Below, in pieces: positions 1 to 32,000 of a stretch of DNA of 32,000 nt (positions are counted from its first letter, which is position 1; every line of letters begins with the position of its first letter). Origin of the DNA: Halomicronema hongdechloris C2206 (GTDB lineage Bacteria; Cyanobacteriota; Cyanobacteriia; Phormidesmidales; Phormidesmidaceae); the NCBI RefSeq assembly GCF_002075285.3, contig NZ_CP021983.2, positions 5,545,846 to 5,577,845 on the forward strand, read 5' to 3'. The position numbers were made by a program, and so were the translations under genes. The notes under the pieces are model-generated. The model searched no databases. It worked only from the letters and a program-made list of their open reading frames with translations, and was not told where the DNA came from.

Positions 1-1
1 C

Positions 2-619
2 CTAATCAATGACATTGATGCCATTGAGATTCATACCCAAGTAGGCCGAGACCAAGCCTTTCAACAACTTTGGGAAAGCCTTATTCCTCGGTTATCCCGG
101 CTGCGACTAATCGCCATCAGTTGCCCTGGGGGGCCAGGAGTCCTCGACTATCTCTGGCGCCTGTACCACCTGATCCAGCCCTTGCCAGTTCCCTTGATTT
201 GGCAGACAGATGGACGCCCCATGAGTGGCGACATCGGCACCGGCACCACCCATGCCACCATTCACTGGGGTCAACAGGTCCTACGCCACGGTCCGCCTGG
301 CTATATCCAACTGGCTGGGGGCACTAACCAACACACGGTGGCAAAATTAGCGACCTTGGGATTACTCCAGCCGATGACATCGCCCTCCTCAGGACGTGCC
401 ATCGCTGGAGTGGCCTATGGCAGCTATGCCCGCAAACTGTTATTACCGCTGCTGGAACCCCCTGCTGCTATCCCCGCTGACGCGGTCGCGACTACACCAC
501 CTCCACCCTTAATTGCTCGCCCCCATGACTTGCTTGCAGCTGTGCAACAGGCTCGCAACCTGGTGGATTCGCTTAAACGAGCGGTGCCGCCACCGCAACC
601 AGCGGTAGCCAGGATATGA
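2..619 (+). CDS. ldpA: LdpA-like Fe-S protein, C-terminal part (5' end lies upstream of the window)
   Basis: Frame 2 is open from the window edge to TGA at 617-619. The listed ORF 182..619 is only its TTG-initiated distal part. The translation contains [34 protein letters not shown] and [16 protein letters not shown], which I recognise as the conserved C-terminal region of cyanobacterial LdpA. It is followed by an R3H ATPase gene, as I recall for S. elongatus. Confidence 0.55.
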
Positions 620-629
620 ACTGTCAGTT

Positions 630-2498
630 TTGGCAAACAAACGTTCCCTGTTGGTGTCTAGTTATTGGCTCTCGAAGGTTATGGTCAACCTCCACGGCAA
701 ACGCTCTATTCCCGATCAGGCTTCCAATTCAGCCCCTTCCACAGCCCTTCCCTCTCCGGCAACGAGTGATTTAGGGCTGATTCTGGCAGTGCTGCCCCCC
801 AAAATTCGCCAAGCCCTGGAGCACCATAACCATCGCGATCAGCTCATCGAAGTGGTCCTGGATTTGGGACGACTTCCAGAAGCTCGCTTCCCAGAGGGAG
901 CCGAGTATCTCTCCCAGGTCCCGGTCTCACAAGACGACCTGAACTACTGCATCGATCGCGTCGGTCACTTCGGCGGCGATAACCGGGCTGGGATTGAGAA
1001 AACGCTGCACCGTATCAGCGCCATTCGCAACCGTTCTGGTGACATCATTGGCCTCACCTGCCGGGTGGGACGAGCTGTTTTTGGCACCATTGGCTTAATT
1101 CAGGATCTAGTCCAAACTGGTCGGTCGATTCTGATGCTAGGACGTCCGGGGGTGGGTAAAACGACTGCCCTGCGGGAAATTGCCCGGGTGCTAGCAGATG
1201 ACTTACACAAGCGGGTGGTGATTATCGATACCTCCAATGAAATCGCTGGCGACGGGGATATTCCTCACCCAGCCATCGGCCGGGCCCGACGGATGCAGGT
1301 GGCCCATCCCCATGAACAACATCAGGTGATGATCGAGGCTGTGGAAAACCACATGCCAGAGGTGATTGTCATTGATGAGATCGGCACTGAGCTGGAAGCA
1401 TTAGCAGCTCGCACCATTGCTGAGCGAGGCGTGCAACTGGTGGGGACAGCCCATGGCAATCGGCTGGAAAATCTGATTAAGAACCCTACCCTATCGGATC
1501 TGATTGGCGGCATTCAATCGGTCACGCTGGGGGATGACGAGGCCCGGCGACGGGGTAGTCAGAAGAGTGTCTTGGAGCGCAAGGCACCTCCTACCTTTGA
1601 CATCGCCGTCGAGATGCTGGAACGTCAGCGCTGGATCGTCCATGAAGATGTGACTGAAACGGTCGACAGCCTACTGCGTGGACGCCAACCGGGGTCCCAG
1701 GTGCGGACCACGGCTCCGGATGGCAGCGTCAGTGTGACCCATGAATTGCCCGATCGGCCCGGCCTTGACTTTACCCGATCCTCTCGCCGTGGTGGTGGCG
1801 GTTGGCGGGCTTCTGGCCAAATGGTGCCGCCGCCACTGGGAGAATCCGCTACCCGATCAGCTCCCTCGTCGTCGGAGCAACAACAATTTCAGGCGTTGCT
1901 GGATCATAGCTTGAGTATGCAGTCAGCATCGTCTAGCCCTTGGCCGCCTGAGGCCAATGGTGGAGACCCACCGCCTGTCGGCCCCAATGGCGAAGATATT
2001 GTGCAGGTGTATCCCTATGGCATCAGCCGCCATCATTTAGATCACATTATTCGGACCCTATCCTTGCCGGTAATGTTGACGAAGGATCTAAATAGCGCTG
2101 AGGCCGTTTTAGCGTTGCGATCGCATGTCAAGAACCATACGAAATTGCGCCACATCGCCAAAGCCCGTCAGATTCCGATTCAGACCGTTAAATCCAACAA
2201 CATTCCTCAAATCACCCGATCCCTGCAGCGTTTACTCGATATGGATGACAGCAGCCTTTCCACCGCTGTCAATCTGGAGTTATTTGCCCGCAAGGGCGAC
2301 GATGATGAGTTAGAAGCCCTAGAAGAGGCTCGGCTAGCCGTCGAACAAATTGTCATCCCCAAAGGCCAACCCGTAGAGCTCCTGCCCCGTTCAGCTCGGA
2401 TTCGCAAAATGCAACACGAATTAGCAGAGCATTACCGGCTGAAATCCCACAGCTTTGGCGACGAACCCAATCGCCGCCTGCGCATTTATCCAGCCTAG
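630..2498 (+). CDS. ycf45: R3H-domain P-loop ATPase (Ycf45 family)
   Basis: 622-aa ORF with Walker [10 protein letters not shown] and Walker B VIVIDEIG. The C-terminal R3H-like block is [30 protein letters not shown]. The TTG at 630 gives the longest ORF, and ATG at 681 is an alternative start. Confidence 0.8.
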
Positions 2499-2643
2499 TC
2501 GACCGTATCGTAACAGCCAGGCCGATCTCAGCAGGGTTGTCCGCGCCCGCCCTTGGGTCGGATCCCGCCTCAAGATAAGATAGCTACAGTACAAACGGCT
2601 GGGATCACCTTGAGACTGTCTCAGCCATCGCGTCCATCTTACT

Positions 2644-3060
2644 ATGGCTGATGTTCCCATGAGACAACTCCTCACTCGCCTATTCGCCTTCGTTCTGGTC
2701 GCTGTCATCGGCCTGACAGGCTGCAGTGCTGGCACCAGTGGTCAAATGACCGGCAACTACCAACAAGACACCCTGACAGTGATAGAGGGTCTACGGTCTG
2801 CCATCCAAGCGGATCAAGATGATCCGGCCAAATCCCAAGCCCAGTCGCAAGCCCGTGCCTTGATCAATGACTTTGCCGCCCGCTATCGACGGGATAGTTC
2901 GGTCAAGGGATTAAGTTCCTTCACCACCATGCAGACTGCCTTAAATGCGATCGCAGGTCACTACAGCTCCTATCCCAACCGTCCCATTCCCCAAAAGCTC
3001 AAAGATCGGGTTGAGCAAGAATTGCGGCGGGTAGAAGCCGCCCTAAAACGAGGGCGCTAA
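2644..3060 (+). CDS. psb27: Photosystem II assembly lipoprotein Psb27
   Basis: 138 aa with a signal peptide and lipobox (VIGLTGC). TGNYQQDTLTVIEGLRSAI, RYRRD, FTTMQTALNAIAGHYSSYPNRPIPQKLKDR closely parallel Synechocystis Psb27 as I remember it. ATG at 2659 is an alternative start. Confidence 0.85.
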   Translation: MADVPMRQLLTRLFAFVLVAVIGLTGCSAGTSGQMTGNYQQDTLTVIEGLRSAIQADQDDPAKSQAQSQARALINDFAARYRRDSSVKGLSSFTTMQTALNAIAGHYSSYPNRPIPQKLKDRVEQELRRVEAALKRGR

Positions 3061-3221
3061 TTCAAGTATTGACCTCCCCATCAGCATCCCCATCTCATAG
3101 ATAATCCGGGTCATTTAACCTTAGCCAGCCCCTTGGTCCCCACCAAATACTCCATGGCAAAACCCCACGACTAGTACTCTGTGGCCGATAGGGCGTCAGA
3201 GTCAGTGCTGGCAGGAAATGT

Positions 3222-3251
3222 TTGACTATCCGTTTTTGTTTTTGTTAGGAT
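3222..3251 (+). promoter_or_regulatory. Candidate sigma-70-type promoter for rpmJ-rpsM
   Basis: TTGACT (3222-3227), an 18-nt T-rich spacer, then TAGGAT (3246-3251), about 35 nt upstream of the rpmJ ATG. Hexamer match only. Confidence 0.3.
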
Positions 3252-3286
3252 GGCAATTCTGTAGTAGAGCAAAAATCTGATTGGAC

Positions 3287-3400
3287 ATGAAAGTCCGCGC
3301 ATCTGTTCGTCGAATGTGTGAGAAATGCCGCATTATCCGCCGTCGTGGTCGGGTTATGGTAATTTGCTCCAACCCGAAACACAAGCAACGCCAAGGATAA
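3287..3400 (+). CDS. rpmJ: 50S ribosomal protein L36
   Basis: Not in the ORF track because it is under 60 aa. ATG at 3287 to TAA at 3398-3400 encodes [37 protein letters not shown], the canonical L36 zinc-ribbon sequence, directly upstream of rpsM. Confidence 0.9.
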
Positions 3401-3534
3401 CTCAGTAAACATCTATCTACAGACCCCTTCCACGCTGATAGCACTATTAATACTATTCAGCCAGACAATCAGCTAGATCACTAGCAGGGTTAAGAAAACA
3501 CAGCGGTACTGCAGACTAAGGGAGAAAACAACCG

Positions 3535-3915
3535 GTGGCACGGATAGCAGGCGTTGACCTTCCAAGGGACAAGCGCATCGAAATCGGGTTGACCTATATC
3601 TACGGCATTGGGTTGTCCAGGGCCAAAGAGATCATCAGCAAAACGGGGGTTAATCCTGATACCCGCGTGCGAGACCTCACCGACGCAGACGTCGCCAAAT
3701 TGAGAGAGGTCGTCGAAGGCGACTACCAAATTGAAGGAGACCTCAGGCGATGGGAAACCATGAATATCAAACGCCTGATGGACATTGGCACCTACCGAGG
3801 GCGGCGTCATCGGGCTGGACTGCCAGTGAGAGGACAACGCACTCGCACCAATGGACGTACCCGCCGGGGTGGTCGGCGCACGGTTGCTGGTAAGAAGAAG
3901 GCTCCTAAGAAATAA
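3535..3915 (+). CDS. rpsM: 30S ribosomal protein S13
   Basis: 126 aa starting [26 protein letters not shown], with a basic C-terminal tail. GTG start with GGGAG about 10 nt upstream. Confidence 0.97.
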
Positions 3916-4162
3916 TCCCATTTTGGTCAGGGTGTCGACCTGAAGACGGTGCCTGAGATTCGACCTAGTTGTGGACAGGAGCAACAAGGAAGTTTCTACC
4001 AAGAGGCCAGCTGTTAGCTAGCTATTATGTCAAGGGGATCGACAGATTCACCTGCACCTTATAGCCTCCCCAAGGCCACCGTTTCTTTAAGGCAATTCTT
4101 TGAAACCAGTCCGTTATTGTAATAGCTCTTCCAAATCCTAGTTCTATTTCTCTAGAAAGGCT

Positions 4163-4555
4163 ATGCCAAAACCAACCAAAAAATCAGGACCCCGTAGACA
4201 GAAAAAGAACGTCCCAAGTGGTGTTGCTCACATTCAGTCCACTTTCAATAACACCATTGTCACTATCACAGATACCAGTGGAGAAACCATTTCTTGGGCT
4301 TCAGCCGGTTCCAGTGGCTTTAAGGGAGCCAAGAAGGGAACCCCTTTTGCAGCTCAGACCGCGGCTGATGGAGCAGCCCGTCGAGCAATGGATCAGGGCA
4401 TGCGCCAGATAGAAGTCATGGTGAGTGGTCCTGGCTCTGGTCGCGAAACGGCAATTCGCGCTCTACAGGGAGCAGGATTGGAGATCACATTGATTCGGGA
4501 TGTCACTCCTATTCCTCACAATGGCTGTCGACCGCCCAAGCGCCGTCGGGTATAG
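4163..4555 (+). CDS. rpsK: 30S ribosomal protein S11
   Basis: 130 aa containing [32 protein letters not shown] and [14 protein letters not shown]. Confidence 0.97.
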
Positions 4556-4593
4556 GCCCATTATTATGCAGTCAGGAAAAGGGAGGTCAGGCC

Positions 4594-5541
4594 ATGGCAC
4601 AATTTCACGTTGAATGCGTAGAATCTTTAGTTGAAGACGATCAGAGTCAGTATAGTCGATTCTTGATCGAGCCCCTAGAAAGAAGCCAGGGTAATACAAT
4701 TGGCAACGCTCTACGGCGAGTTCTCCTATCTAATCTAGAGGGGATTGCTATTACAGCCGTCCGTATTGCTGGAGCAACCCACGAATTTTCCACGATTCCT
4801 GGCATCCGAGAAGATGTCTTAGATATCCTTCTCAATATGAAGGAAATCGTTCTTAGGAGTCACACCAATCAATCTCAGATTGGGCGACTCTTGGTACAAG
4901 GGCCAGCTAAAGTGACAGCCGGTCATTTCGACTTACCTTCTGAAGTAGAGGTTGTCAATCCAGATCAACCGGTGGCGACCCTGGCAGAGGGGCATACCCT
5001 AGAGATGGAATTCCGAATTGAGCAGGGTCGAGGATATCGGGCCGTTGAACACAATCGGGATGACGCTGCTGCATTAGATTTTATGCAGATTGACGCCGTT
5101 TTCATGCCCGTTCGCAAAGTCAACTATTCAGTTGAAGATGTAATGATAGCTGGCTCCCTGCAAAAGGATCGGCTGATCATGGAGATTTGGACCAATGGGA
5201 GCATGACCCCGCAAGAGGCCATGAGCCAGGCGGCGGCTGTCCTCGTCGATCTCTTCAATCCGCTTAAAGACGTCACCTCGGAGCCAAAGCAGGGAGATGA
5301 AACCGAGGAAGAAGATCCTGTCAATCAGATTCCCATCGAGGAATTGCATCTGTCTGTACGAGCTTATAACTGTCTAAAGCGGGCTCAGATCAACTCTGTG
5401 TCTGATCTATTGGACTACAGCCAAGAAGATCTTCTAGAGATTAAGAACTTCGGTCAGAAGTCAGCTGAAGAGGTGATCGAGGCTCTGCAAGATCGCCTTG
5501 GCATTACCCTACCCATGGAAAAACCAGCCAAGTCTTCTTGA
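4594..5541 (+). CDS. rpoA: DNA-directed RNA polymerase alpha subunit
   Basis: 315 aa with an N-terminal domain ([14 protein letters not shown]) and a C-terminal domain ([33 protein letters not shown]). Confidence 0.97.
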
Positions 5542-5639
5542 TAGAAGTCCTCTCGGGGCCATTGTCCCAGAGCGAGTCCGAAGCCCAGGAGCTTCGGTTT
5601 TTTCCTGTCCAATTGTGGTCTATACCTGAGCTACCTGTT

Positions 5640-5990
5640 ATGCGTCACTGTCGTCGTGTCCCAAAACTTGGCAAGCCTGCCGACCAACGCAAGGCCTTGT
5701 TAAGGTCCTTAACTACCGAACTCCTGCGTCATGGCAGTATTACCACGACTAAGGCCAGAGCTAAAGCCGTTCGAGCAGAAGCCGAGCGAATCATCACTCT
5801 TGCCAAAGAGGGATCCCTAGCTGCTCGTCGTCAAGCCTTAGGGTATCTCTACGACAAGCAGTTAGTACATGCCTTGTTCGAACAGGTTGGCACCCGCTAT
5901 GGCGATCGCAACGGTGGCTACACTCGCATTCTCCGCACGATTAAACGTCGTGGTGATAATGCTGAGATGGCCATCATCGAACTAACCTAA
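5640..5990 (+). CDS. rplQ: 50S ribosomal protein L17
   Basis: The L17 sequence starts at ATG 5640 ([32 protein letters not shown]). The 34 codons upstream of this ATG in the track ORF (5538) do not look like L17. Confidence 0.93.
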
Positions 5991-6019
5991 CCACCTCGCT
6001 ACTCCTCCTATCCATAGCC

Positions 6020-6892
6020 ATGGCATCGCTAGCAGAGCAACTTAAAGCCGACACGGTGGGATGGACTAAGCCCCAACGGGTTGCTTTGGTCATCCAATAT
6101 ATCGGCACGCGCTTCCATGGTTGGCAACGACAGCCCCAGCAACGGACTGTTCAAGGAGAGATTGAGGCTGTCATTGAGATGGTCTTAGGTTACTTCGTTA
6201 CCCTACACGGAGCTGGTCGTACTGATGCTGGTGTTCATGCCGCTGCTCAGGTTGCCCATTTTGATGCCCCGACAACCATTCCAGCCCATCGTTGGGCTAG
6301 CATCCTAAATCACCGCCTCTCGGCAGATATTGTGATTCGGGCATCAGCCCAAGTGTCTAATACCTGGCACGCTCAGTTTTCAGCTCAGTGGCGGCGGTAT
6401 CGCTACAGCCTATACACAGATCCCTGTCCAAACTTGTTTGTGCAGCCCTATACCTGGCACTATTATTATGAGCCGCTAGATGTAGAACGGCTGCAAGCGG
6501 CTCTGGCCCCTTTGGTGGGGCACCACGATCTCACAGCCTTTCATCGAGCCGGTTCCGGTCGGGGACACTCCCGGGTCGAGGTGCAGGCAGCAGATTGCTA
6601 TCGTCAGGAATCGTTTATCCATGTAGAGTTGCAAGCTAGCGGTTTTTTGTATGGCATGGTTCGACTCATCATGGGACTTCTGGTAGATGTTGGTTGTGGC
6701 AGTCTCACGGTCGATGCATTTACTCAAATCTGGCAACGACAGCAACGAGAACGGGTAAAGTACTCTGCTCCAGCTCATGGTCTATGTTTACTACGAGTGG
6801 GCTACCCAGAGTTTCCCTTTGCCTCCCATCTGTGGTTTGATACACAACCACGATTCTGTTTTGCCGCCACTACCGATTTAGTTGCCGTCTAA
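6020..6892 (+). CDS. truA: tRNA pseudouridine(38-40) synthase TruA
   Basis: 290 aa containing GWQRQP, the catalytic-Asp block GAGRTDAGVHA, RRYRY and FLYGMVR. This is the conserved position between rplQ and rplM in cyanobacteria. Confidence 0.9.
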   Translation: MASLAEQLKADTVGWTKPQRVALVIQYIGTRFHGWQRQPQQRTVQGEIEAVIEMVLGYFVTLHGAGRTDAGVHAAAQVAHFDAPTTIPAHRWASILNHRLSADIVIRASAQVSNTWHAQFSAQWRRYRYSLYTDPCPNLFVQPYTWHYYYEPLDVERLQAALAPLVGHHDLTAFHRAGSGRGHSRVEVQAADCYRQESFIHVELQASGFLYGMVRLIMGLLVDVGCGSLTVDAFTQIWQRQQRERVKYSAPAHGLCLLRVGYPEFPFASHLWFDTQPRFCFAATTDLVAV

Positions 6893-6945
6893 ATTCTTAG
6901 TCCTGTCTTAAGCTCTTTATAGCTGTTTTTTAGTCCATTAGAACC

Positions 6946-7401
6946 ATGACGAAAACGTACACGCCACCCCAAGAATCTATCGAGCGGCAGTGGTATATCG
7001 TAGATGCCGCTGACCAGCGCTTAGGCCGCCTAGCCAGCGAAATAGCCAAAGTGCTACGCGGTAAGCATAAGGCAACCTTTACACCCAATGTAGATACCGG
7101 TGACTTCGTCGTCGTCGTCAATGCTGAAAAAGTTACCGTGACTGGTAAAAAGCGCCATGAAAAATTTTACCGTCGGCACTCAGGGCGCCCCGGCGGCATG
7201 AAATCCGAGACCTTTGCTCAGCTGCAAACTCGAATTCCAGAGCGCATTATCGAGCAGGCTGTCAAAGGCATGCTGCCTAAAAATGCCCTAGGCCGTAAGC
7301 TGTTTACTAAGTTGAAGGTCTACGCTGGTCCCGACCATCCCCACCAAGCGCAAGGACCCCAGCCCCTAACCATCACAACCATTCCAGGAGGTAGTCAATA
7401 A
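6946..7401 (+). CDS. rplM: 50S ribosomal protein L13
   Basis: 151 aa containing [27 protein letters not shown] and [10 protein letters not shown]. Confidence 0.97.
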
Positions 7402-7814
7402 TGCAAGCAACTGACCAATCTAATCGAGCCATTTATTGGGGGACAGGCCGTCGTAAGTCGGCGGTTGCTCGGGTGCGCCTGGTGCCAGGGAATGGCCAAC
7501 TCAGGATTAATGGGCGGTCAGGGCAAGATTACTTGCAGGGAAACCCATTTTATCTGTCAACAACGAAGGCACCTCTGGAAACCTTGGGCTTAGAAAATGA
7601 CTATGACGTGCTGGTCAATGTCAGGGGGGGAGGGCTCAATGGTCAAGCTGATGCGATTCGCTTAGGAGTCGCTAGAGCCCTGTGTGAATTGGATCCGGAT
7701 AATCGCAAACCCCTGAAGATTGAGGGCTATCTGACCCGGGATCCCCGCAGCAAGGAGCGTCGTAAGTATGGCCTGAAGAAAGCTCGTAAAGCACCTCAGT
7801 ATTCCAAGCGTTAA
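7401..7814 (+). CDS. rpsI: 30S ribosomal protein S9
   Basis: 137 aa containing [35 protein letters not shown] and [27 protein letters not shown]. The start overlaps the rplM stop by 1 nt (TAATG). Confidence 0.97.
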
Positions 7815-8031
7815 TCTTACTCGCTATATACTGGCAGTTGATGCTGGTACTGGTAGACACACTATTCGGTGTCACTTTTCTCAAGTAATTCTTGCCCTTG
7901 GGGCAGTTATTGGGGGACTCAGGATACAGCTGTGAAGCTGTCCATGGCAGATAAGGTATCGCTAAAAAGTTCGCTAGGATTCTCTATAGAACTACGGGCG
8001 AACAATAGCAGCAGCTGTCATGACACCTAAG

Positions 8032-8147
8032 AGGACATTTGAAAACTCGGCTGAAAGCCCTGCAGGGTAAGCGTTTTAGAGCGTATGGCTCTGTTGGCCA
8101 GACTCCAGTCTGGAGCAAGGTTGCAGGGTACTTTCCAAATATCCTCT
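8032..8147 (-). mobile_element. MITE-like 116-nt element, copy 1 (inverted relative to copy 2)
   Basis: The reverse complement matches 16069-16184 with 3 mismatches in 116 nt by hand alignment. Imperfect terminal inverted repeats are AGGATATTTGGAAA and AGGACATTTGAAAA. The internal arms GCCCTGCA and TGCAGGGC allow a long hairpin. It sits in the rpsI-rpmE spacer. Confidence 0.6.
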
Positions 8148-8253
8148 AAGGCAGGTGCCCAACAGGTAGCTTGTGAGTATGGAACGTTAGTTCAGCCTGC
8201 CTGTAGTTATCTGGCCAACACTATCTTTTTTTGTGGATTTGAGGTCCAAGCTA

Positions 8254-8493
8254 ATGCCAAAGTCTGATATTCACCCAACTTGGTATCCAGACGCCAAAGT
8301 TTATTGTGACGGGAAACTGGTCATGACCGTAGGGTCTACTAAACCAGAACTCCATGTTGATGTCTGGTCTGGAAATCATCCTTTTTACACTGGTACCCAG
8401 AAAATCATTGATACTGAGGGCCGGGTTGAGCGCTTCCTGCGGAAATACGGTATGGCCGATACCACTCCAAAGCAGGAGAATTCTGGTCAGTAA
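8254..8493 (+). CDS. rpmE: 50S ribosomal protein L31
   Basis: MPKSDIHPTWYPDAKVYCDGK, HPFYTGTQKIIDTEGRVERF. ATG 8254 fits L31 better than the track start at 8233. Confidence 0.93.
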   Translation: MPKSDIHPTWYPDAKVYCDGKLVMTVGSTKPELHVDVWSGNHPFYTGTQKIIDTEGRVERFLRKYGMADTTPKQENSGQ

Positions 8494-8807
8494 TCCTGAT
8501 CTACAACATGTCCTTTCTGAGGGATGTACAGCCTATCTCCTGGGGTTAAGGGGTTAATGGCCATCCTTGCCCCGCAAGCGTTGTTTCTGCTGCAGAGTAC
8601 TAGCAACGGTATCTAGCCTAGATTCCCAGTTGCCTAGTTTGCTGCAGTGGCATACCAACTTGCATCGTTGTCTACTAGGATAGGTTTACTAGGAGGCTTT
8701 CGGACTCAGAATCTGGAGTCAGATTTGATACGGGATGGGACCTTAATCGACCCAGACTGTCTTCAAAGTCATCTGATAAAGCTACATTTTGTCTTGAAAA
8801 CTAGCTC

Positions 8808-9911
8808 ATGGCTGAAGCGTATCTCCTCGAAAAACTTAAATCGGTTGAACAGACGTTTCAGGAATTAACTCGGCGCCTGGCAGATCCAGATGTGGCCCAG
8901 GATCCCGATGAATTTCAGCGCATTGCGAAGGCACGCTCGTCTTTGGAAGATACGGTCAACACCTTCAGCCAATGGAAGCAAGTTCAAGATGAGCTGGCGG
9001 GCGCTCAAGAAATTCACCGGGAGTCTAACGGCGACTCGGAATTGCGGCAGATGGCAGCCATGGAGATTAGCACCCTGGAGGAAACTACAGCACAGCTGGA
9101 AAATCGCTTGAAGATTTTGCTGTTACCGAAAGATCCCAACGATGATAAGAACATCATGTTGGAGATCCGTGCCGGAACCGGCGGAGACGAAGCTAGCATT
9201 TGGGCTGGGGATCTCGTGCGCATGTATTCCCGCTATGCTGAGTCTCAGGGATGGCAGGTGAAGCTTGTCAGCGAATCCCTGGCAGATATGGGCGGCTTCA
9301 AAGAGGCCATCCTGGAGATTCGCGGCGACCAAGTTTACAGCAAGCTCAAATTTGAGGCCGGTGTCCACCGCGTGCAGCGGGTCCCGGTCACAGAAGCAGG
9401 CGGGCGGGTTCATACTTCGACGGCGACAGTGGCTGTCATGCCTGAGGTCGATGATGTGGAGATCAAGATCGACCCCAAGGATATTGAGGTGTCCACTGCT
9501 CGTTCAGGGGGAGCCGGTGGCCAGAATGTCAATAAGGTAGAGACTGCTGTCGATTTGTTCCATAAGCCTACAGGGATTCGCATCTTCTGTACCGAGGAGC
9601 GATCGCAACTGCAAAACCGAGAGCGAGCCATGCAGATTCTGCGGGCTAAGCTTTATGAAATGAAGTTGCGGGAACAGCAGGAAGCTGTTACGTCGATGCG
9701 TCGCTCTCAGGTCGGCACCGGCGCTCGCTCGGAAAAGATTCGCACCTATAATTACAAGGATAATCGGGTCACAGACCATCGCCTGAATCAGAACTTTACC
9801 CTAGCTGCGGTGCTGGAAGGGGGATTGGAGGAGATGGTGCAATCCTGTATTGGTCAGGATCAGCAAGAGCGTCTAGAGGAATTAGCGGCCTCTTCAACCG
9901 CTTCGGTTTAG
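8808..9911 (+). CDS. prfA: Peptide chain release factor 1
   Basis: 367 aa with a GGQ loop ([16 protein letters not shown]) and an RF1-type tripeptide region ([23 protein letters not shown]). Confidence 0.97.
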
Positions 9912-9978
9912 GGCTGGGCTAGTCCCAGACGGCCACCGAACCTATCGTAGGCGACCTGCTTGTTCTAGCGAGCTACCG

Positions 9979-11280
9979 ATGGTCAAGTTTCTTCATGTGG
10001 CAGACGTACACCTTGGTTTCGATCGCTACGACAGTCGTGAGCGGACCAAGGACTTTTTTCGGGCCTTTCAGGATGTACTACAGCGTTATGCCATCGACGA
10101 GCAGGTAGACTTTGTCTTGATTGCCGGGGATCTCTTTGAACATCGGACCTTGCAGCCCGCCATCCTAAATCAAGCTCAGCTTTGCTTACAGGATCTCAAG
10201 GCAGCTAACATTCCAGTCTTTGCCATTGAAGGCAACCATGACAACCGTCCCTATGGCATTGTGACTAGCTGGTTGAAGTATTTGTCAGAGTGGCGGTTGC
10301 TAACCCTATTGGAGCCGGGTAACGTCGCTGCCGGGGAATCCTTCTATTGTCCTTGGGATGAAGATCGTCGCCGGGGCGGATACATTGATCTAGCCTGTGG
10401 TGTGCGGATCTTGGGCTCTAATTGGTATGGAGCCGCCGCCCCTCGTGCCATTGAACAAATTGCTGATGCCATGGCGGAGCTACCCCCTGGGCCTGAGCAT
10501 ACCGTCCTCATGTTCCACCATGGGTTGGCAGGGCAAATTGCCCGCTATGCTGGTGCTTTGCGCTATGACGACCTGTTGCCCCTACGGCAGGCTGGGGTCG
10601 ATTACCTGGCCCTAGGCCATATCCATAAGCATTACTCGGTGGACGGCTGGGTACACAACCCAGGGTCCTTGGAAGCCAATAACGTCGAAGAGGCCCAGTA
10701 CGAGCGGGGAGCCTACCTGGTGGAGTTAAACGGCCAAGGAGTCCAGGCGCGGTTGCAGCGGGATTATTATCAACGTCCCATTGCCCGACTACGGCTACTG
10801 GCGCGGGGACACGAGAGTCTAAGGGAGCTAGAAGCCGCCGCCCTGAGCCTCCTAGAAGAGGCCATTGAGCTGGGGCAGGTGGATCCGGTTCAGGCACCAC
10901 TGCTGGAATTTCGCATTGAGGGTCAAGTGGGCTTCGATCGCCTAGAGTTCGATACCCGGGCGCTGCAGCAAGCGTTGCAGCAGCGTAGTAATGCCATCAT
11001 CTGTCTCCTCAAGTACGAGGTGGAAACGGTAGGTTATGCCTCTCCCCTGGCGGAAGAGGCTAATCGCAGGCAGATAGAGTACGATATCTTCACCGATGTG
11101 TTAGCGGGTCACCGGGACTATAAGAAACGAGCGCCTGAATTAGCTCACGGTCTGATGGATTTGAAAGAGCGGCAGCTGCAGGGCCACGCCGAGGAAGCCC
11201 TGTATGCCTTTGTGGAGACTCTACTGGAGCCTGGTTCCCAAGCGTCCTCCACCACTCCCGCCGTCACTGAGGAAAAGTAA
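9979..11280 (+). CDS. SbcD/Mre11-like calcineurin-fold DNA exonuclease
   Basis: 433 aa with metallophosphoesterase motifs HVADVHLG, AGDLFE, GNHD and GHIH, followed by a C-terminal extension of about 170 aa. Confidence 0.75.
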   Translation: MVKFLHVADVHLGFDRYDSRERTKDFFRAFQDVLQRYAIDEQVDFVLIAGDLFEHRTLQPAILNQAQLCLQDLKAANIPVFAIEGNHDNRPYGIVTSWLKYLSEWRLLTLLEPGNVAAGESFYCPWDEDRRRGGYIDLACGVRILGSNWYGAAAPRAIEQIADAMAELPPGPEHTVLMFHHGLAGQIARYAGALRYDDLLPLRQAGVDYLALGHIHKHYSVDGWVHNPGSLEANNVEEAQYERGAYLVELNGQGVQARLQRDYYQRPIARLRLLARGHESLRELEAAALSLLEEAIELGQVDPVQAPLLEFRIEGQVGFDRLEFDTRALQQALQQRSNAIICLLKYEVETVGYASPLAEEANRRQIEYDIFTDVLAGHRDYKKRAPELAHGLMDLKERQLQGHAEEALYAFVETLLEPGSQASSTTPAVTEEK

Positions 11281-11293
11281 TGCTAGCCGGCGA

Positions 11294-12043
11294 TTACCCC
11301 AAGACAAATCCTGAGAGTAAATTGCGCTGCTGCCACAACATCAAAACACCGCTAACGGCGACAAAGGTGAACACGAGCTGCCGAAATCGTTCGCTACTCA
11401 TTCTCTCTAGCACTCGCTTACCCAGCCAGTTAGCTGGGATGGCCCCTAGCCCAATGACTAGGCCATAAATCAGGAACGGGCCGTTAAAGGCTCCGAGGGC
11501 CCCATAGGCAATGATCTTCACCCCATGGAGCATCGCTTTGTTGAGAGATTTGGTAGCGATCATTTTCTCTTTGTCGAGGCCGTAGTTGAGATAGACCGGA
11601 TTCATAATGGGGCCAGTGCTGCCAATTAGCCCGGAGGCAGCGGCATTGAAAAAGGCAATCGGCAAAAAGTACCAAGCCTGAACCGCGAAGGGAGTTTCTT
11701 GCTTGCTCACCCAGTAGTTAAGCACCATCAACAACAGAGCAATGGCAATGACAATTTGCAGCCACTCGACATGGATCTGAGTCAGGGCATAGGACCCGAG
11801 GATGGCCCCTGCGATCGCACCAGGAGTGTACCAAAGGGTGACCCGCCAATCGATGTCTCGCCAGAAAAATAAGCTCCGCTGGGTGTTGCCCACCAAAAGC
11901 CCTGTCGTAATCACCGGCGCCACTGCCTGGGAGCCAAACAACAGCGTGATTAACGGTATCAACACCAATGGACTACCGCCCCCGGCCAACATACTGAAGA
12001 ACCAGGCGACGAAACTGGCCAAAGCCAGAACAGCAATTGCCAT
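11294..12043 (-). CDS. TauE/SafE (TSUP) family anion exporter
   Basis: 249 aa, strongly hydrophobic with about 7-8 predicted TM spans, Gly-rich helices and an internal two-fold pattern typical of TSUP permeases. Convergent with the nuclease gene. Confidence 0.75.
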   Translation of the reverse strand: MAIAVLALASFVAWFFSMLAGGGSPLVLIPLITLLFGSQAVAPVITTGLLVGNTQRSLFFWRDIDWRVTLWYTPGAIAGAILGSYALTQIHVEWLQIVIAIALLLMVLNYWVSKQETPFAVQAWYFLPIAFFNAAASGLIGSTGPIMNPVYLNYGLDKEKMIATKSLNKAMLHGVKIIAYGALGAFNGPFLIYGLVIGLGAIPANWLGKRVLERMSSERFRQLVFTFVAVSGVLMLWQQRNLLSGFVLG

Positions 12044-12337
12044 AACAAGGGGATACCAATTAATATTGCTTAATTTATTTTAAGGCGTCTGATCTGGGCC
12101 TAGGGATAACCACGACACTGACCGCAGACATTTCTGGGTCAAGCAGCCCATTGGGTGAGCCCAATCATGCTGCTGCAACTCGTCTAGGCGCCAGCGACGG
12201 TTGCGACATGCTCTCCCTTGAGCCAACTGCTATTGGCAGTTCTGTTGGCAAGGTGGTTTAAGATGAAGAGACTTTGTGGATGATCACGACATTGCCCGGA
12301 TTCTAGGGAACGGCCGTCACTGTCCTCACCCGATGCC

Positions 12338-14791
12338 ATGTCCCAGTCACCTTCCTCTACCCCTACACCAGGTGCTGATCCAACAGCCATTCAGTTATTT
12401 AATCGGGGGATAGCGGCCCTGCAGCGGCAAGAGTATACGGTTGCGATCGCAACCTTCACCCAACTCCAGGCCCAGTTTCCTACCCTCACCAGCTATCAGC
12501 TCAAGGCTCAAATGGGCCTAGTCAAGGCCTATGCGGCCCAGGGACAGCATCAAGATGCCATTGCCCTGTGCCAGCGCTTACGGCAGAGCCGCCATCCTAA
12601 GGTGCAAGCCTGGGCCAAACGGGTATTGCCACAATTGCTAGCAGATGCTGGGACCCGGTCTGGGGCCAGGCAGAGCAATCCCAGCGGATTTACTCCCTTA
12701 TCCCCCCAGGCGTCTGCTCAGCAGTCAACCTCTACCACTCAAGCGACGGACCTCAGTGGATTTACCCCCCTATCTGCTAACGCTGACATCAAGCAGCCAG
12801 GCGAGGGCCATAGGGAGCCTGGCACCGCCGATGGCAGTGACACTCCTCCCAGGGAGAGCGCACCGGAGACCATGGCTACCTCCCAGGAAAATCCTGCCGA
12901 AATTCCGCCAGACTCTCTTTTCCACTATCAGCGCCTGAACCAATCCAGCCCCTCGACGCCAGCAACACCGCCTACTGCTGAGACCAGCGCAGCAGCACCG
13001 GCATCTCGCTTCCCGCAGCCTGTCCGTCGTCTCTCCCCGCAAGCCCAGGCTGGAGCCCTCAACGCTGTTATCTGGCAGCTAGGGCTGATTCAAGTCGCCA
13101 CTGCGGTGGTGTGCTTCTGGCTACTCCGATGGCTGGTGCAGGGCAGTCTGCACAGCATTAACTGGGGCATCGTCAAACTCTCGATTCGCTGGCCCATCTA
13201 TGTCGCCCCCATCCAAGCCTTTTACCAAGATCACAGCCTCTCGATAGCGGTGATTATCGGGGCACTGATCTTGACGTCCCCCTGGGCTATAGATGGCATG
13301 CTGCGCTGGCGCTGGGGTCTTCGTTCTCTGCCTCCCCGTGAACTGCGAACCTATAGCCCTAAAGCCTTGCAACTGATCCAACGGGTCTGCCAACAGCGGG
13401 GATGGTTGCGGCCAGAACTGCGCCTCTTGCCCACGGATATGCCCATCAGCTTTAGCTACGGCTGGTGGCCTCGCTACACCCGTATCGTGGTCAGCCAAGG
13501 ATTACTGACCCAACTCTCAGAGGAGGACTTGACCGCCCTGTATGCCTACGAAGTCAGCCATGTATGTCACTGGGACTTACCGATTATCTCTGGCCTCTCC
13601 CTACTGTTGCTGTTATTGCATCAGGGATACTGGTCCCTAGCCCTGTGGGGCAATCGTCGGGGGTCATCTAGTCTTCGCTATCTAGCAGCCTGCGGTGCTG
13701 CGGCAGCCTATGGCCTCTACTGGCTGCTGCGTAAGGTAGGGTTACCTCTGTCGCAGCTGCGGAGTCGACGATGCGATCGCACCGCCCTCACCCTGACCCA
13801 AGATCCAGACAGCCACCAGCGCCTATTGCTATATCTGGCTGAAACCAGTACCACCGCCATCGAGCAGCAAGGATATCTGCCTCCCCTGATGGAAAGCCTT
13901 GACCTTCTCATGCCCATCAGCCCAGCCATGATCTTGCACCTCGGCAGCAGTGCCAGACTCCATCCCTGGGCTGACTTATTAACGTGGGACTGTCAAAGTC
14001 CCTATCGCCATTGGCTATCCCTCAACCAACCCCAACCTCTTTTGGGGGAACGTATCCAGACAATGCAGCAATGGGCTCAGTACCATGGCATTGCCTACGA
14101 CGCCACACTTCCCTCACCAAAATCTGCCCAAGCTGGCCAATCTCCGACAGCATGGTCCCAGCTCCTCTGGCAAGGCAGCCCCATTGTGGGCATGATCACA
14201 GGCCTTGGGATTGCCATGGGGCTTTGGTTCATCGGCGGCTTAGTCACTCCCCTGGGCTGGCCGTGGCTGAGCTGGCTTTACCAGGATAGTAGCCTCATCA
14301 AAGCCGGTCTGTTGTTGGGCCTGGGCATTGGCATCTTGTTGCGGATTAACCGCACATTCCCCGACATCATCCCCAGTCAAGCCCTGCACAGTCCGGCTCT
14401 CCCCAGCCTATTACAATCACCTAGCTGCCTTCCCCTCGATAGCCAACCCATCTATTGGCAGGGAACCGTGCTAGGAGCCCCAGGTATTGCCAGCTGGCTA
14501 GGGCAAAATTTACTGTTTAAGACCCAGACAGGGTTAATGCATCTCCATGTTTTGTCTACCCTAGGCCCTATTGGTAATCTCCTCATACCGCAGACGCGAC
14601 CTGGAGATTTCGTCGGCCACACCCTGACCATCAGCGGTTGGTTTCGCCGTGGCGCCACCGCTCGGATCGATTTAGATACTGTGCAAGCCAACAGAAAACG
14701 CCAACACATCAGCAATCCCCCCCTCTGGTCTACGTTACTCAGCCTAGTTTTTTGTAGCTGGGGGCTCTTGATACTGTACACAGGTCAATAA
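12338..14791 (+). CDS. Membrane protein with N-terminal TPR-like region, S/T/P-rich linker and M48 (HtpX/Ste24)-like peptidase core
   Basis: 817 aa. The N-terminus has TPR-like helices, followed by low-complexity S/T/P sequence of about 150 aa and multiple TM spans. The block LSEEDLTALYAYEVSHVCHWD aligns with the M48 consensus around HEXXH, but Tyr replaces the first His. Confidence 0.6.
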   Translation: MSQSPSSTPTPGADPTAIQLFNRGIAALQRQEYTVAIATFTQLQAQFPTLTSYQLKAQMGLVKAYAAQGQHQDAIALCQRLRQSRHPKVQAWAKRVLPQLLADAGTRSGARQSNPSGFTPLSPQASAQQSTSTTQATDLSGFTPLSANADIKQPGEGHREPGTADGSDTPPRESAPETMATSQENPAEIPPDSLFHYQRLNQSSPSTPATPPTAETSAAAPASRFPQPVRRLSPQAQAGALNAVIWQLGLIQVATAVVCFWLLRWLVQGSLHSINWGIVKLSIRWPIYVAPIQAFYQDHSLSIAVIIGALILTSPWAIDGMLRWRWGLRSLPPRELRTYSPKALQLIQRVCQQRGWLRPELRLLPTDMPISFSYGWWPRYTRIVVSQGLLTQLSEEDLTALYAYEVSHVCHWDLPIISGLSLLLLLLHQGYWSLALWGNRRGSSSLRYLAACGAAAAYGLYWLLRKVGLPLSQLRSRRCDRTALTLTQDPDSHQRLLLYLAETSTTAIEQQGYLPPLMESLDLLMPISPAMILHLGSSARLHPWADLLTWDCQSPYRHWLSLNQPQPLLGERIQTMQQWAQYHGIAYDATLPSPKSAQAGQSPTAWSQLLWQGSPIVGMITGLGIAMGLWFIGGLVTPLGWPWLSWLYQDSSLIKAGLLLGLGIGILLRINRTFPDIIPSQALHSPALPSLLQSPSCLPLDSQPIYWQGTVLGAPGIASWLGQNLLFKTQTGLMHLHVLSTLGPIGNLLIPQTRPGDFVGHTLTISGWFRRGATARIDLDTVQANRKRQHISNPPLWSTLLSLVFCSWGLLILYTGQ

Positions 14792-14871
14792 CATCAACAT
14801 CAGAGAGAGTCCCGCTCCCTCTGATGTAAAGAAACATTGCACAATTCGATCGCAAATGTTACATTAATTCA

Positions 14872-15008
14872 CAGAGTGCCAGTACACCTAACCGAATCTT
14901 GGTTAACTCCAAGAGCTGGTCGTGGTGCCTAACGTAGGCATTAGGTATCCGGTTCTCCTACTCTCAACACAGCAAAAATAGCCAGTCGAATGTAACGGCT
15001 GGCTTTTC
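14872..15008 (+). ncRNA. Candidate small RNA (alternatively a structured 3' UTR of the upstream gene)
   Basis: Promoter-like TTGCAC (14837-14842), a 17-nt spacer, then TACATT (14860-14865). Hairpins follow at 14898-14913 (CTTGG/CCAAG) and 14926-14940 (TGCCTA/TAGGCA), then an intrinsic terminator at 14980-15008. There is no ORF of 60 aa or more. Confidence 0.25.
14980..15008 (+). terminator. Rho-independent terminator-like hairpin
   Basis: AGCCAG and CTGGCT form a stem around a 13-nt loop, followed by TTTTCT. It is preceded by AAAAAT, so it could act bidirectionally. Confidence 0.45.
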
Positions 15009-15476
15009 TAATCACCGATTCCCTAGAAATTCTTGTGGTAGTTAGCTTCACTTTCCGATGGCATGTTACCTTAATGAGTGGCCTAGGACACGAGTTACTC
15101 GCCTAAAAGCTGTGGTAAATGCCACGTTTGCAATAGATACCCTAGAAGAACCAGGGCAGATTTTGGCCTGTTGCCAGGGAAGCAATTCGCAGAGATGGTT
15201 GATTCCCACGGCTGCAGATTATAGCTGCAGATAATCATCATGGAAGGTAGACATGCTTTCAGTTCTACCCGTTCTACATAGACTTCGTTTGCTGTTTTCT
15301 CACAGGGCGAGTTTACCGCTGGAACCTGCCGCCTCTAACATAACTCAAGCTTACTAATTCATACTTAATTTTGATCATTAGACTGCATATTAGCTCGCGT
15401 TAGTCAACATATCAGCCCATAAGAATATCCGTAAAAAAGCATCTAAGTGTAGCGGAGAGAGTTAGAGGTATCTTCC

Positions 15477-15926
15477 ATGTCAGTCCGTTTATATGTCGGC
15501 AACCTGCCAAAAGAGCTGGAACGTCAAGATTTAGAGGCCGTTTTTGCTGAATGCAGTGAAGATGTTGTCTCTATTAAATTAATCTCAGACCGTAAGACAG
15601 GTAAGTGTCGAGGCTTTGGCTTCGTCACCGTCAAAGATGAGTCGAAAGCAGATGAGATTGCAGAGAAGTACAATGGCTACTTACTGCAAGATACTCCTCT
15701 GAAAGTAGAGAAAGCTCTACCCCGTAGTAAGAGCAAATCAGACGATGGGAGTGCCGACACCAATAATGGTTCCGGTTCTCGCCGTAATAAGAGTAATAAG
15801 GGCAGTAAAAGCGGCCGCCGCGATAGTGGCTCCTCAGGCAGTAGTGCAGCTCAACCTGATCCTCGCTGGGCCGATGAATTGGCTAAGTTAAAGGAACTCT
15901 TAGCCACTCAGACGACCTCCTCTTAG
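15477..15926 (+). CDS. rbp: RRM-type RNA-binding protein, type II (Rbp3-like)
   Basis: 149 aa with RNP2 (LYVGNL) and RNP1 (RGFGFVTV), a Ser/Lys/Gly-rich tail and the PDPRWA motif characteristic of type II cyanobacterial Rbps. Confidence 0.9.
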   Translation: MSVRLYVGNLPKELERQDLEAVFAECSEDVVSIKLISDRKTGKCRGFGFVTVKDESKADEIAEKYNGYLLQDTPLKVEKALPRSKSKSDDGSADTNNGSGSRRNKSNKGSKSGRRDSGSSGSSAAQPDPRWADELAKLKELLATQTTSS

Positions 15927-16068
15927 GCCATTGAATTCGAGCAGGCTAGAGTGGGGTAGCTTAAATCAGTGGCTGCCAATAGTTAATCAGGCATTCAGTT
16001 AACAGTCAGTCAGCGTTAGTTAGTGCTTGATGCCAGGAGTTGAAACCGCTGTTACCAGAACCTCTGTA

Positions 16069-16184
16069 AGAGGATATTTGGAAAGTGCCCTGCAACCTTG
16101 CTCCAGACTGGATTCTGGCCAACAGAGCCATACGCTCTAAAACGCTTACCCTGCAGGGCTTTCAGCCAAGTTTTCAAATGTCCT
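16069..16184 (+). mobile_element. MITE-like 116-nt element, copy 2
   Basis: See copy 1. It lies in the 0.7-kb non-coding gap between convergent rbp and ccaA. Confidence 0.6.
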
Positions 16185-16622
16185 TTAAGGGGTGGTTAAC
16201 TTCCGCCGTGGGGTGCCGGCCGCCAATGGCTTGACCGACTCCAAATCATCTCCCCGCATGAGCTACCCCTTTTCCTAGGACATTGAGGGAATTTGGCTGA
16301 ATGCTAATCCGTTCTACGGCGTCGGCCAGTCAGCTGAGGGCATGGTGAATCCATCGATTAATCGTTAGGTCTAAGGAGTTGACTGGCTCACCATCGCGTA
16401 AAGACTTGCTAGCAGCTGGCTAGACGAAGAGAATCGGCGGACCAGGTCCAGATCGGGTTTAACTCACCTGCATAGGGTAAATAACGCCAGACATATGCCT
16501 TACTCCCGGTAGTCGTTCCCAGCCTCTTCTAGTCTCCGCTATGCTGGGGGCCTAAACTATACTGACTACCGGGATTCCTTCTACTGCCGCCTTCTTCACG
16601 TCACCACTGCAGTCACCACAAA

Positions 16623-17414
16623 TTACTGGTGGGTCATAGCCGCAGATCCCTGATAAATTCGCTTAGCCTGATTTCGTGACAGCCGGGTAAATCCAGGCAA
16701 ATGGCTAGAGGGAATGTGGTCATCTTCTTCTGCCGCAGATGTTGTCTGGTCAAGCATCTCTAGGGCCTCTTTATACTCAGGCTCAGGATAAATTTTACTG
16801 TGGGGTGGCACAAAGGCATGATATTCAGAATCGTAAGCCAACACCGCCCCCGACTGAATGTTATATACCCAAGCATGGATGGAGAGATCGCCCCGATGGA
16901 GGCGGGAATGAATCACTGGATAGGTGCGGAGGTTCTCAATCTGAGTTAACACATTTTCCTGCACCAGTACGTCTAAGCGTCCTGTCTTATCCAGCTGAGC
17001 GTAGTGCTCATCTACCAACCGTCGAGTTGCTTCTGTATGGCGCAGCCAGCTATACACCAATGGCATTTTTTCCTCTAGTTCTCCCAGTTGCAATAAACCT
17101 TTCATGGCTCCGCAACTGGTGTGCCCGCAGACAATAACTTGCTTGATATTGAGGGCTGCAATGGCATACTCGATAGTCGCCCCTTCCCCGCCATTGGTGG
17201 CTTCATAGGGAGGAATGATATTCCCCGCGTTGCGAATTACAAACAAATCCCCAATATCAGCCTGAGTGATGATACTGGGATCTACCCGGGAATCAGAGCA
17301 ACTAATAAACAGAACCCGCGGATGCTGACCCTTCGCCAGTTCAGCCAGTAAAGCCTTGTGGCTAGGGACATAGGTGCTCTGAAACTTTCGTAATCCACTC
17401 AGGAGCTTTTCCAT
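16623..17414 (-). CDS. ccaA: Beta-class carbonic anhydrase, carboxysomal CcaA/IcfA type
   Basis: 263 aa with CSDSRV and GHTSCGA zinc ligand blocks. The similarity to S. elongatus IcfA as I remember it is long and near-collinear (GQHPRVLFISCSDSRVDP, FVIRNAGNIIPP, GGEGATIEYAIAALNI, ENVLTQIENLRTYP). Confidence 0.85.
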   Translation of the reverse strand: MEKLLSGLRKFQSTYVPSHKALLAELAKGQHPRVLFISCSDSRVDPSIITQADIGDLFVIRNAGNIIPPYEATNGGEGATIEYAIAALNIKQVIVCGHTSCGAMKGLLQLGELEEKMPLVYSWLRHTEATRRLVDEHYAQLDKTGRLDVLVQENVLTQIENLRTYPVIHSRLHRGDLSIHAWVYNIQSGAVLAYDSEYHAFVPPHSKIYPEPEYKEALEMLDQTTSAAEEDDHIPSSHLPGFTRLSRNQAKRIYQGSAAMTHQ

Positions 17415-17674
17415 AGCCTCTTCTCTTTATTTAACTTGCCTACTTACCGTATCGACAAACCCTGCCCCTGTGCCAAGGTTCTGGTAAATTATCATGGCCC
17501 TTAGTAGTAGGTTGACAACAACCTCCCAACATAGAAATCGGGAGCTTTCCTCAAAGCCCCCGACTACAGCAGGTTCAGCCCAAACCTTAGGGCTTTCCCT
17601 GTTAACTTCAGATCCAGACTTAGACGAGACTGATACCCATCCCAGTCCTATCGAGGCCTGACGCTAAGGCTAAA

Positions 17675-18754
17675 CTACACAGTAGCAGTAGACTTAGTCT
17701 TGGCCTCCAGCTCACCCTTGGCATACTTAGTGGCGTAATGGTCCACAGTCTCTTGCTTAATCTTGCTGGCATTACCAGCAGTCCAAAATGCTTCGTAGCG
17801 CTCGGCACAGACCTGCTTCATGTACTTCATTGCAGGCTTCATGAAGTGGCGAGGATCGAAATTGGCAGGATCCTTAGCTGCCGCCTCACGAATTGCAGCG
17901 GTGATAGCTAGGCGGTTATCGGTGTCAATATTGACCTTGCGCACACCACTCTTAATGCCCTTTTGGATTTCCTCAATGGGCACTCCATAAGTCTCAGGAA
18001 TCTGACCACCGTACTGGTTAATCATGTCCAACCATTCCTGAGGCACCGAGGAAGAACCGTGCATGACCAAGTGAGTGTTCGGCAATCGACCGTGAATTTC
18101 CTCAATACGGCTAATGGCTAGGATCTCACCTGTGGGCTTACGAGTGAATTTATAAGCTCCGTGGCTAGTCCCAATGGCCACAGCTAGAGCATCTACCTGA
18201 GTAGCTTCCACAAACTGCACGGCTTCATCGGGATCCGTTAGCAGCTGCTCTTTACTCAGGGTGCCTTCAAACCCGTGACCGTCTTCCTTGTCCCCCTTAC
18301 CAGTCTCCAAGGACCCCAGGCAACCTAGTTCGCCCTCAACACTAACGCCGATAGAGTGGGCTACCTTCACCACTTCAGCGGTGACATTGACGTTGTACTC
18401 GAAGCTAGCCGGCGACTTAGCATCCTCTTGTAGGGAGCCGTCCATCATGACACTGGTAAAGCCATTCCGCATGGCGGAGTAGCAAGTGGCCGGAGAATTA
18501 CCGTGGTCTTGGTGCAACACCACCGGAATGTGGGGGAAGGTTTCGGTTGCAGCCACCACCAGATGGCGCAAGAAGTTCTCACCAGCATATTTCCGAGCAC
18601 CGCGAGACGCCTGTAGAATCACCGGGCTGTCGGTCTCATCCGCAGCCGTCATGATAGCCAGGATCTGCTCGAGGTTGTTCACGTTATAAGCTGGAATGCC
18701 GTAACCATGCTCAGCAGCATGATCCAGCAACAGTCTCATTGGGACAAGCGCCAT
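17675..18754 (-). CDS. fba: Class II fructose-1,6-bisphosphate aldolase
   Basis: 359 aa, near-identical over long stretches to Synechocystis CbbA/Fba as I remember it ([59 protein letters not shown]). Confidence 0.95.
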
Positions 18755-19070
18755 AAGTATCCTCCTAGTGTTTTCTCGCCGCTTGGCTTGTTACACAGCA
18801 ATAGGTAACTCTACCTATCAATATTAAGGTAACTTTGATTTATAACGAAATTTTTCGATAAGCTGAAACTACTCTAAAGGATATCAGCCTGCCGACAAAA
18901 TTGCTTTAGCCGTTTGGGAGCCCATGACAATTCCCTAATCTGCAGCGATAGAGTCTGCTCTCTATCCTGCTTGCGATCGCACCTAAGCCTGTGACCACAA
19001 GTAGCTCCAGCAGCATCGACCTACAGTGGCAAAGGCAGCAATATTCTCTGTGCAATATTCTCTGTAAATA

Positions 19071-19142
19071 TGGGTCGCCTGGGATTCGAACCCAGGACCA
19101 ATCGGTTAAAAGCCGAGTGCTCTACCGCTGAGCTAGCGACCC
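19071..19142 (-). tRNA. tRNA-Lys (anticodon UUU)
   Basis: The reverse complement GGGTCGCTAGCTCAGCGGTAGAGCACTCGGCTTTTAACCGATTGGTCCTGGGTTCGAATCCCAGGCGACCCA folds as a 72-nt cloverleaf. It has a 7-bp acceptor stem, a D arm (GCTC/GAGC), an anticodon loop CTTTTAA, a T arm (CTGGG-TTCGAAT-CCCAG) and discriminator A. CCA is not encoded. Confidence 0.93.
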
Positions 19143-19464
19143 GAAACGGGCAGTTCGCATTCCTGAACACGATTACTCAATCTAGCACACAAGCACAAAA
19201 CATTGCGAGTCGATTCGTGCTTCTCCATGCTTCTCTAAGGCCAGACTAGATAATAGCGCCGTAGGCAGGAGCCAGACCTGATGAACTGGCGCAGCAGATC
19301 TCCGCGGTCTTTTCGGTGAGCTTGGTTTGCATCGATCCCGATTGAGACAAATTTACCGGCTGATCCGGAGATCCTGTCTTTGGTTGGGCATTCTATAGAG
19401 TAAGCACATCTTCGGGTCGTATTTCCTGTTCCGTATACAGATAGCCTATCCATACCGTCTGCCA

Positions 19465-19944
19465 ATGAACTCATCCGATCGGTCCCAAATCGCTCTGGAG
19501 CGATTATTAGCGAGGGTTCCCCCCCGTGTTGCTGCCAGCTTTGCCCCAGAACAACTCGAGGCGATTCAAAAAGCGTTAGAGCCCCGTCCCTGGCAGCGCC
19601 ATCCTGTTGACATTCGCCTGTCTATCCCTTTGCTCTGGCGACGATTTTATTTGGTGCTGATCGCCGGAGAAGAGCAGCGATCGCAAGAGCGACGGTCTAA
19701 AGACCGCACATTAAATCCCCTATGGACCCCAGCCAACCTAATCATTGTCAGCATCATTACTGGCACTGGCGTTTTAGCCATGATAGCCCTGGTCACCCTC
19801 GGCGGCATGGAACTACCTCGATGGCAACGCACCGTTTTCCCTACAGACGTTCCGTTTAAGGAAGATCGGCAGAGTTGTGAAGAGAGTGGTCGAGTGTGGC
19901 GGGATGGAGAATGTATTGATTTTGAGCACGATCCAACCTTTTAA
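19465..19944 (+). CDS. Hypothetical membrane protein
   Basis: 159 aa with one clear TM span (LIIVSIITGTGVLAMIALVTLGG) and a Cys-containing C-terminus (CEESGRVWRDGECIDF). A strong terminator follows. I do not recognise a family. Confidence 0.55.
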   Translation: MNSSDRSQIALERLLARVPPRVAASFAPEQLEAIQKALEPRPWQRHPVDIRLSIPLLWRRFYLVLIAGEEQRSQERRSKDRTLNPLWTPANLIIVSIITGTGVLAMIALVTLGGMELPRWQRTVFPTDVPFKEDRQSCEESGRVWRDGECIDFEHDPTF

Positions 19945-19966
19945 TCCAGTTAATCCAGTGCCGTTG

Positions 19967-19998
19967 ACGCTAGCTCTTGAGGGCTAGCGTTTTTCGTT
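19967..19998 (+). terminator. Rho-independent terminator
   Basis: ACGCTAGC and GCTAGCGT form a perfect 8-bp stem with an 8-nt loop, followed by TTTTTCGTTTC. It begins 23 nt after the stop of the 19465-19944 ORF. Confidence 0.6.
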
Positions 19999-20133
19999 TC
20001 GTAAACTAGCCTCTATGGTCCGACCTGACGGGGTGATTCACTAATTTTTTACAGAACATTACGGTAGCTTGAATTGATTGACGAACCAGGCCGTAGACTT
20101 TAAGGAACATCTCCATAATCAGCCTACAACGTC

Positions 20134-21120
20134 ATGTTCCCAGTTCATCGTCCGCGACGCCTTCGCAGCCATCCTCAGCTCCGCCGTATGGTGCGGGAGC
20201 ATGTCGTCACTACCGGCGACTTAATCTATCCCCTGTTTGCGGTGCCTGGCTCAGGGGTAGCGCAGGAAGTTAAGTCCATGCCAGGGGTGTTTCAGTTATC
20301 GGTAGATAAGCTCGTCGAAGAAGCCAAAGAAGTCTATGAGCTGGGCATTCCAGCAATTATTCTATTTGGCATCCCCGATACCAAAGATGAAGAGGCCACT
20401 GGGGCCTGGCATGACTGTGGCATTGTACAAAAGGCCACTACGGCCGTTAAAGCAGCCGTTCCCGATCTGATCGTGGCGGTGGATACCTGCCTGTGTGAAT
20501 ATACGTCCCATGGCCATTGTGGCTATTTGGAAGTCGGGGATCTGGCTGGGCGCGTGTTGAACGATCCCACCCTAGAGTTGCTGAAGAAAACAGCCGTCTC
20601 TCAAGCGAAAGCGGGGGCGGATATCATTGCGCCCTCAGGCATGATGGATGGCTTTGTGCAGGCAATTCGTTCCGGATTAGACGACGCTGGCTTTAAGCAA
20701 CTGCCAATTCTCTCCTACGCCGCCAAGTATGCCTCTGCCTATTACGGACCATTCCGGGATGCCGCCGAGTCTGCCCCCCAGTTTGGCGATCGCCGCACCT
20801 ATCAGATGGATCCGGCCAATGGCACCGAGGCCCTGAAGGAGATTGAGCTAGATATCGCGGAAGGGGCCGACATGCTGATGGTGAAACCGGCCCTGGCCTA
20901 CATGGATATTATCTGGCGCGTTAAAGAGGCGACTAATCTACCGGTGGCAGCCTATAACGTCTCCGGAGAATACTCCATGATCAAGGCTGCTGCCTTAAAC
21001 GGCTGGGTCGATGAGCAAAAAGTAGTGATGGAAACCATGCACGGCTTCAAGCGAGCGGGGGCTGATCTGATTCTGACCTACCACGCCAAGGACATTGCCC
21101 GCTGGTCAGAGGCTGATTAA
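20134..21120 (+). CDS. hemB: Porphobilinogen synthase (ALA dehydratase)
   Basis: 328 aa containing [20 protein letters not shown], the Schiff-base lysine context MVKPAL and YNVSGEY. Confidence 0.95.
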
Positions 21121-21142
21121 CCTACAATCCGGGTTTATGGCG

Positions 21143-21174
21143 AAGAGGAGACGTTGAATGACGTCCCCTCTTTT
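21143..21174 (+). terminator. Rho-independent terminator after hemB, between convergent genes
   Basis: AGAGGAGACGT and ACGTCCCCTCT form a stem with one mismatch around loop TGAATG, followed by TTTTGG. Confidence 0.5.
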
Positions 21175-21218
21175 GGCATTTGGCCTGGCGCGCATCTAGC
21201 GAGTAGGCCGATGTTGGC

Positions 21219-24149
21219 CTAGACAGTCGCCACTGCCTCAGGGCCAGGCAGTTGAGTCAGCACCAGATCGTTGTAGTCGAAGTCACTCCAGTCTTCGAAT
21301 CCCCAGCTGTTGCCACTGTGGTCCCAGCGTCCCTGGCTTTGCAGGCTGTCTGCAAGGGTCACCAGCTTGTTGCTGTTCCCCCGTGTCAGCATGGCGGGAG
21401 CCAGATACTGGCCATTGAGGGTATCAAGATCCAGTTCGAAGATCTCCGAGGCGCCATCGTCGACTCCCCATTGCACATCTAACAGACGTTCCCGCACCGC
21501 ATCGTCGTAGCCAGCCTGACCTGGCAGCACGGTTTGGCCATTGACCTCAATGCCGCCTTGGCTATCGGTGAGATAGAAGCTGAGCAGATTGTCGCTGGCA
21601 GATTCTCGGGTCAGTTCAAAGCTGAGGCTAGATTGGCCGGTGATATCGATTAGGGTATCCAGAGGCGCTTGGGGCTGCACAGGGGACTCTACCAACAGCT
21701 GATTGGCAGGCAGCACTGCTGGCTGGTTGGAGACGGCTGCCCCACCACGGCCTTGACTCACCGGTAGTGACGAGTTGATCAGATCGAGGTTATCGATCAG
21801 CAGGGCTGAGTTCACTGAGGTATCGCCGACATCGGCCACGCCAATGGCCACGTTGTAGACACCAGTCTGAGTAAACTCATAGGTGAAGGCATCGTACCCG
21901 GTCTGATTAGCGTAGTCAGCTCCGCCGAAGCTGACGACATCGCTGCCGGTATCGGCGAGTTCACCACCAAACTGGGAATCGATGACAACGAAGCCAAAAT
22001 CGTTGAAAGAGGGGCTAGGGGTGGCTTCGTTGGTCAGGAAGCTCCAATCGAAGCTGAGGGTATCGCCGGCATCGGCTTGGAAGGAGAACACTTCAATGGC
22101 TGAGCCCTCTTGGACATCACCATTGCCCATGGCATCCAGCGCCCCAGCCTGTAACCCCAAGAAAGATTCTAGGGCGGCTTCTGGAGCAGCTCCATCGGCG
22201 GTGGTCACGAGGGCTTGATATTGTCCCTCGGTGGGATTGGCCCCAAAGCTGTTAGTAACCACCGAGGTATCGCCGAGGCTGCGCCAACCGGTGAGGTTAC
22301 CGACTTCAAAGCCCCAGTTGTTCAGGGACTGACTGTCTAGCAGGGCAAAATTATCCACCAGGAGACCGGAGTTGACGGATGAATCGCCTTCGTCGACGAC
22401 GCCGAGGCCGATGTCGTAGGTGCCATCCTGGGCAAAGATGTAGTTGAAGGTGCCGTAGCCAGTTTGGTTACTGAAGCCACTGCCGCCGAAGCTGACGAAG
22501 TCGGCTTGGGTATCGGCCAGTTCGCCGCTGAAGGCATCGCTGATGGTGAAGAAGCCGAAGTCGTTAAAGGAGCTAGGAGTTAGTTCGTTGGTGAGGAAGT
22601 TCCAGTCGAAGCTGAGCAGGTCACCCGCCTGGACGGTGATGGCAGCCAGCTTCAGGGCAGACCCGGTGGTGACATTGCCATTGCCGAACACATCTAGGCT
22701 GCCGGGATTTAATCCCAGAAAACTTTCCAGGCTGGCCTCATCGACAGAGCCACTGCCATTGGTGAGCAAGGCCTGGTAGGTGCCATCGGTAGGACCCACT
22801 CCGATGGTGTCGGTCTCGATGGTGGTCGCGCCCAGGGTGGACCAGCCGGTAAAGTCGCCGAATTCGAAGCTGAGGTTGTCACTGGGGGTAGTGCCAGGAT
22901 TCAGGGCGTTGAAGGCATTGAGCCGGCCGCCAGTTACGGTTTTGCCGGTTAAAGCCGCCACCGGATCGACGCCGTCGAGGATGGCTTGTTTGACCTCCTG
23001 GAAGGAGAGGCTGGGATCTTGACTGAGCACCTGGGCGGCTACTCCGGCTACATGGGGCGTGGCCATGGAGGTGCCGCTGAAGCTGGCATAGCCACCAGGA
23101 ATGGTGCTTAAGATGTCGACCCCGGGGGCAGCCAGATCCACAGAGGTGGCGCCGTAGTTGGAAAAGCTACCGAGTTGATCGGTGTGGTCGGTGGCGGCGA
23201 CGGCAATGATATTGTCCAGGTCGTAGTTGGAGGGATAGTGGGGAATTAGGTCATTGTTATCGCCAATGCCGTCGAGGCCACCATTGCCGGCGGCGGCGAT
23301 GAAGAGCTGATCGGCAGCTCCGGCGGCTGCGATCGCATCGTAGATGGCCTGGCTAGGGGAACTACCGCCCCAGCTGTTGTTGGTCAGATCGGCCCCCATT
23401 AGGGTGGCGTATTCGATGGCCTGGGTGATGGCGAAGGTGGTGGTGGTACCGGCGGCATCGAAGATTTTTAGGGCCATCAACTGGGCATCAGGAGCGACCC
23501 CGGCAACGCCGATGCCATTATTGGTTTCGGCAGCAATGGTGCCGGCCACATGGGTGCCATGGCTATTGTCATCTATGGGATCAGAATCATTGTTGATGAA
23601 GTCATAGCCGTAGACATCATCGACATAGCCATTGCCATCGTCATCGAGGCCATTACCGGCGATCTCCCCGGCGTTGATCCACATGTTGTCGTTGAGATCG
23701 GGGTGGGTATAGTCAATGCCACTATCAATGACGCCGACCACCACAGTGTTGCCAGTGCTCTGCTGCCAGGCCTCGGGGGCATCGATATCGACATCGGGGA
23801 TGCCACCGGTTTGACCGGTGTTATGCAGGCCCCACTGGTCTGACAGGTCGGGATCATTGGGCAGCGGTGGTGTGGTTGGCGTATTTGTCGGTCCCCCTTG
23901 CAGGGTATAGATGGCGTTGGGTTCGATGTACTCCACCAGAGGGTGATCCTGGTAGGCGGCGATGGCTTCTGCTGTGGTCATGCCATCGATCTGCCACAGT
24001 TGCAGCGCATCGCCAGAGGCGGTGGCTAAGACCGAAGCCTGTAAGCCGTTCTGAAGTTGGTCAGCACCGGCCAGGCTAGCGCCTGACTTAAACTTGATGA
24101 TGACTTCACCGGCTTTGATTGGGTTAGACGAGCGGGCGGAGAAATTCAT
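21219..24149 (-). CDS. S8 (subtilisin) family serine peptidase with propeptide, duplicated ~180-aa module and DUF4114-like C-terminus
   Basis: 976 aa. The catalytic triad contexts are VGVIDSGID (Asp142), HGTHVAG (His197) and GTSMATPHVAG (Ser361). There are two tandem homologous modules (aa ~425-604 and ~609-790). The C-terminal WGFEDWSDFDYNDLVL resembles DUF4114. Confidence 0.9.
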   Translation of the reverse strand: MNFSARSSNPIKAGEVIIKFKSGASLAGADQLQNGLQASVLATASGDALQLWQIDGMTTAEAIAAYQDHPLVEYIEPNAIYTLQGGPTNTPTTPPLPNDPDLSDQWGLHNTGQTGGIPDVDIDAPEAWQQSTGNTVVVGVIDSGIDYTHPDLNDNMWINAGEIAGNGLDDDGNGYVDDVYGYDFINNDSDPIDDNSHGTHVAGTIAAETNNGIGVAGVAPDAQLMALKIFDAAGTTTTFAITQAIEYATLMGADLTNNSWGGSSPSQAIYDAIAAAGAADQLFIAAAGNGGLDGIGDNNDLIPHYPSNYDLDNIIAVAATDHTDQLGSFSNYGATSVDLAAPGVDILSTIPGGYASFSGTSMATPHVAGVAAQVLSQDPSLSFQEVKQAILDGVDPVAALTGKTVTGGRLNAFNALNPGTTPSDNLSFEFGDFTGWSTLGATTIETDTIGVGPTDGTYQALLTNGSGSVDEASLESFLGLNPGSLDVFGNGNVTTGSALKLAAITVQAGDLLSFDWNFLTNELTPSSFNDFGFFTISDAFSGELADTQADFVSFGGSGFSNQTGYGTFNYIFAQDGTYDIGLGVVDEGDSSVNSGLLVDNFALLDSQSLNNWGFEVGNLTGWRSLGDTSVVTNSFGANPTEGQYQALVTTADGAAPEAALESFLGLQAGALDAMGNGDVQEGSAIEVFSFQADAGDTLSFDWSFLTNEATPSPSFNDFGFVVIDSQFGGELADTGSDVVSFGGADYANQTGYDAFTYEFTQTGVYNVAIGVADVGDTSVNSALLIDNLDLINSSLPVSQGRGGAAVSNQPAVLPANQLLVESPVQPQAPLDTLIDITGQSSLSFELTRESASDNLLSFYLTDSQGGIEVNGQTVLPGQAGYDDAVRERLLDVQWGVDDGASEIFELDLDTLNGQYLAPAMLTRGNSNKLVTLADSLQSQGRWDHSGNSWGFEDWSDFDYNDLVLTQLPGPEAVATV

Positions 24150-24541
24150 GGTTAGCTCCTTGATTTAGACAGGTTGGGGGGAGCCTGTCAGCAGATGCCA
24201 TCCCTGATTCCATCACGTCTCTGGCCAGCCTGGGATAGTTAATCCTGCCGTTTTCCGGCCTAGACTGCGTATGGGGCTTTATGGAGAACACACCGCATCT
24301 GCTGGGGTTAGTCGAGGGCTCCAACCTTGCGGTCATCGATGAGTACGTCTCACGACGCTGCACCTATGCACTTGATTGACGGACACAAATCTCATGGCTG
24401 GCGGCTAGAAGCCGCACCTATTGCGTTTGTCAGGTAGCTGAGGACATCGAGAATCGCTCCCATGCCTAGACTAGGGAGCTACCCGACCGCAACCGTCCTA
24501 AGCATAGGCACGGTTGCTATGTACAGACACTAGTACAGAAA

Positions 24542-24608
24542 GGCAGAAGGAAAAGGGCAGAAGGCAGAAGGCTTCAATTCAAAATTCAAAATTCAAAATT
24601 CAAAATTT
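24542..24608. repeat. Two abutting heptanucleotide tandem arrays (STRR-like)
   Basis: GGCAGAA occurs 4 times with one degenerate unit (24542-24572). It is followed immediately by a partial TTCAA and four full TTCAAAA units (24573-24608). Confidence 0.85.
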
Positions 24609-24620
24609 ATTGCTACCTTG

Positions 24621-24653
24621 CCGATGCGATGCGATCCACAACGGCTGATCGAC
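24621..24653. repeat. 33-nt direct repeat, copy 1
   Basis: CCGATGCGATGCGATCCACAACGGCTGATCGAC. It is identical to 24831-24863 except at one position (T24630 versus C24840). Confidence 0.85.
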
Positions 24654-24830
24654 CATCCCTTCCGCAGGGTCCAGGGCGGTAGTTCGACTGCGTTGCTCCT
24701 GCGGAGCCGCTTTGCGAACACCACAAGCGGTTCGCCCTGGTCGTAGGAGTCCGAGGGGAACGAGATCCCCTCGGGCGAGCACCCCGAGCTACCCAATTAA
24801 GCGTAGTCTTATCAAGGTCTACTACTCACA

Positions 24831-24863
24831 CCGATGCGACGCGATCCACAACGGCTGATCGAC
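24831..24863. repeat. 33-nt direct repeat, copy 2
   Basis: CCGATGCGACGCGATCCACAACGGCTGATCGAC, lying 100 nt beyond the stop of the minus-strand 156-aa gene. Confidence 0.85.
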
Positions 24864-24962
24864 GCAGGCCGACTTTTGTATAGCAGCGGTTTACTCAAAG
24901 AGAAGCCACTTCGCCCCGCCTTAACGTTTTGTCTTGCCCGCTTCATGGGCTCACCATTGAGT

Positions 24963-25433
24963 CTAGAGCCGTTCCGCCAGATAAGCCCGAAACCCAGCCA
25001 TTTTGCCATTGTCGTTCCAGCGCTCCCCAAAACGCTTGAGGGTCTCAATCAGATGGGGCTCTCCGTCCTGGAGGGCAGGGTCAAAACCCAGCAGCTCTCT
25101 TTGGGGAGTCAGGCTGCTCCAATCCTCGACCTCGGGTTGCCACCACAAGACTCGACAGATGCGATGGTACCAGAGGCCTTCTTCATAGGCTTCACAGTCC
25201 AGAATTTCGACCAGGTGAGTGAGTCTGCCGTTTTGGATCAGGGCCACCTGATCTGCCGCTTCAAGTTGATTCGCCTTATCGGTATGAAACCCCAGAGGAA
25301 AGACCGTGACGTAGTTATGGTCAACAGTGTGCGGCATGTCTCGGATGCGATCGCGCGTGTAGGCCCACCCACTGGGGTCATGGATGACCTTGACCCACTT
25401 CAGCTTTGAGAGGTCGATATGACTCATGTCCAT
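24963..25433 (-). CDS. Hypothetical protein, 156 aa, no family recognised
   Basis: The composition is balanced and globular-looking (Trp, Tyr and charged residues). It is preferred over the antisense ORF 24834..25409, whose translation is Leu/Pro/Ser-rich. Confidence 0.5.
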   Translation of the reverse strand: MDMSHIDLSKLKWVKVIHDPSGWAYTRDRIRDMPHTVDHNYVTVFPLGFHTDKANQLEAADQVALIQNGRLTHLVEILDCEAYEEGLWYHRICRVLWWQPEVEDWSSLTPQRELLGFDPALQDGEPHLIETLKRFGERWNDNGKMAGFRAYLAERL

Positions 25434-25500
25434 AACTCAGTAAGGGGCTGTCAGGCCGGGCAGGAAGCAAGGGCAGAGCCATTACCTGGTTGATGCTCGA

Positions 25501-25826
25501 CTAAGTATCTGCAGGCGATTCAGCGGCGGTCTCAGGGGCAGCCTCGGCGGGGGTGGCGTCGGTTGTTGTCTTCTCGGCGGAGTCAGCCGCAGGGGCTGCG
25601 GGTTGGGGGGTTGCCCGGGAAGGCTTGGGACCGCGCATCAGGGCTGGGTTAACTGGCGGTTTAGGCGTATCTCGTTCACCGCGGTTGCGATCGCGTTTGC
25701 CTTTGCCCTTACCCGTCCCCGCTGCTTCTGTTGCCGGGGGTCTTGCTGATCTCGGGACGCTGGAGACGATTCGGCGCTCTCTGCTTGTTTGGCTCGCTCA
25801 GAGCGCTTAATGGGACGGTCGACCAT
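25501..25826 (-). pseudogene. Small basic low-complexity protein gene with coding signal split over two frames
   Basis: ATG 25826 opens a 62-aa frame (MVDRPIKRSERAKQAES...) that stops at 25638. A second frame stays open from 25797 to TAG at 25501-25503. It encodes codon-like GKGKGKRDRNRGERDTPKPPVNPALMRGPKPSRATPQPAAP...ESPADT but has no start before the Met at 25644. This is consistent with a 1-nt indel near the C5/G4 runs at about 25716-25740. Confidence 0.3.
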
Positions 25827-25977
25827 GGCTAACCCTTGCTAAACACCTAGCTGATCCTAGCGTGAAGCAGTCGCCAGGCAGTGGCTACCCCACTATTGGC
25901 TGGATACGGCAGCCGACTCAATGCCCGAAGCTCAGCCCGAGTGAATAAGTCGCTGGGGCTCAGAAATAGGACTAAAC

Positions 25978-27435
25978 ATGCAGAGAGCTATCCCCATGCA
26001 GAGCCCCATGCAAAGCCCTAACCTTGGCTGCGGTTTGGCTCAATGCCAGACTAAACACAACTTCTTGCCTATTGCCGCTATGGATACCGCCAGCCAATAC
26101 TGGCATCTCATTCGGCTGACTGGGGCTGGCGATGGCCATAGCCACATGGTGCCTCAGGTCAAGACCTGGCTGCAGCCATGGTTAGCCGATGATATTAAGG
26201 ATGCCGAGACCACTCTGCAGCAGCGGCTGATCACGATCTGGCAGGCCAATCACGGCCAAGCCGACCTGGCCCAGCTGAGTCTGCGCTGCTTTATCAGTCA
26301 TCAGATTCGCGATGTCTGCCTGCAATTGGCCCAGCGCTTCGGCCCTACCCATGGCTTTAGCGCCCGGGATTTATTTCCCCTGGTATTAGACGATGACGGC
26401 CAGCTGCAGCCCAACCACCGCCCCTTCACCCTGGAGATTCTAGACACCTACGACCCGACCCAGGCCAATCTCGGCGCCTGGGCCCGGCGGCTCACCCAGC
26501 ACCATCGCGATCTGAATCAGGCCTTGCTGGAGCAGGGCCTCTATCGGGCCAGCGATTGGGCTATCCTCAACGACACCTCTGTCAAGCAGCTGCAGCGGAT
26601 TCTGCAGGACTACCACCACTGCAGTGATCACGAAATCAGCCGGGCCAGCCGGTTACTGCAGCAGTATCACCAGGTGTATCGTCGCGATCGCATCCGCAAC
26701 CGCCAGGGAAGTGCCAACACTCGCTGTCAGCCCCCCAGCCGGGAACAGTTGCAGCGCATTGAGCCGGCCATGGCGCCGAGATCATTGCTACACCGGCTCA
26801 AGACCCTGGCCAGCCAGCTGCGGGCCTATCGCATTCACGTCCGCAGTGGTCACCCCATTCCCTATAGCGATGCCGCCGTCGACTGGACCCAGGTAGCCGA
26901 CCCTAGGCAGTCCTGCCCCAATGATGACGATCAAGCTGCCTTCTTGGCCGCCTATCGCCAGGCCCTGGAGCAAGACCTGGACGCCGCCATTGCCGACAGC
27001 ATTACCACCGCCATCACCCAGCTACGGCAGCGCCGCCCGCCCAAAGATGACCCCTATGTCGAGGGCCTGTATTTATTCCACTGCCAGGGGATGGCCATGG
27101 GGCAACTGGCTCCCCGGCTGGGCCTCAGTGGTCAGGTGCAGGTGAATCGGCTGCTGCAGCTGAAACGCCTGCGGGCCGAGGTGCGTCATCGCCTGATTCC
27201 TAGCCTCTGCCAAACCGTCTACCAAGCGGCCCAACCCTATGTGTCTGCCGCCCAGCTCCAGCAGCTGAACCAGACCCTGGAGCAGCTATTGACCCAGGAG
27301 GTGGATCAGCTCCTGGACGAGGCCCGATCGGAAGCGCAAATTCCTAAAGATCGCACGGCTCAGAGTCTGTTTGCCCGTCGTCTCTGCCACGTAATTCATC
27401 GCTTTCTGTCGTCCCCTGAGACAGCCCTTGAATGA
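25978..27435 (+). CDS. Divergent sigma-70-like / HTH regulatory protein
   Basis: 485 aa (451 aa from the likelier start ATG 26080, MDTASQYWHL). LSLRCFISHQIRDVCLQLAQRFG resembles a sigma region-2-like helix. LYLFHCQGMAMGQLAPRLGLSGQVQVNRLLQLKRLRAEVRHRL resembles a region-4 helix-turn-helix. The stop overlaps the next start (ATGA). Confidence 0.5.
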   Translation: MQRAIPMQSPMQSPNLGCGLAQCQTKHNFLPIAAMDTASQYWHLIRLTGAGDGHSHMVPQVKTWLQPWLADDIKDAETTLQQRLITIWQANHGQADLAQLSLRCFISHQIRDVCLQLAQRFGPTHGFSARDLFPLVLDDDGQLQPNHRPFTLEILDTYDPTQANLGAWARRLTQHHRDLNQALLEQGLYRASDWAILNDTSVKQLQRILQDYHHCSDHEISRASRLLQQYHQVYRRDRIRNRQGSANTRCQPPSREQLQRIEPAMAPRSLLHRLKTLASQLRAYRIHVRSGHPIPYSDAAVDWTQVADPRQSCPNDDDQAAFLAAYRQALEQDLDAAIADSITTAITQLRQRRPPKDDPYVEGLYLFHCQGMAMGQLAPRLGLSGQVQVNRLLQLKRLRAEVRHRLIPSLCQTVYQAAQPYVSAAQLQQLNQTLEQLLTQEVDQLLDEARSEAQIPKDRTAQSLFARRLCHVIHRFLSSPETALE

Positions 27436-28586
27436 GTCGTTCTTCCCACACCGTCACCATGATGATTTCTATGAGCACTCCCGTGTCGCCCCAGGATTTT
27501 GACATTGCCCCTTGGCGCCCTAACACTGTGACCCTGCCAGAGACAGCAGTGCAGTGGGCCCTGCAGACATGTCAACCGATCCCAGATCCGGCCCAACAAT
27601 GGCAGATATTTCTACAAGCGCTGGCGCTACAGGGGTTTCAGCAGTGGTTAGCTGCTGGCACCTTAGAGTTGCCCCTGAGTGATGCTGGCCAACAGCAGCT
27701 GGAGGCAGGAATGACGACTTATCAGGTGGAGGGGTTCCGCCTCTGCCTGGTGGCCCAGGGTAGCCTCAGCGATGACCGGGTGACCCTGCCAGCAGCCAGC
27801 CTAGCGGCGACCAACGCCCATGCCCATTTCTGGGTTTTGCTGGAGGTGCAGGAAGAGGTCAACCAGGTGACGGTGCTGGGCAGTCTGCGTTGCGATCGCA
27901 TCACCGCGGCCCAACCCCTGCGGCCCAACGCCGAGGGCAGCTACACCGTGCCCATCGCCGCCTTCGACACCGCCCCCGAAGAGTTATTGCTGTACCTGAG
28001 CTGTTTGGACCCGGCCCAGTTGGCCGCCCCCAGCCTGGTTCGTCCCGCCGCCGAGGATATTCACCCCGGCGCCACCGACCGGCCCATCAATGTGGGCCGC
28101 TGGCTACAAGACCAGCTAGACGCCATGGCCGCCAGTCTGGCCTGGACCCTGCTGCCGCCCCTGGTGCCCACCACCGCTGGCCTGCGCAGCCCCAGCGAAA
28201 CCTTGACGGCGATGCTGGAGGAGCTGGAACCGACCCTGCCGGTGCCGGAGACGGCCGAGGGGCCTACACCGGATTTGCAGCGCTTTGGCTTGCCCTTTCG
28301 GCTCTATGCCCTCACCTGGACCCTGTTTGAATCGGCAACCCCGGAATGGTCTCTCCTGTTGCTCCTGGGTCCGGTCGACGGCCGTCAGCTGCCTGCCGGG
28401 ATCCGGCTGATGCTGCAGGATCAGCACACCATCCTGGTGGATCAGACCCTGAGCACCGACGCCGACGCCACCTATCTCTACGGCCAGGTCATCGGCACCT
28501 GGGAGGAAGAGTTCATGGCCACGGTGCAGTTACCCAGTGGCTCTACCCTCACCTTCCCCCCCTTTGTGTTTAACCCTGCCCCCTAG
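27432..28586 (+). CDS. DUF1822 family protein
   Basis: 384 aa. The N-terminal pattern (AVQWALQTC...QQWQIFLQALALQGFQQWLAAG) and the central block (AHFWVLLEVQEEVNQVTVLGSLRCDRI) fit my memory of cyanobacterial DUF1822. It sits in its usual neighbourhood beside sigma-like and CHAT genes. Confidence 0.55.
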   Translation: MSRSSHTVTMMISMSTPVSPQDFDIAPWRPNTVTLPETAVQWALQTCQPIPDPAQQWQIFLQALALQGFQQWLAAGTLELPLSDAGQQQLEAGMTTYQVEGFRLCLVAQGSLSDDRVTLPAASLAATNAHAHFWVLLEVQEEVNQVTVLGSLRCDRITAAQPLRPNAEGSYTVPIAAFDTAPEELLLYLSCLDPAQLAAPSLVRPAAEDIHPGATDRPINVGRWLQDQLDAMAASLAWTLLPPLVPTTAGLRSPSETLTAMLEELEPTLPVPETAEGPTPDLQRFGLPFRLYALTWTLFESATPEWSLLLLLGPVDGRQLPAGIRLMLQDQHTILVDQTLSTDADATYLYGQVIGTWEEEFMATVQLPSGSTLTFPPFVFNPAP

Positions 28587-28594
28587 AGGCCGCC

Positions 28595-30976
28595 ATGATC
28601 TATCGACTCACCGTTCACAAGATTGACCACAGCTGCCTGTTCGAACTGACTTGGGGCCAAAGCCAGCGGCTGACCGCCAGCCTGCCCTATCCCCCGGCCT
28701 TGACCACCCTCTACGGCGCCTGGCAGCGGGCCTATGTGACCTACTACCAACAAGGACTGCGGGGCCGGCCCGGGGCCGTGGGGCAGGTCTCGGCGATGGC
28801 CAAGCTGGACTGGCACAGCCAGGTGGTGCAGGCAGAAGCCCGCCTCCTCTCGGAGTTCCATCGCTGGCTGCGCCACGAGGCCCTCTTCGATCTGCGGGCC
28901 GAGTTAATGCGGCGGTCGCCGTCCGCAGCCGGTACTGCCGAGACGCGAGAACTATTTCTAGCCTGTTCTCCCCTGGAGCTGGCTCGTCTGCCCTGGGAGA
29001 CCTGGGAAGTGGGGGCCGATCTGGGCCAACCGGGTCAGATTCAAATCGTGCGCTCCCCCGCCACCATCCGTTCGCCCACCGCTGATCAGCAGCCGATACG
29101 CCGGGGCAAACCTCGGGTGCTAGCCATCTTAGGCGATGAGACGGGGCTCGACTTCGCCGGCGATCGCACCGCCCTCAAGGCCCAAAAGCAGCAGCTAGAG
29201 GTGCACTATCTGGGCTGGCAACCCCAAGAAGATGCGACCGCCCTGAAGCAGCGCATCTGCCAGACCCTGGCCGACTCCCGAGGCTGGGATGTGTTGTTAT
29301 TTGCCGGCCACAGCAACGAGGAGCAGCTGCTGGCCGGGCAGATCGCCATTGCCCCCCATACGTTTATCTCGGTCAAGGAACTGGCCCCCTATCTGCAGCA
29401 GGCCCAACGGCGGGGGTTGCGGTTTGCCCTGTTTAATTCCTGCAATGGCCTGGATATCGCCAATGGCTTGATCAGCCTGGGCCTGAGCCAGGTGGCGATC
29501 ATGCGGGAGCCGATCCATAACCAGGTGGCCCACAGCTTTCTGCTGCAGTTTCTGCAGCGGCTAGCCAACCACGAGGACGCCCAGGCGGCTCTGATGGGGG
29601 CCTGTCAGGATCTAAAGCTGGAAAAACAACTCACCTATCCCTCGGCCTATTTGGTCCCTTCCCTGTTTCGCCACCCCGATTCGCGGCCCTACCGGATCCC
29701 GCAGCGGGGCTGGTGGCGGCGCTGGCGACCCCGCCGCCGAGAAATGCTGGGGGTTGCGGCCCTGGCTCTGATCTCCCTGTTGCCGCCGGTGCAAGACTGG
29801 TTAATGAATCAACGGGTGCGATCGCAAGCCATCTATCGCCAGCTCACCGGTCAGATCGCGCCCCAGTCCAGTCCTCCCATCATGCTGGTGCAGATCGACG
29901 ACCGCACCCTGCAGGAATGGCGCATCGCCGAACCCCTGCCCATCGACCGCACCCTGCTGGCAGCGATCGTCACCCAGCTCAACCAACTGCAGGCACCGGT
30001 GGTGGGGATTGACTACCTGCTGGATCGGCCCCTGGCCGCAGATGCCCAGTTGCGACGCGCCCTCACCCAGGGAATTATCCAGGGAGACCGCTGGTTTGTG
30101 TTTGGGGCCAAGCGCAACCATCGGGGGGAGTGGCTGACGGTGCATGCCGATGTGGCCTCGCTGAACTGGAGCCTGGAGGGCGACATCTGGGTGCCCTGGT
30201 GGCACATTCGCCCCCGGGGCTGGTCGGATCGGCCCCGGCCCTTTAGCTACCAACTGGCCATGGCCTACCACCTCAGCCAAACCCCAGCCGGCCCCGTACC
30301 CGACCTGGCCAGCCGGCAATCCCTCCAGACCTTGATTCAGGACCACTGGCAGGCCACCCAGCAGCGGCCCCCCTTATCACCGCGATCCCGTTTACACCCC
30401 ATCACCAATGGCTCTTACTGGCTCTATCAACGCTGGTTGCAGCCCCTGTTAGATTTCTCCATGCCGCCCCGGCAGGTGTATACCGCCGTGCCCGCCTGGC
30501 AACTGCTGCAGGCCCCCGAGCAGGTAATGGCTACCCTGGGACTCGACTCCTTGGCCGATCGGGTGGTGATCGTGGCCGCCGGGGGCTACGACGAGGCCGG
30601 CTCTGCCGCCGGTGGTGGGGACAACTGGCCGCCGCCGCCGGCGATGGCTTACTGGCGGGATTCTGCGACCACCGGCCTCACGGGGGGCGAGGCCCATGCC
30701 TACATGGCCCATCACTTCTTGACCGGCCACCTGGTGGTGCCCCTACCCGATCTCTGGTTGGTGTTGGTGGCCGCCTTGGTGGGCAAGGCCCTGACGATGG
30801 CCGCTGCCCGCTGGCCCGACCCCCTGCGCTGGCGGTTGATCTTAGGCCTGGCCACGGCCGGCTATGGTCTGCTGACCCTGCAGCTCTACATCGGCGGCGC
30901 CCTACTGCCTACCGTGGCTGCTGCCCGCGGCAACGGTGTGGTTCTATCTCTGGCCCTATTGGAGGATTCACCATGA
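28595..30976 (+). CDS. CHAT (caspase-fold protease) - TM - CHASE2 sensor fusion protein
   Basis: 793 aa. The CHAT dyad contexts are WDVLLFAGHSNE (His239, nt 29309-29311) and LRFALFNSCNGLDIA (Cys283, nt 29441-29443). A TM span lies at aa ~384-399. The CHASE2-like region includes IMLVQIDDRTLQEW, PIDRTLLAAIVTQLNQLQAPVVGIDYLLDRP, VVIVAAGGYDEAG and TGGEAHAYMAHHFLTG. Hydrophobic spans follow at aa ~719-790. There is no C-terminal output domain. Confidence 0.8.
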   Translation: MIYRLTVHKIDHSCLFELTWGQSQRLTASLPYPPALTTLYGAWQRAYVTYYQQGLRGRPGAVGQVSAMAKLDWHSQVVQAEARLLSEFHRWLRHEALFDLRAELMRRSPSAAGTAETRELFLACSPLELARLPWETWEVGADLGQPGQIQIVRSPATIRSPTADQQPIRRGKPRVLAILGDETGLDFAGDRTALKAQKQQLEVHYLGWQPQEDATALKQRICQTLADSRGWDVLLFAGHSNEEQLLAGQIAIAPHTFISVKELAPYLQQAQRRGLRFALFNSCNGLDIANGLISLGLSQVAIMREPIHNQVAHSFLLQFLQRLANHEDAQAALMGACQDLKLEKQLTYPSAYLVPSLFRHPDSRPYRIPQRGWWRRWRPRRREMLGVAALALISLLPPVQDWLMNQRVRSQAIYRQLTGQIAPQSSPPIMLVQIDDRTLQEWRIAEPLPIDRTLLAAIVTQLNQLQAPVVGIDYLLDRPLAADAQLRRALTQGIIQGDRWFVFGAKRNHRGEWLTVHADVASLNWSLEGDIWVPWWHIRPRGWSDRPRPFSYQLAMAYHLSQTPAGPVPDLASRQSLQTLIQDHWQATQQRPPLSPRSRLHPITNGSYWLYQRWLQPLLDFSMPPRQVYTAVPAWQLLQAPEQVMATLGLDSLADRVVIVAAGGYDEAGSAAGGGDNWPPPPAMAYWRDSATTGLTGGEAHAYMAHHFLTGHLVVPLPDLWLVLVAALVGKALTMAAARWPDPLRWRLILGLATAGYGLLTLQLYIGGALLPTVAAARGNGVVLSLALLEDSP

Positions 30977-31869
30977 CAAGGCTTAATCGATATCTGCTGA
31001 CCCTGGCGGCCCTGCTGGGGATGACCATCGGCAGTGGCGGCCTGGCCCTGGCTGGCCAAGCTCAAGAGCTGGTCTCACCCACGGGCTGGCGAGAGATCTT
31101 CCGCTTCCTGCGGGAGGAGGCCGAGGACCGCCGGAATGGCCGCAATGGTGGCCCCAGGCCGGTGGGACTCTGCCTCCTCACCCCTGGCGCTGAGGAAGTG
31201 GTCTGGCATCGCACACCGCGCTTGCTCTGGCAGGGAGACTACACGGTAGGGGTGCGACGGACCGGCCAGGATCAGGTGCAGTGGCCAGAGAGCACTACCT
31301 CCCTGCCGGCAGGAATACACGCCGCCGACTATGGGGTCACCCCATTACCCTCAGGCCAATATGACTGGGTCCTCTACATCAACGCACAGGATACGGCAAA
31401 CCCCACCCTGTGGTACCCCTTTACGGTGATGGCCACCGGGGAACAACGCGATCGCATCACCACTCACTTGGCCGTCTTGCAAGCCCGGTTGACCCACGAG
31501 GGGGCCAGTGTGGAGGCCATTGCCCAGGCCCGGGCCGACTACTTCCTGGACCATGACCTACCCGCCGATGCCCTGCAGGAGGTGTTCGCCGTCAGCAACC
31601 CCTCCGAGGAGCTGCTGGCGATGCAAGAGACCCTGGTACAGGAATATGCGGTAACGGATAATAAGGCAGGTCCAGCGGCGTCAGCCCCATGGGGAGCATG
31701 TAGGATGGGCATTGCCAAAACTAAGCCGGGCATCTTGGCCAAAGCCTTTGAGGCAATGCCCATCAGCAACTCTGGTAATAGATTGGGAGGTTTTATGATG
31801 AAACCGACTTCATCTCCAGGTCTTCGAGTTCTGCACTCAAGGGGCAGACGTGGTATGGCTCCAGGCTGA
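30973..31869 (+). CDS. Secreted DUF928 family protein (3' boundary uncertain)
   Basis: 298-aa ORF whose ATG overlaps the upstream stop (ATGA), with GGAGGA 7 nt upstream. A signal peptide is present (MTRLNRYLLTLAALLGMTIGSGGLALA/GQ). The DUF928-like layout includes GLCLLTPG, TPRLLWQG, LPSGQYDW, a helical tail and ADYFLDHDLPADAL. The last ~80 codons look non-domain and overlap minus-strand toxin-antitoxin remnants. Confidence 0.55.
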   Translation: MTRLNRYLLTLAALLGMTIGSGGLALAGQAQELVSPTGWREIFRFLREEAEDRRNGRNGGPRPVGLCLLTPGAEEVVWHRTPRLLWQGDYTVGVRRTGQDQVQWPESTTSLPAGIHAADYGVTPLPSGQYDWVLYINAQDTANPTLWYPFTVMATGEQRDRITTHLAVLQARLTHEGASVEAIAQARADYFLDHDLPADALQEVFAVSNPSEELLAMQETLVQEYAVTDNKAGPAASAPWGACRMGIAKTKPGILAKAFEAMPISNSGNRLGGFMMKPTSSPGLRVLHSRGRRGMAPG

Positions 31870-32000
31870 GCAAAAATTCAACCCGCGACATCCCAGCTAA
31901 CTCTGCGGCCCGCCCAGAAGACAACCGCCCCCAGTTCGTACAGTTTGACCGCTGCCAGCACGGGCAGTTCGCGGGCGAATCCTGCAGCGTCGGTCTTTTC
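31793..32000 (-). pseudogene. UPF0175-family antitoxin, frame-disrupted, 5' end beyond the window
   Basis: One minus-strand frame gives ...ELPVLAAVKLYELGAV. It continues one base out of frame as SSGRAAELAGMSRVEFLLSLEPYHVCPLSAELEDLEMKSVSS, ending at TAA (31793-31795). Joined, these match the UPF0175 consensus (KLYE.G.LS.G.AAELAGMSR.EF), with the break near GGGGGCGGTTG at about 31922-31932. Confidence 0.45.

Follow-up and report, generated by a model that had tools for sequence, protein, structure and literature searches.

The closest described systems are the EACC2-caspase systems, which a computational analysis (Kaur, Iyer, Burroughs and Aravind, eLife 2021, PMC8195603) links with an ECF sigma factor and DUF1822. 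According to that paper, a constant alpha+beta domain precedes the caspase domain, the C-terminal sensor is variable and can be, for example, a membrane-embedded CHASE2 domain, and sensing is proposed to trigger the caspase and to end in a transcriptional response. Fusions of metacaspases or orthocaspases with CHASE2 were recorded in cyanobacteria earlier (Jiang 2010; Asplund-Samuelsson 2012, PMC3501461), with their topology noted in 2010-2012. In the Trichodesmium protein, the N-terminal caspase-fold domain is cytoplasmic, and CHASE2 has one transmembrane helix on one side and three on the other (PMC3501461).

Here we analyze an operon of Halomicronema hongdechloris C2206 that a preliminary description had presented as a candidate caspase-fold signaling system. 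The paper of Kaur et al. (PMC8195603) already covers the combination of caspase-CHASE2, ECF sigma and DUF1822 and proposes a similar mechanism, so the operon had in part been defined and its novelty overstated. No experimental study of any component of the operon was found in the literature. We put at roughly 0.5 the probability that the locus is the caspase(CHAT)-CHASE2/divergent sigma/DUF1822 system predicted in that paper (Kaur et al. 2021, PMC8195603), extended by a predicted secreted DUF928-like partner and working by the steps proposed below.

Four tightly packed genes

The window, by which we mean the entire 32,000-nt stretch of DNA analyzed, carries four co-directional, tightly packed ORFs (A to D) on its plus strand, exactly where they had first been placed. 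All three junctions also read as originally described. The start of ORF B overlaps the stop of ORF A at an ATGA (27432-27435), an 8-nt gap (28587-28594) separates the TAG of ORF B (28584-28586) from the ATG of ORF C at 28595, and a second ATGA (30973-30976), with GGAGG just before it, joins ORFs C and D. The surrounding genes in the window are housekeeping genes (hemB, fba, carbonic anhydrase), with a subtilase gene also upstream, and no cas genes are present among the Pfam-annotated upstream genes.

The ATGA between C and D is nevertheless secondary, because single-base frameshifts affect both genes near their 3′ ends. Aligning the DNA with that of L168, the closest relative, reveals a 1-nt insertion near position 30908 of the plus strand, and the +1 frame encodes the conserved terminus of ORF C (LPWLLPAATVW...). 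In the conserved frame ORF C would end at 30986 and overlap ORF D by 14 nt, the same overlap as in orthologues. A single nucleotide is missing from ORF D after 31642; in the conserved frame this ORF would stop at 31659-31661 and encode ∼229 aa. The insertion alters the last ∼22 residues of C, which form its last hydrophobic segment. In D, the conserved C-terminus and a conserved Cys within it give way to a non-conserved tail of ∼68 residues. The sensor module of this strain might thus be impaired, or the assembly might contain errors. That the operon is a decaying copy whose disabled sensor module has no current signaling role appears quite improbable, as both indels lie at extreme 3′ ends, the catalytic and sensor domains are all intact, and ORFs A and B are unaffected. 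Moreover, single-base indels are a common assembly error, indistinguishable here from real mutation.

The DUF1822, CHAT and CHASE2 assignments all pass Pfam thresholds, whereas the sigma-like and DUF928 assignments fall below those of the databases. ORF B (27432-28586, plus strand) matches PF08852 with an E value of 7.8e-31 and 107.9 bits (cut-off 25) over profile positions 2-360 of 370. DUF1822 showed no detectable similarity to anti-sigma factors, nor did it resemble any solved structure.

ORF C (28595-30976, plus strand; 793 aa as read) consists of a constant N-terminal domain, a CHAT domain, a transmembrane segment, a CHASE2 domain and C-terminal transmembrane helices, and has 363 relatives in species-level genomes. 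Its N-terminal domain (aa 1-95; 28595-28879, plus strand) is strongly conserved in orthologues (YRL..C.FELTWG...) and has no Pfam match. By position, it can be likened to the EACC2 domain as Kaur et al. 2021 (PMC8195603) describe it. The caspase-fold CHAT domain (PF12770; residues 97-345; 28883-29629, plus strand) scores 31.5 bits against a cut-off of 24. The catalytic dyad that had been proposed, His239 (29309-29311) and Cys283 (29441-29443), falls within the GHSNE and FALFNSC.GLDIA motifs, which are invariant in orthologues, both residues included. The CHASE2 domain, an extracytoplasmic sensor (PF05226; residues 399-728; 29789-30778, plus strand), is recognized with an E value of 1.9e-19 and 70.7 bits. 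Hydropathy analysis reveals one hydrophobic segment before CHASE2 (aa 385-403) and further segments after it (aa 708-777), and Pfam detects no TPR region in the protein. In the most plausible topology, CHASE2 would be periplasmic and the N-terminal and CHAT domains cytoplasmic.

ORF D (30973-31869, plus strand; 298 aa as read) begins with a hydrophobic, signal-like segment (∼aa 1-29) and is predicted to be secreted. Its assignment to DUF928 does not hold at the level of Pfam: PF06051 fails to match the protein or six relatives even at E ≤ 10, and none of 17 matches to an ORF D profile contains a DUF928 domain. The assignment survives as remote homology. Comparison of the D family (69 sequences) with a seven-sequence DUF928 profile using hhalign yields a probability of 96.9% (E 1.9e-10, 148 columns) against 0.1-2% for controls, with the template itself verified as DUF928 (E 1.2e-27). 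This profile-profile comparison, which delimits a DUF928-like core at aa 53-210 (31129-31602, plus strand), supports the view that ORF D is a remote DUF928 relative that has diverged below Pfam detection. Canonical DUF928 genes adjoin CHASE2 and/or CHAT genes in five of six cyanobacterial plasmid loci. A divergent DUF928-type protein as the predicted secreted partner of CHASE2 is new here.

A sigma-like protein and a promoter-like motif

ORF A (26080-27435, plus strand; 451 aa) probably starts at the Met codon at 26080. The longer frame from the ATG at 25978, which had been taken as the start, is disfavored because a promoter-like motif ends at 25968 and because homologues and the NCBI model, also of 451 aa, begin at 26080. 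All 554 homologues are named “hypothetical”, and no Pfam domains are found among them. The family is closed, with 682 representatives that HMMER ties to nothing outside, and ORF A matches no sigma factor in Pfam, NCBIfam or PDB sequences.

Similarity to sigma-70/ECF proteins emerges only remotely. In sigma factors of this family, region 2 binds the core enzyme and recognizes the -10 element, and region 4 is a helix-turn-helix that reads the -35 element. A helix-turn-helix resembling sigma region 4 (∼aa 300-385; 26977-27234, plus strand) is recovered when ORF A is aligned by hhalign with a ten-sequence ECF profile, in which aa 300-358 correspond to RpoE 123-174 (probability 74.5%, E 2.7e-5). 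The Pfam model Sigma70_r4_2 matches three of 86 family members (best E 8e-6), as many other helix-turn-helix families also do, and does not match ORF A of the window. The AF2 model of ORF A is composed entirely of helices (pLDDT 86.8), and its N-terminal portion includes a weakly sigma-2-like region (∼aa 55-165; 26242-26574, plus strand). When a domain model of this region (pLDDT 89.4) is searched with Foldseek, ∼20 of 42 matches are sigma-factor entries, at E values of 1.3-9 and with TM scores of 0.36-0.41 for the best of them. In addition, hhalign aligns aa 121-142 with RpoE 61-81 at a collinear position (P 0.005), a match that is not significant alone. We therefore use “sigma-like” solely to denote remote similarity, and sequence and structural models together hint only weakly at sigma identity.

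Upstream of ORF A, at 25942-25968 of the plus strand, is the bipartite motif TGAATAAG-N11-CAGAAATA, which reaches a PWM score of 29.9 against a maximum of 12.9 in shuffled windows. Across 1.47 Mb of related loci, its consensus, TG(A/C)ATAAG-N11-12-YAGAnnTA, has 81 sites compared with 0-2 in shuffles, and 75 of the 81 lie on the operon strand. The motif, which is ∼27 nt overall with fixed spacing, carries information also at unconstrained positions. It precedes genes for A, C, TPR-CHAT, subtilase, PPC and RTX proteins, typically 31-59 nt from the start codon for genes other than A. An unbiased metagenome-wide scan returned 66 sites, 16 of which are at system genes; six immediately precede A-family genes. 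The products of motif-preceded genes include small peptides with double-glycine-like leaders, and many of these products start with a signal-peptide-like sequence. We consider the motif a candidate for the cognate promoter of the system on the basis of these sequence patterns. It could also be bound by a factor other than ORF A; motif base 3 covaries with the recognition helix of ORF A, with phylogeny as a confounder. A dedicated promoter-like motif is new here and, together with the predicted secreted ORF D, makes the system directly testable.

It is also conceivable that ORF A is an ordinary helix-turn-helix activator or repressor, with the motif as its operator and DUF1822 as a co-regulator. 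The moderate-confidence hhalign match is confined to the helix-turn-helix region, unrelated helix-turn-helix families match family members as often as Sigma70_r4_2 does, Sigma70_r2 of Pfam finds neither ORF A of the window nor family members, and the protein is more than twice as long as an ECF sigma. We nonetheless judge this alternative unlikely. Two independent models give sigma entries, including ECF sigmas, as the dominant Foldseek class (although every E value exceeds 1), and the weak sigma-2 match falls at the correct position. The bipartite architecture and fixed spacing of the motif, its strict orientation with the downstream gene and its promoter-like distances likewise argue against an operator. 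Furthermore, an independent published analysis classified the gene linked to DUF1822 as one for an ECF sigma factor (PMC8195603).

Gene neighborhoods and a proposed pathway

We surveyed 80 cyanobacterial loci found through ORF C, among them that of the Trichodesmium orthologue (L051). Gene D lies directly downstream of C in 64 of 75 loci, A and B are present in 47 of 64, and all four genes occur together in 43 of 62, far beyond chance. The anatomy and logic initially proposed for the operon, with a periplasmic sensor, a cytoplasmic caspase-fold protease and a sigma-like regulator accompanied by DUF1822, hold up. Coupling is not obligatory, since A and B are not within 10 kb of C and D in about a quarter of the loci. 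Indeed, A+B and C+D are two separable modules: ORF B adjoins ORF A in all five loci retrieved via an A homologue, and C+D occur without A or B in two loci (L006 and L007). Members of the A family are also fused to DUF1822 (P0230), to CHAT plus TRADD-like_N (CHAT+TRADD-like_N+A, P0231) and to AAA_35 (P0163). The proposed partnerships fit the co-occurrence, the first two of these fusions and the placement of DUF928 genes beside CHASE2 and CHAT genes on plasmids. Several extra TPR-CHAT proteases are encoded in the clusters, and individual loci have a Gp49/HI1420 toxin-antitoxin pair (L001), restriction-modification and HicAB genes nearby (L004) or Cas6 (L007).

In the pathway we propose, ORF C would be a membrane receptor that directs CHASE2 toward the periplasm and its N-terminal domain and CHAT protease (His239/Cys283) toward the cytoplasm. 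ORF D would be exported and might contact CHASE2, either serving as a co-receptor or presenting a ligand to it. A signal in the periplasm would then activate the CHAT protease, probably through autoprocessing or oligomerization, and the activated protease would act on the pair formed by ORF A and DUF1822. If DUF1822 holds the sigma-like protein inactive, its cleavage or release would liberate ORF A, which might bind RNA polymerase and guide it to the bipartite promoter. ORF A would thereby switch on its own operon in a positive feedback, and in other genomes would also turn on nearby genes for TPR-CHAT, subtilase, PPC-domain and RTX-type proteins.

The same genes might instead constitute a conflict or programmed-cell-death system, in which signals of danger, phage or non-kin prompt CHAT, itself the effector, to cut essential proteins. 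The sigma-like protein would then just amplify production of more proteases and toxins, and a cell in the filament would die or become dormant with no adaptive transcriptional switch. Kaur et al. (PMC8195603) group such systems with those that serve apoptosis-like responses and immunity in multicellular bacteria. The fusions that join A-family members to TRADD-like_N plus CHAT or to the STAND-like AAA_35 are consistent with such a role, as are the extra TPR-CHAT proteases, the defense genes in L001, L004 and L007, and the RTX proteins and double-glycine-like-leader peptides among motif-preceded genes. On balance, we regard this possibility as rather doubtful: the defense-gene associations are anecdotal, the neighborhood in the window is one of housekeeping genes, and at E ≤ 0.1 none of the four matches a PADLOC defense model. 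The signal-peptide-like starts of many motif-preceded products favor an extracytoplasmic output over self-destruction.

Returning to the transcriptional pathway, we advance tentatively a broader version of it. The system might be a self-contained circuit of filamentous cyanobacteria that couples a caspase-like receptor to an orphan sigma with a private promoter code, its regulon comprising exported proteases (TPR-CHAT, subtilases), PPC and RTX proteins and small double-glycine-leader peptides, and the DUF928-like protein serving as a periplasmic co-receptor or pro-ligand. If true, signaling from death receptor through caspase to transcription would have a counterpart in bacteria, serving decisions on kin, danger or development within filaments. 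The circuit would also add a new, very divergent branch of sigma-70, regulated by caspase-fold proteolysis via DUF1822.

Comparison with known systems

In the RseA/DegS/RseP-sigmaE pathway, proteolysis of an anti-sigma factor relays an extracytoplasmic signal and frees an alternative sigma. The system proposed here would be alike in that the sigma regulates the operon encoding it as well as envelope or secreted proteins. It would differ in using a cytoplasmic CHAT protease fused to the sensor in place of a site-1/site-2 protease pair, and further in that DUF1822 lacks similarity to known anti-sigma domains and that the sigma-like protein, at ∼450 aa, is barely recognizable.

HetF and the TPR-CHAT protein (Csx29) of the type III-E CRISPR “Craspase” exemplify CHAT-family His/Cys proteases as signal-activated switches. 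Craspase, whose CHAT protease is encoded with gRAMP/Cas7-11 and Csx30/Csx31, cleaves Csx30, and the connection of this cleavage to a sigma factor (CASP-sigma/RpoE) provides a precedent for a link from CHAT to sigma. In contrast to Craspase, the window has no CRISPR-Cas genes among its Pfam-annotated upstream genes, ORF C is without a TPR region, and activation would come from a membrane sensor rather than from target RNA.

In the CHASE2-DUF928-CHAT triads of plasmids, likewise, the genes for a membrane sensor, a CHAT protease and a secreted protein of the DUF928 family are adjacent. There, CHAT and CHASE2 are separate polypeptides and DUF928 is canonical, whereas ORF C unites both domains and ORF D is a divergent relative of DUF928; no A/DUF1822 pair is annotated in the plasmid stretches. 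Surveys of metacaspase/orthocaspase-CHASE2 fusions yielded single proteins without operon partners, and the protease domain of ORF C scores as CHAT (PF12770), not Peptidase_C14. With the EACC2-caspase systems (PMC8195603), the locus shares a His-Cys caspase-fold domain, a CHASE2 domain with transmembrane helices, and neighboring DUF1822 and sigma-like genes. It goes beyond the sections of that account considered here in its DUF928-like fourth gene, its promoter motif and its putative regulon.

Operon layout and sequence integrity

The four same-strand ORFs lie where the preliminary description placed them, apart from the start of the first: ORF A (sigma-like) is read here at 26080-27435, ORF B (DUF1822) at 27432-28586, ORF C (an N-terminal domain followed by CHAT and CHASE2) at 28595-30976 and ORF D (DUF928-like) at 30973-31869. 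ORFs A and D are 100% identical to NCBI entries from Halomicronema hongdechloris. The A/B junction is an ATGA at 27432-27435, and ORF B ends in TAG (28584-28586), followed by an 8-nt gap and the ATG of ORF C at 28595, both as originally proposed. The proposed C/D ATGA (30973-30976), with GGAGG eight bases 5′ of it, also reads so in the sequence, but it is secondary owing to a frameshift in ORF C. A scan inside the unit for sigma-70 consensus promoters and terminators gave no signal exceeding that of shuffled sequences.

Frameshifts were judged against orthologues and the DNA of the closest relative, locus L168. Compared with L168 and all orthologues, ORF C carries a 1-nt insertion near 30908, and its conserved C-terminus (LPWLLPAATVW...) sits in the +1 frame, where the stop would be at 30984-30986. 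The conserved frame produces a 14-nt C/D overlap, as in L168 and two other related loci (L001 and L004), so that coupling by overlap holds whichever frame is read. By the same comparison, ORF D has lost 1 nt after 31642 (31642/31643); its conserved end, ...ICGNG*, would stop at 31659-31661, and as read the protein carries ~68 extra, non-conserved residues. Either real mutation and decay or an assembly error could account for the two frameshifts, and we consider it quite unlikely that the operon in this strain is a decaying copy.

The GC content of the operon (26080-31869) is 63.4%, versus 53.4% for the rest of the window, and its GC3 is 0.69-0.79, versus 0.50-0.68 for neighbouring genes, which could reflect horizontal origin or gene-specific composition. 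Upstream lie a divergent gene for a 976-aa subtilase and then the housekeeping genes hemB, class II aldolase and carbonic anhydrase. The subtilase (21219-24149, minus strand) combines a Fervidolysin-like prodomain with Peptidase_S8 and, as seen by eye in the translation, has a long C-terminal region with an internally repeated ~190-aa segment. Between its gene and the operon promoter region is a 156-aa ORF without a Pfam match (24963-25433, minus strand), and a GC-rich stretch of ~500 nt with no supported gene (25434-25940) lies just before the promoter region.

Domains and linkage of the four families

Pfam bears out the domains first proposed for the two central proteins. ORF B matches DUF1822 with an E value of 7.8e-31; in ORF C, CHAT spans residues 97-345 (31.5 bits against a cut-off of 24) and CHASE2 residues 399-728 (E 1.9e-19). 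His239 and Cys283 of ORF C fall within GHSNE and FALFNSC.GLDIA, motifs that are invariant in four orthologues, and hydrophobic segments are found before CHASE2 (one) and after it (more). Alignment of orthologues reveals an additional, strongly conserved domain in the first ~95 residues; an HMM of this domain detected no other architectures among the loci, all of which had been chosen through ORF C itself. DUF1822 has no match among PDB sequences, and NCBIfam and PADLOC scans of all four proteins returned none.

The assignment of ORF D to DUF928 holds as remote homology and not as a Pfam match. Direct and profile word-index searches with ORF D recovered 17 relatives, none with a Pfam domain, and did not reach DUF928 proteins. 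We then turned to profile-profile comparison with hhalign, using a DUF928 profile of seven sequences (one gene from locus L035, Pfam E 1.2e-27, and six from cyanobacterial plasmids). Against it, 69 D-family sequences scored a probability of 96.9% (E 1.9e-10) over 148 columns, nearly the whole domain, while control profiles gave 0.1-2%. All seven sequences were needed, a single DUF928 sequence yielding only 6.5%. By this comparison, ORF D is a divergent member of the DUF928 superfamily. Its N-terminus is signal-like, and it carries a conserved GG(S/P)R...C motif. In five of six plasmid loci the canonical DUF928 gene adjoins CHASE2 and/or CHAT genes, and ORF D thus fills the place of DUF928 in unfused CHASE2-DUF928-CHAT triads.

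To survey linkage of the four families, an ORF C alignment was run against a single genome of each species, and each family was called with our own HMMs. The species-representative genomes contain 363 ORF C relatives; among the best 80 of these, all organism-named records are cyanobacterial. Where flanking sequence suffices, D is directly downstream of C in 64 of 75 loci, A and B are present in 47 of 64, and all four families occur together in 43 of 62, upholding the suggested co-occurrence. The B-C distance is below 400 nt in 39 of the 47 loci having A and B, and inserts of 2.8-6.5 kb part the two genes in eight loci; the one insert examined (L052) encodes a TPR-CHAT-type protein. Of the 11 loci lacking D, 3 encode a secreted protein that is shorter and shares the N-terminal motif, and D is absent altogether from an Okeania/Dapis clade. 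All five loci reached through an A homologue have A and B adjacent, and C+D is also found without A+B within 10 kb. From this pattern, we view the operon as composed of an A+B module and a C+D module, which in most cases are joined. Fusions of A with DUF1822 (P0230), of CHAT with TRADD-like_N and A (P0231) and of AAA_35 with A (P0163) support functional coupling.

Several individual loci have further features. In Sodalinema gerasimenkoae (L003:12476-15075) a C orthologue follows A+B in three fragments, apparently as a pseudogene, and precedes a 150-aa D-like variant that is also present in L024, L028 and L030. A Peptidase_C14 (orthocaspase) gene is close to C+D in three genomes (L004:7625-9928, L006:309-2549 and L007:1-1134), with DUF4384 in the first two, and a second caspase-fold protease may thus be a recurrent neighbour of this module. 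Anecdotally, some orthologous clusters include or adjoin defence-type genes: a Gp49/HI1420 toxin-antitoxin pair inside the cluster (L001:13512-14139), a type I restriction-modification system with HicAB (L004:1-5612) and Cas6 (L007:10339-11526).

A candidate promoter and the sigma-like protein

Regions upstream of ORF A share the bipartite element TG(A/C)ATAAG-N11-12-(C/T)AGAnnTA, whose flanks are not conserved. The strict pattern occurs at 81 sites in 1.47 Mb of cyanobacterial loci (L001-L087), versus 0-2 in shuffled sequences; 75 of the 81 are on the operon strand, and positions that the pattern leaves free also carry information. Copies are located upstream of A (22), upstream of separate C genes (4), immediately behind D and at further genes of the cluster, with typically 31-59 nt between motif and start codon for genes other than A. 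Genes 3′ of the motif encode TPR-CHAT proteases, subtilases, PPC-domain, RTX calcium-binding and small TPR proteins. Short ORFs (~95 aa) directly 3′ of it, at L035:2890-3174 (minus strand), L139 (motif at 1194) and L164 (motif at 4598, minus strand), resemble by eye double-glycine leader peptides at their N-termini (e.g., ...ELSAQELEEVAGG...), hinting that the putative regulon may include secreted peptides.

A stringent version of the motif, applied to the whole metagenome collection, found 66 sites (L103-L167). Of these, six directly precede A-family genes and ten precede homologues of other motif-associated proteins; most of the remainder lie on low-GC contigs devoid of related genes, the outcome expected of chance matches. 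An Rfam search of the ORF A leader identified no family, and a search of the accessible literature for the motif yielded only primers.

The sole strong copy in the 32 kb, at 25942-25968, scores 29.9 against a shuffled maximum of 12.9. Its 3′ end lies ten bases short of the ATG at 25978, which disfavours the ORF A start previously placed there; motif position, homologue alignment and the NCBI gene model together indicate that ORF A probably starts at 26080. Two sub-threshold copies, at 16469-16495 (plus strand; 19.2; intergenic, after an RRM-protein gene) and 24344-24370 (minus strand; 13.1; ~195 nt upstream of the divergent S8 subtilase gene), fall below the score of at least 21.8 seen for true sites. 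Subtilase genes are preceded by the motif in other genomes (L053, L061 and L008).

The sigma-like character ascribed to ORF A has no Pfam or NCBIfam match behind it; what stands is a remote similarity to sigma-70/ECF proteins detected by weaker methods. A word-index search returned 554 homologues, every one of them annotated as hypothetical and lacking any Pfam domain. Profile searching of 1.84 billion representatives closed the family at 682 members, and HMMER consequently provides no tie to sigma factors. Sequence and profile searches against the PDB gave noise only (e.g., calmodulin and cellulases), and Sigma70_r4_2 matches 3 of 86 family members (best E 8e-6), alongside hits to many further HTH families. 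Since no ECF sigma genes were found in the related loci, E. coli RpoE (checked against 1or7) and nine annotated plasmid ECF sigmas were combined into an ECF profile. ORF A residues 300-358 align by hhalign with sigma region 4 of this profile (probability 74.5%, E 2.7e-5), and residues 121-142 (LDTYDPTQANLGAWARRLTQHH) align weakly but collinearly with the region 2 motif F.TWL..I..N (P 0.005). Against the single RpoE sequence the probability is 1.9%, though in the right place.

The full AF2 model of ORF A is all-helical (pLDDT 86.8). Foldseek with the whole chain found nothing significant, the best matches including Thermus sigma-A chains (E ~0.3). Residues 40-215 modelled separately (pLDDT 89.4) gave 42 matches with E<=10, of which ~20 are sigma-factor entries, none individually significant (best TM 0.36-0.41): sigma-S, sigma-A of Mycobacterium, Synechocystis and Thermus, and the ECF sigmas SigW, SigK, CnrH and BldN. 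Each of these weaker methods leads in the same direction, towards a very divergent sigma-70/ECF-like protein. Support for the sigma-4-type HTH is moderate and the sigma-2 domain is no more than suggested; we therefore retain the label "sigma-like". An ordinary HTH regulator instead of a sigma factor would agree with the mixed HTH matches and leave the region 2 and Foldseek similarities aside; we consider it quite unlikely. Cysteines C70, C80, C216, C335 and C436, among them those of RC...C within the first long helix and of a C..P motif within the linker, are invariant or nearly so across the family. Five conserved cysteines are unusual for sigma factors, and these might serve in metal binding or redox sensing.

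The simplest reading of the motif is that of a dedicated promoter read by ORF A, with autoregulation. Motif base 3 covaries with residues 351, 353 and 360 of the putative recognition helix, a signal confounded by phylogeny and clade structure.

Proposed pathway and relation to known systems

Transmembrane proteolytic signalling is the best-supported model for the operon, and we assign the mechanism as a whole a probability of about 0.5. ORF D and the CHASE2 domain would sense a periplasmic cue, upon which the cytoplasmic CHAT protease would become activated and act on the ORF A-DUF1822 pair; ORF A would then drive motif-bearing promoters, including its own. That DUF1822 is a cleaved inhibitor is a more tentative proposal. 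CHAT might alternatively be a cell-death or conflict effector, which we regard as unlikely.

To our knowledge, the role of caspase-fold proteases (orthocaspases and CHAT proteins) in cyanobacteria is a long-standing question on which mechanistic data are scarce. For the signalling model, the operon offers an unusually complete and testable pathway, in which the sensor and the catalytic dyad are defined and there is a candidate transcription factor; the candidate cognate promoter and regulon could be put to immediate use as a reporter read-out. Confirmation of ORF A as a sigma factor would broaden the range of sequences known for the sigma-70 family and introduce a caspase-type way of activating sigma factors.

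Membership in the type III-E Craspase group was rejected for want of cas genes, and membership in any catalogued defence system on the empty PADLOC scan of the four proteins. Trichodesmium fusions of caspase homologues and CHASE2, with one plus three membrane helices, were noted in 2010-2012 (PMC3501461). The closest precedent is that of Kaur, Iyer, Burroughs and Aravind (eLife 2021; PMC8195603). The passages of that paper available to us describe proteins that begin with a constant alpha+beta domain (EACC2), continue with a caspase domain and have a variable C-terminus, in some cases a membrane-embedded CHASE2, place genes for an ECF sigma factor and DUF1822 next to them, and propose that sensing leads to autoproteolytic activation and then transcriptional output. 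Otherwise, DUF1822 and DUF928 receive only passing mentions in the searchable literature, without experiments.

The core of the operon had thus been predicted in print, computationally, and our core finding is a further member of that published system; that the locus is of this kind is very likely. Specialists would not be surprised by this reading after the 2021 paper, and the system is widespread and experimentally uncharacterised. Relative to those passages, the present analysis adds a fourth, DUF928-like component together with counts of its linkage, the division into two modules, a candidate promoter with its regulon, a corrected ORF A start and the frameshifts in ORFs C and D.

Follow-up and report, generated by a model that had tools for sequence, protein, structure and literature searches.

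A cyanobacterial CHAT protein with a C-terminal CHASE2 domain: a probable member of the EACC2–caspase family encoded in a four-gene cassette

The open reading frame (ORF) at positions 28595–30976 of the window, that is, of the whole 32,000-nucleotide stretch of cyanobacterial DNA analysed here, is a genuine gene. Its product is probably a member of the cyanobacterial EACC2–caspase (CHAT)–CHASE2 family. The explanation favoured, which is considered fairly likely as a whole, is that of a four-span inner-membrane protein in which the EACC2-like domain and the CHAT protease would lie in the cytoplasm and CHASE2 in the periplasm, the likeliest function being signal-gated cytoplasmic proteolysis that controls a sigma-like factor. 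The architecture itself is already known and the family has been described computationally (Kaur, Iyer, Burroughs & Aravind, 2021, eLife, PMC8195603); literature searches covering these domains returned no experiments on any family member. The value of the window is mainly corrective: an architecture presented as unusual in the initial annotation is ordinary for cyanobacteria, the end of the ORF as read is the product of a frameshift, and the unit that matters is the cassette of four genes rather than the lone CHAT–CHASE2 gene. The gene and the parts of its product are the following:

28595..30976, + strand: CHAT–CHASE2 gene (ORF, 793 aa, ATG start)
28595..28909, + strand: N-terminal alpha+beta domain, EACC2-like, aa 1–105 (AF2 model, family conservation)
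28883..29629, + strand: CHAT caspase-fold protease domain, aa 97–345 (Pfam)
29309–29311, + strand: codon of His239, the H in GHS (FAGHS)
29441–29443, + strand: codon of Cys283, the C in NSC (FNSC)
29705..29794, + strand: basic juxtamembrane stretch RGWWRRWRPRRRE, aa 371–383, and TM1, aa 384–400 (hydropathy, charge)
29789..30778, + strand: CHASE2 domain, predicted periplasmic, aa 399–728 (Pfam)
30731..30986, + strand: three C-terminal spans (aa ~713–738, 743–765 and ~769–789) and a short basic tail (hydropathy)

Domains of the CHAT–CHASE2 protein

A Pfam scan of the 793-aa protein returned CHAT and CHASE2, both above their thresholds, and no domain beyond these two. The CHAT profile (PF12770) was matched with 31.5 bits against a cut-off of 24, over positions 12–271 of 289, and orthologues scored between 23.6 and 29.7 bits with the same profile; CHASE2 (PF05226) was matched with 70.7 bits against a cut-off of 26.3 (E 1.9e-19). 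The N-terminal region of about 170 residues had been regarded as unassigned, a description that has to be revised in part: the Pfam CHAT match begins at aa 97, and residues 1–105 are modelled by AF2 as a compact domain, with strands at 2–10, 13–20 and 24–31 followed by helices at 34–55, 73–92 and 95–105. The pLDDT is about 90 at residues 1–40 and 80–100 (78.5 for the model overall), and the positions F16, L18, Y40, W43, Y47, Y51, E81, A82, E87, W91 and L92 are invariant in the family alignment. This domain fits the EACC2 domain of Kaur et al. (PMC8195603) by its matching architecture, taxon and neighbours.

The CHAT dyad had been reported as intact, and His239 and Cys283 do read as described; neither varies among 32 aligned, diverse homologues with 45–88% identity. 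In the AF2 model they follow beta-strands 233–236 and 277–280, as in caspases, within a caspase-type alpha/beta core. A Foldseek search with this model gave SAVED-CHAT (8tl0, E 6e-9) as the best match, together with separase, Csx29/Craspase (7zoq and 8eex) and DdvA (8rot), and the probability was 1.00 for SAVED-CHAT, separase, Csx29, DdvA and caspases-3, -6 and -7. A PDB sequence search with the CHAT–CHASE2 profile found chance-level matches only, to alpha-haemoglobin-stabilising protein, and it thus yielded no solved CHAT domain with which the dyad could be aligned residue by residue.

A common architecture in cyanobacteria

More than 1,473 homologues share the CHAT–CHASE2 layout, and species-representative genomes contain no fewer than 581 loci with it; few caspase-like proteins are as widespread in cyanobacteria. 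Of the 80 loci listed, nearly all bear a cyanobacterial label, and the protein is conserved from end to end, with 40–67% identity, in many cyanobacterial lineages. The order of protease first and sensor last, with no other output domain, had been read correctly, but the rarity that was implied for the CHAT and CHASE2 fusion does not withstand these numbers: within cyanobacteria, the CHASE2-last order is a very common and conserved architecture. When 1.84 billion representatives were searched with the N-terminal module, 240 clusters were retrieved at E<=1e-30, nearly all of them about 800 aa long, so that no alternative C-terminal architectures were revealed among the top 150.

Neither the architecture nor the reasoning on topology is new, contrary to what had been implied. 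Kaur et al. (PMC8195603) described the N-terminal module as EACC2+caspase with CHASE2 among its variable C-termini, listed the architecture EACC2+CASPASE+CHASE2+TM+TM, and drew attention to linked genes for an ECF sigma and a DUF1822 protein. The C-terminal region of the window protein (CHASE2 and the membrane helices) is one of the variable options that they list. Nothing essential differs between their systems and the one described here, which share the cyanobacterial distribution, the sigma-like neighbour and the DUF1822 neighbour (their TPR or TRADD-N+TPRs protein; proteins named DUF1822 by NCBI are TRADD-N+TPRs in their source data), as well as the proposal of a signal-induced peptidase activation that feeds a sigma factor. 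The main text of PMC8195603 is silent on the DUF928-like downstream gene, at the place of which its Fischerella entry has TM+beta_rich+TPRs, and its sigma assignment was not strongly reproduced in the present analysis. Earlier, a protease inside the cell and a receptor outside it had been deduced for the caspase–CHASE2 protein of Trichodesmium (Asplund-Samuelsson, 2012, PMC3501461). This metacaspase–CHASE2 protein, from Trichodesmium erythraeum IMS101 (Jiang, 2010, PMC2853523; Asplund-Samuelsson, 2012), likewise has its caspase-family domain at the N-terminus and its CHASE2, framed by 1+3 membrane helices, at the C-terminus; its protease was scored as Peptidase_C14 by those authors, whereas Pfam CHAT is the family matched by the window protein and by its Okeania relatives. 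A model leading from ligand to autocatalysis was drawn in a review of 2020 (PMC7475262).

The four-gene cassette

The CHAT–CHASE2 gene is the third of a tight cassette of four genes, in the order sigma-like, DUF1822, CHAT–CHASE2 and secreted DUF928-like, which in the window overlap or lie 8 nt apart. Its partners are the following:

26080..27435, + strand: sigma-factor-like gene, first in the cassette (451 aa from the conserved Met)
27432..28586, + strand: gene of a cytoplasmic DUF1822 protein (384 aa; Pfam DUF1822, E 7.8e-31, 107.9 bits)
30973..31869, + strand: gene of a DUF928-like secreted protein (ORF as read, 298 aa)

The most constant neighbour is the DUF928-like gene, which is found immediately downstream in 61 of the 80 loci and overlaps the CHAT–CHASE2 stop in 55. 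On the other side, the sigma-like gene lies upstream in 40 of the 76 loci with enough flank, and the DUF1822 gene, directly upstream in 43 of 76, accompanies it in every one of those 40; the complete cassette is found in order in 34 of 74 loci. The sigma-like and DUF1822 genes are not adjacent to CHAT–CHASE2 in about 45% of loci, and a link to the sigma-like factor is therefore not obligatory in cis. A scan for promoters and terminators between 25300 and 32000 found no promoter-like site, and terminator-like sites were not above chance. None of the four proteins has a match in NCBIfam.

The longest ORF of the sigma-like gene starts at 25978, its conserved start being M35 of this long ORF, and there is an overlap of 4 nt between its stop and the DUF1822 start. 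A hypothetical protein of Halomicronema hongdechloris, 451 aa long, is 100% identical to the product, and the same organism has a second sigma-like paralogue (P0366, 41% identity). The product has no Pfam match, and a PDB sequence search with the family profile gave chance-level matches only. When its AF2 model (pLDDT 86) was compared with the PDB by Foldseek, sigma factors were 10 of the 11 best matches, but with E values of 0.18–0.5. Alignment of the family profile by hhalign to E. coli RpoE set the sigma-4 HTH in register, with a probability of 1.7%. Among 33 homologues, a weak match to Sigma70_r4_2 was found in one (E 0.012) and a weak match to Sigma70_r2 in one (E 0.055), and at E<=10 the HTH and sigma matches of Pfam are scattered over single members. 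Moreover, a typical ECF sigma is much shorter than this protein of 451 aa. These matches point weakly to a sigma factor.

The DUF1822 protein has no membrane span (19-aa hydropathy maximum of 1.35) and is a candidate adaptor or substrate of the protease. In the DUF928-like family, an N-terminal signal-like hydrophobic stretch is present in 57 of 62 homologues and two Cys are conserved at 97%, and the protein is for these reasons likely periplasmic. The window copy does not match Pfam DUF928 (PF06051); this profile is matched at E<=0.01 by 25 of 40 orthologous neighbours, and its 26-bit cut-off is reached by three of four neighbours scored individually. The downstream gene is, on this sequence evidence, best treated as a divergent DUF928 subfamily.

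Proposed function and its precedents

Signal-gated proteolysis could work as follows. CHASE2 would sense a periplasmic cue, probably together with the DUF928-like partner, and the cue would alter an oligomeric or conformational state that is relayed through TM1, so that the membrane-proximal CHAT protease would be turned on. CHAT might then cut itself (for example, in a flexible EACC2–CHAT linker) or the DUF1822 partner, and this cut would free or modify the divergent sigma-like factor and change transcription. Ligand-gated proteolysis is suggested here in the same way as it was in PMC3501461, PMC7475262 and PMC8195603. The coupling of CHAT proteases to ECF sigma factors has precedents, which are counted in favour of this mechanism, whose protease activity, substrate and sigma link are putative.

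One precedent is the DdvA–DdvS pair of Myxococcus xanthus, in which DdvA is a transmembrane anti-sigma with a TPR–CHAT domain (PDB 8rot) and an ECF sigma partner (PMC11506125). As in the cassette, a membrane CHAT protein is tied to an ECF-type sigma, here both genetically and functionally, and signal-induced caspase-like autoproteolysis has been proposed; the DdvA structure is matched by the CHAT–CHASE2 model with an E value of 9e-6. However, the CHAT of DdvA is periplasmic, follows TPRs and has an incomplete His–Cys site, whereas the window CHAT is predicted to be cytoplasmic and has an intact dyad. In addition, DdvA has a cytoplasmic zinc-binding anti-sigma domain, a single span and no CHASE2, and the window protein has no recognisable anti-sigma domain. 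Another likeness is found in Craspase (type III-E gRAMP/Cas7-11, with the TPR–CHAT protein Csx29 and its substrate Csx30; fold matches 7zoq, 8eex, 8eey and 7xsq), where CHAT is inactive until the sensor module is triggered and then cuts one specific partner. Craspase is different in being soluble and RNA-guided, with TPR instead of EACC2 at the N-terminus and no membrane or CHASE2 part. Csx30 was reportedly linked to the ECF sigma RpoE in the Craspase papers of 2022. Finally, SAVED-CHAT (8tl0, an activated filament according to the entry title) is likewise a fusion of a CHAT protease with a ligand sensor, although this is a soluble sensor of cyclic oligonucleotides and not a periplasmic domain.

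If the periplasmic switch and the sigma control are both true, the cassette would provide a simple bacterial pathway from receptor to caspase to transcription, and a tractable model for the receptor gating of caspase-fold proteases. A more far-reaching proposal, tentative and rather doubtful, is that the whole cassette is a cyanobacteria-wide trans-envelope pathway, in which DUF928 and CHASE2 would gate the protease and this would cut DUF1822, freeing the divergent sigma. Classical ECF sigma factors are activated by regulated intramembrane proteolysis, to which such a pathway, if true, would offer an alternative based on a caspase.

It is conceivable, though unlikely, that the protein is instead a conflict or cell-suicide effector, a role already suggested for the caspase systems of multicellular bacteria, with CHASE2 sensing an attack on the envelope (by phage or toxin) and CHAT cleaving many proteins or triggering a death cascade. 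The EACC2–caspase systems were placed among counter-invader and apoptosis-like systems with variable sensors and TRADD-N partners in PMC8195603, the source data of which list TIR+TM+CHASE2+CHASE2+TM+TM+TM, with a death-type effector in the same N-terminal place. The closest solved folds, SAVED-CHAT and Craspase, are defence proteases; CHASE2-linked caspase homologues start a proteolytic cascade in the model of PMC7475262; and toxin–antitoxin genes lie just downstream of the cassette in the window and in two of the other loci (L083 and L002). However, none of the four proteins matched any of the 5,027 defence models of PADLOC-DB 2.0 (E<=0.01), and the end-to-end conservation and constant gene order are unlike those of patchy, fast-changing defence islands. 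The surrounding genes in the window are housekeeping genes (rpoA, RF-1, aldolase and ALAD), and the conservation of a sigma-like partner suggests that the output is transcriptional.

Frameshifts at the 3' end

With respect to the 90%-identical orthologue P0001 (DNA alignment to L083), the window copy carries one extra base, a C, at 30907–30909 (~30908), which puts the last 27 residues of the ORF out of frame. Once this base is removed, the protein has 796 aa and ends in ...LLLPWLLPAATVWFYLWPYWRIHHDKA, with a stop that ends at 30986 (versus 30976 as read), and the restored C-terminus agrees with the last membrane span of the family. The DUF928-like gene lacks a single base after 31642, and its orthologous frame, if this base is restored, ends at 31661 and encodes 229 aa. 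A nearby antitoxin gene (UPF0175-like) has a single-base frameshift as well, with an extra G near 31925. The frameshift at the 3' end and the operon context had been overlooked in the initial annotation.

The CHAT–CHASE2 copy of the window may be impaired, unless these indels are assembly errors. Were the frameshifts real, the last span and the C-terminal Cys of the DUF928-like protein would be lost, and the copy could be a decaying non-functional paralogue of a second cassette that is active elsewhere. This is quite improbable. Decay would agree with the insertion at ~30908, the deletion after 31642 and the frame switch in the UPF0175-like gene, and also with the existence of the paralogue P0366 in the same organism; moreover, no 100%-identical CHAT–CHASE2 protein is found in the database, unlike for the sigma-like neighbour, as expected if the gene was annotated as a pseudogene. 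On the other hand, three single-base indels within 1.1 kb, at 62–66% G+C, resemble the errors of long-read assemblies, and one of them sits in a GGGGG run. Apart from the indel, coding is intact for 793 codons with all conserved residues present, and even the frameshifted tail still closes in a hydrophobic stretch.

Membrane topology

Hydropathy in the family shows 1+3 spans, with peaks at aa 384–400, ~713–731, ~746–762 and ~769–789, framing CHASE2, a domain modelled with pLDDT values mostly of 80–97. TM1 (family mean hydropathy of 1.78 across aa 384–400) is preceded by the basic stretch, which opens with the motif RGWWRRW at aa 371, and the hydrophobic spans noted at the protein end are three, with AF2 helices at 720–738, 743–765 and 772–791; the fourth span of the window copy is in frame only when the extra base at ~30908 is removed. 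The net charge (K+R minus D+E) in the family is +3.9 before TM1, +1.2 after TM1 and +2.3 in the TM2–TM3 loop, and the C-terminal tail is basic family-wide. The N-terminus, which starts MIYRLTVHKIDH..., shows neither a signal peptide nor a hydrophobic stretch, and about 380 residues come before the first span. The 1+3 spans, the positive-inside charge bias and the absent signal peptide back the topology already put forward in the initial annotation, in which CHAT is most likely cytoplasmic and CHASE2 would lie outside. The reverse, with CHASE2 in the cytoplasm and CHAT in the periplasm as in the anti-sigma DdvA, whose ECF sigma-linked TPR–CHAT module is functional there (PMC11506125) and which is among the fold matches, is hardly credible in view of the N-terminus, a charge bias that favours N-in, the canonical 1+3 frame of CHASE2 and the secretion of the co-transcribed DUF928 partner.

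In the 31 aligned orthologues, the chain extends only a short way beyond the last span, by about 6–12 residues typically and by up to about 25 in two of them, so that the ORF is not a truncated receptor; that idea was rejected, as none of the 31 carries a C-terminal output domain. Canonical CHASE2 receptors (adenylate and diguanylate cyclases, histidine kinases and Ser/Thr kinases) have CHASE2 in the same 1+3 span frame, but their output follows the last span, whereas the window protein has its sole enzymatic domain ahead of TM1 and only a short tail beyond TM4. Among CHASE2 proteins generally, this order is indeed atypical, as had been noted: in cyanobacterial Ser/Thr kinases (STKs), for example, CHASE2 lies on the N-terminal side of the kinase (PMC2176072).

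Distribution and domain architecture

The CHAT–CHASE2 architecture is ordinary among cyanobacteria. Among the candidates scored in a protein search, at least 1,473 are homologues (E ≤ 1e-5), and in the best 120 of them (695–859 aa, nearly all 760–860) CHASE2 is present in all and CHAT in most, the organism names, where given, being all cyanobacterial. When one genome per species was scanned, at least 600 pattern matches were found, at least 581 of them confirmed, and the 80 loci kept belong to Nostocales, Oscillatoriales, Leptolyngbyales, Chroococcales, and Thermosynechococcaceae. With the N-terminal 365 aa as query, 240 clusters (50% identity) were recovered at E ≤ 1e-30 and 1,732 at E ≤ 1e-10. 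The window encodes this member:

28595..30976, + strand, CHAT–CHASE2 ORF, 793 aa as read

The initial annotation had read the ORF, its domain order, the dyad, and the basic stretch accurately. In this protein, Pfam places CHAT at aa 97–345 (31.5 bits against a cut-off of 24) and CHASE2 at aa 399–728 (70.7 bits against 26.3), His239 lies within FAGHS and Cys283 within FNSC, and the basic stretch RGWWRRWRPRRRE begins at aa 371; neither further Pfam domains nor any NCBIfam match were found. Both dyad residues are invariant in a 32-sequence alignment, together with about 90 further positions. The AlphaFold2 model built on that alignment (mean pLDDT 78.5) shows three strands and three helices in aa 1–105, a low-confidence linker (aa 106–117), and an alpha/beta core (aa 118–345) in which a strand precedes both His and Cys; a long helix then passes via TM1 into CHASE2, which is well modelled (pLDDT mostly 80–97), and three helices stand at the terminus of the protein. 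The N-terminal ~170 residues, earlier left unassigned, can be assigned in part, as Pfam CHAT starts at aa 97 and the first ~105 residues agree with the published EACC2 domain (Kaur et al., 2021; PMC8195603). The Foldseek matches of the model in the PDB include SAVED-CHAT (8tl0, E 6e-9), separases, Csx29 of Craspase (7zoq, 8eex, 8eey, 7xsq), the transmembrane anti-sigma DdvA (8rot), and animal caspases.

Hydropathy averaged over the family shows four spans (aa 384–400, ~713–731, ~746–762, and ~769–789), and the family's net charge is +3.9 over the 18 residues preceding TM1, +1.2 following it, and +2.3 in the TM2–TM3 loop, with basic C-terminal tails. These features, together with the absence of an N-terminal signal peptide, support a predicted topology in which the EACC2-like domain, CHAT, and the C-terminus are cytoplasmic and CHASE2 is periplasmic, as previously proposed for the two domains; the reverse orientation is very unlikely. 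The last span sits close to the C-terminus in the aligned orthologues, which stop shortly past it, so that a receptor stripped of its output domain, that is, an ORF truncated relative to orthologues carrying one at the C-terminus, is excluded.

Gene neighborhood

The cassette and other genes of the window are arranged as follows:

12338–14791, + strand, 817-aa protein with N-terminal TPRs and Peptidase_M48
21219–24149, − strand, 976-aa S8 subtilase with fervidolysin-type prodomain, divergent, upstream of the cassette
24834–25409, + strand, 191-aa ORF with no family match, between subtilase and cassette
26080–27435, + strand, sigma-like gene
27432–28586, + strand, DUF1822 gene
30973–31661 (restored end), + strand, DUF928-like gene

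The sigma-like gene of the window ends 4 nt inside the start of DUF1822, an 8-nt gap separates DUF1822 from CHAT–CHASE2, and the CHAT–CHASE2 stop, once restored, overlaps the DUF928-like start by 14 nt. Profiles of the three neighbors were compared with all ORFs of 83 loci; the counts that follow omit L083, which is cut short upstream. The sigma-like and DUF1822 genes are both present in 40 of the 76 loci whose upstream flank is 3 kb or longer, and the full four-gene order in 34/74. The most constant neighbor is the gene for the probably secreted DUF928-like protein, found in 61 of the 80 loci whose downstream flank is 800 bp or longer (L001:10390–11118, L002:5811–6500, the window, and 58 others) and overlapping the CHAT–CHASE2 stop in 55, usually by 4, 8, or 14 nt. 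Its homologues carry a signal-like N-terminus (57/62) and two Cys that are 97% conserved; Pfam DUF928 is matched by 25 of 40 downstream homologues and unmatched by the window copy.

It is plausible but unproven that the sigma-like protein is a sigma factor. No family match was obtained for it at the sequence level (Pfam, NCBIfam, PDB sequence search), and a Pfam scan of 33 homologues gave weak sigma matches in single members (Sigma70_r4_2 in one, Sigma70_r2 in one). Sigma factors make up 10 of the 11 best PDB matches of its AlphaFold2 model (pLDDT 86.3), though at E 0.18–0.5; hhalign on its profile returned the sigma-4 HTH alone, at low probability.

Other arrangements were also observed. In a Leptolyngbyaceae MAG, one ORF (L070:1514–3811) spans the sigma-like and DUF1822 proteins; this may be a genuine gene fusion, which, if true, would argue for their interaction, or may reflect spurious read-through on a contig of low coverage (~2.8x). 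Leptolyngbya sp. PCC 6406 has a Peptidase_C14+DUF4384 gene (L001:3017–5320) directly upstream of the sigma-like gene, and thus a second caspase-family protease adjoins the cassette. Three loci have toxin–antitoxin genes (UPF0175, PIN, DUF3368) close downstream of the cassette: the window (~31795–32000, − strand) and the related L083 (4066–4803) and L002 (11565–13156). Leaving aside any such domain that may lie within DUF1822, no TRADD-N gene was recognized near the cassette.

Proposed function and relation to published work

The evidence best supports reading CHAT–CHASE2 as a membrane sensor-protease. A cue in the periplasm would act on CHASE2, probably jointly with the DUF928-like protein, and alter the state of the membrane-proximal CHAT, which would then cleave itself or its DUF1822 partner, and this cleavage may control the sigma-like factor. 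A CHAT protease has been tied to ECF sigma control in DdvA–DdvS (PMC11506125). DdvA differs from the window protein in its opposite topology and incomplete dyad. Craspase–Csx30 is a second such precedent, Csx30 being linked to RpoE. The leading alternative is an effector of cell suicide or defence, a role in keeping with the conflict-system context of Kaur et al. (PMC8195603) and with the part that the closest folds play in defence; against it, PADLOC gave no matches, conservation of the protein and its gene order is broad and stable, and the window's adjoining genes are housekeeping.

The sensor-protease interpretation of the initial annotation agrees with published computational proposals and adds nothing to them; no experimental work on the family was found in the literature searched. 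A caspase-family protein with CHASE2 was listed for Trichodesmium (Jiang, 2010; PMC2853523), and from its one-plus-three membrane helices a receptor exposed outside and a protease acting in the cytoplasm were concluded (Asplund-Samuelsson, 2012; PMC3501461). A 2020 review (PMC7475262) drew a ligand at CHASE2 leading to autocatalysis. Kaur et al. (2021) named a constant N-terminal EACC2+caspase module, described its variable C-termini, including CHASE2 with membrane helices, noted ECF sigma and DUF1822 neighbors, and proposed that a stimulus activates the autopeptidase and, in turn, the sigma factor. Their source data hold a Fischerella EACC2+CASPASE+CHASE2+TM+TM protein adjoining a DUF1822-named TRADD-N+TPRs gene, and a TIR+TM+CHASE2 protein, i.e., another N-terminal effector on the CHASE2 frame. 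The DUF928-like neighbor is unmentioned in the main text of that description; adjacent CHASE2 and DUF928 genes have been reported in Nostoc punctiforme (Hu, 2017). New here are a count of how often the four-gene cassette and its parts occur, the DUF928-like protein as a near-constant partner that is translationally coupled and putatively periplasmic, the weakness of the support for the sigma label, and the frameshifts in this copy.

Frameshifts at the 3′ end

Homologues span just 97% of the window CHAT–CHASE2, its final ~27 residues being unaligned. The 90%-identical orthologue P0001 ends in ...LLLPWLLPTVTVWFYLWPDWRNPHDKT, and the window's +1 frame reads ...LPWLLPAATVWFYLWPYWRIHHDKA*. DNA alignment with the P0001 locus reveals one surplus base at 30907–30909, whose removal gives 796 aa and a stop ending at 30986; judged from this comparison, the 3′ end as read is the product of a frameshift. 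In the DUF928-like gene a base is absent after 31642, and the ORF continues to 31869 instead of ending in ...LVQAICGNG* at 31661. A third switch falls in a GGGGG run (~31925) of the convergent UPF0175-like antitoxin gene (− strand, 31795–32000+). All were recognized by close-homologue comparison or by a frame switch inside the GGGGG run. Because three single-base indels fall within ~1.1 kb of G+C-rich DNA, in three adjacent genes, assembly errors are favored over the other reading, genuine decay of this copy. The protein search returned no 100%-identical CHAT–CHASE2, as would be expected had the gene been called a pseudogene when the genome was deposited; the sigma-like product is 100% identical to a Halomicronema hongdechloris protein, which identifies the window as DNA of this organism. 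H. hongdechloris has a second sigma-like paralogue (P0366, 41% identity), and therefore its genome probably carries a second cassette.
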